A program made the translations under genes and the position numbers. A stretch of DNA of 63,156 nucleotides, filler included, from Olpidium bornovanus S191 (taxonomy: Eukaryota; Fungi; Olpidiomycota): NCBI GenBank assembly GCA_017911155.1. It is 27 parts of 27 records of this genome, joined end to end, with 100 filler letters (N's around TTAATTAATTAA, not from the genome) between each part and the next. Parts side by side here need not be neighbours in the genome. Positions count along the whole stretch, not along the records: positions 24,145 to 25,584 come from JAEFCI010007008.1; positions 25,685 to 27,117 come from JAEFCI010004836.1; 25 more parts are not named here. The stretch is one strand, 5' to 3'. The notes beneath the pieces are model-generated. The model was not told where the DNA came from. It saw only the letters and a list, made by a program, of their open reading frames with translations, and searched no databases. Shown piece after piece: positions 1 through 63,156 of the stretch. Position 1 is the stretch's first letter. Each line of letters begins with the position of its first letter.

Positions 1-2286
1 CCTGACAACAACATAACCGTCGTCCCTGGTCTTTACGTCAAAGCGGAAGGCGCTTTCCGCGTGGCCGATCGTGCATTCGGCCGAGCAGTTCCCGGTGTTT
101 TTGAGCTCGAACGTCTTCTCGTAAGTGGCTCCGACAACGCACCCCCCCCAATCTAACCCGCCGAACGTTTCGTCCTCTTGCGTTTTGTACCCGATCCTGA
201 GCTTCGCCCCGCCGCCCTCGCCCCTCGCCTGGAATACAATCGGTTCCTTGCTCCAGTTCACGTGGTACTTGTTGGTAAAGACGCCCTCCCCAGGTGGCGT
301 GAATACAACTGTGATCGGGAACTCCTGCTGCGGCTCCAGGTCCGCCTTTGTGACACCGAACACGAACGTCGGCGGAGACGCGCTTTCTTCGTCTTCGCTG
401 ATCGCTTGGCCGGAGGTTACGGGCTCGATGCGGAACACGTCTTTGTACGTGCCGACGTTTGACACGACAATAATTCGCGAAGAAGACGTGTTCTTCCTCA
501 AAAGGCCGAAATCGCAGACCTGCGGGCTCACGGTAATGAGCGGGTTTCCGACGGTCGCGGTGACGGTGAACTTAAGAACCGCGTCACCGCTGCTTCGAAG
601 CTCGTAAGGCTGTTGGTACAAACCGGATGGCCTTGCCTGGAACGTGGTCAATATGTTGACACTTTGCTTAGGAAGGATCGTCCCCGTGCTCGGCTGAATG
701 ACGAACATCTCGTTGTCCCTTTCGTTCCGGTCACATTCAGGAGGAATGATTGTATTGTCGGCTCTTGGGACAATGCTGTAATCGAACGACAGGTTGCCCG
801 TATTCGGCAGGTTGAAAAGGAGCATTTCGGGTACCCTGTCTCCTCCCCGAATCAGGCCAAGAGAAAAGACCGTTTCGTCGCGCGTTCCACCGCCAGTTTC
901 GACCACTTCTTCCACATTTCCGACGGACTCTTGCAGCTTGCGCAGAGCGGACGTGAGGAACTCCCTGTTTTTTGATCTCGAGTTCCGCAGCCGATCTTTC
1001 ACAGCGCGAATTATCAAGTTGGTACGAGACATTACGGTGTCGTTGACTTTCTGGACAAAGTCCTCGTCTGTCGCGTCCTGCATGACCTGGGAAACCGCAG
1101 CAGAGACAGGCCTTGACGCAGCAGGGCCGACGCCGCGGCTGGCGGCAGTTGCGGGCCTCGTGGCGGCGGCGGCGGTAGGCGGCCTAGATAGCGTCCGCGG
1201 AATCTCAGCGGCCGGCGTCGTCGGCCTTCCTTCGGCGATGGTCTTAATCGACTCGGCAGACACGGTTGAGAACGGCGCGGCCTCCGCGACCGTCGCAAAG
1301 GAGGGCTTGCGTCGAGCGCTTGCAGTTCTGAAGGCTTTAACCTCGGCGGAGTGCGGGGTTCCGGTCATCCTCATGTTCAACGCCTCCGCCATGCACGCTA
1401 TGTCGTCCGTCAGACACAGGATCTGCTCGTCAAGCGGGCCAGCGGCCTTCCCTCTGTCCGCCCTGGCGCTGGACCCGTCAAAAAAACCTTGGGATCTGGA
1501 CGGCGGTCTCGCGCTCGTTCTCGGTCTCGCGCTCCGAGGCGCGGTTGTCGGCTTCGCCTCCAGATTCGCCTCCGGGCTCACCGATACTCCGCCGAACTGC
1601 TCCAGCTCCTCTTCGGCCTTGGCGTCCAGTTCCGCCGACCTGAGCCCCGCGAGCACCTCCTGGAGGATGTCGATGTGAGTTTGAAAGGCCAGGCGGGTCG
1701 CGTCGAGCACGTTTGCGGTTTTGACAACGGTCGCGGCCCGGGGCGCGGTGGGCGCGTCGGTCGGCGCCGCGGGCGTCGGCCTTCCGATCTTCACGATCGC
1801 CTTCCCTCCGACGCAAGACAACTTGCTTATCTGCCTCTCGCCGTCCGTCGTCCGTATGACGAGATTGGCCCGGACGTCCGCGTTATACTCCCTCGGAAAC
1901 GCGGTGCACGTCACGACGGCTTCCTGACCGGGGTCGGCCAGCCCCTGGCTGGGGCTGACGAAGTACACGTCCGAATCCTCGATGGGTATCGCGACGCCGT
2001 CGACCTCGACGTTGTCCAGCGTTACCGTGAAATCGATCGTCCGCGTGCCTGTGTTCCGTAGCACGATTTCGCGCGCGTGGGACCTGTTAATTTCGACGAT
2101 GCCGAAGTCCACTTTCCTGTCCTGGTCGGAGATGTACAGGAAGGGCACGCCCACGATCCCGTAGCACATGAGACTCTTTGTCCCCGCGTCCGTGAGAAAG
2201 CGTATGGCGCTGGAAATAGGCTGGAAATCCGGCGGGTCCACCTTGACCGTCAGCACCTGGGCCGCGCCGATGCTGAGAGTGCCGGC
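1..2286 (-). CDS. Internal fragment of a large ASH/MSP (ASPM-SPD2-Hydin) repeat ciliary protein (Hydin/CFAP47/CFAP65-like); open at both ends
   Basis: Manual translation gives about 762 codons with no stop seen. Repeated ASH-type motifs: VDFGIVEINRSHAREIVLRNTG, CDFGLLRKNTSSSRIIVVSNVG, LDWGGCVVGATYEKTFELKNTG, LFNLPNTGNLSFDY. It is missing from the ORF track because it is open-ended. The exact orthologue is not resolved. Confidence 0.75.
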
Positions 2287-2287
2287 C

Positions 2288-2387
2288 NNNNNNNNNNNNN
2301 NNNNNNNNNNNNNNNNNNNNNNNNNNNNNNNTTAATTAATTAANNNNNNNNNNNNNNNNNNNNNNNNNNNNNNNNNNNNNNNNNNNN
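2288..2387. other. Artificial contig spacer (N44-TTAATTAATTAA-N44); 26 copies in the window
   Basis: Identical 100-nt spacers with six-frame stops start at 2288, 4246, 6204, 8761, 11531, 15224, 17582, 18726, 21591, 24045, 25585, 27118, 28376, 29701, 33815, 34921, 37897, 39339, 40533, 41838, 44065, 47810, 49884, 55911, 60892 and 62056. Confidence 0.99.
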
Positions 2388-3607
2388 ATCTTGGGCATTG
2401 GCGACTTAACGGTTTCCCGTCAGCCTGTCTTGGTGGCAGAGGTTGATTGTTGGGTATGCCTTGGTGGAGACATTCCCCGTTGTTTAAAGATCAAATCCGT
2501 CAGTCATGGACGATGGACAAGGCCGAGCACGCTGCGGTGTCGCTCGAAGTCGGGCTGGGGGGGGGGGGGGGGGGGGGGAAAAGGGCCTTTGGCCATTGTG
2601 CCGGCGAGATTGTCGCGAGATGGGACAGCGATGACGGCGGTGCGACAAATCTAAACCGCTTCTCCGACGCACAGGTCCCCGCGGGTCGACACGCTTGCTC
2701 ACATTTTCGGACGCGGCACGCGTCCTTGGAGATCGCGATGGCGCGCGTAATTGCCCACGGTGGAGCGCGGGACGGGGAGGCACACGAACACACAGTCTCG
2801 GATATCTGCCGCGGATCCAGGCTGTTTCGGCTTCCGCGGAACCGGTGACGCTCAGAGTTTCCCTTTTTTTTTTTTCTTTCCTTTTTTTTTTATTTCTTCA
2901 GCGATTTATGTTTTCCATTCCGCTCTTGTCACCGTCGTCGTTTTCCGCCTTTTCCTTTTTTTTTCCCTCCCCTTTTATACGCGTTTTCTTCTTCCGCTCG
3001 TCGTCAGCTCAAGCGAGGGGAGGGGGGAGGGGGACGTTTGAGCTTCCTATCCGCCAGCGCATTTGCGCATTGGCACTCAGTATAAGCGACGTGAGACTGC
3101 GTCAGCACTTAAGACGGCAGCCACTAACAATGATCTGACTACGGGGGGGGGTGGGTTGATACCGTTCCCGTGTACAAATGTAGTCCGCGCAACGTTCGAA
3201 TGCACGACGGCACCACGAAGATAAACCCGCACCGGCAGACGTTCTGCCATTTCTCGGCCGCTGCCGGGACCCTGCAAATCCGTTGCGCAGGTGCGATTTG
3301 TTATGGAGCAGAACAAAAGCCCGAGATTTCCTAGGCCGTCCGTTTTCGCAGGAGCGGGAATCACTGTAAAACCAACGGAGGCCGTCCGTTTTTGCAGTAA
3401 GCGTGGTAAAAACCAACGGAAAGGAATTTTTCCACAGGCTTGGGGGAAAAATTACCGCCTTCGTCAAGGGCGGGGGCGGGGAGGGGGGGGGGGACGGGGG
3501 GATGATTAACCATAGAAATTCGAACCGGGTCCATTTCGGCGGGAAAGCGAGAATCAAATTCTTCTGACGCTCCCTGGAGCCCCCGGATGCGGCGGGGCGC
3601 GCCCCCG

Positions 3608-4035
3608 CTAATGACACCCGACGCTTGGCCCGGTGACGCCCTCCTTGCGGAAAAGGAAGAAGCCGACGCCGGCGCCCGCGATAACGGAGAACACCAGAAA
3701 CCCGTTGAACGTCTGCCGCCGGGTTTCGCGGGCACGGGTAAGAATTCGATTCGTTCGAGCCGTGCGCGACGGAACCTTTTCAGCCCCGGGTTCCGTGGTT
3801 CTGCACCCCAGGCGTGGGGGTGTGGAAGGTGCAAAAAGCCAGGCGAGCCGTCCACAAAGGGGGTTTCCGCGAGCGGCGGGGTCGTCCCCGTCGTGAACAC
3901 ACTCACCATCGCGACCAGCATCAGGAAGTACGCGGTGAAAACCTGGACGGCGTGGAGCAGGGCTCTGATGGCCTGCTGACCGCGGTTCAAACTTACGGTC
4001 GGGCGGCCACGTCGCGCCGTGCGCGAAAGAAGGGG
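3608..4035 (-). CDS. Ctr/SLC31 copper transporter, last two exons (about 4035-3907 and 3712-3608)
   Basis: Spliced translation reads QQAIRALLHAVQVFTAYFLMLVAM|TFNGFLVFSVIAGAGVGFFLF...GCH*. It has the MxxxM motif, GxxxG and a C-terminal CH. GTGAGT donor at 3906 and CAG acceptor at 3713. Confidence 0.88.
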
Positions 4036-4186
4036 CTCAGCCCGGGGGGTCGGTTCGGCGCCTGTTTTGCCGGGCTCGGGGCCCGGCCCACAAACCCGTT
4101 TTTTTCTCCAACTTTTTCGGGCTCAAGCGCAACGCGACGCCGCCCCGTGGGGGGGGGGGGGGGGGGGGGGGGGTGGCGCCCCCCCC

Positions 4187-4236
<50 letters not shown>

Positions 4237-5302
4237 CGGCGGCCGNNNNNNNNNNNNNNNNNNNNNNNNNNNNNNNNNNNNNNNNNNNNTTAATTAATTA
4301 ANNNNNNNNNNNNNNNNNNNNNNNNNNNNNNNNNNNNNNNNNNNNGGCGCGATCTGGACGCAAACAAAAACGCTTCATCTGTTTCACGAAGATTAAACGG
4401 TTAAGCAAACTACAATTGCGGGTGGGCCGATGTAAAGAAAAAAGCCCAGCGATGGAAAGCAACATGGTACGTAAAGAATGCAACTGGGCTGTAGGTATCG
4501 CCATAACCAACGGCCTCATCTGGTGCGAATTCTCGCGCGGCATAGCTAGCCTTTTATTTCTCAATTGAGCGCATTTAGAAGGCAGGGGATGGGGACATCG
4601 GCGCTGGGGACATCGGCGCTGGGGACTTTGACTTACTTTTATTAGATTGCGTTCGTTTTTCTTTAAAAAAGCTAAAACAAAATTACTTCAAGAGATTATA
4701 TGTTCGGGAGGAGGGCGAGGCGCCAACCAGTTTTTTTTTGTGTTTGTTTTTTGTTTTTTGTGTTGTTTTTCGACTTTTGTTGTTTTTTTGTTTTGTTGTT
4801 TTCTTGTTTTGTTTCGTTTTGGCTTTGCGTTGTTTTTGTTTTGTTTTGTTTTTTTTTCTGTGTACTGGTTTTTGTTTTGTTTTGTTTTTTTGTTAGATTT
4901 TTGTTTTGTTTTTTGCTTTTTTTGTTTTGTTTTTCTTGGTTTCTTTTTTTTTTATGTTGGGCCCGCCTGTTTATGCGCTTTTCGCCCGGCGGGCTCCGCC
5001 ACCAAGCTTCCGTGTACGAACGCGGAAAGGGGTCGCCCGGCCGTGTAGGTCGCACATCTCCACGCGCCTCCCGGGGCATCCCGTTCGAAACACGATAAAA
5101 CCGGTCGTCGCAGCCGCCCGCCCCGCCGTACGTCCCAGGCGGGCTCCCCGGCCAGGCACGCGGCGTTTCCGCATTTCCAAGCCGTCGCAAAGTGCACGGG
5201 TCTTCTGTGTGGGGGGACGTGGGGGACGAGCGGCGCGCTGCGCCTGCCCGGACGGCCCCGAGCTCGGCGGCGCAACGCTCTCGCGTCCACGCCCGCCGAC
5301 CT

Positions 5303-5338
<36 letters not shown>

Positions 5339-6318
5339 CGTCGGGAGGCCACCCGGAAGGGCGCGAACACGGCGGGGATCGAAGGTTCGCACGTCGCGCC
5401 GCGGCCGCCGGATCGTCGTTAAACCCCCGGCCTCCGCCGTCGTTGTCGTCAACCCCACGATCGGCAGCGTGCTCGACGACGCGAAGAGCCCGCGGGGTTT
5501 GCGCAGCACGCGGCCCCGTCGAGGAGTGGGGTTGTGCCAAAGTGCACCGGGGTTTATTGCAATGCGGACGGAATGGGGAGGAGGAAAGGGAGAAAGGGGG
5601 GAAGAGGGGAGAGAGGAAAGGGAGGGAGCGGAGAAAGACGGCAGAGCCGCGCAGCGGCTGGTGGCTGGCTCTGCGGAGGTTCCGTTCAGGAATCTGGACG
5701 GAAGAAGAAGAACCGGGTGCAGCCGGCAAGGCCTAGGAGCTCCTTGCAATACGGGACGATGACACATTTTTTTTTGAAATCATCAGCTGACCCAGCCTGT
5801 CTGAGAGAAATTCGCGTTGTTTCATCCACGCACGTTGCATTTCTACAGCGGACGGAACTAAGCCCAACGGGCAGGACTCAGGAACCCGCGCAGTCAGCAG
5901 GATAACCCCCCCACCACCACCACCACCATCTGCTGGCTTTTCCAAAAAAAATGAATAAAATAAATAAATTCTTGTTTGCGGCTTGCATCCATCCGACTTT
6001 CGCGGTTGTCGAGGAACTGGATGGATGGCGCATCCGCCGTCAGACATGCCCGGCTTGCTGAGGTCCGGGGTCGCCGGGCGGACGGACAGGAAACGTCGGA
6101 CGCGCCCCGCGCGCGGCCGAGAACGTCAAAACGGGGGGGGGGGGGGTCTCTCCGGGGTTTCCCCGCCGGGCGGCGGGGAAACGGCCCCCCCCAAAAAGGG
6201 CCCNNNNNNNNNNNNNNNNNNNNNNNNNNNNNNNNNNNNNNNNNNNNTTAATTAATTAANNNNNNNNNNNNNNNNNNNNNNNNNNNNNNNNNNNNNNNNN
6301 NNNATTTGGGAACCCGGG

Positions 6319-6354
<36 letters not shown>

Positions 6355-6357
6355 GAC

Positions 6358-7769
6358 ATGGCTTCTGGGGAGCCCGCCGCCGGCAGCGGGAGCCGGCGGC
6401 AAGCAGGAACGGGGGGCCTGGGAGCCGGAGAAGGCGGCGCGCCCGCCGGTCCGCCGGAGGCTGTGGCCGGGGGGGCCCCTGCGGCCGAACAGGCGGCGGC
6501 GCCTCCCGCAAGCCAGCAGCGGCACGCTCTTCACACCCACCAGCACGCGAGGCTGGTTTCGAAGCTCGCGCCGGCGGCGGCGGCCGCCGACGGCGAGGAC
6601 GCGCCCGGGCGGATCCGGGAGGACGAGGTCGAGGAGGACGAGGAGGAGAATGACGACGGCGGCGAGGACGACGACCCGGAGCAGCCCCTCCCGCGCGACG
6701 CGCGGATCCTTTCCCTCCTGCTCGCGTCCATGGGCGTTACCGAGGCAGACCGGATGGTCGTGCCTCAGCTGCTGGAGTTTGCGCACCGTAAGCGAACCGA
6801 AAAAAAGGGTCTCCGCAAAAAGCCCTCTCGTTGATTCCGCGGTCGCTGTTCTCCCTCGGAGCGTGGGCGGGGAAAAAGACAGAAAAAGTCATTCTTGCTT
6901 CACCCGACGTTTGGTGACCGTACAAAACGCATTCTTTCGACTTCCTGGACGAACAAGGATACACTATCGATTTGCTTCGAGACGCGCAGATTTACAGCGA
7001 GCATGCCGGGAAGAGTGAGATGGATCTGGATGACGTGCGTTTGGCGATCCAGGGGCGGCTGAACCACGCTTTCACCTCCCCGCCGGAAAAGGAGGTAAGC
7101 GCGCCGCGGGAGGGGCGCTGCAGAGCTAGGTCCGCGTTACCTCAACGGTTGGGAGAACGGACGAACCCACCGCCACAGCGAAACTGATCTTTGTGGCCTA
7201 ATGTACTATGATGAGGCTGACGTCAACTCCCCGGCAGCTGATAATGGACCTCGCCAAGGAGAAGAACCAAATACCTCTCCCGCTAATACCAGAGAAATAC
7301 GGCATCCGACTACCGCCGGAACGCCACTGCTTGACCGCCGTCAATTTTACAATACTTCCCGTGGTATGGGAACGCCCTTGTCCTGGTTAGTGTACGTGAA
7401 ATACGAGTTGCGTGTTCCCACTTAACTTGGTTTTTTTGCCTCCTATGGCTTGTCATTGTGTGGTACCAGAAACCACCACAACCGGGAATTCCGCCTTCTT
7501 TAACTATGGAAAGCCCGGCGCGGTCTGCTACACCGCCACCAACAAGTCCGGCGCAGCCATCAATTAACGCCGCGAGAAGGCCCCTTCCTGGTCCGCCGCC
7601 GCCGCCGCCGCCAGAGCCGTCCGGAGACGAAGAGGACGAAGATGAGGAAATGGAGGAGGTCCCGGTGACACCGTCGAAGGACAGCGAGACCGCTGCGAAC
7701 GCTGCTGCTGCCGTGGAGGTGTTGGCACGGAAACGGTTACTGGACGAGGACGATGATTACGACGATTAG
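6358..7769 (+). CDS. TAF9: TFIID/SAGA subunit TAF9 (exons 6358-6787, 6958-7094, 7238-7363, 7470-7769)
   Basis: LPRDARILSLLLASMGV...VVPQLLEFAHRYTIDLLRDAQIYSEHAG...DLDDVRLAIQ histone fold, then LAKEKNQIPLP...GIRLPPERHCLTAVNF and a C-terminal DEDDDYDD. All junctions are GT-AG and keep the frame. Confidence 0.95.
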
Positions 7770-8019
7770 GCGACGGAGGGCCCAAACGGGCGCGGTTGAT
7801 CTCTTTCTGAACGTGTCTCACGCTGCTGAGTCTGCGTGTCGCGTTTGCATTGTTCGGTGTATAAATGACTGGTCGTGGAAAGCTGACATATCCCTTCTTG
7901 CTCTCCTGCCGTTTATGCCGTGCTTCCTGGGCGTAACGCTGCCACGGTGTGTGCACGCGAGTCATCTGCTATTTCGCGCCCCACGTAAATGGGCGGGGCA
8001 AAAGTGAAACTGAACGACA

Positions 8020-8620
8020 AAAGAGAAAGAAGCCCGTGTTATTGCCTTCTCTTTGGGAGGGATTCCCGACGGTGGAGATCTTGACAGCGGCCTCCTGGTC
8101 GTTTTGTGTGTATGGATCAGATAACGTGGGAATAATTTTTGCCCAAGCTGCTTGAGTTCCAAGCAAAAGTTCTTCCACCGACGTTTTTACGCGTCGCAGG
8201 TTAGAGGGGATCGGCAACCGGATCTTATGTGACACCGCGTAGCCACGAAGTGCCGCTCTGTGGTGGATGGCCGCTATTTACTGCAAATTGAAGGGCAAGA
8301 AATTCATTGCAAGGCACCGCAGCCACATCCACACTTTCCGGGCACAACAGAGGGCACCCTCGTAGCTTCGCTTTTTTCCTCATAAGAAAAACAGATTGTG
8401 AAGTGTGCACCGAACGATTTGTTGTATTGTTACCAAAGGTTGATATTACGCATTCACTAATGCATTCGCGTATTGACGTATCCTTTGAAGACATCGTGCT
8501 GGGGAAAGTTGTCGTCTGCCAAAAATGTTGACATCAATTTTTGAGGAGGTACGAAAAGGAGTTGCTCATCATCGCGTTTGAATTCTCCACTTTGAAATGC
8601 ACCCCGTGTGCGGCGTGGTG
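8020..8620 (-). CDS. Possible unidentified spliced gene converging on TAF9
   Basis: Several stop-free, protein-like minus-strand segments (DEHHAAHGVHFKVENFKRDDEQLLFVPPQKLMSTF; VKTSVEELLLGTQAAWAKIIPTLSDP). No family recognised. Confidence 0.3.
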
Positions 8621-8874
8621 TTCGTCAACTGGCAAGCACCCATGATCACTGTGTTCAAGAGCGTCACCAGTCACTACAGTCCCCAACAGTACACACGTCA
8701 ACCAGAATTAAGACGTCAAAAAAGAATCTGTTTACGAGACGCAACAATTGAAACTGGAAGNNNNNNNNNNNNNNNNNNNNNNNNNNNNNNNNNNNNNNNN
8801 NNNNTTAATTAATTAANNNNNNNNNNNNNNNNNNNNNNNNNNNNNNNNNNNNNNNNNNNNGCGCCCCCTCCCCG

Positions 8875-8913
<39 letters not shown>

Positions 8914-10289
8914 CCCCCCCGCTCCCCCGCCCGCCTCTCTCTCTCCTCACAGCCGTTACGCGCGTCTGGCCCCCCCTCCACTCCACACCCTTCTCTCTAA
9001 GCCGTTGTGCGCGTACGTGCCCTGCCCCCCTTCCCCTGCTTTGTCCGTCCCCGCCAGCTACTTTTTCCCGCTCTTCGGCGAAGATGAGCAAAATCCAACT
9101 TCAGACGATCTTTGTGTGACGTCGACACTTGTTCCTGAGCCTGCCGGAAAAAAAAACCGCGCCCGCGTCTTACTCGGCCCCCCCCCCCCCGGGTGCCGGC
9201 GTAGCCCGTTCTCCTCCTAACAAACCGCGCTTCCGCTTCGTCACTGGCCAGCGGTCGCTCGATCACCGTCGTCGCAGTTGCTTCGGCGCGCCGCGCAGGT
9301 TGAAGGTCTGTGTCTCGGGGGTGGTTTTGCGGCTTGACGTGAGCAGTAAGCTGTCGCCGGAATCCCTTGGCTTTGACGCGTCAGGAGAAAAGCAACGCCC
9401 GGCGCAAACCGTTCATGAAGTTCTGCGCGCTTTCTTTTTTTTTTTTTTTGGAGATCTGCCGGGAGAACAGCGGATTCGGGTGACTCAACGATCGAATTGC
9501 GGTCGCTGACTATAAACCCTCGCCCGCTTTTCTTATTCGATTTTTATTTTCGTCGCGCGCGAGATTTTCACCACGCGCACACGCACACAACGCGCGACGC
9601 CACAACCCACGTCCAACAATCGCGCGCGCAGTTGTCCCGGGGACGGCGCCCGCGGCCCCCCCACCCTCCTCCCCGTGGAGTTGTTTGAAAAAAAAAAAAA
9701 AAAAAGGCACGCGCTCAACGCGCACTACTAATCCTGCGTGCGCCCTTCGCAGTCTGGAGAAGAAACAATCAAGCGGCCCGCGGCCGGAGAAGCCGATCTG
9801 CTCAAATTGACGCCGGTGAGCGGCCGAGCAGACGGCGAACGCGAACGGTTCCTCTTTCCCCCCCCCCCTCCCCCCCCCCACCATCTCTTTTCACCGACCC
9901 AACGCCGCGGGAATGACTCCCCCCTTACCGCTATCAAAACCTTTTCGGAAGCGGCCGGCAGAATGAAGAGCTGCCCTCCGCGGGCCAGTTGTTTTGTTTC
10001 TCGAAGCCCCTGCCCGTGTACAAAAACCCCCTTTTTCCTCCCTCCTTTTTACGATCCTCCTCGTCGCTCTCGATAATAATAATGATGAAACAAATACAAA
10101 CGGAAAGAACGGGCGCTTCTTCCTTCGTCCGTCTGTCGAGCACGTCATTTCTCCTGAGATATGTACAGTGCAATTGGCGTAGTAACAGTGCAACGGCATA
10201 AATCTTTAATCCAAACGCCCGCAATCGAATTTCATTCCACCTGCCGGAAACCCGGCAAATCAAGGGAAGGGGGGGGGGGTGGTGGTTTG

Positions 10290-10605
10290 GCAGAACCTAC
10301 CGCACGCACTTATCCCTGTGAATGACTGGATTTGTCGCTGGGCCAGGGTGACTTTGGCTGCCCAGACAACCAACATGTGTTCCTGAAGGACGTTTTTACT
10401 TCCACGGGCAGTGGCCGAACGAAGACGCGGACGGGAAGACGGGCAGGAGCTTTCTGTTTTGAGCTGTTCACCGAGTTGTAGAATCTCTACGGAATACAGG
10501 CCTATTTGTACCTCAAAGGTGTTGCGGGTTTACAGAAGGAGGTAAGGGGTGGACGGGGGGATTTCCGCCGGAGCCACGCGGGCACCGCCCCCCTTTGTTT
10601 CAACA
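10290..10605 (-). mobile_element. Probable 3' LTR of the copia element; the start at 10605 is clear, the far end is uncertain
   Basis: TGTTG start immediately after the PPT. No second LTR is available to define the length. Confidence 0.5.
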
Positions 10606-11530
10606 CCCCACCTCTCCTAGGAATTCTATATCCCATGGTCACTTAATTTTCCTCTGTCCGGTCTACGTTTGCCTTTCTTGCTGTAAATCTTGGACGGTTA
10701 GTCGTTGCACGGACCTATCCCGATCATTCCCCGAAACTTGGTAAACTTGACTTTGTCCAGCGGCTTTGTGAACATGTCCGCTGGGGTTTCTGCGGTTTTG
10801 ACCCTCTGAATTTGGATCTCGCCATCCGCTGCGCACCATCTCAGGTGGTGGTATTTGATGTCTATGTGCTTTGACCTTCGTGAAGCCTTGTTGTCCGCAG
10901 CAAGTTCTGCAGCTCCCGTGTTGTCTATCATGAGTGGCATTGGGCCGTTGGTCATCAAGGAGACCCCACGTATTATGGACCTCAGCCAGACGGTTTCCTG
11001 TGCCGCCGCTGAACCCGCGACAAACTCTGCCTCACAGGTAGATGTTGCAACGCACTTCTGGCGTGCCGATCTCCATGACACTGATCCGTTGCCGTAAAGA
11101 GCGATCAAGCCGGTTGTCGACGCTCATGTCGCGCGGCACCTGGCCCAATCTGCGTCGCTGATCGCGATCAATTCCGACTCCCCTTCCATGAAATGGATCC
11201 CGTAGCGTGGAGTCCCCGCGAGGTAGCGCAGTGCTCTTGACTGCTCCCCAGTGTTTAGCGCTTGGGGATGCAACGAATTGGGACAAGAAGGACACGGTGA
11301 ATGCCAGGTCGGGTCTGGTCATGGTAGCCAACCACATGAGCGATCCGATGGCTTACTGGTATTGTTCAGTGCCTTCTTCTCCGTTCTTTTTTTTGTCACC
11401 GGCCATGGTCATGGTCAACGCCTCGAGGGGCCCCGCTTCTAAGGGGGTTGCGACGGGCTTCGCGTTCTGCATATTGAACCTTTTGAGGAGGGCTTTGACG
11501 AAATGTTCCTGGTCCAGGGCGCGTCTCCCC
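10606..11530 (-). mobile_element. Ty1/copia pol 3' end (RT tail plus RNase H, frameshifted) with PPT
   Basis: GSLMWLATMTRPDLAFTVSFLSQF and SWRSARQKCVATSTCEAEFVA...RSKHIDIKYH...ADMFTKPL. PPT AGGAGAGGTGGGG at 10618-10606 is directly followed by TGTTGAAAC. Confidence 0.92.
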
Positions 11531-11630
11531 NNNNNNNNNNNNNNNNNNNNNNNNNNNNNNNNNNNNNNNNNNNNTTAATTAATTAANNNNNNNNNNNNNN
11601 NNNNNNNNNNNNNNNNNNNNNNNNNNNNNN

Positions 11631-13029
11631 CCCACCGCTCGAGCTCGATGTACCGCCCGCTTCTCCTTATTGTTCGGGCCCCACCAATCGAGGGGGGCCC
11701 ATGTACGTAAAACCCCTGGTGCCCCCCCCTCTTCTAATAAACACAAGAAACCTTCGCCAGACACACCACCCACAACAACGGCGTCTGACAGCCGTTCTGC
11801 CGGTCTGCCAGAAGCCCCATTGACTTGATGTGCTTCTCGTGGGCTGTCTGCGGGAAAGCCTTCGTCAGTCCATCGTCGACCATGTTCGGCGAGCGCCCGT
11901 CCACCATCTCGATGGGCCTTTGGTTAATGACATCTCCGATGAAGTACCACCTCATTGCGATGTGCTTCATTCTTTGGTGGCTCACTGGTCTTTTGGCAAC
12001 GGCCTGGGGCCCCTGGCTATCGCAGGTTATCTTGATCGGTCGACTTTCTGTCCCTTTGAGCGCGGTGAGTAGCTCCTGCAACCACAGTGTTTCCTTAACT
12101 GCCTTGGCAAGAGTGATGTACTCCGCTCTGTGTTCGACATGGCGACAATGTCCTGCCATCGACTCGGTCAGCTCACAGCCGCCCCAGCAATCATGAAGAT
12201 CGATCCACTCGTCGACCTTCTCGTTGTGCAGCATTCGGTGTAGTCCACATCGCAGAATCCTTCAGACCACCCTTCCTGTTCATGGCCCCCATGCTGACGA
12301 TAGCATAGTGCCCATCCGGCAGTGTATTTCAGGTAGGTGATGACTCGCAGTCCGGCCTCCCAATCCTTCTCGGTTGGTGCTGTCTGGTGTCGTCCAAGGT
12401 AACCCAGGGCATAGGCAATGTCAGGCCGCGTGCCCATGGCAACAAAGAGCAATCCACCCACCATCTCTTTGTACCTGGTTGCATCGTCTCTTCCCTTCTT
12501 CGCCTTCCTCGCGCTGAGTGAGTTCCATCGGCATCTTCACGGCCTTCCTTGTCGTAACGCCGTATTTGTCAGCTAGCTCTCGTATGTACGCTCATTGATC
12601 AATACTTGCTCCTTCCGCATCTCGCCTGATCCTCAGACCGACGAGCAAGTTCAACGAGGTCAGGGTAAAGCTTTTCCCGATATCTCCCAGGATCTGGTCC
12701 ACACGTCCCTTGTCCTTTGCAAAGATAACGAGGCCATCAACCCAGGTGAGCACCCAAGCCAGCCCCGTGCTACTTTGCCTGATATAAGCTCCTTGATCCG
12801 CCGCCATCTGCTGGAATCCAAGCGAATCCAGAGTGCCTGGCAATTTGGTTGTCCAGGCGAGCCCTGCCTGCTTCAGGCCGTATAGCGGACGTCAAAGCCG
12901 CATTACTTTGTTGCCGTTGCTCTCGCTCTTAGGCAAGACTCCCTCCGGGATTCCGATGTAGACCTCTTCCTCCAGATCGCTGTTGAGGTAGGCCGCCTCG
13001 ACGTCTGCCACTCCCATCAGCCATCCATT
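11631..13029 (-). mobile_element. Degenerate Ty1/copia RT plus RNase H, with the start of a 3' LTR (about 11763-11631)
   Basis: GWLMGVADVEAAYLNSDLEEEVY, RPLYGLKQAG, LTWVDGLVIF, GTRPDIAYALGYLGR, RRSTSG, AEYITLAKAVKE, RMKHIAMRWYFI. Multiple stops and a frameshift. Confidence 0.92.
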
Positions 13030-13352
13030 TGTCACTGCCAGAGTGAGAGAGGATCAAGATATATGTGTAAGATCCCGATATATGTGTTCAGGATCCCAAG
13101 ATATATGTGTAAGATCAGGGGTAACCCTGGCGCTATCTCTGAGGGAGCAGAGCTCTGCGATGTGTAGCTAATTATAAAGAAGAGCACCAGTGGGGGTTTT
13201 ACGTACTTCGACCGGTCATGTGCCCATAGGGCATCAAGGTCGATTGGGAAGACAGTACAAGGAGATCGATTTGGGACTTGATTTCGAAGGAAGAAGAGGA
13301 TATCGGGGTTCGAAAGAAAACAAGGACGATCGATGGGGGTCGCTTCACTACA
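13030..13352. mobile_element. 323-bp LTR-like segment (TGTCA...CTACA) with no TSD
   Basis: TG...CA termini fall exactly where copia RT homology ends (13029) and gag homology begins (13353). It has internal repeats of GATATATGTG and a TATAAA. The flanks do not form a TSD. Confidence 0.65.
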
Positions 13353-14320
13353 ATAGGCAGCAACAGTCTTGAAGTCCATGATGCGTAGCGTAAGCCAGTA
13401 ATTCTGTGCACGCGGCAACAGAATCATGCGTTGGTTGTCGAAGCGGCCTCGGAGAGACTTCCACATGGCGGAGGGTGGCATGGGATCCAAGTGGCGACGA
13501 AGGAGGTGAAGAGCGTTGGCTTTCTTGGCGGGAGTCGTGGCCGCGGCAGCAGCGGCAGCGCCCAGAGTGGCTTCCACGGCGACGGCTTCAATGAGTCGGC
13601 GGCAGAGAGGGAGGTTTCCGCGTCTAGAGCCCACTGCAGGTAGTTGGACCCATCCACAGCAAAAAGGACAAATTCCACGGCAGCCAGTCGGAGCGTGGTA
13701 GTGGTCAAGGCTGGTGGTCGTCGTTGGGCTCGTTGGGCTCGGCGAGCGTGTTGGAGAGGCGACGACGGCGGAAAGGAGAGGCGATGACTGTGCGCGGCGG
13801 GCGGGGCACGACGGCGGAAAGGAGAGGCGATGACTGTGCGCGGCAGGCGGGGCGCGACAGCGGAAGGCGGCAATGGCGGCTACGGCGGGCGGAAGCGCGT
13901 CGGCGGGACGCGACGGCGGAAGCGCCGCCACGGCGGAGGCTATGGAGCGGCGTCGCGCGGCGGGCGGAAGCGCGGCAGAAACGGCGAGACGCGCGGTGTG
14001 CGGCGGCGGCTCGGCAGGGAGGCGCGCGGACAAGCGCGATGGCAAGCGGGCGAGCTTGGCGGCGTGTTTTTTTTGTTGTTGTTGTGGGAAAAATCTAATT
14101 CTACTGTAACATTAGATTTCCTGCGGTGGCGCTAGGGCGGTCGCGAAGCTTCTGCAGCGGGGCAAGAGGAGACCGGATGGCGTCTCGGAGGGCAGTGACG
14201 GCAGGGCGCGGGGGGGGAAGAGGGCAAAGCTCCGGGCGCCGGGCGAAGGCGCGGTTACTGGCAATGGTACTGCGGCGGCGGCGGCGGCGGGAGAGCTTTT
14301 TGGTGCTGATGACGTGTTGG
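13353..14320 (-). mobile_element. 5' part of a Bianca-like Ty1/copia: LTR end (CCAACA, 14320-14315), half-tRNA-Ile-type PBS (14314-14302), GC-rich leader and frameshifted gag (about 13680-13353)
   Basis: Gag reads VEFVLFAVDGSNYLQWALDAET...KANALHLLRRHL...MWKSLRGRFDNQRMILLPRAQNYWLTLRIMDFKTVAAY. PBS CGTCATCAGCAC directly follows CCAACA. Confidence 0.8.
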
Positions 14321-14491
14321 ATTTTACAGTATTGCGTTTTTGTCTGCATTCAGGGGAGACAGAGACGGGCCCGAGCGCGGGGAACTTTTTAACGCCTGCA
14401 ACAAATTCCGACCCAGAAAAAGGGGACAGGGGGGCGGACGGGGAGGGCTTGCCCCTCCCCTCCTTCCCCTCTCCTCGGGCCGAAGAACAAA

Positions 14492-15057
14492 ATGGCAGAC
14501 AAGGACGATGCCGCCGCCGCCGCCGCCGCCACCGCCACCACCACAGTTTGGCGGCTGCCCTTCTCCAAGCTGGTTCACCACCCCACGAGAGACATCCTCT
14601 TCCTCGCGTGCGGCGGCCATCTCCAGTGCTTGGATTCGAGGTATAAGCGAGAAGAAAGAAGCCAGAGAACTTCGCCAGGGCGTCGGTGCGGGAGCACCGT
14701 GGAGGGCTAGCGAGCCCGCGTTGGTCGCCCAGCCTTTTCTATTTTTTTTATTTTTATTCTTTTGTTATTTTTTTTCCGGCTTTTCGCGTCCGGAAAAACA
14801 ACGGGACTAAGCGAAATAGTCGCTCTTTTTCGCCGTGTCGAATTCAGATCTGGCGCACTCCTCGCGAGCACAATTGATACGACGAAGAACGGGCTCGTCT
14901 GCCGGACGACCGCCGGTCCGAACCCGGACACGCCTCACACCGGAATCATACGCACGCTGGCGATTTCGAACGACGGGCGGCGACTGGTGTCGAGCGGGGA
15001 GGACAAGCTGCTGAAAGTGTGGAGTACAGAGCGTGAACTCGAATGCCTAAGTTCCCG
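14492..15057 (+). CDS. TRM82: WD40 tRNA m7G46 methyltransferase subunit Trm82/WDR4-like, first exons (14492-14640, 14848-15057)
   Basis: WRLPFSKLVHHP...IIRTLAISNDGRRLVSSGEDKLLKVWS is a typical Trm82 N-terminal WD region. GT-AG intron. The 3' part was not found. Confidence 0.68.
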
Positions 15058-15563
15058 GTGAGGACGTACGGCGAGCAAAAAAAAAAAAAAAAAAAAAAAA
15101 ATCCGCGTCGGCGGCGCTCAATTTAGGGCCATAGCGTAAAAGGGCGTATTTTCCTGTTCGGCGCCAGGCCGGCGCTCTGAGCCTTCGGGCGATGATGACG
15201 ACGGGGCTGCCAGTGAGGCGGAGNNNNNNNNNNNNNNNNNNNNNNNNNNNNNNNNNNNNNNNNNNNNTTAATTAATTAANNNNNNNNNNNNNNNNNNNNN
15301 NNNNNNNNNNNNNNNNNNNNNNNCCCAGCACATGCGCGGGTGCAACCTCGGCTCCGTCTCCCGAAACCAAACAAGCCGGCGGACGTGAAAATTGCCTATT
15401 TCAAGTTTTCCGAGCGAGTGGGGGCTTCCACATCTTCCCCTCGCCTCCCCGCCCTCCAAATGGTGCGGTTCAGAAAAAACCGCATTAACGGCAATCTCCC
15501 TGTTTGTTGAAGTCATTACCATATATAAGAACTTTGGCCTGGTAGCCGTCATCTGTTAGCGGA

Positions 15564-15634
15564 GCACACGTGGTTTAGTGGTATAATTCTCGCCTGCCAC
15601 GCGGGAGCCCCGAGTTCGATTCTCGGCGTGTGCA
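15564..15634 (+). tRNA. tRNA-Gly(GCC), 71 nt, no intron
   Basis: GCACACG/CGTGTGC acceptor stem, anticodon loop CTGCCAC, GTTCGATTC T-loop, discriminator A and a downstream TTTT. Confidence 0.96.
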
Positions 15635-16086
15635 GAAATGCATTTTCTTACTTGTAAAAGGTTTTTTTGCAACTTCGTTGAGCAGCCGATTCTTCGAATC
15701 TTCGGGGATCTTCTGGCTATCGGCAGGCAGGGTTTGGGATTGCGGCTTCTGCAGAGACGTACAGTAGTAATTCTGTATGTCGAGTTTGGCGTCCCCCGCT
15801 AAACACAATAGTCCTGCATTGCGCGGACAGCCTTTGACCCTTCCGCAGCTTCCTGGAGTTGCACGCACGCCTTTTCCGCGCGAGCCGCCCACGCCCCGGG
15901 CCTGTTGAATTTCGCTAGGGAATTCAAGCTCCGAGAGTTTGAGGAATGCCAAACTCTGCCCAAAGCGCACACGCGCACAACGTGCGCGCTCGCGCAACAG
16001 GCCACTGCCATGGCGGCGAAAACCGGAAGTTGCGTCGCCGACCAAAAACACCTCAAAAGAGCAAAGCGGCTTTATTCACCCCCGCC

Positions 16087-17581
16087 GCAGGAGACGGGAT
16101 CCGCAGGAGACGGGATCCGCAGGGTGCGTCTGCATCTCGGGGGCTTGCCTGCGCACGCCGCAGGGTCTACTTCTCTCACATCCCGGTGAAAACGCGGCTA
16201 GGATATTGGCGAAAAGGGGAAATACTTCCCAACACCTTGGCAATTTTTGGCCCCTTAGGGATAGCACCGGCACATCTTCCAAATCTGCCTTCCAAATCTG
16301 CCTTCTGCGTCCGGCTGCCGTATCCCGCCGCGGGATCCGCCAATTCCCTTGCCGAATCTTTCCTTCCAGACCTGCTTTCGGAATTTTCCGTCCGAACCTG
16401 TTTTCCGGGGCTTCCGTCCGGACCTGCTTTTCCAAATCTGCCTTCCGAATCTGACGGGGATTCTGACGGGGGCTGTCATTTTTTTCGAAGAAACCTATAA
16501 GGAGCCTTTGCGCAAATGAGATGCCGGCTACAATAAAAAGCAAAGGATAAACCCGGGCCTGTTTACCTCTCCTCTGCAAAGCACATTGCTTCGAACGCGT
16601 TCCGCGCGCGCACGTGGTATTTCCAGGCCACGACTCGTTATTCGGACGATCATTCCCCGAGCCAACACGCACAAATCGGTTCGCCGGCATCACGCGCTGC
16701 AGAAAAGCGTTCAATTGGTCTCTCTCACACACATTCCGTCAAACCCTTTTGTCGCGTGATGAATGCCGGCGGCGTTTTCCCTTCGTGAACAGGGAAGTTC
16801 TTCCGCACCGGCCTGTCACAGTTTGCGACAGCCGCAGCCACAATGGGGGCTGCGTATATTCAGGCCGTCACAGACCGCGGCGCCTGATTTGCCCAATCTC
16901 TGATCACCGACCACCCCGATCTCGCCGATTCCCGATTCGCCGATCGATTCTTCTTCCCGATTCGCCGATTGCCGACCTCGCCGATGCCTGACCGACAGTT
17001 CCGACGCCTTTATTTAACACGCAGATTTCGATGCGGATTCTCAATCAGATTCAGGCCGCAGACCCAGGCTCAGAGTCCGACGCAGATTCGGCTGCGGATT
17101 CCGCTGCTCCTTCCAACACAGATTTCAACGCAAAATTCGGGAGCAGATTTCCAACTCAGATTTCTGACGCAGTTTCTGGTGCAGATTCAAAAACCGGTAC
17201 CGACGCAGCGTCAGATGCAGATTCAGATGCAGATTTAGGTTCAAACGCGCTGTAACCCGAAATCCTGAACGCCCTGAACATCCCAAACACCCGAACACCC
17301 TGAACTCCCCGAACACCAGAACACCCCGAACACCCGGAACATCCCGAACACACAGAATACCTCAAACACCCCGAACACCCCAAGCACCCAAAACACCCCA
17401 AACTCCCCGAATTCTCCGAGCCCCGGAAATTGGAATGGCTCGAAATATCTGAATGCCTGAAATCCCTGAATTTTTCAAGTGACACAAACGCACAGAACTC
17501 CGGAATTCCCTAAACGCCCCCTACGCCCCGAACGCATCAAACAGCCCAAATACCCTAAACGCCCCAAAGTTCTCGGATATC
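16087..17581. repeat. Modular degenerate tandem-repeat region: 16-bp duplication, AATCTG array, CCGAT array, GCAGATTC array and 9-bp CCCGAACAC array
   Basis: Blocks are visible at about 16087-16123, 16275-16470, 16900-16995, 17020-17240 and 17255-17581. Confidence 0.85.
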
Positions 17582-18865
17582 NNNNNNNNNNNNNNNNNNN
17601 NNNNNNNNNNNNNNNNNNNNNNNNNTTAATTAATTAANNNNNNNNNNNNNNNNNNNNNNNNNNNNNNNNNNNNNNNNNNNNCATGCGTCGATCGGAATGA
17701 AACCATCGTCCAAGACGAGAGACAAGAGACAACCACAGTTGATGTCCTTGCAAAGCGGCAGGACAAGAAAAGTCAAGCACGAAAGAAGCGTTCCGCGGTG
17801 CCCAGCCGTGGCCGAGTTAGCGAGGACGAGAGCTGGTGTAAATATCTTATTTCACTAATGTAGAATGTACTGCACCACCTTTAGTTGGTTACTGCACACG
17901 GCAATTACGTCGTATCTTGCCCAATAGTAAGCTCAATTTGTATTCTGCACCCCTTTTTTGTTCTTTTTTCCAAATTTTGACTCTTTCTCTTTCATATGCG
18001 TCGCCAATTCTGCACTCGTTTCCGAGCAAAGATTTACGGGAGTCTGGTGGTAATCCGTCGGGTTACTTTTCACCAACTCACAACAACCAATTACAGCATA
18101 TAGCTGGCCCCAGGGCGCGGAACTGCATCGGTCGGTTACGGAAGCTGCAGAGAGTTCCGACGTCGGCGGTTACGCGTATATTAATTTGTCGTGACCGCGC
18201 GGCTCGATGAAGCTGAAGCCGCGGCCGAGGCAACAGCGCTCTCGCCCCTTTGAAATCTGCCGGCAACAAAAAAACTATGCGAGGCGGTTGTCGACGCCGA
18301 TGAGATCACCTCGGCGTTATCTTGCGGCGCGTCTATTTTCGCCTTTCCGCCGGCCTCTCGCGGTAAGATGTAGACATCGCCCGAGATCCCGGTCGGCCCC
18401 CTCTTGATCCCACCCCCTCCCCTCCCTCCGCCAATCGTTTTCTGAAATGTGCCCTGAAACCGAAATTTTGGTCGCGGCTACGCCGAGCTACAAACCCGAG
18501 GGCAGTCCACCGCTGGATCCACGACCCTGGATGCGCGCAGTGCGTGTGTCCGCTGTGACAACCCTGCTGTTCAGACCGAAAATGAAAACACGCGTGGTCC
18601 GTTCAGACGACGAAAACTTTATCGAATGTTGTCGGAAAAGCAACAGCAAAACTGTCCATCGACGCCGACTGGATAGCGGAGAGGGGCACGCCCCTCCCCC
18701 CCCCCCCCCCCCCCCCCCGGGAATGNNNNNNNNNNNNNNNNNNNNNNNNNNNNNNNNNNNNNNNNNNNNTTAATTAATTAANNNNNNNNNNNNNNNNNNN
18801 NNNNNNNNNNNNNNNNNNNNNNNNNACGCCCCCCCCCCCCCCCCTTTTTTTTTTTTTTTTTTTTT

Positions 18866-18957
<92 letters not shown>

Positions 18958-19217
18958 CCTTTTCCCGGTCCCCCCCTCCCGCCCGCATCCCGGCCATTTT
19001 TTTTTTTTTTTTCCTTTTCTCCCTTTCCCTCCATTGGCAACAAACACAACGCGCGCTCGGCTCCGCCCGCCCGCCGCCTTCGCTCGTCTCCTCTCCCCTT
19101 CTTCCCCTCCGTCCCCGCCTTTCCGCTGTGCCGCCGCCGCTACCGCCGCCGCCTGCCGCCCGCCGCCGCCGCCCGCCGCCGCCGCCGCCCGCCGCCCTCG
19201 TTCGTGCCCGTCGCCCC

Positions 19218-21590
19218 ATGCTGACGCGTCGGGCGTCAGCCGCCTGCACCGAGAGCTCAGATGCCGGGAAGAGGCCGCCCTCCTCGGCGAAGAAGAAGAG
19301 CACTGCAAGCGCAGGGTCCGGGAAGGCGAAGGCCTCCGCTGCAAAACCGAAGCCAAAGGAAGAGAAACTGTACTGCCTCTGCCACCGCCCGGACGACCAT
19401 GATTTCATGATTCAGTGCGACCGCTGCAAGGACTGGTGAGTAGTCGTTCATCTGCACGCGCGAAAGGCCCCCAATCGCCCAGCCTTCCTTTCCTCTCCTC
19501 TCTTCCCCACTTCTTCTTGCCCCTTCCCCCGCCCCCGCCCTGCTCTTCGTGATGGGGAAAATTGGACGCTGGGTAGGGGCGGTCGCCGGGCAGGAATTAG
19601 GGGGGGAGGGGGGGAAGGGGGGGAGAACGGGCGCTGCGTGATTGGCCTCCACTTGATGTGCTGCAGCCTGCGCTCCGCGCTTCGCTATCTGGCTGGACCC
19701 CTTAACACGCAACCCATACGTCGCCGTCATCGGCGCGGGCCGTCGGTGCTGCTCGCCGCAAACCTCCTAATCGAACGGCACACCGCTATCCTCAGGTTTC
19801 ACGGAGGATGCGTAAACGTAACGAAAGAGATAGGAGAACAGCTGGATGAGTACATGTGTCCCGTCTGCGAAGAGCAGACGAAGGACCAGGTGCTTCGCAG
19901 GAGCGGTGAGTCAGTGCCGCTCTCCGTTTCACGCCTCGTATGGCGACATGGTTTCGTTCAGACCGTTTATTTTTGTCGCCTCGTTATTTTAGGGCGAAAC
20001 GCAAGGATCACGTTGGAAACGCTTCGGCTTCGCGAGCTCAGCCTGCCGCCCGCCCAGGCGCCGCCTGTTGAGCGAAACGAAAGCGCATCGGTCGAACCGG
20101 GGGAAGAAACAGCCCAGTTTGAACGCGCAGGCCATTCTGTGACCGATAGCCCACCGTGGGAAGTCGCGGCCGCGACGCGAAACGGCGAAACGGAGGTACT
20201 TGAGCCGAGTCCGACCACGTCCGCCCAGAAAGTCAACGCCGACGAACCTACGCAGTCTGAATGCTCAGAACGGGTGCGTATTCTTTGTTGTTTGTTGTGG
20301 CAGCGAGAGCGCCTGCTCACCGCTGGACGACTTTCCCTCAGGAACGCTTGGTCAAGCCGATAGATAAACTCTGCCTGTTTCCCGGATGTGGAAAGCCCGC
20401 CCGCCCTGCTGATAACTACTGTAGTGATATCTGCACAATAGCGGATGCAGACAACTTGTTGGCAAGGGTAACTGCCAGACGGGTGGATGCTGAGCGTTCA
20501 CTCGAAGGGAGCGTTAAACGGCCAGGAGGCCCTCCTCCTCTTGATGTAGCCGAGCTTGCGGCCGCCGCCGCTGGTTCAGAGGACGTAAGCCCCTCTGAGC
20601 CTGCTTCGGCTACCGATGCGGGGCCGCCTTCTGAGGCTGACGGGGCGACTTCGGAACCTAAACTCGACAGCGCAGAGGAGACGGAAGTCAAGGAGAAGCA
20701 TTTGAAAGAGGAGGTTTCCAGCGAGGTCGAGGAGGACACCGCGGCTGTATCATCAAATTCCCTCCGGCTAGCTGTTCGGCGGGAGTTGAGGAAGATATTC
20801 GAAACCGTGTTGAAAGTCTCGGAGGAAAAGGGTACCCTTCGCGATGAAATCACCGGGGGTATGCCTATTGATCAGCTTTCGGTCAAATGGGCGGGTAGTT
20901 GCGAACGTGCCATGTTGAAGCATTGGTCAGAAAGAATGTCTACTGCATCGTCGGCTAGCTGCAAGGAGGCAACTGGGGAGCGGTACAAGGCACGCTTTCG
21001 TACTATTCGTTTCAACCTCAGAGATCCCAAAAACGATCGACTGCGCACACGGCTGGTAACTGGTTGCATCCTTCCTCGGGACCTCGCCATCCTCACGGCG
21101 GACGACATGGCATCCGACGCTCTACTGGAGGAGGCGGAGGAGCTTCGAAAGCAGAGCATTGAGCGGCGTCTGATTGTCAATGATGCCACGCCCGAATTGA
21201 TGAGCGGTAAGATGGTCAAGATGACGCACAAAGGTTGGGTAGAGATCGAGCGGGAGGAAAACGTCGGTTCAGGTTTTCCGCCAAGCCTCTCGCCGACCGT
21301 CGCCGAGTCGCCGTCTTTATCTATCCAGAAACCCTCGTCGCCGTTCGCCACCAGTACGCCCGGCAGCCCGCTGACGTTGAAGAGAAAGGAAAGCGCCGCC
21401 GGGCCAGAAACCTCAGCCGCCGCGACGTCCGCGGCGGATCTCGCGTCGCCTACTCGCAAAAGGCTACGCGTGGACGTCTTGCCGCCTTCGCAAACCATCG
21501 ACGAGAACAGCATGCTGCCCACATCCACCGAGGGCCCTCGAAAACAGCCCTCTTCGACGACGACCACGCCAACGTACCAGAAGCCGCATG
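19218..21590 (+). CDS. PHD plus TFIIS-central-domain protein (BYE1/PHF3/DIDO1 family); exons 19218-19435, 19796-19905, 19993-20273, 20342->21590; 3' truncated
   Basis: LYCLCHRPDDHDFMIQCDRCKDW|FHGGCV...YMCPVC is a PHD finger. YKARFRTIRFNLRDPKNDRLRTRLVTG...LTADDMASDAL is the TFIIS-M domain. Confidence 0.9.
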
Positions 21591-22465
21591 NNNNNNNNNN
21601 NNNNNNNNNNNNNNNNNNNNNNNNNNNNNNNNNNTTAATTAATTAANNNNNNNNNNNNNNNNNNNNNNNNNNNNNNNNNNNNNNNNNNNNCATGAGGGGA
21701 GAGATGGGAACGAGACTGAGGAACGTGGAATTGAACTTGGGCGTGCCGTATCTCAAAGGCCTGTATGCGTTCAACGGCGTTCAGCGGAGAATCTTGGGGG
21801 TGAGTCTCCGCGCCCGGTCACCATTCCACCAGCCTTCTGTATTCGCGGTCGCACCTCCGACCCTCCCCGCTCTCCTGCCCTTGCTGATGGACTCCGCTCC
21901 GGCATCCTCTAGGCGTCGTACAAACCGCCGCCCCACGTCATCGGCTCTGCCGAGAGCTGAGATTTCCCCGGCGACGGCGGACATTCGCTCCCCCGGGGTC
22001 GCCGTTGCAGCGGCCTTCTCGCAGGTAGTGAAGGTTACGAAGCGGTCACGGCGGTCGAAGATTTTTTGCGCGTCTGCCTGGCGCTGTCCAGTTTCGGTCA
22101 CCTTTTTTTCCGTCAGATTCTGCACCGCGCGCCTGCAAGTTTCGGCATTTTCTCTTATTTTTTTTTTTTTCTTTTCATGCGCCGTTTGCCGCACACCCCT
22201 GTTGTTTCAGGCACGTTCCTTACGCCGGGCGTTTGGAATTTAGCTGAGAGGGGGAGGTCGTCGCGGAGAAGCAAGGGGAGGAGGGGGGGGGGATTAGGAA
22301 AGAACGGGGGACCGTTGGCGGGTAGTATAAACCTGCCCCCCAAGAGAAAAACGCGCCGTCTTTTTTTTTTTTTTTTTTTTTCCCAGGTTTTTTTTTTGTC
22401 CTTCCTGTCTGTCCCTCCCGCCTGCCCCCCGTCCTTCCAGGGCCCCCGCGCGTTGCATAGAAAGG

Positions 22466-22500
<35 letters not shown>

Positions 22501-22565
22501 AAAAAAACCCCCCCAACCAACCTCGACCGGCCCCCACCGAAGGGGGAAGCCGCGACAGATACCCC

Positions 22566-23697
22566 ATGGCGTCGAAGAAGGCTGGCGACCCCGCGGCGAA
22601 GGCGGCGAAGCCCGCCCAGGGCAAGGGAGAGAAGGCCGATGCGGAGATGAAAGACACGCCCTCCGCCGCAACGGGCGACGGGAAGAAGGAGACGGCGCCC
22701 GAGGAGGACAAAGGTGCTGCTGGGGCGCTCGAGGAGGACGACGAGTTCGAGGAATTTGTTGCCGAAGGTGGGTGTAGAAGAAGAGGGGAGAGAGCGTGGT
22801 GTTGGGACAGGCAAGCGGCAGTGGTGGTGATTGTGGGGGGGGGACGGGGAGGCAAGCGGCAGTGGTGGTGATTGTGGGGGGGGGGACGGGGACGGGCTGG
22901 CGGAGTTAGCGCGGGGAAGGAGGGGTGAAGGCCCGGCGCCCGGGTTGGGCTTCGAAGCAACTGGTTACGAGGGCGGAAGAGGCGCGACTCGCGACGCGCC
23001 CAAAAACTCGCCCCACGAGCGGCGGAGATTCGCCGGGAAACGAGCAGGGCAGCAGACGTCGCAGCCGCGGAGAAATCGCAAGGGCTGGTCGCGTGGCTTT
23101 TGGAAGCGGGGCGGCCGCTGTCGCCGTTTCCCTGAAAAGCACACGGAGCAGTGCGCGATCGACAGCGGCGATCCCAAACGTACGCTTTGGGGCGCGGTGG
23201 CGGAAAGAAATAAAAGGGCGCTCTGGCCCCAAGGTTATACATTCGTCGAACCCTCCAGGGCCGCACGCGGCCCACGATATTCCGGCAAAATGCGCTTCTG
23301 ACACTTTTTCGATCTTTCTTGTTGGTACCCACCGCCAACTCGGGACGAACCACTTTTGTTTTTCCAAGAATGGAACGACGACGACGAAGCCAGGGACCAG
23401 AATCTGTGGGAGGACAACTGGGATGACGACGACGTCGAGGACGATTTCTCAAAGCAACTCCGGTACGACGGTCTCGAAACCCCCCCTCCCGAGGAATTCT
23501 AAATCCTTGCGTTGCTTTTCTGTACCGCGCGCGTCACATGCCGTCTGTCGCAGGCGAAGGCCCGCTCCAGCGTACGCGCCTCACACAGGATTCCGCGTTT
23601 CCTGCTCCGCCCTCATTTCGCTACACGTACGTGCTGAAACCTGCCGCCTTTCCATTTTAGCGCGGAGCTCGAGCGGGCTCACCCAATGAAGATGTAG
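22566..23697 (+). CDS. SEM1: Proteasome lid/TREX-2 subunit Sem1/DSS1 (exons 22566-22767, 23369-23462, 23661-23697)
   Basis: [13 protein letters not shown]|EW...[20 protein letters not shown]|AELE signature. Splice phases are consistent. Confidence 0.93.
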
Positions 23698-24169
23698 CGG
23701 GCGCGAGAAGTGAAAAGAGAAATGCCTCGTTTCTGCCGAAGTCGTTATGCAGCCTCTGCCTCACACGGAACAAGGGAGGGGCGCGCCGCGGTTCTTGCGC
23801 TGCACCGAACCGAGGCGGAAGTCTTATTTGCTAGGCTTCCGGTTTAGAGATGGCCGGTTTTCTGAGTGGGAGGGTGCGCGGCAGACTCGAACCTGAAGGA
23901 ACACCAGCGACTCGAAATTTGGCCGTTGAGGAGGACGAATGAATGTGGGAATCGTGGACATCTTTTTCACCCTCCGGCCCCCGCGCGCCCCCGCACTCCG
24001 GTCGGCCTTTTGACGAAATGGGAACGCCACGCCACGGCTCCATGNNNNNNNNNNNNNNNNNNNNNNNNNNNNNNNNNNNNNNNNNNNNTTAATTAATTAA
24101 NNNNNNNNNNNNNNNNNNNNNNNNNNNNNNNNNNNNNNNNNNNNCTCTCTCCTGCCGCATCCCTCCCGT

Positions 24170-24325
<156 letters not shown>

Positions 24326-24479
24326 CTCTTTTTCCCAGTGGGATCGCGAGAGCCGATCGAACACCGTTTTAACCCGTTTTCTCTTTTTTTGTTTTCTTTT
24401 TCTTTTATTTTATTTTGATTTCTTCTTTTTTTTTTCCTTTTTTTTCCTCCGTTTCTTTTTTCTTTTTTTGTCTTCCCAG

Positions 24480-24745
24480 GGCTCGAGTACCGGGCGGCCA
24501 AACGCAGCGAGGAAATGTGCCACCCGAAGCACGTCTGCGAACCGATGGGGTTCGGGCTGGTGGACCACGTGCTCGTCACGCCGGGGGTGAACGACGTGCA
24601 GAACAACAGGGTGGAGCTGTACGCCACGTACGAGGACTGCCTGGACCGCAAGAACATCCTGGCGGTGGTGCCGCCCCGGGTCGTGACCAACGTCAAGTTC
24701 CGCAGCAGGCCCATCGTCGTCGGCGCGCTCCGCATCTGCACTTAG
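24480..24745 (+). CDS. Terminal coding exon of an unidentified protein
   Basis: Long pyrimidine tract plus CAG acceptor, then [35 protein letters not shown]...[14 protein letters not shown]. Very strong GC3 bias. Family not recognised. Confidence 0.7.
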
Positions 24746-25807
24746 AGAGAGAGAGAGAGAGAGCAGAAAGAGAAAGAGAGCAGAAAGAGAAAGAGAGCGA
24801 AGACCGCTCGGGGCCAAAACCCGTAGACTTTTTTCGCATCTAGATTTTATTTATTTATTTATATATTCGTTTTCTTTTTTTTTTAATTTTTCCCGGCGGC
24901 TTTTACGCTCTCCTCCCCCCGACAAGCTCAAAACGCGCCCTTCTCCCACCCCGTTCTCGCCCTTTTATTGGTTGAGAGCACCCCGCAGAACGCGTTTCTT
25001 CGGCCTTCTCCGAGGTCTTCGTTTCTGTATACACCGCGCATGTCCCGCTCGGGTGGCCCCGCCGATGTCTCCGTAAATACATAAAAATTTTCCCGAACGA
25101 AGGAGAGAAGCCAAAAGGAAAAAAAAAAAAAAAAACCCCCCAACGTGTTCTCGTGGACGGCTTTCGCCCCCCCCCCCGGCCGAGCGCGGCTCGCGGCCCC
25201 GGTTCGGAGACGCGGGGACCCCCGGTCAGGCCAAGAAGAGAGCTCAAGCAGGAAGGGAAAAGGGGCCGTGCCAAGAAAGAGCGGCGCGGGCCTCGTGAAC
25301 GCCTCGCGTGCTCTGCTTTTGGTATCTGGCTCCCGTGGCTTTCCTGGTTCCAGATTCGTCCCATTCTCCGTCGTCGAACTCCCCTCCGGCGAAGGTTCTT
25401 CGAGACTTACAAGAAAAACCAAGTCTTGGTGTTTAACATCTCAACAATAAATCATTTTTTCTGCATGGCGCGCAATATCGACTCTTTCGCCTAATTATAA
25501 CATCAACATCCATCCCAAACGGTATCTTAATTCCGACTCCGAGAGACAGAACTAACAAGAGGGAGTTACTAATAAGGATCGAAGNNNNNNNNNNNNNNNN
25601 NNNNNNNNNNNNNNNNNNNNNNNNNNNNTTAATTAATTAANNNNNNNNNNNNNNNNNNNNNNNNNNNNNNNNNNNNNNNNNNNNCATGAAAATTACTTTT
25701 CTTCCCAAGCCTAGCATTGTCAAAGAGGCAATGGACCTGTCAACACGCATTTCCCGTCACGTCCAATGGCCGAAATCACGTCCAGCAGATTTGTTGCGCA
25801 TCAAAAG

Positions 25808-25881
25808 TGGGCCGATGGAGGGTCGAACTCGGGACCTTCCTTATCCCAGGGGGATGCTCTAACCAACTGAGCTATCTGTCC
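25808..25881 (-). ncRNA. tRNA-like Pol III cassette in the TRIM 3' LTR (loop CTGGGAT, degenerate stems)
   Basis: GGACAGATAGCTCAGTTGGTTAGAGC...GAGTTCGACCC...TCGGCCCA with A-box, B-box and a following CTTTTG. Confidence 0.8.
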
Positions 25882-26040
25882 TATTCACTAGGTGTCTGGC
25901 TCGCCCTGCGAAGCCATTCTAACACCCCCCCTCGAGCCAGGCACTTCAGGCACTGCTGTCAATGGGGATCGGCCACCTGCGCAACTATAACCGGAGAGAC
26001 TAAGTCACAATTGGGCTCATAAGCTGTTGCACATCAAAAG

Positions 26041-26114
26041 TGGGCCGACCAAAGGTCAAACTCGGGACTTTCCCTATCTCGGAGGGACGCTCTAACCAAC
26101 TGAGCAATCTGCCC
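26041..26114 (-). ncRNA. tRNA-like Pol III cassette in the TRIM 5' LTR (loop CCGAGAT)
   Basis: D stem GCTC/GAGC and anticodon stem TCCCT/AGGGA pair perfectly. The B-box is mutated (GAGTTTGACC). Confidence 0.8.
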
Positions 26115-26205
26115 TATTCACCAGGTGTCTGGCTCGCCCTGTGAAGCAATTTTAACAGGATTTATGCCAACTTGCCCTCCGCGGCATAATAAGCCCGGTA
26201 AGCCC

Positions 26206-26860
26206 TGTTGAAGTTGAATTTATGGTGGAGTTCTGTTTTGGTCTGAACCCCTCAATGTTGTACTACTCCTATAACGCGTAGATTCCCCTTTCTTGAATAA
26301 AGTCGCCCCGCGGCGAAACACATAACTTAACAGGATATGAGCCCAACTCGGACCTGACCGCTCCCGCAGCGCCGCCCCGCCGCTGGCCGACGCTTCGCCA
26401 TTGGCATCGTTGACGCTTCGCCTCCGGCACCGTTGACGCTCCGCCCCCAGGCACCGTCGACGCTTCGCCCCTCGGCACCGTCGGCGCTTTGCCCCCGGCA
26501 TCGCTGCTCGCCGCTGCCGCCACTGCGCCGTCCGCCGTCGCGGCAGGGCCCCAACGGACTCTGACGGCTGACCCCCGCTCGGCCGCCGCCGCCGCGTTCG
26601 CCGCCGTTTTTGCCGCTGCCGCCATTTTCGCCGCCGCTTTCGCTGCGCCGCTTACTCTGCGGTCTTTCCCGCCGCCGCCGCCCTCTGTCCGACGCTTCGC
26701 TTTCGCCGTCCGACGCTTCGCTTTCGCCGTCCACGCGTCGCCTTCGCACTGTCCGACGCTTCGCTCCCCGTTCGGCGCGTCGTAGGCATCTGTGGCTGGT
26801 CCTCGTCTGATTCTTCTTCCACGGCCGTCCCCTGCAGCGCCGCGGCAGCCTTGGCCCGGG
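26206..26860 (+). mobile_element. Copia-type 5' LTR (26206-26332, 127 bp), half-tRNA-iMet PBS (26333-26344) and GC-rich leader with 21-bp tandem repeats
   Basis: TGTTGAAG...CTTAACA is immediately followed by GGATATGAGCCC, a 1-nt variant of GGTTATGAGCCC. Arrays of GGCACCGTCGACGCTTCGCCC and GTCCGACGCTTCGCTTTCGCC follow. Confidence 0.75.
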
Positions 26861-27335
26861 GCCCTCGAACCGGCCTGCTCTGCGTAATACTTCCCCCTTC
26901 GGTTTCTTTCTCACGATCCCTGCCCGTACGCCGCTCCTCTTCTCGGGGTCCGAACCGTTGGTTTTTTTGTTGTTGTTGTGTATTTTCGCCGTGTCGTAGT
27001 GGAAGGGAGGAGTGGCTTCCGGGAGCTATTCTATGTGTGTGGCATGTGATACTTTGACGCGCCCTCTTGGATCGAGTGTGAACATTGGGAAAGTTTGGAG
27101 AATGAGCGCAAGGGGTANNNNNNNNNNNNNNNNNNNNNNNNNNNNNNNNNNNNNNNNNNNNTTAATTAATTAANNNNNNNNNNNNNNNNNNNNNNNNNNN
27201 NNNNNNNNNNNNNNNNNATTCCGTTACCAAGCACAATAGCCAAAAATAGTTTGAATGGCCGTGGCGTTGTAATCCACAAAATGGCACGCCACAGTGCGCT
27301 CCAAATGCTGTCCAGGAACCCCCCGGTGTGTCCCC

Positions 27336-28375
27336 ATGCTCCCCTCGAGCGCAGACCGCGAGGAGGGCGGCGGCCGGGCGAAAAAGGAGAGGCCGAAGGG
27401 CGACGTGAAAGTCCTCATCAGCGACCTGATGGGCCGGCTGTCGCCGAGCCCCCGGTCGCCGGTGACGGCCGCGCGGCCGGAGCCGGACCCGGCCGCCGGC
27501 GCTCCGCCCCAGACTCCGCAGTTGCGGATGGGAGCGTCGCTGTTCGGCACGCCGGACGGCCGAACGCTCGGGGACTACCGCCTGGAGAGGACGATCGGCG
27601 AAGGGGCGTTCGGCAAGGTGAAGCTCGCGACGCACCTCATCACCGGGCAGCAGGTAAATCTCCGGCGGGGCGCGGTTTTTTAGCGTTTCGCCCCTCCCCC
27701 CCCCTCTCCCCTCGGCCGCCACCGCCGAACCCGGGCGGCGAAAAAAAAACGCTTCGACGTCCGCCGGCCGGGGGGCATTGAAACCGTGCGGGTCGCGCCC
27801 GGCAGGTGGCTGTCAAAGTGGTGGAGAAATCGCACCTCAAGTACGACGCGGCGGAGAGGCTGGTGCGGGAAGTGCTCGTCCTGAAGCTCCTGGAGCACCC
27901 GAACATCAACCGCCTGCTCGAAGTCGTCGACACGCCGGCCGCGGTGTACCTGGTGCTCGAGTACATCTCGGGGGGCGAGCTATTCGACAGGATATGCGCC
28001 GCCGGACGGTTCGGCGAATCCGACGCGCGGGCGTACTTCCGGCAGATCCTGTCTGCGGTCCAGTACTGCCACGCCCACGGGGTGGCGCACCGCGACCTCA
28101 AGCCGGAAAACATCCTCGTGGACAAGGACGGGGTCCTGAAGCTAATCGACTTCGGATTTTCGAACCTGATGAGGAAGGGTTCCCACCTGGACACCTTTTG
28201 CGGCTCGGCCGCTTACGCGGCGCCAGGTGCGCAAGAAGGGGGGGAGGAAGGGGAGGGGCTTCTCGTCGATGCGCCCGCGGCGATGCGCCGGACCCCGCTA
28301 ACTGCCTCCCCGCATTCTGCAGAAATGCTCTCGGGCAAAAAATACACCGGAAACGAGGTGGACATTTGGTCCATG
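27336..28375 (+). CDS. CAMK-group Ser/Thr kinase of the MARK/KIN1/SNF1 family (exons 27336-27653, 27806-28226, 28323->28375); 3' truncated
   Basis: LGDYRLERTIGEGAFGKVKLATH, VAVK, HRDLKPEN, DFGFSN, TFCGSAAYAAPE, EVDIWSM. Confidence 0.93.
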
Positions 28376-28496
28376 NNNNNNNNNNNNNNNNNNNNNNNNN
28401 NNNNNNNNNNNNNNNNNNNTTAATTAATTAANNNNNNNNNNNNNNNNNNNNNNNNNNNNNNNNNNNNNNNNNNNNTCTTAGGTTCGACGCGTCAAT

Positions 28497-28553
<57 letters not shown>

Positions 28554-29259
28554 ACCCCCCCCCCCCCCCCCCCCCTTCTTCACCACCACCACCACCACCG
28601 TCACCGCCACCTCCACCTCCGGCCCGCCAGCTCAGTATTTAAGGCCAGAAGAGAGCATGGGCGGATCAAATTAGCATCGCGGCAAAAACGCGAACGGTTA
28701 TTTCCATTTGCGAGAAAAACCGCGGGAGGAAAGGGGTGGAGGGAAGGGAAGGAGTGGGGTGGGGGTGGGGGGGGACCGTCCTCTGGGAAACCCCACCGTT
28801 CGCGGCTACCGGGGATAAAGAAAGGGTGGGTGGGTGGGGAAGAAGTGGAAGGATAGAGCGAACACCTTGTAGTCGTGTTTTGATTTGTTGTCATTTGCGA
28901 TTTGCGAACCCGCAGTGGGCGTTTGAAGGGGGGGGGAACGGGGGGAGGGGGAGGAACAAGAATTTCCAATTTCAGCGTGAGACAAGCTGAACTTAACACA
29001 CACTCACCCACCCACCCCCGCACACACACACACCCCGCGCGCGCGCCCCTCCCACCTCCCACGTCCGCTTTCCCTCGCACGTTTTCCAAGAGGGCTTTTG
29101 CCGCTTTTTTTTTTCTTTTTTTTTTTTGGTCTCGCTTGCTGCGGGGTCGTGGAGAACGCGACTTATACTCCTTCCCCCGCCCATCCCCCCCCCCCCCCCC
29201 CCTTCCCCCCACCCCAATTCCGCGAGACAAAAAAAAACTGTGGGGCAATCCACAACGAG

Positions 29260-29306
29260 ATGGAAACGCCCGTCCGAGTTTTCATACGGTTTCGTGGTCC
29301 TGGAAG
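29260..29306 (+). CDS. Possible first exon of a kinesin motor protein
   Basis: METPVRVFIRFR resembles the kinesin beta-1 V-R-V-x-x-R-x-R motif and is followed by a GT donor. No further exon is visible. Confidence 0.25.
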
Positions 29307-30149
29307 GTGGCGAATTTAGTGAGCCGACCTCACTTCCGCCTTTTCTTGCTTTGCTTTGCTCTCCCTGTTTCCCTCCCACCCGCCGCACTGTTCCGTGTGG
29401 CATACGTGTGTTGGTAAACCCCCGTAATCCCCCCTCTCTCCCCTCCCCATTCGGCTGTCCGAAAGAAGGCGAAGGAGGAGCCCAAAAAGTAATATGGAGT
29501 GCCAAAACCGTTTTTTCGATTCGCCGGCCGCCCGGACGAAGGTTGCTTCGACCTGCGAGTTTTACGTCTTACGATTCGGCATGAAAAACGCTGCTTTTCC
29601 GTCGGGGCGAAAAATAAACCACGTTTAAAAGGCCTCTTCAAACGCGAAGAAAAAACTCGATGTTGAGCCGGTTAAGTATGATGCGGCGGAAGACCAAACA
29701 NNNNNNNNNNNNNNNNNNNNNNNNNNNNNNNNNNNNNNNNNNNNTTAATTAATTAANNNNNNNNNNNNNNNNNNNNNNNNNNNNNNNNNNNNNNNNNNNN
29801 CATGCTTATTACTATAAAGCATTCGTTATTTAAACAACAAAAATAATTATAATATAATGCTGCGTACTATTTTGCACTAATAAAGTCTATACCTGAGTGA
29901 CACTTTAATCGTAATGGAAATGGGCTACTATCAAATAGCGAATAATTAGTAAGTAAATGTGGTAATATTTTATACTGATATAAAAATTATTAAATATTTC
30001 ATTCATTATTTCTTTAATGTTATATATAATTTTAGCTAGTAAATTCTAAGTTAGTTTAGTGGTTTATTTTAATTTAAACGGTAAGGAAAACGAAAACGAC
30101 AACGCGCTCTCCAGCACAAGGGAAAAAGACAAAAAAAAAGAGAAATAAA

Positions 30150-31530
<1,381 letters not shown>

Positions 31531-32035
31531 AGGCTCAGCATTTCCGCAAAAAAGTATGTTAAGAAAAGCAGTAAACTCGGCGCCGCTACGTCCACCGGTC
31601 ATCTCGTTTTTACGCTCTTCTTTGCAGAACAGGACGTCCCAGGAGTACCTAATCCGCGGAGGGATGCGCTCTGCGGACCATCTGAACCGTCCCCGGGTGG
31701 CCCAACCACCAACGTTCGTAATTGAGAACGTTTGCGACGGGTCACTTGCGCACGTTCCGTGGATGGTATGGGATGCGTTGTGGTGTAAGTATCGCCGACG
31801 CAGAGAATTAAGCCAGTAGAAATTGGAGGAGGAGCATGACGAGAATGTGCGAACAACAATGCCAGGTGAAAAGCATTCGGGAGCCAATTAAAAAAAAGGC
31901 AAGTGGGAATATAATAGAAATGAGCAGGACGACCGACGAGAAAATGCGACAGAACGTCGAACGTGATTTTTGCGCGGATGCTGAGCGTCGACCTGACTAT
32001 GCCCGCGCGAGGGGCGACGCCTTGCGGCGTTTTTT

Positions 32036-33576
32036 TCAGACCGTCACCCCCTGTGCCATATTTGCCTCCTGACCCACCGTCGTCGACTTGAATTGAGCGG
32101 GGGCGTTGGCGGAAATTCCAGGCCCACCGCCCGTGTTCTGGCCGCCGGCGACGAACTCCTGCATTCTGCTGTACTCGTCGATTTTGTCGAGCAGGGTCGC
32201 TGAGTATCCCGGCGAGTAATAGCGTACGATTTCCTCGGGGTAGCACTCGTCAATGACGCGGATGTACTCTGCCATCTTGGAGCTGGACAGGTTCTGCGCG
32301 CCGCCTCCTTGGGCCTGGGCGAGGCCGGTGGCGATCTCCTGCACGCGCTGCAGTCCACCCGAGGTGACGAAGGCGCGCCGGGCGGCGACGTCGTGCGGAA
32401 GGATCTTGGCGAATTGGGCGACGACGTACTTGAGGATGTTGGGGGGCGTCGAGGGCTGCAGCAGCGGTTCCAGCGCGTCCAAGTGCAGGGTCTTTTCGAG
32501 GATGCACTTCAGAGCGCGCTTGGTCTTGGTCTTGAAATCCGCGCCCACCTCCTCCCCGCCCTTGCCCACTGACGTGAGCACCTTTAGCAGCTTGGAGAGG
32601 ACCGCGTGGTCGGCTAGCGTCTTGGCGTGGTCGGGGCTGTGCCGACCGATTTGGCCCAGCGACCAGGCGCACGCCGCCTGGGGAGTTCTCCGCCGCACGA
32701 ATGATTTTGGCGGGGGGGGGGGGGGGGGGGGGAAAGCCGATGAAGCTTCTGGACGGAGGAGGTACAAAGAAAAAAAAAAAAAAAAGAAAAAAAAAACCGG
32801 CTCACCTTGATGTGCTCTTCCGTCTCGGAAACGAGCGCGTCAGAAAGAGGCTGCACGCCCTTGGATACGATGACGGAGAGGGCCAGCGTCTCGGAGAACG
32901 CGGCGATGTAGCCGAGGGCCATGATGCCGGGGAGGCGGGCCATGCCCCTCGACTCGTTGACGTAATCGACGATGGCGGCGATGCCGCCCGAGTTGACGAT
33001 GAGCTGGGCGAGCTCGGCGGTGTGCTTGGCGATCTCGCACACGAGGGTGGCGGCGTTCTTCCGGACGTACCCGTCGAGGTCCTTGAGGCAGTTGAGCACG
33101 TTGGGGAAGATCTCCCCGTCGACGACCATCTCCGCCAGGTCCACGGTGTGCTTTGCGATCTGGCTGAGGGCCGAGCACACCTGGCACTTGAGCTTCGCGT
33201 CCGGGTTCCCCAGGAGCGGGGCGACGAACGGGATGGTGTTCGCGTCGACCACGGCCTGGGCCAGCTCCGGGCTGTGCTTTGCGATGTCCGAGAGCGCGGA
33301 CGCCGCGATCCGCCGCAGGCTCAGCTCGGGCTCCTGCACGCACAGCACCAGCAGCGGGATCGCCCCGGCGTCCACCACCGCCTGCGCCAGGTCGCCGTTG
33401 TGCCGGGCGATGTACCCGAGCGCCCACGCCGCCGCCTCCTTCACGCCCGGGTCGAACTCCTCGAGGCAGGACACCAGCGCTGCCAGCGCCCCCGAGTCGA
33501 CGACGGACTGCGCGAGCTCCGGCGAGTGCTTCGCCACCGCCCGGAGGACGAACGCCGCGGCTTTCTTGTAGAACCT
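32036..33576 (-). CDS. SPAG6: Axonemal central-pair armadillo protein SPAG6/PF16 (exons 33576-32806, 32677-32036); 5' part missing
   Basis: RFYKKAAAFVLRAVAKHSPELAQ, EEFDPGVKEAAAWALGYIARH, AAWSLGQIGRH-type ARM repeats and the C-terminal YPEEIVRYYSPGYSATLLDKI. Confidence 0.96.
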
Positions 33577-33759
33577 CTGCCGCGAACGGGGCACCCCTCC
33601 CGCCGGGGGCGGAAAAAAATAAAAAAAAACGTTGGGGGAAATCGGGGTTAGGGTGGGTGGGGAGGCGGGGCGCGGAGACGGGGGGCGGCCCCGCGGACGG
33701 CGTTGGACTCCCGCTCGGGTGTCATTCCCGGGCGGACCGGCTGGTCTTTTTTTTTTCTT

Positions 33760-33790
<31 letters not shown>

Positions 33791-34339
33791 GGGGTGGGGG
33801 GGGGGGTTCCCAGGNNNNNNNNNNNNNNNNNNNNNNNNNNNNNNNNNNNNNNNNNNNNTTAATTAATTAANNNNNNNNNNNNNNNNNNNNNNNNNNNNNN
33901 NNNNNNNNNNNNNNCGAAGCGGCTTCCGGTCGCCCGTTACCAAGAGACCGTGGCCGAAATGGGACTTGTCTCCGTTCGTCGCCCTTGAGAAGGTTTCCTC
34001 ACCCGTTTACCTTGTGTTTTGCCTTGAGAAAAGGCATTCTCTCCTTATTCCGTCCGACGTTGACGGACCATGTTGTTTTTATCCTCTCTCTTTTGTTTTC
34101 TATTTTTTTCTTCTCTCATCATTTTTATCATTTTTATCCGTCACTCCCTGATGCTCTTTCGCACTCTGGGAAGGTTTTCCCCTTTATTTCATTTGTCTTT
34201 TCCTTCTCCATCTGCGAGAGCCCGTCCTCTACCGACCACCTCACGAAGGGGGGTGTTGACGGACTTTTCTGTGTGGGTCATGTGACTCTGATTTCGGGTG
34301 ACCCCAGCCAAACAGGGCTTCTCAAGACGCCTTCCATAG

Positions 34340-34620
34340 TCACTTTACCATACACAATAAAAGAAAACATAACCAGACCGCTGCAGCCACGCGCTCTTCG
34401 CAGTCCTCATGCGCGGTCAGGCGAAAGTACCTCAACAGCTCGGAATCAGTCAACTCCCATTGCCGCACCGCAACCTCAAACTTTCGTAAGTACTGTGTCA
34501 CGTTCTCTTCCTGAAACAAGCCGTTCTCTTTGGTGTACTGGACCACCGCCGCGCGAACTTCCGACGACCGCATCTGGGCCACCAACACCTGCACGTCCAA
34601 AGCGGCCATCGTCGGCTGTG
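34340..34620 (-). mobile_element. Ty3/gypsy-type gag remnant
   Basis: FQEENVTQYLRKFEVAVRQWELTDSELLRYFRL resembles fungal gypsy gag (F-x-G-x-N-V-T-x-F/Y-L-x-x-Y/F-E). Homology stops abruptly. Confidence 0.55.
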
Positions 34621-35020
34621 CGCCCGACAGCCCCTCGTCACTTACCTTCCCGACCCTCAAGTTCCTGCCCGGGAGCGCCAATTTGTCGGGTAATAACTCG
34701 ACCCGACGTGAGTTCGCAGGTTGCTGTTGAGGATAGCCCCAGGCTCTATCGCTGCCGTGCGGCAAGGGACTTGTCCGCTGTCGGGCACGCTTGCTCTCAG
34801 CAGGCCTTCGAAGGAGTCTCCGATCGTACGGGCGCCCAGCCAAGGTTCTCGAACCCGAGGAGCGCGCCAACCCTCCGTCGTTGGAGGGTCACGGTCGCAC
34901 GACGTCCGGACCAAACGTTCNNNNNNNNNNNNNNNNNNNNNNNNNNNNNNNNNNNNNNNNNNNNTTAATTAATTAANNNNNNNNNNNNNNNNNNNNNNNN
35001 NNNNNNNNNNNNNNNNNNNN

Positions 35021-36564
35021 CATGCTGAATAAGCTCCTGGAGCACCGTCGTGATAATCTGGATGCAATAAGGCAAGATTCAGGAGATGGCGAGCGTTTTA
35101 TGCAATTAGCGGTGTGCCTTTGAATCTTATATCCTTCGCACAGCTGTGCAGCTGCCGTACGTCGTATCAAGAAACAACTCTGGCGGCGTTGTGATCTCAT
35201 CAACCGGTCGGCCGTATCATTGCTTGTTTTCGCCCTCGATCTTCGTTCGCACCTCGCCGAGTTGGAGCAGATTATCCTAATGGGAAACGGCGACTTCGTT
35301 GTCAGCCTTACGCGTGCCGTCTTCGACCGAATCGGGGATATTTCGCCGTGGAGCTTAACTATGGCACAGGCGTCTCGCGCGTTCGTACCTGATGGACAGG
35401 CGATAACGCGGGCTCTGAGTTCCATTTTGATAAGCACGCGCATGAACGACACAAGAGGTGTTTCCAGGTTGGACGATCGGCTGTCGTTTGCGATAGATGC
35501 GGATGCTGCTATGTCGGTTTGGGATCCATTTGGTAAGTAATAAGCCTGATTGTCCGTCGTCAGATCTGACGTGGTCACACGTTAAGTGTTTGATTGATTT
35601 TTTTCCACTATAATTCGGTAATTATCCATCAGCTCTGGAGACGTTCGATTTCCTGCGCATACACTATAGGCCGCCACGGCCTCTGGACATTATCCTTACT
35701 CCTCGCGTTTTACAAAAGTACAACCGGATATTCGTCCTTCTAGTGCGTCTGCAGCGAGTCGATGTGTCTCTTCGACGGGTGTACACCCGGTGCCACTATG
35801 CGGAGACACGAGCGCGGCGAAACACGGTTTGTAGGTTGCGGTCTTTCGGCGGAGAAAGCGGGCGCACCACAGTAAATGTGGTGAAGCGGCGTTTGAGCCC
35901 GCTGGCGAGCCGGACTTGGGCGCGATTCAGACTGGAAGCGCATCGGTTCACCGAGGCCTTCAGGAACTACGTGTTCCGGGTCGCTATTGGCGCCACGTGG
36001 CACTCGTTTCTCGAGAGCTTGGGGGATATAGCTCGCGGCGCGCGACACGCGGATGATTCAGGAGGCGTAAAAGATTCGCAGTTACCGCGCACGGTGTCGG
36101 AGCTCCGGGCGTTACACGAGGCTGCGGTGGACCAGATGCTGGCCCAGTGTCTCTTAAAGCGTCGACAGAAAGGCTTGGCCGGAATCGTTAACAAAGTGCT
36201 CTCCATCGTGCTTGCGCTCGACCGGATCTCGGCTTCCCTGGAAGAGCATGAGAAGGACGAACCGGTCAGCAGCGAGGAGGCTGGCGACAAGCGGGAGGTT
36301 GAGGTGGGGGCATGCGACGACGTCGAAGAGCTTTACGGCAAGTTCCGGTCGCACGTCATCTCGCTGTTGAGGATTCTGCGGAAACAGGGACTCGCCGCAG
36401 ACTTCGGCACCGAGGTTTCCGCCGCTGCTGACAGGCGCGAGATGTCCACTATTGAGGAGCTCGTCGAACGGCCCGGACCAAGCCTCGAGTTCCTTCAACA
36501 CTTTTTGGTCATGTTGGATTTCAGCGAATTCTACGAAGCGGACGAGCAGGGAGAGTTTGTGTAA
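35021..36564 (+). CDS. Gamma-tubulin complex component (Spc97/Spc98 family, GCP5/GCP6-like), C-terminal part
   Basis: LDLRSHLAELEQIILMGNGDFVVSLTRAVF and FDFLRIHYRPPRPLDIILTPRVLQKYNRIFVLLVRLQRV match the GRIP2 domain. Short GT-AG introns. Confidence 0.82.
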
Positions 36565-37996
36565 TCTCTGGTTAAGCTTGAATCACCGCGGCGCAGGAGC
36601 GATCGCATGAGTTCGGACCCCGTGTTCGTAGTGCGGCAAGAGGGGGAAGGCCGCGTTCCAAGCCTGTCGATCCTCGCAGGCACGACGGAACGAGGAGGGG
36701 GGGGTGGAAGGGGGGTAAATGTTTCGCGCGTCAGAATGACGACGCTTGGTGCGCCGACGTGCCGGCCAAGGGAATCCGTCTCGAGCGTCAGGTCGGTACC
36801 TGAATCTGGATCCACCGCCGTCCAATGCAAGCTCGCGAGCCAGCCGCTGCGGACTCGCCGACGACAACAGGATGCGACGTCCCAGTTACGCGCGCCCCGT
36901 TCCAAAGCGGTCAATGAAAACGAGATGCTGCGCGATTTTTTTTTTTTTTTTTTTTTTTTTGTTTTGCACTTCTCAGGGTGTGCGTCCGCGCGTGACCCAG
37001 CGGAAAAGATCCACTCTGTAGAGCAGCGGCATCGGGGTGAGGGAACGGTTTGCAGTTTGGAAGGTGGAAGGGGCAGGAAAGAAAAATGCACCTAACAAAA
37101 AAAAAAAAAAAAAAAAACAGCAGATGTAAAAACCGGGTGGCAGATCGCCCAGGGTATCGGAGCAGGCGAGAAAAACATGCGGGTTGAGCTTGATTAGAGA
37201 CGTGGGGACGGCAGGACGGAAACAAAAAAAAAGCAAAGAAATAAAAAAAAAACTACATGAGAGCCGCAACCAAACTGGTTTCTTTCTTAAAAAATCAGAA
37301 GGGAGAGAAAGAGAAAAAAAAAATCCAGCGTCGTCGCGCTGCCTGTTGCGGTTTTCACCGGTTCAGCGAAGGGCTTTTCTGGACGCTGGCAGGGCGTCTC
37401 TCGAACTCGTGGCCGTTGTCGTCGTCACCGGCATGGATGTCCACGTCTTGAAACCTTTCGGACGTCGGCGTCCGCGGAGACGCTGACCTGCGGGCGGTCG
37501 ACCACGCGGTTGCGGCGAGCTGGCCCCCGCCCCCATGGTTTGCATCGCGGGCGGCGGCGTTGTCGTCGTCGGCGTCGTCTGCAAACTCGCCGTCGGAGTC
37601 CTGGCGAACGCGGGGACCGGTCAGATTAGCAGCGGTTCGCACGGGCGGGACGACACAAAACCCGACCTGGCCACGGCTCCCCCTTCCGTCCCCCCCCCCT
37701 TCTTCCCCCTCACCCACGCACACACACCGGCAACCCCGACCGACTCACCCCGAAAATGTCAAAGCTCTCCATCTCCATGTTTTCTCTCCGGCCATCTCGC
37801 CCGACGGGCTCGTAGGCGTTCGCGCCGCCCCTCGCAAACAGCGAGAACCTCCGCACTCCGGTGGAGCGCAACAGGCCCCCGCCGGTCGTCGGAGGGNNNN
37901 NNNNNNNNNNNNNNNNNNNNNNNNNNNNNNNNNNNNNNNNTTAATTAATTAANNNNNNNNNNNNNNNNNNNNNNNNNNNNNNNNNNNNNNNNNNNN

Positions 37997-39112
37997 AGAG
38001 ACCGCGGTTCCGATTGATCAGATACGCCTCCAGGGGATTAGGCTCGTCAACGGAGCGCGTCGGCAGCGGCAGGTACTTGATCGCTTGCGCATAGTTAACG
38101 GGGCCAATATGTCCATGCCCGGGGACGAGAAGTACTGCGGTAGAAATGGCGCGGGCGACGAATTGCGTAGCGCGTGCGCAGGAGTCTCGGACGCTGCATC
38201 CGCGTGCGAGGAACGCACAAATTGCGGCCGACAGAGTGCACCCCGCCCCGTGCGTCGACGTGGTGTGACAACGCGGACGGCAGAATACGGTGTCTATACG
38301 GTTCTCGCTCGCATCCCAAAGCACGTCCCGCACAGTTTCGCCTCCGCCTTGGCCGCCCTTGAGGAGCACCCATCGCGGGCCTTGGGCCCCGATCGCTTCG
38401 CACACCTCGCGCAGCGCGTCATCGTTCCCGAGCGGGAAATCAGCCGGTTTACCTGCCAAGGCGAGAGCTTCGAAGTAGTTCGGGGTCACCACCGTCGCGA
38501 GCGGCAGCAGGCGCCGCCTCAAAGGCTCGACGGCGTCGGAGGACAAAAGTGTATCGCCGGAGCTCGAGACCATGACGGGGTCCAACACCACGTGCGGAGC
38601 AACCGCGGGCTGGCGGCCGTCCGCCGCTTGGAGGCCAGTTCGGAAGGTGTATGCTTTTGTCAGGACGTCTGCTACGGCCTCGACAACCGGAGCTGAGTGT
38701 AGCATGCCTTTCGTCGTCCCGGGCGGGAGCGTGGGCAACCGCGAACCGCCACATACCGCGGTGGTGGTCAGCGGAATGGGGAGGGGGGCGGGGGGGGGTC
38801 CAGCACGCGGTAACGGCAACATCTTGGGGAAGCACACCTACCTAGCTTCACGCTGTCGGCTCCGATGTCAAGCAGGACGGAGCGGAGCTGCGCCCGCACG
38901 AAGTCAGGGTGGACCCCTTGGGTGGCCTGAACGCCCAGGGTGTTCTGGGCGGTCAGGGCAGTGACCGCGGTGGTGCCGTAAACCTGCAAGGCGAAAAACG
39001 TCTTGAGGTCGGCCTGGATCCCGGCGCCGCCGCCGCTGTCGGAGCCTGCGATCGTGAGACAGCGGCCACGCATCTGGGCGCTTCGCACGGCGACCTGAGC
39101 GGCAGCTCGGGC
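37997..39112 (-). CDS. Hydroxymethylpyrimidine(-phosphate) kinase ThiD/THI20-like (exons 39112-38842, 38707->37997); partial at both ends
   Basis: [37 protein letters not shown]|[35 protein letters not shown]. Confidence 0.93.
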
Positions 39113-39499
39113 CTGTGGGGCAGTGCCGCAAGCCGCGGGTCGGTCGTTGCGGCGCGGCAACGTGTGCACCCTCCTCCCCGCCACCCCAGCACGCGAAGCG
39201 GCGCGGGCGGGAAACGAGAGGGCCCCGACGGGAATTCTCCCGCCCGCGCAACAGCGCTCTCGCGCAGCGGCCGTTTTTGCCAGCGCTTGACGGAGGGGGG
39301 GGGGGGGGGGGCCCCCCCGCGCCCCCCCCCCCCCTTCCNNNNNNNNNNNNNNNNNNNNNNNNNNNNNNNNNNNNNNNNNNNNTTAATTAATTAANNNNNN
39401 NNNNNNNNNNNNNNNNNNNNNNNNNNNNNNNNNNNNNNGAGGAAGCTCCTCTTTTTCTTCTTCTTCTTCGGCTGGCGCTTCTGGGTAACGTTGGACCTG

Positions 39500-40320
39500 C
39501 GGGAAGTTTCCTCCGCCTCCTTCTGCTCCGCCCGGCGCTCGAGCTGTTGCTTGGCCATGGAATTCGCGAACCGCGCGCGCGCGCGTGGCGAGAACAGAAC
39601 GCGGGCGCGCCTCGGGAGTGGGTGGGGGAGTGGGACAAGAAAACCCACCATTAAAAAAAAAAAATAAAAATAAAAATAAAAAAATAAGGAAATTGGCCTC
39701 TTCTCACAACCCACCCGCTTGACGCCGTCTTCCTCCGGGCCGACGGCGGCGGCGGGTTCCGGCGCCGCGTGCCGGACGGCGGCGCTTCCCCCTCCTCCCG
39801 CTACCCATCCTCCTTTTCCTCCGCCGCCGCCGCCCGCGGCGGCCCGGCTCGAGCCGCGGATCGCGTCGAGGATGTCCTGCATTAGCTGCCTTTCGAGCCT
39901 CGCGCACTCCGCCTTGGACAGGTCGTCCCTCCCCTCCAGCCTCAGGTCGACCTCGCCGGGAGGCACGAGCCTGTCCCCGCGGTAGCTCGACCCGTGCGCG
40001 CGCAGCCAGCACCGCTCCAGGTGCTCCAGCCGTGCGCGGAACCTCGCGAGCCGCGCGGCGCCCACGGCCCTCTCGGCCGCGGGCGTCGTCACGCCGACCT
40101 TGGTCGGGTGGAAGAGCCGGGCGTCCCACTTGTTTCCCCCGAGGAGGCCGTCCTCCCTATCCCCCTCCTCCCCCTCCCCGTCCTCCCGCTCGGCACCGCA
40201 CGCGCCCCGGAGCCTCGCTCCGCCGCCGCCGACGTCGGCGGACACCGCCGGCGGCGGCGGCGGCAGCTTCTTAATCTCGGGGATTAGCGACGGGACATGG
40301 TCGCGCTCCTCGGTCCCGAG
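39500..40320 (-). CDS. Unidentified coding exon(s)
   Basis: GC3-rich segment KWDARLFHPTKVGVTTPAAERAVGAARLARFRARLEHLERCW...ERQLMQDILDAIRG. Family not recognised. Confidence 0.5.
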
Positions 40321-40632
40321 CGTTTGAGAGAATTTCCCTGAAGGGGCTTTTTTTGGGAAGGGGGGGGATGGAAAAAAGAGAAAAAGAAAAGGAGGGCGCG
40401 CACGACCACCGCATGGCTGTTCGGCCAAATTTGGGGCTCAAGAGAGCGATCTATGATAGTGAAGTTGATGAGAAAGGCGAACATTACGTAAATCGTGCCG
40501 GCCGGATGAGGACGTCTCATTACACGGTATCCNNNNNNNNNNNNNNNNNNNNNNNNNNNNNNNNNNNNNNNNNNNNTTAATTAATTAANNNNNNNNNNNN
40601 NNNNNNNNNNNNNNNNNNNNNNNNNNNNNNNN

Positions 40633-41837
40633 CATGTCGGTCTCGTCTTCGCTTTCGAACTCATCCAGGCTTTCTGCCGTGGACGGCGACGCCACTTGCG
40701 CGTGACGGAGCGCGATTTCGCGCTGCGAAAAATTCGCGCGGTACGAACGGGCGGCCCTTTCGCAAAGAACTTCCGCGGACACCGGACCGGCGAGAAGAGC
40801 GGACGCTAGCGACGACTCTAGGCTGGGGACCGGCCCGTCTTCCGTTAGCGGAAGAAGAGTGTATCCCTGGCCAAAAAGCGAGAAACAGATAAATCTCCGG
40901 ACTTTTTGTATCGTCAGCCAACCGCCAGTACCACCCACGTTCCTACCTCGTTTTCAAACCTGCCAGCTGCCCAGCGCGTTTCTAACGTCCGGTGCTGTAC
41001 GCCAAGAGTCTGCAGGCCATCGCTACAGTAAAGCCGGAGTCAGCCTGGGCGGGAACACAAAAATCCGGGACGGTAAGCGCAGAAGCACGATGACCTTATC
41101 GCCTGCGCCCAGCTGTCGCGGTTCCCGTCGGCGACGTCCGCAAACCGCGGTATCTCGACGCGCTCGTCTCCCGTTTCTCCGAGCAACATCGGCGCAATGT
41201 TTAGCGCGCCGAATAGCGCTGAGAGATACCGTCGCAACACTCGCTTGGACGGCGGGTCGACGAGAATGTGCGGCACAGAGAAAAGAGCCGCGAATCGTCG
41301 ATGCAGATTGGCGGCCTCCAGAGCTCGCAACGCGCGAGTTTCGCGCAAGCGCCGATCAGGCAATATCCGCAGATCTGCACTCCGCAGGCAACCGTTGTCA
41401 GCGAGAAGCTTCACGACTCCGGGCCCCACCGTCACGACCCAAGCGTCGTGCGATTCGTCAAACTGGATGTCCCAGGCCGCCTCGTTACTGATTCCCGCCC
41501 ACTTCCCGACCTCCAGAACGTCGACCACGTAGGCATCCGCGTCGATCCGGTGATCGAAAAGCACACGCGCCAGCGGTACGCCGTGATGATCGGCGTGCCC
41601 GGGGCCGTCCTCGCTGCTCGCCAGCCAGCCACAGCCGTGGACGCGACCGGCGATACCCGCGAGAAGCATCGCACGCCCTTCCTCCGATTCAACCGCTTTT
41701 TCCCCTTCGTCAAGGACCAGGGACGTCAACCCCGAGCAGAGAGCCCGGTGGTAGGCACGGCCGCCAGCGCCTCCCGCAGCGTCGTTACGCCGAGCAAGAA
41801 GATGGCCGACCTCAACATAAGTCGCCGCCTCCATGCC
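40633..41837 (-). CDS. Unidentified spliced protein fragment
   Basis: A 264-aa open frame (41834-41040) plus a second segment near 40860-40633. Globular composition, no recognised motif. Confidence 0.55.
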
Positions 41838-41943
41838 NNNNNNNNNNNNNNNNNNNNNNNNNNNNNNNNNNNNNNNNNNNNTTAATTAATTAANNNNNNN
41901 NNNNNNNNNNNNNNNNNNNNNNNNNNNNNNNNNNNNNAATTTT

Positions 41944-41988
<45 letters not shown>

Positions 41989-42253
41989 TTGCCTTTGGGG
42001 AGAAAGCCGAACGGCGGGGGGCAGCCGCACACCCCGTTCCCAAATTCCGTCCGCCTTTCCCGCGAAATTTCCCGCCCGCTCGGAAATTAACACCCGCCCA
42101 AATCCCCACTCCGCCCCCTCGGTCTCCTTCCCCACGCCCTCTCCCCCTGCCCGCTTTTCTTTTCTCCTCCTCTCAAGTAGTTCCCCGCTCTTCCCCCACA
42201 CAAGCTCCCTTTTCCCCTCTCTTCTCTTCTTCCCCCCTCGTCCCTTCCCCGAT

Positions 42254-42344
<91 letters not shown>

Positions 42345-42488
42345 TCCCCTCCCCTTGCCCTCACCTTCCCCCTAAACTCTCCCGTTCGCCCCCTCCCACC
42401 CGAAGATCCGAATAATCGAAAAGAAAAAAAACCAAGGAAAAACCGTTTGCAACGGGAAAAAAAATCACCTTCCTTTTTCCCGCCGCAG

Positions 42489-43012
42489 ATGGGCAAGTTC
42501 ATCTGGAGCCTGTGGGCCAACTACGTCGCCCTCACGGGCGGCTTCATCCTTTTCGCGCTCGGCCTGGAGTCCTGCGCGTACCCGCTGGGCACGTTCGCGC
42601 TGCTCAGGCCGGTCCTGGACGTCCTTTTCCTGCCCGTGCCCATTTTCCAGATCCTCTTGGTGTGAGTAGTCGACGTCGAAAGAAAAAAAAAAAAAAGGAA
42701 AAACAAAAAAAGAAAAAAAAGAAAAAACAAAACTGACCGCTTCGCGCCCCTCCCCCCCCCATCCTCCTCCTCGTACCCCCGCGCCGCAGCCTTGTGAGCG
42801 TGGTGATCATGGCAATTGAGTGGCCGATCAAGGGAGTGAGCGACAATCTCGCGCAGACGAGCCACCTGTTCCGCGCCGTCTTCTACGGCGTCACGGGCTT
42901 CGTCGCAATTTTCTGCAACCAGACGGTGAACCCCGGGCTCTACCTCATGATCGCGGGCGGAGCGTACTGGAAGGCCGTGATGAACAACGAGGAGGAAGCT
43001 ACGGCGGGGTAG
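42489..43012 (+). CDS. NADPH oxidase small subunit NoxD/Pro41 (p22phox homologue); exons 42489-42661 and 42790-43012
   Basis: MGKFIWSLWANYVALTGG...LDVLFLPVPIFQIL...AIEWPIK...SHLFRAVFY...NQTVNPGLYLMIAGGAYWKA matches my recollection of the NoxD pattern (LD..VKPVPILQI, AWEWPL, YQ.TN). Confidence 0.8.
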
Positions 43013-43354
43013 AACAAGAAAAAAAAAAGAGGAAAAAAAACGAAAGGAGAAAAGGGCCGAGTTCTGTTAAGGCCCGCGGAGCCCCCAGTCAAACTACCCG
43101 AGAAGGATGCGGTCCCTTCCTCCTTTGAGCCGCAAGGAGAAAAAGGACGAAAGGACCCCCCCCCTCCTCCCCCACCACCCCCCGCCGTCGCCGTTGTTGT
43201 TGCCGATGGTCAGAGCTGGACTTTTTCAACCTTCTCAGGCGGGGCGGGGGTGGGGCTTTGTGAGGCTCAACAGTACCGCCCTCATCTTCCGTTTTTCTTT
43301 TTCATTCGTCCTACATTTGCCGTGTACATATCATACCAAACGAGTGTTCCGCAC

Positions 43355-43597
43355 GCAATATTAAAAGTACTCCTGCCGGATTCAGGGATAGGCGAGGCCG
43401 TGCTTTCTGTTGTGCACCCCCCACCCACCCGAGATTTATAATACCTCCTGCCAAACAATATCAAAAATATTCCTGCCGGATTCGAGGAATGGCGAGGCCG
43501 ATGGCCGTGTTGTTTGTTGTGTATCTCCCGATATTCAAAATACTTCCTGCCGAATTCGAGGATCGGCGAGGCCAATGGCCGTGTTGTTTGTTGTGTG
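43355..43597. repeat. Minisatellite of three degenerate ~75-100-bp units
   Basis: AAAATACTTCCTGCCG(G/A)ATTCGAGG...GGCGAGGCC...GTTGTG occurs three times, with a partial fourth. Confidence 0.85.
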
Positions 43598-44750
43598 ACC
43601 CCTCCCGCCCACCTCCCTGCCGTTTCCCGGCGTTCCGCCGAGTTCGTGCGCAGGCCGTGCCTCGTCGTTCGATTGGCGGCGTCTGCGCAAAGTCTACGAC
43701 TGCTGGAATGCTCGGGTGCCTGTGCCTGCAGACCAATAAATAAATAAAAAGGCGGACATGTCAGTTTTTGTTTTACCCGCGCGCTGATCGAGGTTCCAGC
43801 CAGTTCGCGAAAACCACGGAATCTAACTCAGTCAAATGAGTCCCGCAATTAGACCGACTGGGCATGTACGTCTGGAGGGGCAGTCTTTCGCATCAGTTCC
43901 CTTTTGCGCCTTTCGCCCCGGCTTCACCTCGACCGAGATGGTTCATGGCGCACTCATATTCGAACCGGATGATGTTCGGGATGTGGTACGAGTCACTGCG
44001 TCGTCGAATTGTCAGAAGCCCGACCGCGGCCGTTTGAAACAGCCGGATTGCAAAAACGAAAAGGNNNNNNNNNNNNNNNNNNNNNNNNNNNNNNNNNNNN
44101 NNNNNNNNTTAATTAATTAANNNNNNNNNNNNNNNNNNNNNNNNNNNNNNNNNNNNNNNNNNNNACGAATGGTGCCGCCTAAAGTAGGGACAAAAAAAAA
44201 AAAAAAAAAAAAGAGCAGACCGGATCATTGTTATATCTTTTTCTTCCCACCCGCACACGTCAGAAAATCCCATAACCCGCCCATGGGCCTTCTTAATCGC
44301 GCCCCCTTTGCCCTCGCCACTCCCTTTTACCTTTCCCGGGGCTTCGTCCGCTGCCATATGGAAAAAAAAAAGTTTCCTTGCGTTCGGATTCGCGTTTTTC
44401 GTGCGGTTTTTCCTGCGGCTTTTCGTGCACGGTTGTTTGCGGGCTTTTACGGATTGTCTCCGCCCCGGCAGGTGGAGGGGAGGGGAGCACGTCTCCGCAA
44501 GCGCATACGTGGCAATATTCGTCCCGACGACCGCGAAGGCCCTTTTGTTTTCCTTTTCCTTTTTTTCTGCTTTGTCTTGATGCGCGCAGCTTGGCGAATC
44601 ATCTCGAGGCCGTATTCGCCTTCCGTGCCAGAAACGGGAACCCGGAGGAGCAAGAAGAACCGACCCCACAGGTCGCCGGTCGCTGGAACGCCGCGCCCGA
44701 AAAGAGACCCCGCCGCACGATGACGTGAAGCGGAACGGGAGAAAGCCGTG

Positions 44751-47741
44751 ATGACAAGTCTGCTCGCCGTAGTCCTCGTCGTCAGCTCGTCCCGGGGCCA
44801 CCATTTCGTGTTCAGCTACCCCGCAAACCCGAGGAGAAGTGCGGGGAACTGGGAAGCCGGCGCCGTGCAGGCACCGAAGGGCGCCGACGGGGAGGCGGGC
44901 TCGCCGGAGCCGCGGGACGCCGGCCCCCCGGCCACTTCCGGGACCGGCACGCCCAGCCCAGTGTCCTCCGCGGTCGCACCGCTGCCGGACTCGAGCGGCA
45001 CAGTGTCGCCGGACGGTCCGTCAGCGGGCCGCATGCACTCCCAGGCGCCCGCGTCGCGGCACCCGCGCATCAAGGCCGGCGCTCCGCCCGGCGGCTTCCA
45101 GCGCCGTTGGACCGGCGGGGGCGAGGCGGACGGCGCGAAACACCAACAGCTGCTTCATTCAAACGGCGCGACCGCCGTGTCGGACGTTCAGACGGTGCTC
45201 GGGTACAACACTCAGTTCCTGGCCAACGTGCTGACTCCAAAGAGGTCGCTTTGCGACCGCCGGTTCCAGATGACGGTCGGCGATCTGACGTTTTTGGGTC
45301 ACCCGGTGTACATCGGCACCGAGGGCGAGCAGGACGCGGGCGGGCGCGGGCGAAGGCTCAGCGGGCCACCCTACTCCGCGCCGGCGGCGGGTGTGGGCGA
45401 GTTTCAGACGTTCCTCGGCCGAAGCAACGTCAGCCACCCTCCGCACCGGCGCGTTCCGTCGATGTCCGCCATTCCGCTGGCAGGAGCGGGGATCGGAACG
45501 CCCCAAACTTGGAGGGGCGGGCCTCTTGCGACGGCGTTCTCTGAAGCGGCGAGCAACAGCAGCAGCGCTCAGTGGTTCATGCCGACGTCGACGGCATCGT
45601 CGCCGGAGATCAACTTCCTGCACCCGAAAGGTGACAACACGCCCACCGAGCGGTCCTCCACGTCGTCGCCGGTGCCGGCGTCGGCCCCTTTCACGGCGGA
45701 CGTCGGCGCCGCAGGCCATACCGGAGCGACGCCCGGGCGCGCACCGTCTATTTTGCTGACGAAGAGGACACCCGCGGCGAACCAGCGTTCGACGCCGCCA
45801 ACAGACTCAATGTTTTTGGGCGCCGCCCCGCCGACACGCCCGGGCGGCGCCCCCCTGCGGCACAATTCTGTGCCGATGGTCCTCACCAAACGGGCCGCCG
45901 CCGGTACGCTTGCGGCAGCATGTGCACATCATCCTCACTCCGCCATTTCACAGACTCCTGGGGTGTCCGGCCCTGTAAGCGTTGTCCCTGTCCTGCCGAC
46001 GCCGACCCCGTCGCTTCAGAGCGCTGTGGTCTCACCCCCGGCCGGAGAGGCACCGCACGCGTCAGGGGACCTCACTGCCAGCTCTACGTCCACTGCGTCT
46101 CCGCCCTCTGGATTCGTGTTTCCATGTCTCCCTTCGAGCATGGCAACAGCAACCGGCGGGGTCCCGTCGGGACCCACCTCCGCAACCCAAACGACCTCCT
46201 TCCACCTTGCGTTTATCCTCGATCCTGACCCGTTGGAAAGGAATAGGGTTACCGAGGAGATGTACCGGCAGGTTGTCAGAAAGCTGACCATGGCCTTGCG
46301 GCACGAACAAGTGCGGTGCCGTTATGTTTCGATTGAGGCAGAGAAGATTCTGAAAATTAAAGACTGTGCGGTTCTAGAAGGTGAGGGCGACCGACGCGTA
46401 TATGCCGTGAGGATACGGCGAGTTTGCCCGTAATCACAGGCACCGGCCTTTCCGCCTAACCGCTTTTCTTTTTGCACTGAGACCAACGTTGAAGGCAAAT
46501 GTCACTCACACTGCGTGCCTATGATTTGACGACTTTGTTATAGGCTTTACCCAAGAGGAGACGCTGTCTGCTGTCTTGAGTTCGTCTTCGTTAGCCCGAG
46601 ACCTCTCCCGAGTTTACCACGCGCTCATCAGCGACCGGATCGCTCAGATCGTTGTGAACGGATATCTCGACTTGTCGCTGCAGATGCCCAAGATAAGGCT
46701 CCCTAACGTCGTCGGGCCGGTCTGCCCGGCAACCGAGGTCGAACACGGTTCCGCGGCCTTTGACGGTGCCAGATCGGACGCGGATTTCCATCACGCCGCT
46801 GGCGCCCTGCAATTGCGAGCGGACGACGTGGCCTATTGTCTGCCGGCGGGCGTCCCGCGCTTCGCGCCGTATTTCACGCTGCTCCTCCTCAAGGAGAAGG
46901 AGGAAATCTTGCGCGCGTTACCCGCCGACGCCTCGGGCGTGTTGATCAAGTTTTTGGAGGTCCTCACGCCGACAAAGTGGTTAGTTCGTCTCAGATACTT
47001 ATCTCTCGGGCAACGTTGATCATTTATTCATACTGGAAAATCCTTCTGCGCGATATCGTCTCATTGCAGCTTTGCGGAACTACAAATAATCTGCGAGACT
47101 TCCCTGGCGCAATTATACAAAATCGCGGCGCACCTAGTATACTGGCAAAAGGCTCGCGTCATCGACGTTATTTCCTCGCGAAATGTGTACGTCGTCTCTC
47201 CCAATGCCCCATTGAATACGTGAGTTTCTCCTAAGAGCCTGTCACGAATAAGCGACTTTTGATTTACTTAAAACAGCGGTAGGTTCCGACTTTAACAGTT
47301 TCCCTCCCTCCCTCCCCCTCTTCCCAAAAAAAAACCCCCCAGCGTTCCGGAGCTCACGATCAAATTCATGAAACGCTTCCCGAACAGTACAATCCACCTG
47401 CCAGTGCTGCTCGCGAGCTTGTCACCACCGCGACCGTTCAGCGCTCTGATTCCGAGCCGCGACCAGCGCTCCGCCTATCTGGGAGCCGTGGCGTTTTTGC
47501 TCGCGCGGGGAATCATAGTGCAGCTGCACACATATGTCTACCTGCTGATTCCACCCCACGTCAAGCTGGGACTGCTGCTGGACGAGTACGAACGCCTCGG
47601 CTACGGCAGCGCCCTTGCAGCGGTCGCCGGTGACACGGCCCGTATCGTGTCGATGCCGGCCCAGTCTACCGAGATGGAGAGGGACTGGATTTCGAAGATG
47701 GCGAAGGGTCAGACGAGAGCCGTTGCAGAAAACTTCCTAAG
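44751..47741 (+). CDS. NPR3: GATOR1/SEACIT subunit Npr3/NPRL3; 3' truncated
   Basis: LLAVVLVVSSSRGHHFVFSYP, LGYNTQFLANVLTPKRSLCDRRFQMTVGDLTFLGHPV, LTMALRHEQVRCRYVS, YKIAAHLVYWQKARVIDVIS. Introns at about 46381-46543, 46977-47068 and 47221-47342. Confidence 0.92.
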
Positions 47742-47909
47742 GTAGTCGGCGGATGCGCGGAAAAAGGGCGGGGAGGAGATTGCGATGTTATGGACGTCAG
47801 AGGAACATGNNNNNNNNNNNNNNNNNNNNNNNNNNNNNNNNNNNNNNNNNNNNTTAATTAATTAANNNNNNNNNNNNNNNNNNNNNNNNNNNNNNNNNNN
47901 NNNNNNNNN

Positions 47910-49600
47910 CATGCTTTTGGCGGGCTCCTGTCGAAGCTGGGCAACCTTGGAAGCGAAAATCTGTTTAGGATTCAATGCGTAGGACAACGCATACAGATTT
48001 GCAAGAACGTCAAGGCCTTCCTGGAGCGTCGAAAGTGGACAGTGATGCTCCATATCCCGGTTCAGAAAACTGCACAACTTGGAGACGCGTTGTTGCGCAA
48101 TTCAGCGAGCTTCTGGGCCTCAGTGAAGGTTCCAGACAGCTTGAGCTCGGAAAGGAAGCGCTGCTTCCACGCGATCCAGTCACCACCACACTGGAATGCA
48201 TTATCCCAAACTGGAGTCATGCGGACGTGGCAGCCGTGAGGGACGACATGGGAAACGCCGGTCGACTCTCCAGTCCGGTGATGGAGCCTCGGGGACGGCG
48301 AACGCTCCTCGTGCAAATCGGAAGACCATGATTCGGACGAGCTAGTCGACGAGGAGGACGATCTTTGATGGCGGCGGCGGCTTGTTGAAAGACGGCGACG
48401 AGACCGAGGCGGGGGTGAGCGAGATGAAGGCCGCTCGACGGGTGACGGCGTCGACGGGCTGGCGAGACGGGCGGCCGTACGATCGACGCTCGCCTGGAGG
48501 GGCGACAGGGAGCGGTTGGGGGCACGGTAAGTGGCCGCCATCTCGATAAGCTGCTCGTCGAGGGTGCCGCAGGTAACACTCAGCTCCTGCAATGAAACAG
48601 ACGGGTTGTCGATGATGGCGGGGAGAACGGTGTCAATGTTGACAAGAATTGCGGCAGCGGTGGCAGCACCAACACGCGCAACAATTGAAGCGCGCCACTC
48701 ATCAAGTCCAGCAAGCTTCTGCTGACAAAGGACGCGTCAGGAGCGTTTGCGGTATTGTGATGGCTGTCCTTGAGTCCGACACGGGCAGACGAAGCAGCAG
48801 CGGTGGTGGTGGCGACGGTGGCCTGTGTGTCCGGTTCTGGAACAAACAGGGGAACACGAAGCGGCGGTAAGTCCATGGGCGCGTCGAGGGACGGCGACAG
48901 TGGAATGGGGATGGTAGCGGGGTCGATGTTAGCACAGTCAACCGGCGCAGGAGACGACGTGGGCAAACGAACGACACAGGGTGACGGCGCAGTCCTTGCG
49001 GAAGCGGCGGCAGCGCTGGTCGCCTCCATGTGCGGAGACAGCGACTGGGGTGTTTTGCCTCGACGGCGTCGACGACACGGCGAGGGCATCGTCAGCGGCT
49101 CGACGAAAGGACATGGGTTACGGCAAACAAAGCGAATGAACAACAAAGCGAAGGGACGAAACGATTAAGCAAAAACGAACGAACGAACAAACGAACAAAC
49201 GAACAAACGAACAAATGAACGAACAAACGAACAAACGAACAAACGAACGAACAAACAAACGACTGATCGAACGAAATCGAAAGCGCGGTCGAGCAAGAAC
49301 AAGCTCAAAAACAAATGCGGCGGCGGGGTCGCGACGGGGGAAACGGTGCGGCAGCGGGCGGTGAGCACTTAGCGCGGACGCGACGGCAAGGCGGAAGCTG
49401 CCGGATGGCGCGGCGCGGCGGAGGGCAGCCTGGTGGCGAGGGCGGCCGGGTGGCGCGGTGGCACGGCGCGGTGGCGACACTTTGCGCGGGTGTGACGGCA
49501 AGGCGGAAGCTGCCGGATGGCGCGGCACGGCGGAGGGCGGCGCGGCGGAAGGCAGCCTGTTGGTGAGGGCTGCCGGGTGGCGCGGCGGCACCACGCGGTG
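47910..49600 (-). mobile_element. Retrotransposon gag remnant (about 48560-47910) with a repeat-rich GC leader
   Basis: DWIAWKQRFLSELKLSGTFTEAQKLAEL and KVAQLRQEPAKS resemble retrotransposon capsid motifs, with frameshifts. Upstream GC-rich direct repeats at 49300-49600. Confidence 0.55.
49174..49262. repeat. (AACG/AACA)n compound microsatellite
   Basis: Seen directly in the sequence. Confidence 0.9.
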
Positions 49601-49983
49601 GCGAATGCTCGCCCGTGGGTATACGTGCCCCGCCTTGGGCAATATGGTAGAGGTACATTGCCAGCCGAACGTTGTTGCTTGCGTCGTGATGTCCACACCA
49701 ATCAGCGTAAGCGGATCCAAAAAGCTTTGGCAAATCATCCGGAACAGGGCAGAGAATGTCCCGTCGAGGAGGGGGCCAGATTCACGAAAGAAAACATCTC
49801 GCCACCAGGTTGAGTGAGGAAGCATCCACCACTCGGGTCCCACACAACCGTTTGACGTCGCCGAGACATTGTGAAATGCCATGNNNNNNNNNNNNNNNNN
49901 NNNNNNNNNNNNNNNNNNNNNNNNNNNTTAATTAATTAANNNNNNNNNNNNNNNNNNNNNNNNNNNNNNNNNNNNNNNNNNNN

Positions 49984-50122
49984 CCAGCCGCGCTTCCCGG
50001 CGTTTGACCTTCCGCAGGTATTCGTGTAGCCAGGTACACTTCGTCGACTTGCCCGCACGGTCGCACCGTTCCAGGATCATGAGCGCCCCGCGCACCTGCA
50101 CCGGATCCGCCGGCTTCGTCAT
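49984..50122 (-). CDS. CDC8: Thymidylate (dTMP) kinase N-terminus with an atypical P-loop
   Basis: RGALMILERCDRAGKSTKC versus the family pattern RGALIVLEGxDRAGKSTQ. Confidence 0.75.
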
Positions 50123-50920
50123 CGAGTGGCGCGAATCCGAGATTCAAGCGAGGTGCTTTTTTTTCCTCGGTGAGTTTTACAAGGCAAACCGAACGGTCAA
50201 CAGAGATATCGCGCGGGCCCCGACCGCCCTTTACCCGCCAACCTCCCGGGTTTTATCAACAAAAAGGCGGACGCGGGTGGAAAAGCGCGCGGCATCTCCC
50301 GCGGTCCGCACGGTTGCCGGCAAACCGTGACGCGAGAGGGAAAAGCTGGGGGGAAAAAAGAAAAAAAGAAAAAAAGAAAAAAGAAAAAAGAAATGCTTCC
50401 AACGAGACGCCCGTCGACCGCGCCCTCGAGTTTGTCGACTGCGCCGGCAGTCTGCTGTTGCCGGGGACTGAACCGATGGTCCGGTGTCTGGGTGATGGAA
50501 TCGTTGTGCTCTTCCCCACCGTACCCCGTTCTGCGACTGCTCTATCCTCGCAGTTTGACGCCAATGCCGCAAGGCTCATAACCGCGGTGCGCTCGCCGAG
50601 GACTGCGTCGTCGTAACCGGGAACTGGCTTCGGGAAACCTCATCGCTGTTCCCCAAGGAAGTCGTCCTTGTTGGGGCCATTCTTCAGCAAATCCCGATTA
50701 AGTTCTGGCGAAAAAAAATGATAATCGGGATTTGTGCCGTCGTTTTCAGCGCCGCACGTAGGTTGAGTCGAGTTACAACGCCTGTAACAAGGCCGGAGCT
50801 CCTGTCGAGCCGAGTAAAAGCACCGTCCCGGGAGCGTGAGCGAATGGCGCGGCGGCGAGCCGGCTGAGCCCAGGGGCGAGGCGTCAAAAAGAGTGACAGA
50901 AGGAAGTCGGAACCACAGAC

Positions 50921-51528
50921 CGGGCCGATTATCGTTCCTTGCCATCTGAACAAATTGGACTCGCTGACGGGCCCCACGCTGACGTTGGGCGGCGGGTCCT
51001 TGTTGAGCTCGGCGAGTTCCTGCCTCAACCGAACGGAAAAGCGCGGGAGGGGTGGGGGGAAGAAAGAGGACGGGACGGTGGGGTTTGAACATCCAGGTGA
51101 CCCCGGCGCCCGTGTCAACAGTGAGAGACCCGCGCGACCGACGGACGGTCCCAAGCGGTGCGGACTCGACTCGCGGAGAATGCGTTGTGCGACCCGTCGA
51201 ATAGGGAGAAGTGCAAACAAGAAGAAAAGCCAAGCATTGGTGGGAACACCGAAGCGTGCGAGGTGCGACGGGAAGATCGGGCAGATCGTGCGGTACGCGA
51301 ACCGCTTGAAAAGGAGCCCCGCGGCCGGAAAAGGGATGCGCGCGCCCGGCGCGCGCCCGAAACCTTCGTTTCTCCCCTCGGCGCGCTTGGGAGCGCCCCG
51401 CGATCAGACCCGTCCCCTCTTTACGGGCAACCCTGTTCGCCCCTCCCCCCCCCTTCCCCTTTCCACCCTCTCTCTTTCTCTTTCCCTCCCACGCGCCTGC
51501 CCACTTTCTGAATGCGCCGCAGTGCCAT
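50921..51528 (-). CDS. Ubc4/UBE2D-like E2 N-terminal exons (51528-51505, 51019-50921); the rest of the E2 fold was not found
   Basis: MALRRIQK|ELAELNKDPPPNVSVGPVSESNLFRWQGTIIGP. No PYxGGxF or HPN...C motif is seen downstream before the dTMP kinase gene. Confidence 0.7.
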
Positions 51529-52148
51529 TGCCGGGCGTTTGGTGAGTTCTCTCACGAGCCCCTGGCAGGTGGGCAGGGCGGAGTTGCAGGAAGTGGGTGA
51601 TGGAGGAGAGGAGAAAGAAAAAGGGTGGGAGGTTCCGTCGTCGTCGTCGGCCCTCATTTTTTTTCCCTTTCCTCTCTGTTCGCGGGGGACCGGCCGTGGG
51701 CGGCGGAGAGTCCCCCCGCCTGCCCGCACGCCTGCACGCCCGCCGGCGGGAAAAGAAAGGCGGGAGAATCCGTTTTCTGCCCAAGCAAACAAACGCACGC
51801 CCCGCCTATTTTGCACGTTCCAAGAAGCGTGCGCGCGCGGCAGGGCCCGGTGCGCAGAGAGTTCGAATTGTTGCCAACGAAGAGTGAGGGCCGCGCGGAC
51901 CCCGGCAAGCGCGAAGGCGGGCGGGGTGCTGCTGGAACAGGGGGGACGGGCCACCGCCATTTTTTTTTGCAACCCCGTTTTATCCCACCGGCGGCAAACT
52001 CCGCCTTGTTTGAAACGTGGGTACTGCCCGGCCAGCAAGCGGTGGTTACACGCCGCTCAGCGGAAGGAAGGGTCGAAAGCACCGAAACGGCGATTGCACG
52101 CCGCTCGGAGGAAGAAAAAGTTGAAGGCGCCGTTGGTCAGCAAAATTT

Positions 52149-52341
52149 GGGCTCATAACCTATCAAAGGTTCAAAAGCTCCGAATTGTGTTTTGTTTTGT
52201 ACTAACTATTTGTTATTCTGGTGCCGACGCGGGTAAAAATATAGTGGGAGATCACGTGACTATCTCGTGGGCGATGATGGCGGAGCTGCCAGTGAAGCCG
52301 AGCTCGTGGATGTCATCGAGTTGTCTGCAATGCTGTAGACA
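52149..52341 (-). mobile_element. Copia-type LTR (52341-52161, about 181 bp) followed by a perfect half-tRNA-iMet PBS (52160-52149)
   Basis: TGTCTAC...TTTGATA (CA end mutated to TA), then GGTTATGAGCCC. Confidence 0.65.
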
Positions 52342-53421
52342 TAATTTAAATACGTGGCTTGGCTTGGTACTCCGCGATCACGTCTTGAGCGTTCTCTAGG
52401 TTTTCTTCGTATTCCCAGGTAGCTTCTTGTTTAATTTGAATTTTGCGTTTTGCGCCCGCCGTAGAGCGTTATATTGTACGTTGGATTTACGCGTTATGAG
52501 GGAAAAACATTGTGGGGTTTCGTTCGACCGGAGGTAGAAAAGGAAGATAGAAAGGCAGAACTAAAACAGTTTAACACTTCTGACGCGTCGTATACAAGCC
52601 ATAGCACAAGGTACTGCCTCTTTCCTAGGCACCGCCGAGTGGTGAGGATCTTGTCCACTTCGTACTCGCCGTTGACGACTGGTCCCGGCCTTGTGACTTG
52701 ACATCCCGCGTCTCTCGATATTCCCTCAGTTGGGAAATACGAAAGACGGGGTGAATCCGCATGCCTTCTGGCAGAGCGAGCTGATAGTTATCCTTGGTGT
52801 TCTCGGCGTGAGTGATTATTTAGGGCCCAATATAGGGGGTCCTATATTTGGCGGCGAGACGATCATCATGAGCTATCACGTCGGAAAAGTTAGAGAAGTA
52901 CTTGATCTCCGACCGCGAATTTTATTTCTCGGCGGCGATAATTGTATGCGACGGCTTTCGCGTTCGGCGCCTTCTGGAGGGACGCGCGTGCCTCTTGGAG
53001 TACTTGGGGTAGGTACTCGAGCGTCATACCTTGCCGCATGCCGTCTATGCCGTGCAGGTCGGTCCCATATGCCAGCATATGAGGTGACTGACCTGTGGTC
53101 GTGTGAGGCGTCGAATTATGTAGGAACTAGAGTATTGGCAAGGCGGCGAGCCAATCCTTCCTGGTAAATCCGATATGGCCCACTACCATCATCTTGATAA
53201 TGCCAATAGCTCGCTCGACTTGCCCATCCATGTGTTGGTGACGTGCCGTGGCAAGCTGCTGCTCTATGTCGAGGTCCTCACCCAAGGCTCGCCAGAAATC
53301 GGAAGTCCAGACCGCGCCACGGTCTGAGACTATACGACCGGGTAGTCCCTGGTAGCGGACGACGGCCTTTAGGAATCGCTTGGCGATATCTCGGGCGGTA
53401 TCGTCTTTCTGCGCAGGGATG

Positions 53422-54286
53422 TGGAAAGGTCCTTGGGAAGGTCCATGGTGTCGCAGCGGAGACGGCGCGGCAGGTAGCCGAGGGCGGCGGAGATGGCGCG
53501 GCGGGCGGCTGGAAGCGGCGTAGGCGGCGCGGCAGGTGGCCGAGGGCGGCGGAGATGGCGCGCAGGGCGACTGGACGCGGCGCAGGCGGCGCGGCAGGCG
53601 GATGGAGGCGGCGCAACGGCGCGGCGGGCGGCCGAAGGCGGCGGAAGCGGCGCGGCGAGCGGATGCAGGCGGCGCAGACAGCGCGGCAGGCAGCCGAAGG
53701 CGGCGGAGACGGCGCGGCGAGCGGAGGCAGGCGGCGCAGAGGGCGCGGCGGGCGGCCGAACGCGGCGGATGCGGCGCGGCGAGCGGATGCAGGTGGCGCA
53801 GACGGCGCGGCAGGCGGCCGAAGGCGGCGGAAGCGGCGCGGCGAGCGGATGCAGGCGGCGCAGATGGCGCGGCCGGCGGCCGACGCGGCGGAAGCGGCGC
53901 AGCGAGCGGATGCAGGCGGCGCAGACGGCGCGGCGGAGAGCTTTTGTTGTGGTGTTCGGGTGAGGGCGAAGCGCGAATTCGCCTGTGGGCGCACTCCCCA
54001 AAGGGGTTTCTATCCCCCCCCCGGGGAAGCAGTCCAGCCCACCGGGGCGGGCGCTTTGATGGGCGCATCGATGGCGCATCGATGGCGCATCAAAGCGAAG
54101 TCGGTACGGGTGATACGGGCGCTACGGAGAGCGCGTCGATTGTCACCAGCTGGTCCATCAAAGAGCACTTCGACGGGCTCTTCGAGGAAAAGCGTTTAAG
54201 GTACAGTGTCGAGACAATGGATGTCAAGACGACAGGCAGTACTCTCTCATACGTTTGACCTTCTCTACGCAGCGCATCCCCCACCA
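53422..54286 (+). mobile_element. 865-bp solo-LTR-like insertion, TGGAAAGG...CCCCACCA, with 4-bp TSD GATG
   Basis: GATG at 53418-53421 and 54287-54290. Removing it rejoins the integrase (DRLTKLLLLI|PAQKDDTA). Internal GC-rich tandem array. Confidence 0.88.
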
Positions 54287-54819
54287 GATGAGCAGGAGAA
54301 GCTTAGTGAGCCTGTCTATTATGAGCAGTATGTTGTCACACCCTTGAGACGGGTAGGGCGTCTCGAATGCGTCCATAACAAGGTCTGTAAACTTCTGGCA
54401 CAGGCAGCGGATGTAGCATGCCTGGCTGACGGCCTTCCTTCTTGTACCTCTGGCAGGTATCGCATGACGCGCACCACGCACGGCAGTCCTTGGCAAGACT
54501 AGGCCAGAAGTACTTCTTGGATAGGGAGCCCGTCGGACGTGCTGCACCGGGAATGTTCGTTCCATGAGCGTTGGCGAGGAGCTTTTGCCGCAGCTCACAG
54601 TCTGGTATGTAGAGACGTTCTTGATGGTATATCAGGCCGTCCTCCTCCTCGATATTCCGAGTTCTTCAAGAAGTCAGCGCGTCTTGCACATGCTGACGAG
54701 TGAATCTTGTGTACTCGTCTCCTTCCATATGCTGCTGGACATAGTCGCATATATCGATGAGCTCGAGTACTCCGGATACTCGCTCGCACTTGGCAATAGG
54801 AATCTTGGCGCGACATCTA

Positions 54820-55549
54820 TGGTGGGGGACACGAAGGTTAGACGTAGAGGTAGTGCTGCCTGTCGTCTCGACACCCGTTGTCTCGACACCGTATCTTAAA
54901 CGCTTTTCCTCAAAGAGCCCGTTGAAGTGCTCTTTGACAGATCGGCTGGTGACAACCGACGCGCTCCCCGTAGCGCCCATATCACCCGTACCAACTTCGC
55001 TTTGATGCGCCCATTGAAGCGCCCGCCCCGGTGGGCTGGACGGCTTCCCCCCCCCGCCCCCGGGGAAGTGCGCCCACAGGCGAATTCGCGCTTCGCCCTC
55101 ACCCGAACACCACAACAAACGCTTTCCGCCTTCGGCCGCCCACCGCGCCATCTGCGCCGCTTCCGGCCGCTTCCCGCCGCCTTCGGCCACCCGCCGCGCC
55201 ATCTGCGCCGTCTCCGGCCGCTCCCCGCCGCCTTCGGCCGCCCGCCGCGCCGCCTCCGCCGCCTTCGGCCGCCCGCCGCGCCGCCTCCGCCGCCTTCGGC
55301 CGCCCGCCGCGCCGCCTCCGCCGCCTTCGGCAGCCCGCCGCGCCATCGGCGCCACCTCCGGCCGCTCCCCGCCGCCTTCGGCCACCTGCTGCGCCGCCTG
55401 CGCCGCCTCCAGCCGCTCGCCGCGCCATCTCCGCCGCCCTCGGCCATCTGCCGCGCCGCCTGGGCCGCCTCCAGCCGCCCGCCGCGCCATCTCCGCCGCC
55501 CTCGGCCGCCTGCCGCGCCGTCTCCGCCACGACACCATGGGCCTTTCCA
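54820..55549 (-). mobile_element. 730-bp second copy of the same solo-LTR-like family, inverted, with 4-bp TSD TCTA
   Basis: TCTA at 54816-54819 and 55550-55553. Removing it restores the frame RRPDYAPNCPR|CRAKIPIAKC. It is homologous to 53422-54286 along its whole length with a shorter array. Confidence 0.88.
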
Positions 55550-56368
55550 TCTAGGACAGTTCGGCGCATAGTCGGGTCTTCTGGACAGGATATCCGCGAC
55601 CAGGTTGGTTTTGCTTGGCGTGTACTCAATCGTCATATGAGTTCCTGTAGGCGCTCTACCCAGCCCGCCTGGCATTTCGATAAGCGGGTTTGGGTTTGGA
55701 GCCATTGGAGGGCGCGATGGTCCGAGTAATCATTTAATATTGGTTAATATCTAATTAGTAATGCTTTGGCTGAATGCTATAAGCTATTTAATAGGTATCC
55801 ACCAATGCGAAGGCCGAGCTATCGTAGTGTATGATGGTCTGGATCTCCGGCCGGTAATAGTGGAGGACAGGTGAGGATAGCAGTGCCTGTTTAAGGGCTT
55901 CCAACATGTCNNNNNNNNNNNNNNNNNNNNNNNNNNNNNNNNNNNNNNNNNNNNTTAATTAATTAANNNNNNNNNNNNNNNNNNNNNNNNNNNNNNNNNN
56001 NNNNNNNNNNCGGGGTGGGGGGGGGGGGGGGGCGCGGGGGCGGGGGGGGGGGGGGGGGGGGGGGGGGGGCGGGGTGTTCTCGTTTGGCGGGAATGGGCGT
56101 CCTTTTGCCCGTGAGTTGTGCGTAGGGCGGGTGTTGGGTTGGTGGCCGTCACGGGGGAGCCGGCGTGTGCGCGTTTTTGAAGGCTCGGGCGGACGGTGTG
56201 GCGTGACCCGGAGACGAACGAAAAACTCGCCTGCGCCGGGCCCGGACCGCTTTCCGGAGCCGGCAGCCCGTCGCTCCTCCGAGCGCGCGCCCGGGGTCGA
56301 GCTCCGCAGTTGCCGTTTATTCCTCCCGTCTCCCGTTGACGGCTCGCGTTCCCGACCGCTGCGCCCCA

Positions 56369-59107
56369 ATGGCCGGTCCTCTCGGCGGCGTCAAGCCCCC
56401 GGACGGCGGGAGCGTCGGCGTCAAGCGTGGCGTTGCCGGGGGCCGCTCCCTCGCGCCCCAGGACGCCGTCAGAGGCGCGCCGGTTCCCTCGCCGGCCGCG
56501 CCGACCGCCCTTGCGGGCGGCGGCCCGTGGAGCTCCGGGCAGCAGCTCGACCGGCAGTCCGGCGAGGACCTGTGGGGCTCCATCCTCAAGACCGTCTCCA
56601 CGAGCAGGGCGATCCCCACGAAGAACGTGGTCGTGCTCGGCGATCCCAACACGGGGAAGTCCACCCTCGTCGCGCACCTCGCGGACGCCTCGGCGGCCGC
56701 GCGGGTGACAAACGAGGCTGCCGGAGAGGAGGCAGCCGACGCCGCGGCGGTCGGAAAGAAGGCCCGGAAGCAATCGACCGCCGACCCGCGCGTATTCGGG
56801 GAGAACAGCGAGCTCGCGCTGTCGTACAGCTACGCGGACGTGCGTGACGAAGACAACGAAGGTAAAATCTCGGGCCGCGCGTGGCTTTCTCCTCTCCTTC
56901 CCACTCCAACACGAAGGCAAAAAAAGAAAAAAACCAAAAAAAGGAGCAAAAGGCCAGACGTTGACACTCCGCGACTCACGCCAGATCGTTACGCGGATCG
57001 CGTTTTCGGCATTTAGATCTGCTCGCGCACCTCGGCATATTTCAGCTCGGCGCGTCGGAACCGGTCTACCGTTCCCTGTTGTCGTTCGCCATCAATGCGG
57101 ACACTCTTCCGGACTCGCTTGTGGTCATAACGCTGGATTGGACCCGGCCCTGGCGGTTTGTCGAAACGCTGCAGCGCTGGTTGAGCGTGTTTGAAGAGTC
57201 CGTTCTTCATGTGGAACACGAAGGCGGCGGCCGCGCAGATGGCAAGTGGAGCAGGGGAAAAGTTGTCGTCGACGATCTCCGTGAGAAATGTACGTAGTTG
57301 CTGGGTGTGGGGGGGGGGGGGGGGAGGGGTGCACGCAATGCCGTGGGGGACTGTTTGTCACTAGGCCCGTCGCATCGCGCTGCGCCCCTACCATGTCCTG
57401 GTTATAAGAACCGCCGGCGCGCTTGCTGAACGGGCTACGTATGCGGATGGATTTGAAAAGTGGCGCGGTACCTCCAGGAGTACACGGAGCCGGCGGAGAG
57501 CATTAGTGCTGACAATAGGCCGCCAGAATCTGCTGGCAACCGCGGCTCTAAAACCGTCATGCTGCCGTTAGAGGAAGGGATCTTGACAAAGAACTTTGGG
57601 GTCCCGTTGGTCGTGGTTTGTTGTAAGGTATTTTTTCCCCTCAAAGAAACACCGAATTTCCGTCGCGTGTTTCAAAAATTTGTACCCTGAGAGCTCGTTT
57701 TCGCGTTTTGCGGTAGAGTGATGTCTTGCACACAATGGGCAATTCTCTGAAGGAGGAGCAGTTGGACTTCATCCAGCAGATTTTACGTGCAGTCTGCCTG
57801 CAATGTATGGTGTCACTTAACGTGCATATGCCAAACTTTTTGACAAGCTTGGTGCATTTAGCTTACAAACGACTCGTCGTACTTGTTTGCACCGAGTGCA
57901 GACGGCGCTGCCTTATTCTATACATCACAACAGCGCCCGGAAAGTTTCTCGAGATTGCGGGAATACATACTCCATCGCCTTTTGAGTATTCATCCAGACT
58001 CCAGAGCACTATCCACGATTGACGTCACCACCGCAGATTCGAACGTGCCAAGCGGTGGGTTAAACTCACCGAAGCGAGAAGCCTTCGCCTTCTCTCAACG
58101 CGCTCAAATTATCGAGAAGGATATGGTGCTTGTTCCTGCTGGATGGGACAGCAGAGGCAAGATTCTACTTCTCGCGGAAGGATTCAGCTTCGAACCCGCA
58201 CAGGAAGGCGGCCAGGTCTTGGTGAACGTGTTTGCGGAAGTCGTTAAGGATTCGTACGCGAACCACGCGGTAAGGAGGGTTCCAGCCGCCGGTTCCCGAG
58301 TCGAGCCTGCGTGATTCTTGTTTGACTGTCCGTTCCTTGGCCCCACAGACCTCGTTGCACACCCCGCACGTCACTGTGGAAGACGAACAGGCGTTCCTCG
58401 AACGGCATTTCGACTTTGCCAGTAGAGGTGATCATTCACACCGGCGAAACAATCCTGGCGCGTTGAAGGCCCGGAAAGACAACACCGCGCCGTTGGGGAG
58501 CACGGGCTCCACACAGGCAGGTGCTGTTGATATACAAGATGACGTCCTGGCGAGGCTTTCCCGTTATAGCAAAAGCGCGAAGGTGGGCCGAGCAATCGGC
58601 GACCCACATTTTGGGATGGGAGCCATTTATACTGTTGGGCGCTGTTGGACTCACGGAACTTTCCTCGACCAGGGCACCTCGACAACTCTCCCTCAGTCGT
58701 CCACGATCTCTGCCGCCGGACAACCCGGCGGCTTCTCCGGCTCCGCCACGAGTATTACCGCTTCGGCCGACGCCGCCAAGGACTCTGCCGTTTCGGCATC
58801 TTCCTCATCCTCCGCCACCAATAACGACGTTCTGGCGTCATTTTTCCAGAGCCTGCTCAACAAAAACTCGACCGGAACCGCGTCCCAGGTGTCTTCCTCC
58901 GGTGCAAACAGCCCCCGTCACGGCACGAGCTCGATCGCGTCCGGTTCCGCCGCCAGGTCCACTTCCAGCGTCGGGGCCGGCGGTGGTCCTTTGAGCAGCG
59001 CCGGCGAGGACGGAGGAAAGTCTGCCGGATCTAGATTGTCACCCGACTCAAGAAGGCAGAGCGTCGCGGCGGAACTGAGTCGGATGAAGGCTGCGGCGAA
59101 GAAATAG
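56369..59107 (+). CDS. DYNC1LI: Cytoplasmic dynein-1 light intermediate chain (multi-exon)
   Basis: EDLWGSIL...KNVVVLGDPNTGKSTL, ALSYSYADVRDED, LVVITLDWTRPW, KNFGVPLVVVCCK|SD, LDFIQQILRAVCL.YGAALFYTS, LVPAGWDSRGKI and the C-terminal VLASFFQSLLNK helix. Confidence 0.93.
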
Positions 59108-60067
59108 AATAGCCGTGATTGCAAGAGGGGGGAAAAAATTGCTGCCCACGACAGGTGCTTTTTTTCTTCCTATTTGCCTGCCTCATGCGCTGTTTTTATG
59201 GACGGTGGACGATGCAAAATGGGGGTGTCTCTCCTTTTTTTACAACGGTAACCGCAGGGCAAGCGTTTTATACGCAGATTCGGCGATACAGCGAACGTAT
59301 GCACCAACCACTGACCAATTTGGGTTCAACGGTCAACACCACTCGCCACATCCCGTTTACCGCCGCGCGACATGACCGTTCAGACTGACGCATTCCGATT
59401 TTCGAGCGGCGGTTCCCGTATGCTCAGGCACTTTTTGCTTTCGACGATTGCCACCAGCCATGCGCGTTTTGCCGATTGTGCCCTTGCTGCAAAGCAAATG
59501 AACCCCCCCCCCCCCCCCCCCTCCAGCAGCAAGCAGCCCGCGCCCAGCCAGATGGAAACTCGGCGAGAGATCGTGTCCCTCTGACAATCATTTGGTCGAG
59601 AAGGTGCGGGGCAAAGCGAAGGGCATGCAAGCTGTGCTCACCTGAGCGGGAGTTGCAACGACAAGGATTGCGGCTGGGAGCGCAATGAACAAGAAGAAGA
59701 AGAAGAAAAAAAAATGCGAGCCAAACTCCGCACGCTGCACGCGGCAGCTTCACGGCAACGCAGCCGAATTTCGGAACGCAAGACGGCCGGGCTCGAGGGA
59801 GGAGGATTGTATAGGCGCGGCCACAAAGCTGTCTTTTTTCCCAGAGTTTCGTTTGGCAGCGGAACCCACATCAAAATAATTTTTTTTTTTTGTTTGGGGC
59901 GGGGTGGAGGGGGAACCGCAAAATGATACGCTCGGGAGACGTCTTTACCCAAATACACGCCCGGGCGCGTTTTTGAAGTCTAAAACATCCCCCCGCCGCT
60001 AATTGCTGTGCCGAAATCGATCAGCGCCGCGCCGGTTATATCAATCATGCCCGCGCCGTGCTTGTGC

Positions 60068-60103
<36 letters not shown>

Positions 60104-60991
60104 CGGCCAAACCCCCCCGGATGAGGCCTGCGCGGCGCAAACCCGGCCCGGCCGCAGCAGGTCGGAAATTTTTCGAAAAAAACCCCCGCATCTGCTCCCG
60201 TTTAAAATCTTCTGTTGTGACTTCTTCAACCGGCGTAACAAAAAACGTTTCCTCTTGGGAATTACCCGCACAGTCCGGATCAAAATTGCACTCATTTCAC
60301 AAACCGTCGAAAAAAGAAGTGACAGTCGCCGGAAAAATTTCCCGTGTTATATAATAAACACTGCGACCCACGCACCGCCCCCCGGGGGCCCTGTAGCTCA
60401 GAACCCGGACCCAAAACCCCCGTAACCGGGGGAGGGGGCGGAGACTGCGCGGCGCGGATGCGCCGAGGCGAGATAAGAAAAAGCAGGGGAGGGCTTCCTG
60501 TCTCTTTGAGTCCACCCCGCGGGGAGGCAGCGCCCGCTGCGGCTACCTTTGGCCTGTTCCACGCGGGGATTATTCCCCTGGACCCTTTTGTTGTCGGGCC
60601 CCCCCCCCCCCCCCCCCCATTTTTTTTTTTTTTTTTTGTGGTGTCGGATCCGGCAAATTGCCCTCCCCCCACTTCGGCCTCTGCCTGTTGAGGTGGTTCA
60701 TCAGAATTCAATTGATTTACGTATATATCAATGTTCCGCTTTTTTTTCTTTTCACCCTCGGCCCTGCCTTCCGCTTCTCCGCTTCTCTCCCGAACCTCCT
60801 TCGGATAATAAATAAAGGCGCTCAGTCTTCCTTCAAGACTTTGTCACCCTCCCCCCATTCTTTCATCCTTCCGACCTTTCACCCGGACCAANNNNNNNNN
60901 NNNNNNNNNNNNNNNNNNNNNNNNNNNNNNNNNNNTTAATTAATTAANNNNNNNNNNNNNNNNNNNNNNNNNNNNNNNNNNNNNNNNNNNN

Positions 60992-61026
<35 letters not shown>

Positions 61027-61047
61027 GCCCCCCCGCCCCTCCCCCCG

Positions 61048-61082
<35 letters not shown>

Positions 61083-61504
61083 CGCGTGGGGTTTCGGGTT
61101 GTTTTTCCCGGGGAGGGTGTGTGTGTGGGGGCGCGCGCGCGCGGGAGCGGCGGAGGCGGCGGGGCAGAGGAGGCGGCGGGGCGGAGGAGGGAGGAGAGGC
61201 CCCGCAAACGGGGCGCGCGAGAGACGGCTGAGCCTTCTCTTCCTCTTCCCCCCCCCCTTTCCCTCCCCTCCCTCCCCTCCTTCCCCGGTTGACGGCAAAA
61301 ACCCTCTTGGCCCCCGCGCACCACCCCCCGCACCCTTGTAACGAGGACGCGGTGTGTCCACGCAGGCTCGCCTCAGACACCCCACCCTCCACCGCGGAAC
61401 TTGGGCCGCCCGAAATTTCTCAATTCCCTGCAAGCCTCAATGGGCGGCTGAGCCACGATGGCGGCAGCGAAAAAAAAAAAAAGGCTCCGGCACCCTTCCA
61501 GCTC

Positions 61505-61885
61505 ATCCACGCAGAATTTGCAGATTTGTAGAATTCACGGATTCGCAGGATTCGCGTACTCGCAGTATTTCGTTCGCATGGTTCGCAGATACGTGACATT
61601 CGCCGATCCACGGCATTCTCGCAGATTCGTAGCATTCGCGGGAATTCGAAGATTGAGATTTGGAGGGAGAGGGGCGGCGGAGCCGGAGCCGCAGCCGGAA
61701 TCTCACGGGATTCGCAGATTCAGACGCGCGGACAACGAGCAGGGGGACGCCGGAACTGGAGCTGGAGACGGAACACGCAGATTCGCGGGATTCACAAAAG
61801 GTTTGCGGGATTTACAGGTTCGCAGATTTCGCGTGATTTGGAGATTGGCAGACTCGTTTTGGCAGATTCAGATATGCGGGATTCG
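61505..61885 (+). repeat. Degenerate GCAGATTC/GGATTC array with roughly 9-10 bp spacing
   Basis: The same core motif as the array at 17020-17240. Confidence 0.75.
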
Positions 61886-63156
61886 CGCAGGTGCGCCGCC
61901 GGTCGCAACGGAAAAAGTCCCGGGGGTTTCTTTGCATGTTCCGTCGAAGAACATAGAGAGTTCAAAATGTTGAATGAACATCCGGTAGACCACCATCGCG
62001 CCGAGGAACTGCCGGAGCTCCCGCACCGTCCAACACGGACCAATATTGCAGACACNNNNNNNNNNNNNNNNNNNNNNNNNNNNNNNNNNNNNNNNNNNNT
62101 TAATTAATTAANNNNNNNNNNNNNNNNNNNNNNNNNNNNNNNNNNNNNNNNNNNNCCATGATCGCCTGAGGAACCAGCGTGTTGGCGCGTCGCAGAACTC
62201 GGGTGGTGCAGACGTAGGCACAGGACCGGAAAACCGCCGCCTTAAGCGCGCGGTACTCTATGTGCTAGGCGCTTGCCGAAGCAGGTGTCCAGTGGCAGGG
62301 AGACTCCACTTACAGTTTCGGTTGCCAAGGTTTCAACCGCGGCGATGCGAGCGGAGTCCGCGCACTCGACTGCACGACCACCCCGGCACCACCGTTCAAG
62401 TGAGCTCAGCGAGCGGTCAACCAGGGCGGAGGGCCAGCCTAGCCTGTCGAAAGCAAAGGTGCCGAACAGCGGCGGTGCGAGGTGCCGGCAGACCAAGTGG
62501 ATCCGTTCGCTCAGCGCCGTTCCTAGTCGGGGTACCTGGAGCACCGTTTCCAACGCCTCTCCGCTCCCATCGCGTCCGCAGGATCGGAGGCGAATGTGGT
62601 CATGCTTGTGGGCTCTTTTGGAGAAGGACAAAAACCTTCCGGAACACCGGCGACAACGAACACTCTTAAAGCCCCCTCAGGCAACGGTGATGGTCACGAC
62701 GCCAACGGGCGACTACTTCTGCATTCTCGCGCGTCTCCTCCAGGAAGGGAGCCGGCGTTCGCAGTTCACCCCGTGAAAGGCAATCCGGGCACCACTCCTC
62801 TTTTCTACGAGCAAACCAATTCAGGGTTATGCAAGCGGCCCAGACCGCTGAAGACAGGCGTCGCAATGTTGCCAGCAACAACCCTGAGTATTCTCATCCG
62901 GGAGAAAACCGTTGTTTAGGAGAATAGTCAAAGCGAAGAAGCTGCGTGCGTAAGTTGCTGCGCGAAGATGTCCTTCCAATTAAAGGTGGAACCGATTACA
63001 GAGAAGCATACTAAGCCGCCGCGTGCGGCACTGAGACCACGCGTCTCAGGAAAACTGAGGGTGCTCCAACGCCGTGAGGCCTGGTACAGCCACATATTTT
63101 ACGGCGCTGACTTAGAGAATGAATGACTTGCCGTGCTGTTGGTTTCACTTTCATGA

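Follow-up and report, generated by a model that had tools for sequence, protein, structure and literature searches.

A dead Bianca-type copia stump in the Olpidium bornovanus assembly suggests an ancient plant-to-fungus transfer

How does a retrotransposon fragment with the gag and the primer binding site (PBS) of a plant copia lineage come to lie beside a spliced gene in a contig assigned to a fungus? Bianca is described as a plant lineage, a lineage of the Ty1/copia elements said to go back to Wicker and Keller in 2007, and few retrotransposons use its primer, a half tRNA-Ile. Olpidium is the fungus closest to the terrestrial fungi and an obligate root-cell parasite, which lives naked inside root cells. 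The window, meaning the whole stretch of DNA that was analysed, holds 63,156 nucleotides of O. bornovanus, filler included. An initial annotation of its sequence reported a Bianca-like copia element in one contig, JAEFCI010005311.1, and offered two origins for it, an old lineage shared by fungi and plants or a horizontal transfer between the fungus and its host. Our reading, to which we give a probability of roughly 0.6, is that the locus carries a dead Bianca-type 5' stump in a GC-rich genome, most probably that of O. bornovanus or of a close relative, and that the ancestor of this stump was acquired from a plant long ago. The features of the locus are listed in Table 1.

Table 1. Features of the contig piece carrying the Bianca-type fragment, in positions of the window.
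Feature	Positions	Strand	Basis or remark
Whole piece (JAEFCI010005311.1)	11631..15223		GC 56-60%, without RIP signature
Putative polypurine tract (AGAAGAGGGGGGGG) and 3' LTR start of the RT-RNase H fragment	11631..11733	-	From position and sequence
Broken RT-RNase H of a different Ty1/copia lineage, 5'-truncated	11734..13035	-	RVT_2 from profile position 68
Filler separating the transposon fragments, 310 bp	13043..13352	.	21-nt x3 repeat; PPT/LTR-start-like piece
gag second piece, LIEAV...ANALHLLRRHLDPMPPSAMWKSLRGRFDNQRMILLPRAQNYWLTLRIMDFKTVAAY, other frame	13353..13595	-	Ends after ...FKTVAAY; homologue alignment
gag N-terminal piece (LRLAAVEFVLFAVDGSNYLQWALDAETSLSAA)	13596..13693	-	Translation, homologue alignment
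GC-rich leader, ~600 bp, PBS to gag	13694..14301	-	46-nt tandem duplication 13762-13853; block common to the L002 leader
PBS, CGTCATCAGCACC	14302..14314	-	13-mer directly after LTR end
5' LTR end of the Bianca-type fragment	14315..14401	-	...CCAACA at 14315; sequence read
WD40 gene exon 1	14492..14640	+	ATG 14492, GT donor 14641
WD40 gene exon 2	14848..15057	+	In-frame join; WD40 repeat

The stretch from 14401 to 13353 on the minus strand is a dead 5' stump, made up of an LTR end, the PBS, a leader and a gag of which ~110 of some 330 residues remain. The copia element of the initial annotation is thereby reduced to this stump; behind the gag cut-off at 13353 neither a protease (PR) nor an integrase (INT) is present, and the neighbouring pol is foreign. 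The minus-strand sequence terminating at 14315 reads ...CTGTAAAATCCAACA, and its AACA terminus aligns with the LTR ends of another Olpidium contig (L002) and of a Bianca-gag locus in Sorghum (L004). The LTR start is uncertain; if placed at the TGTTG at 14401, it would make the LTR 87 bp long, and at most ~177 bp are available before the ATG of the WD40 gene. The LTR limits are thus putative, because the piece 11631-15223 contains no direct repeat of LTR size and no second LTR. Taken as a whole, the locus consists of the remains of transposons of two or more lineages, lying 177 bp from the WD40 ATG in divergent orientation, and no function is likely for it beyond its position in the promoter region of that gene. 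Repeat-induced point mutation was considered as the cause of the decay and rejected, as the indices are not RIP-like.

The primer binding site is the first feature that connects the stump with Bianca. CCAACA-CGTCATCAGCAC, where the hyphen here and below marks the end of the LTR, is present as the initial annotation had described it, at 14320-14303 (13-mer 14314-14302), with the first gag motif ~650 bp downstream. The PBS immediately follows the LTR end (CA-CGTCATCAGCACC at 14316-14302). The 13-mer is the sole exact match in the window, and 0.06 sites with up to two mismatches are expected by chance. It corresponds with one mismatch to the half-tRNA-Ile primer site of Bianca, as had been proposed, and the same site is found in Sorghum L004 and Olpidium L002. 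The Sorghum locus reads ...TTTTATAACA-CGTTATCAGCACGATTGC ~1.2 kb upstream of its gag, and L002 reads ...TTTCGTAACA-CGTTATCAGCACCATTGCC ~600 bp upstream of DGSNYLSW, so that ...AACA-CGTTATCAGCAC is common to the two. The three-way alignment of this copy (14302-14314), L002 (780-792) and L004 (6817-6829) gives AACA-CGT(T/C)ATCAGCAC(C/G)A, with 12 of 13 PBS bases equal between this copy and L002 and 11 of 13 between this copy and L004. Directly 3' of the PBS, L002 and Sorghum both have ATTGC (AACA-CGTTATCAGCAC.ATTGC), and in this copy ~55 additional bases, among them a (GCC)n run, precede the leader block that it has in common with L002.

The PBS of this copy differs from that of L002 by a single T-to-C change, which lies opposite tRNA position 37 if the anticodon loop of eukaryotic tRNA-Ile is C-U-I-A-U-A-A, as we take it to be. 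Judged by its sequence, the PBS is the complement of the 3'-terminal bases of the tRNA-Ile(IAU) 5' half, placing a C opposite inosine-34 and a mismatch opposite position 37. Pairing with the tRNA of the host itself is a prediction, because the tRNA scan of the window and of all retrieved loci returned no tRNA-Ile gene. At PBS position 13, both Olpidium-type copies have a C and Sorghum has a G, which would fit a host-specific base at position 28 of tRNA-Ile. This leads to a prediction: the primer site must fit the anticodon stem of the host tRNA-Ile, with CGTTATCAGCACCA pairing with positions 27-40, which are predicted to read T-G-G-T-G-C-T-A-A-T-A-A-C-G in the tRNA-Ile(AAT) genes of Olpidium, and a C lying opposite I34. 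For plant tRNA-Ile(AAT) a C is expected at position 28, in keeping with the G of Sorghum at PBS position 13. Among plant Bianca elements, the 1/2tRNA-Ile PBS was found in 92% of 260 elements, with the first anticodon base A edited to I (PMC6317226).

The second connection is the gag. All four peptide strings quoted in the initial annotation are present on the minus strand. DGSNYLQWALDAE lies in a single frame beginning at 13654, and the other three, LRRHL, WKSLRGRFDNQRMILLPRA and LRIMDFKTV, are read in another frame at 13595-13353, so a frameshift close to 13595 divides the gag. Compared with its homologues it also lacks nine conserved residues after LRRHLD (a 27-nt deletion), and similarity to them ends after ...AAYCSE, so that only ~110 of the ~330 residues are left. 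Pfam gave no match for either of the two pieces, which are short and degenerate, and the assignment to a gag family therefore rests on homologues. We used the piece 13353-13604 as the query of a HMMER scan of 1.84 billion representative proteins and obtained 85 matches at E<=1e-3. After one low-complexity artefact was set aside, the top genuine gag matches had E-values of 2.6e-9 to 1e-7 and identities of 43-52%. They have the same order of motifs, namely F..L..DG.NYL.W, LRHHL, LW..LK.RFDHQ and LP.AR..W..LR..DFK.V..YN, and many of the homologues carry Retrotran_gag_2 (Pfam: PF14223), which makes this a copia-type gag. A second search with a profile built from twelve of the matches found 548 proteins, and all named ones among the 120 listed belong to angiosperms, in genera that include Chenopodium, Beta, Asparagus, Ipomoea, Medicago, Sorghum, Prunus and Rosa. 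Over both searches, with the profile search represented by its 120 listed matches, the named sequences with this gag come from angiosperms and Olpidium only.

The plant gag sequence which the initial annotation had given exists, as one protein (P0012) is nearly identical to it. The gag itself can be called Bianca-type, being homologous to plant Bianca gag at the identities given above and in the same motif order. Chance resemblance is ruled out by the gag E-values together with the PBS expectation of 0.06. A metagenome scan with the gag piece yielded two loci, both spurious and without gag.

The RT-RNase H fragment downstream of the stump is interrupted by two or more in-frame stops and two or more frameshifts, and its RT motif is VLTWVDGLVIF, i.e. 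WVDG where copia RTs read YVDD. Its putative 3' LTR start runs off the piece at 11631. The pol sequences of three elements with a Bianca-type gag, L003, L007 and L009 of Rosa, are 51-75% identical among themselves in the RT-RNase H region, whereas the fragment of this locus has 22-39% identity to them, with the exception of one stretch of 38-41 residues at 45-47%. Sorghum L004 has no usable pol and is absent from this comparison. The sole database relative of the RNase H open reading frame is another O. bornovanus contig (L005), with 55-56% amino acid identity and 72% nucleotide identity over 216 bp. To judge from these sequence identities, the RT-RNase H is another copia lineage and not the pol of the Bianca-type fragment. 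A single, internally deleted element reaching from gag to RNase H is ruled out, since the pol is from the other lineage. Contig L005 also carries a tRNA-Pro(GGG) gene at 116-189 on its minus strand.

Between the two fragments, positions 13055-13116 of the filler hold three tandem 21-nt units (CAAGATATATGTGTAAGATC), the middle copy at 70%. Another part of the filler, at ~13170-13215 on the plus strand, resembles a polypurine tract with an LTR start (..AAGAAGAGCACCAGTGGGGGTTTTACGTAC) and matches 11696-11740 on the minus strand, the 3' end of the RT-RNase H fragment, in opposite orientation. This hints at a third, inverted fragment of the RT-RNase H family.

On the other side of the stump, a spliced WD40-repeat gene starts on the plus strand at 14492, with one repeat in exon 2 (Pfam: PF00400, E 9.5e-7). 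Searches against the PDB gave generic WD40 matches for exon 2 and nothing for exon 1 with the start of exon 2. TRM82, the name under which the gene had been annotated, is a plausible candidate. Its first intron has T-rich tracts at 14735-14775 and its second intron a run of ~25 A at 15077-15101. A (GGC)n run at 14272-14290 in the transposon leader mirrors the (GCC)n run at 14510-14536, which encodes an alanine stretch of the WD40 gene.

The stump has relatives in the same assembly. Three of the gag matches (P0005, P0039 and P0065) are annotated proteins of GCA_017911155.1, from the contigs L002, L001 and L008. At least three other O. bornovanus contigs (L001, L002 and L008) thus carry diverged Bianca-type copies, at 59% GC. 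L002 has the exact site CGTTATCAGCACC and a nearly intact gag of 250 residues, and its layout is like that of this copy, with LTR end, PBS, GC-rich leader with tandem repeats and gag. The leader block CGGCGCCCG(G/T)AGCTTTGC(C/T)CTCT is common to both. L001 has gag, PR, INT and the first part of RT in Bianca order and adjoins a mitochondrial-carrier gene; the N-terminal part of its RT is 48-61% identical to elements with a plant-type gag, the 61% being to L007. In L008 (668-1600) and L002 (1462-2700) the gag runs in-frame into the protease (ALVDSGT.HTIL) without a spacer.

The tandem repeats of the L002 leader (907-1148) are GC-rich and have units of 24 and 66 nt, the repeat in this copy being two units of 46 nt, and the annotated gene model of L002 translates the leader as an alanine/proline-rich N-terminus. 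Following its truncated gag, L002 carries a reversed RNase H of another copia type (2981-3430, minus strand), which is 26-33% identical both to the RNase H of this locus and to the Bianca-type RNase H. Nested remains of copia elements seem to be plentiful in Olpidium contigs.

Whether these copies belong to the fungus has to be asked, as the O. bornovanus assembly was obtained from washings of cucumber roots as a metagenome bin defined by composition (PMC7865070). The bin was built by tetranucleotide composition and similarity filters, and contigs without fungal support were removed by its authors (PMC7865070). The gag of this copy and those of the other Olpidium contigs have a GC3 of 0.62-0.71, compared with 0.43-0.44 in Rosa and Sorghum, and the flanking WD40 exons have a GC3 of 0.72-0.84. 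Contamination with plant (cucumber) DNA is unlikely on this host-like GC and GC3, because at least three other O. bornovanus contigs carry copies with a host-like GC. The initial annotation had placed the element in a fungal contig, and the DNA is indeed not plant-like: GC is 57-60%, GC3 is 0.62-0.84, and the closest relatives of both transposon fragments are O. bornovanus contigs. By its composition and its relatives in the O. bornovanus bin, the host therefore does not look like the land plant that is expected for Bianca.

To place the gag among its relatives, we built a maximum likelihood tree of 48 sequences, unrooted and without an outgroup. This gag groups with L002 and L008 (support 97/87), L001 groups with four metagenome/SRA sequences (96/89), and the two groups together form a clade of eight members (98/91). 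This clade lies inside a clade of 15 members (98/96) made up of Olpidium and metagenome/SRA sequences and containing no named plant. A single node joins the 15-member clade to two plant clades. Because there is no outgroup, the tree cannot tell whether Olpidium is nested in plants, and plants could still be one clade excluding Olpidium. Monophyly of the Olpidium copies cannot be rejected (p-AU 0.40). Tree distances from Olpidium to plants are ~2.2-3.0, within the range of the plant-to-plant distances across the family, and the mutual gag identity of the Olpidium families is only ~40-50%.

The metagenome/SRA relatives L003, L006 and L010-L013 were retrieved from SRR10902180, ERZ25067493, ERZ24794440 and IMG 3300056851/3300056803, and may come from plants or something else. 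The GC3 of the gag of the nearest relatives ranges over 0.19-0.52, with 0.19-0.20 for L003 and L012/L013 versus 0.41-0.52 for L006 and L010/L011. With GC3 values this different among the nearest relatives, the lineage must live in several kinds of host.

What the stump is and how its family reached Olpidium are separate questions, and on the second the evidence suggests an ancient plant-to-fungus transfer, towards which we lean. The more detailed version, in which Bianca entered the root-cell parasite Olpidium long ago, changed PBS position 13 from G to C to suit the fungal tRNA-Ile, took on fungal composition and split into several families, is tentative, and we would put it at slightly less than an even chance. 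Counted for transfer were the conservation of the PBS region between Sorghum and Olpidium, the restriction of this gag to angiosperms and Olpidium among the named matches, tree distances from Olpidium to plants that do not exceed the largest ones between plants, and the RT of L001, which is closer to L007 than that of L003 is. Counted against our explanation were the single frame of gag and protease in L008, the PBS mismatch, the fact that the relatives in the assembly are diverged paralogues, the origin of the assembly as a metagenome bin, the wide GC3 range of the nearest gag relatives, and the tree, which would allow a plant clade excluding Olpidium and does not reject a single clade of the Olpidium copies.

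An old vertical lineage would account for several of the same observations. A Bianca-like clade primed by a half tRNA-Ile would then either predate the split of plants and fungi or be widespread in poorly sampled non-plant eukaryotes, Olpidium would have inherited it, and the metagenome/SRA relatives would represent other non-plant hosts. Such a history agrees with the well-supported clade (98/96) that includes the Olpidium copies and no named plant. The distance of this clade from the two plant clades is roughly the distance between those two, its members come from genomes whose composition varies widely (GC3 0.19-0.71), the splits among the Olpidium families are deep, and the fusion of gag and protease in L008 also fits a lineage long separate. 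Furthermore, the identity to Rosa over PR-INT drops from 51-60% in L007 to 36-49% in L012, L006 and L001. However, inheritance requires loss in nearly all other lineages, and neither search listed a named animal, protist or further fungus among its matches, though the searched collections include annotated fungal proteomes. Moreover, the N-terminal part of RT in L001 is closer to L007 (61%) than that of L003 is to L007 (51%), L007 is 75% identical to Rosa in the C-terminal part of RT and 69% in RNase H, and ...AACA-CGTTATCAGCAC.ATTGC is conserved between Sorghum and Olpidium. With these points in mind we regard vertical descent as unlikely.

Two further explanations carry less weight than vertical descent. 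The transposon part or the whole contig could come from a wrong bin, i.e. from another GC-rich eukaryote of the root washings such as a green alga or a protist, or the assembler could have joined the transposon to the WD40 gene. That the assembly is a metagenome bin with short contigs, that this piece of 3.6 kb is filled with repeats and that the WD40 gene received no fungal assignment in the PDB searches would all allow this. Yet the family is found on four independent contigs of the bin besides this one, all at 57-59% GC, one of them (L001) is linked to the mitochondrial-carrier gene, and the sole relative of the second copia lineage is in the same bin. With cucumber DNA itself excluded by composition, and contigs without fungal support removed by the authors of the assembly (PMC7865070), an error of binning or joining seems distinctly improbable. 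Recent transfer from the current host plant, one form of the exchange between parasite and host that the initial annotation had raised, is what the life of Olpidium in root cells and the abundance of the gag family in angiosperms might lead one to expect. It is not indicated by the data: there is no close plant copy, the best plant protein identities being ~40-50%, no nucleotide similarity outside the PBS and no plant copy above 80% nucleotide identity were seen, and no cucurbit is among the 120 listed profile matches. The Olpidium copies are also fully shifted to the GC of the host and already split into families, diverged to ~40-50% gag identity. We therefore think a recent origin highly improbable.

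Under the ancient transfer that we prefer, a plant-derived ancestor would have entered the Olpidium lineage long ago, and after its entry the GC content would have adapted, possibly PBS position 13 as well, and the element would have split into several families. In a live copy, reverse transcription would start from the 5' half of tRNA-Ile, whose anticodon AAU would be edited to IAU and which would be cleaved within the anticodon stem; the 3' end so formed would pair with the 13 bases directly after the LTR, as the sequence and the Bianca literature suggest. The copy described here has lost everything behind gag residue ~110 and carries the frameshift and the 27-nt deletion. It now lies next to an RT-RNase H that is just as dead and belongs to an unrelated copia lineage.

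The likeness to plant Bianca covers the gag family, the PBS for an edited half tRNA-Ile after an LTR ending in AACA, and the long leader, and in the relative L001 it extends to the order PR-INT-RT and to the RT identity of 48-61% to elements with a plant-type gag. The differences are the GC-rich and apparently fungal host, the C instead of G at PBS position 13, and in this copy also the T-to-C change in the loop part of the PBS. Besides, the gag falls into a clade without named plants, and this copy is without its own pol. In Bianca elements, gag and pol typically occupy two ORFs and the target duplication is 5 bp long (PMC6317226). A spacer separates the ORFs in 55% of the plant elements; L008 differs from the often separated ORFs of plant Bianca in having gag and protease in one frame.

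Copia elements of the Hemivirus type (Drosophila copia, yeast Ty5, Osser and Bryco) are likewise primed by a tRNA 5' half cut in the anticodon arm. Their primer is a half tRNA-iMet, whereas the tRNA here is Ile with inosine and not initiator Met, and the gag and RT lineages differ as well.

Resident copia elements are known from fungi, where the survey of Donnart et al. (2017, PMC5445492) treats the clades FunCo1-27 and GalEa. FunCo1 has a tRNA-Lys-like PBS and fungal GalEa a hairpin in place of a PBS, FunCo20 is the sole clade named as close to a plant clade (Tork), and Bianca is absent from the main text of this survey (PMC5445492). Being resident in a fungus is what the elements of this locus have in common with FunCo and GalEa, and the RT-RNase H fragment (13035-11734) may belong to one of these fungal copia clades.

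A precedent for transfer between the kingdoms is the movement of LTR retrotransposons from fungi to plants that Wang et al. reportedly described in 2021, in a direction opposite to the one proposed here. Our literature searches found no report linking Olpidium to retrotransposon transfer. The diverged, composition-adapted Bianca families in Olpidium are a concrete and testable candidate for a plant-to-fungus transposon transfer. If this reading is true, it would be a documented case of such a transfer tied to an intracellular parasitic lifestyle.

Follow-up and report, generated by a model that had tools for sequence, protein, structure and literature searches.

A probable TRIM of the Helenus/TRIMp3 type, 366 bp long, old and decayed, on a contig labelled Olpidium bornovanus

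Helenus (TRIMp3) elements were described by Kojima in 2024 (Biology 13:119; PMC10886601). Their LTRs start with tgttg or tgtta, end with aaca, and carry a tRNA-like part near the 3' end that is followed by short T runs; boxes A and B of this part are conserved across the families, and a Pol III promoter function was stated as not validated (PMC10886601). The dominant primer is the anticodon loop of initiator tRNA-Met (tRNA-iMet), target-site duplications (TSDs) are of 5 bp, and mobilisation is ascribed to Copia elements (PMC10886601). In DataS1 of that work, 49 internal parts contain tatgagccc, those displayed begin ggttatgagccc, and cores finish in a G-run, for example ...acggggggg or ...gcaaggggggg (PMC10886601). 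Helenus-1_HemVas has an LTR of 116 nt and a core of 79 nt in a total of 311 nt, and the fungal hosts published are Pucciniales and three Agaricomycetes, all of them Basidiomycota (PMC10886601).

The present analysis took in JAEFCI010004836.1 in full, a contig of 1433 bp in the metagenome-binned O. bornovanus assembly GCA_017911155.1. Coordinates are those of the window, the whole stretch of DNA that was analysed (63,156 nucleotides, filler included). The element occupies 366 bp at 25792–26157 on the minus strand and has the order LTR, core, LTR. A repeat search returned a single direct repeat of 133 nt, which was then aligned and its differences counted: the 3' LTR (TGTTAGAATGG...GATGCGCAACA) lies at 25792–25924 and the 5' LTR (TGTTAAAATTG...GATGTGCAACA) at 26025–26157, both on the minus strand, and the two align without gaps. 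An earlier note on this DNA had estimated about 18 substitutions, about 15 of them transitions, and the base-by-base count made this exact, with 18 differences comprising 15 transitions and 3 transversions. LTR identity is thus about 86–86.5%, with a divergence of about 13.5–15% that is skewed to transitions and CpG sites, and similarity ends sharply at either boundary of the 133-nt LTRs. In minus-strand orientation, both LTRs open with TGTTA/TGTTAG, hold the tRNA-like part at LTR positions 44–117 and close with CTTTTGATG(T/C)GCAACA, so the TGTTA...GCAACA ends proposed before are present on both repeats. Short LTRs with TG..CA ends in an element of 366 bp place it within the size range of TRIMs (311–1263 bp for published Helenus).

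The element is flanked on the plus strand by AGATT (25787–25791) and GGATT (26158–26162), which had been read as a 5-bp TSD with one transition. The two pentamers are indeed equal at 4/5 positions and their mismatch is a transition; at this one locus the chance of at least 4/5 is 0.016. A 4/5 match is in keeping with an element whose LTRs have diverged by about 15%.

Between the LTRs lies a non-coding internal part of 100 nt (25925–26024, minus strand) that begins GCTTATGAGCCC and finishes GAGGGGGGG. The primer-binding site (PBS) GCTTATGAGCCC, at 26013–26024 on the minus strand, adjoins the 5' LTR, and the polypurine tract (PPT) GAGGGGGGG, at 25925–25933 on the same strand, stands directly upstream of the 3' LTR; both had been noted at the two ends of a 100-bp core and were located there, abutting the LTRs. 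The PBS is equal at 11/12 positions to the Helenus family start ggttatgagccc, and differs from GGTTATGAGCCC by a single transversion (G2 to C; 11/12 equal). The anticodon arm of the eukaryotic initiator tRNA-Met is generally conserved. From this conserved arm and the family consensus, GGTTATGAGCCC is predicted to be the site complementary to the tRNA-iMet anticodon stem-loop. As for coding capacity, no open stretch in the sense orientation exceeds 38 codons over the whole element, and the annotated 68-aa gene model runs antisense, with the tRNA-like part skipped by its splicing.

A further copy was found on another contig, of 3047 bp, in the same assembly. The annotated protein KAG5457985.1 (BJ554DRAFT_1885) is a pseudo-protein that translates an independent copy of the element, known from this 68-aa gene model only and bringing the total to two loci. 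It is collinear with the internal part plus LTR (78%, E = 4e-34) and with an LTR joined to the PPT's C-run (77%, E = 9e-24), and it differs from the two LTRs described here at at least 13/133 and at least 16/133 sites. The element is therefore repeated in the O. bornovanus assembly, with at least one more independent copy as judged from the gene model. Its residues G-L-I-T back-translate to the canonical PBS GGTTATGAGCCC, so that the half-tRNA-iMet primer site claimed before would have its canonical form in the second copy and an 11/12 form at the start of the core here.

The repeats recur with a period of 233 nt on a single contig, and a 233-bp segment with a tRNA pseudogene, had it been duplicated locally in tandem, would likewise have left a 1.6-unit repeat, with no transposon involved. 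Such a duplication does not account for repeat boundaries that fall exactly at TG..CA, for an 11/12 tRNA-iMet-half PBS and a G-rich purine tract that each abut a different repeat, or for the duplication of 4/5 flanking bases. Taken jointly, TG..CA ends, a TSD of at least 4/5 and, both at set positions, a PBS of at least 11/12 and nine purines have a chance of about 3e-13. The diverged copy of LTR and core on another contig and an architecture that is the same as that of published Helenus also speak against it, and this scarcely credible reading is effectively refuted. The locus is built as LTR-PBS-PPT-LTR with TG..CA ends, its flanking 5-bp duplication is equal at 4/5 positions, and at least one further independent copy was found; 25792–26157 (minus strand) is very probably a full-length, old and inactive copy of a non-autonomous terminal-repeat retrotransposon in miniature (TRIM) of the Helenus/TRIMp3 type.

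Searches for relatives beyond the assembly were negative. Ten ORFs of the contig had no exact match in the protein collection, and pattern scans for the pseudo-protein gave 21 pattern matches in viral contigs and 394 in metagenome contigs, with 0 confirmed in either. The DNA 17-mer TCGGCCCACTTTTGATG matched JGI metagenome contigs 57 times, which equals the chance expectation, and none of these matches extended beyond about 20 nt by BLASTN. The 19-mer CAGGGCGAGCCAGACACCT had no match in viral contigs; its single match among genome contigs, in a Bacteriovoracaceae MAG, was set aside as chance, as were two matches from the representative search to Cys-rich repeat proteins of unrelated origin (E ~1e-3). 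In the right half of the contig, which is GC-rich, long ORFs (e.g. 195 aa, minus strand) were not taken as genes, since composition opens all frames there.

The LTRs had been described as mostly a 74-nt tRNA cloverleaf. Each does contain a 74-nt tRNA-derived part, on the same strand as the direction from PBS to PPT, but the description as a tRNA gene was overstated. The part in the 3' LTR (25808–25881, minus strand; 16/21 cloverleaf pairs) matched Rfam RF00005 (31.7 bits, E = 2.4e-4; the gathering score is 29), whereas that in the 5' LTR (26041–26114, minus strand; 20/21 cloverleaf pairs) did not reach the threshold and gave no Rfam tRNA match. ARAGORN at default settings called neither LTR as a tRNA. 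At 90% thresholds it called both, with anticodons GAG (5' LTR) and GGG (3' LTR), and an LTR reconstruction corrected for deamination rose above the default threshold. In the 3' LTR, box A (TAGCTCAGTTGG) lies at about 25863–25874 and box B (GAGTTCGACCC) at about 25820–25830, both on the minus strand. The 5' LTR has TTGCTCAGTTGG as its box A, with position 9 changed, a box B decayed to GAGTTTGACC, and C at position 33. Both boxes, A (TRGCY..YGG) and B (GGTTC), thus occur in the sense orientation within the LTRs, as in Helenus, with the 5'-LTR box B decayed. An A5.G68 mismatch is common to both copies. With no ARAGORN call at default settings, the A5.G68 mismatch, C33, and GAG or GGG on a class-I body, what had been called a tRNA gene in the LTRs is degenerate, resembling a tRNA in sequence but not credible as a functional one. 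Rfam matches to SNORD26 (18.5 bits vs 44), snoU82P (12.4 vs 42) and mir-9847 (13.4 vs 74) were dismissed as chance.

By analogy with published fungal Helenus, a Copia-superfamily element would have provided, in trans, the reverse transcriptase and integrase that copied this one, and the Copia-type mobilisation suggested in the earlier note agrees with what is proposed for those elements (PMC10886601). For the minus strand, the primer would be an initiator tRNA-Met truncated at its 3' end, with GGGCUCAUAACC as the anticodon stem-loop that would pair with the PBS; the plus strand would be primed at the PPT, and integration would duplicate 5 bp. The same note knew of no report of this class with this primer type; the primer is not new, since the tRNA-iMet anticodon loop is already the dominant type (PMC10886601). 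The present copy no longer works well, as box B of its 5' LTR and its PBS are both mutated.

Pol III may have begun the template RNA within the 5' LTR, at its tRNA-like part. A T4 run (CTTTTG) stands just after the tRNA-like part of each LTR, at 26036–26039 in the 5' LTR and at 25803–25806 in the 3' LTR (both minus strand), and the latter is a candidate Pol III stop and 3' end of R. Pol III might pass the weak T4 of the 5' LTR and stop at or beyond that of the 3' LTR, which would give an RNA of about 310 nt. In that case R would correspond to the tRNA-like part, U3 to the 43 nt that open the LTR and U5 to its final ~11 nt. Because the same weak T4 signal is present in both LTRs, the 3' end of the RNA is left undefined. 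An observation that counts against the Pol III step is that the tRNA-like part on the promoter side, in the 5' LTR, is the one below the Rfam threshold.

The same TRIM could instead have been transcribed by Pol II, from the short U3 or by read-through from a neighbour, in which case the tRNA-like part would be an inert SINE or tRNA remnant and neither promoter nor R. This would suit the failure of the 5'-LTR part in Rfam, the position of the 5'-LTR T4, which would halt some Pol III transcripts upstream of the PBS, and the published statement that Pol III promoter function in Helenus was not validated (PMC10886601). The LTR, however, has just 43 nt before and 16 nt after the tRNA-like part, which is cramped for a Pol II promoter, R and poly(A) signal, and it has no visible AATAAA or TATA. 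Boxes A and B have been kept across Helenus families (PMC10886601) and in the reconstructed LTR here, and on the sense strand of the element T runs of four or more occur only at LTR positions 119–122 of each LTR. Transcription by Pol II is considered quite improbable, and a Pol III start within the 5' LTR is the reading tentatively preferred here.

A second LTR-like unit, outside the TRIM, was seen on the plus strand at 26206–26346: 127 nt, TGTTGAAGTT...AACTTAACA, which contains TATAAC and AATAAA, followed at 26333–26346 (plus strand) by the PBS-like GGATATGAGCCCAA. Its boundaries are approximate, given that the contig holds no 3' LTR for it. The junction of this unit (AACAGGATATGAGCCCAA) is equal to that of the TRIM (AACAGCTTATGAGCCCAA) at 16/18 positions, and weaker similarity runs ~20 nt further. 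The local alignment of the junctions scored 26, against a maximum of 25 among 300 shuffles, and the match was also seen as an inverted repeat. This junction lies 170 nt from the TRIM junction on the opposite strand, and bears on the likely partner family. A second junction of the same type so close by suggests that elements with this primer type exist in this genome. No coding region was visible in the 785 nt of contig from the PBS-like site, that strand has no ATG until 27033, and no Copia polyprotein of the assembly was recovered.

The assignment to an Olpidium-like fungus agrees with the record label, itself derived from a tetramer-binned metagenome. The element could be a Helenus whose contig came from another fungus, for example a basidiomycete, in a non-axenic sample, which would make the extension of the host range a binning error. 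The assembly is a bin by tetramer composition, made from zoospores from cucumber roots; 29 Mb were kept of a raw assembly of 187 Mb, and the Dikarya with most matches in the raw data were Coprinopsis cinerea and Ustilago hordei (PMC7865070). The contig is only 1.4 kb long and has no real gene, all fungal Helenus hosts reported so far are Basidiomycota, and among six published families compared the tRNA-like part is nearest that of Helenus-1_AmAr of an agaricomycete (56/74 equal). Against this, 56/74 is ordinary between two tRNA-derived sequences, and outside that part neither the LTR nor the core has any 12-14-mer in common with published Helenus. A special kinship with Helenus-1_AmAr was rejected: the other five families reach 46–54 over ~72 nt, and only shared tRNA ancestry can be claimed. 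Two separate contigs with this element family survived the depositors' binning and similarity filters, and no related sequence was found among JGI metagenomes. A foreign origin of the contig is judged unlikely. We lean towards the reading that, if the contig truly belongs to Olpidium, Helenus/TRIMp3 is met here for the first time outside Dikarya, in a zoosporic host branching beside the terrestrial fungi.

What is added is a host lineage, and a family without sequence similarity to published ones, in a class known since 2024. As the class had already been described, only the host label may be new; any novelty may be limited to the host lineage, and the label rests on tetramer binning. Were the Olpidium host true, the locus would pair a half-tRNA-iMet primer with a tRNA-like Pol III unit in its LTR, just as rust elements do. 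Either the partnership of Copia elements primed from the iMet anticodon arm with Pol III TRIMs would then be far older than the age of ~130 My put forward for Pucciniales, or it would emerge time and again, and predictably, where such Copia elements and tRNA-derived SINEs coexist. Such elements inflate counts of tRNA genes and seed false gene models, the 'hypothetical proteins' BJ554DRAFT_7210 and BJ554DRAFT_1885 being repeat translations, and they can mark active Copia elements with an unusual internal-cleavage tRNA primer. No new mechanism is opened, and the Pol III origin of the template RNA is a question for the whole class, beyond this decayed copy.

Among known systems, fungal Helenus is the closest, and the earlier identification as Helenus/TRIMp3 holds in that all structural features tested agree with it (PMC10886601). 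Helenus-1/1B_HemVas of Hemileia vastatrix is nearest in architecture, with LTR, core and total of 116/79/311 nt as against 133/100/366 nt here. As in fungal Helenus, the LTRs start TGTT and end AACA, boxes A and B lie near the LTR 3' end and are followed by a T run, the short non-coding core runs from (G)GTTATGAGCCC to a G-run, the TSD is of 5 bp, and 366 nt falls within 311–1263. The tRNA part is not credibly functional, its anticodon and body disagreeing as in most Helenus, and that of Helenus-1_AmAr is the nearest among the six families compared. The differences are that the host label is Olpidiomycota, that both junctions here continue CCCAA where rust elements have CCCAG, and that no 12-14-mers are held in common with Helenus consensus sequences outside the tRNA-like part, which makes this a separate family.

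Cassandra of plants, with 5S rRNA in its LTRs, and the nemertean Ajax, with a 5S promoter, are likewise TRIMs with a fragment of a Pol III small-RNA gene in the LTR. The same logic has been proposed for them, an internal Pol III promoter giving the template RNA, but their small RNA is 5S and not tRNA-derived; to our knowledge, Cassandra has no known partner element. Drosophila copia and yeast Ty5 use a tRNA-iMet anticodon stem-loop PBS, which implies a 3'-truncated primer (PMC10886601, refs 37, 38). They share this PBS type with the present element but are autonomous, transcribed by Pol II and several kb long, whereas the element described here encodes nothing and must borrow its enzymes. SINE2 elements resemble it in being short, non-coding interspersed repeats with a tRNA-derived Pol III promoter. 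SINEs are without LTRs, PBS and PPT, and are mobilised by non-LTR retrotransposons, LINE enzymes reading their tail. A tRNA-derived SINE inserted into an ancestral TRIM LTR is the probable source of the tRNA-like part (PMC10886601).

The contig (positions 25685-27117 of the window) contains a single strong direct repeat (25792-25924 with 26025-26157), whose two 133-nt copies align without gaps at 86% identity and whose boundaries are the exact limits of similarity. Base by base, the copies differ at 18 sites, by a transition at 15 and a transversion at 3. On the minus strand, either copy begins with TGTTA and ends with GCAACA, and the two form the LTRs of a 366-bp element (TRIM), the right copy being the 5' LTR. 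The 100-nt core between them (25925-26024) opens with the primer-binding site (PBS) GCTTATGAGCCC, abutting the upstream LTR, and closes with the polypurine tract (PPT) GAGGGGGGG, abutting the downstream LTR. The five bases outside the element on the plus strand are AGATT and GGATT. A joint chance of about 3e-13 was estimated for four features in fixed places: TG..CA ends, a 12-mer with at most one mismatch from the primer site of an initiator tRNA-Met (tRNA-iMet) half, nine purines, and flanks matching at 4 or more of 5 positions. The element carries all of the parts required by LTR-type reverse transcription and has no coding capacity, its longest open stretch on the sense strand being 38 codons.

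Further copies were sought with translations of the TRIM. A 101-aa ORF covering both the left LTR and the core was scanned in full with HMMER against 1.84 billion representative proteins, and the hits were the contig's own gene model and one other protein, P0002 (E = 2.6e-14), which is KAG5457985.1 (BJ554DRAFT_1885) from a separate 3047-bp Olpidium bornovanus contig. In collections of viral, metagenome and prokaryotic genome sequences, scans for further copies gave chance matches only. In tblastn, P0002 aligned to the contig twice. Residues 1-63 matched 25962-26150 with no gaps (78%, E = 4e-34), an interval made up of the right LTR and the PBS side of the core, and residues 22-68 matched 25792-25932 (77%, E = 9e-24), which takes in the left LTR and the PPT's C-run. 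The LTR at the P0002 locus is therefore flanked on both sides by core, with the PBS on one side and the PPT on the other. This is the pattern expected of an LTR-core-LTR-core array, which the locus may be, although it is read from protein and a spliced gene model could also yield it. Parsimonious back-translation of P0002, in which difference counts are lower bounds, gave at least 13 and at least 16 differences per 133 sites from the two LTRs, at least 5 differences in 63 core sites, and a PBS that is exactly GGTTATGAGCCC. P0002 therefore derives from an independent copy, and in GCTTATGAGCCC the canonical PBS has been altered by mutation. Of the interspersed multi-copy family to which the element may belong, two loci are known, the second through the protein P0002.

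Positions 44-117 of each LTR have the layout of a tRNA (25808-25881 in the left LTR and 26041-26114 in the right, both minus strand), oriented on the same strand as the path from PBS to PPT. The Rfam tRNA model matched the left copy with 31.7 bits, above its gathering score of 29, and gave no hit to the right copy, even when that LTR was searched by itself. ARAGORN called neither copy at default settings; at 90% thresholds it called both, reading the anticodons as GAG and GGG. By hand count, the left copy forms 16 of 21 cloverleaf pairs; the right copy forms 20 of 21, yet carries C33, and its T-loop has decayed to TTTGACC. Both LTRs share an acceptor-stem A5.G68 mismatch, with which the back-translated third LTR copy is compatible and which was probably already present in the family founder. 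That it shields the template RNA against processing by RNase P or RNase Z is speculation. When the LTR was reconstructed by taking the G or C state as older at every transition difference, the result passed ARAGORN at default settings; the ancestral LTR therefore had a better tRNA-like unit, and the present decay followed insertion. The tRNA-like part is tRNA-derived sequence and not a credible tRNA gene. The earlier note's account of the repeat, LTRs, PBS, PPT and flanks was confirmed as written; its description of the LTRs as mostly a tRNA gene held for the layout and failed for the gene.

The K2P distance between the LTRs is 0.154. Among the 15 transitions, 7 fall in CpG context, compared with only about 16% of C+G positions. 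This excess resembles deamination of methylated cytosines; the insertion is old, and its decay follows a methylation-like pattern. The copy is probably dead: LTR divergence has reached 15%, and mutations affect both box B in the LTR on the promoter side and the second base of the PBS.

Some 50 nt beyond the right end of the TRIM lies a second, 127-nt LTR-like unit on the plus strand (26206-26332), with 9-10-nt terminal inverted repeats (TGTTGAAGTT and AACTTAACA) at its ends and TATAAC and AATAAA inside. After it comes GGATATGAGCCCAA, a PBS-like sequence of the TRIM's tRNA-iMet-half type (whole structure 26206-26346). The LTR-end/PBS junctions of the two are equal at 16 of 18 positions (local alignment score 26, against a maximum of 25 across 300 shuffles), with weaker similarity for another 20 nt or so beyond (inverted repeat I1). 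The unit resembles the 5' end of a conventional Pol II-type element that shares the TRIM's primer, and could be a relative of the TRIM's partner family. The piece holds no 3' LTR or coding region for it, and nothing marks an autonomous element: tandem repeats rich in GC make up the 785 nt beyond, and the first ATG on that strand lies at 27033. The block at 26350-26930 is 66-78% G+C, and imperfect tandem units occur at 26388-26500 (24 nt, 4.8 copies), 26582-26678 (30 nt) and 26687-26765 (21 nt). Long ORFs in this block, such as one of 195 aa on the minus strand, do not argue for a gene, since all six frames are largely open. The right flank of the TRIM, GGATTTATGCC (26152-26168), is similar to the neighbouring PBS-like GGATATGAGCC (26327-26343), both containing the 10-mer TTAACAGGAT; by chance, a piece of this length should show roughly one such coincidence of 10 nt. 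The resemblance could also come from target preference or an older nested structure.

The piece is the entire 1433-bp contig JAEFCI010004836.1 of GCA_017911155.1, labelled 'MAG: Olpidium bornovanus'. Its sole annotated gene, BJ554DRAFT_7210 (68 aa; 25731-26022, plus strand), is an antisense ab initio model over the TRIM, and the GT..AG 'intron' of this model (25807-25891) excises, almost exactly, the left LTR's tRNA-like part. This 'hypothetical protein' and the one on the other contig, BJ554DRAFT_1885, are both translated from the TRIM repeat and are annotation artefacts. Tetramer composition was used to bin the assembly, whose source was non-axenic zoospores grown on cucumber roots; 29 Mb were retained of a 187-Mb raw assembly, and the Dikarya with most hits in the raw data were Coprinopsis cinerea and Ustilago hordei (PMC7865070). 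The Olpidium host label is not secure, given such a sample and a 1.4-kb contig with no real gene.

By analogy with the Helenus family and copia/Ty5 biology (cited in PMC10886601), a Copia-type element would supply enzymes in trans, a 3'-truncated tRNA-iMet would pair with the PBS via its anticodon stem-loop and prime the minus strand, the plus strand would be primed from the PPT, and integration would produce the 5-bp duplication. No run of four or more T occurs on the sense strand except the T4 immediately following each tRNA-like part. T4 is a weak Pol III terminator in fungi, as judged from yeast. With less support than the enzyme and priming steps, Pol III might initiate at the 5' LTR's tRNA-like unit and pass the first T4, giving an RNA of about 310 nt in which R would be the tRNA-like part, U3 the first 43 nt of the LTR and U5 the last 11 or so. 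Pol III transcription is unvalidated for Helenus as a whole, according to Kojima (PMC10886601).

Helenus was defined by Kojima (2024) as TRIMs bearing tRNA-derived sequence in their LTRs, and placed together with Cassandra and Ajax as TRIMp3 (PMC10886601). Fungal members are 311-1263 bp long, with target-site duplications (TSDs) of 5 bp, conserved A and B boxes, tRNA parts, mostly not functional tRNAs, and partners in the Copia superfamily (PMC10886601). Their LTRs begin with tgttg or tgtta and end with aaca or aata, the tRNA-like part lying near the 3' end and followed by short T runs; TATGAGCCC is present in 49 internal parts of the sequence file, and internal parts among the matches listed start with ggttatgagccc and finish in a G-run (PMC10886601). 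Each testable structural feature that defines Helenus was found in the element, and the earlier note's Helenus/TRIMp3-like reading was correct. Its suggestion that the primer type was unreported for the class was wrong, as Kojima had already described priming from the tRNA-iMet anticodon loop, and as the dominant type (PMC10886601). As for an Olpidium-like host, Olpidiomycota does not appear in Kojima's Table 1 (PMC10886601). No other paper in the literature collection searched mentions TRIMp3 in Kojima's sense. Class and primer type are therefore already in the literature, and the host lineage, Olpidiomycota, may be new, depending on the metagenomic bin. The tRNA-like part is identical to the agaricomycete Helenus-1_AmAr at 56 of 74 positions, with 46-54 matches over about 72 nt to five other families (copy B); 56/74 is ordinary for tRNA-derived sequences and does not support special kinship with Helenus-1_AmAr. 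No 12-14-mer of the LTR or core outside the tRNA-like part occurs in the published Helenus set. Judged on its sequence, the element is a new family within the known class Helenus/TRIMp3. In dimensions it stands near Helenus-1_HemVas of Hemileia vastatrix, with an LTR of 133 nt against 116, a core of 100 nt against 79, a total of 366 nt against 311, and a TSD of 5 bp in both.
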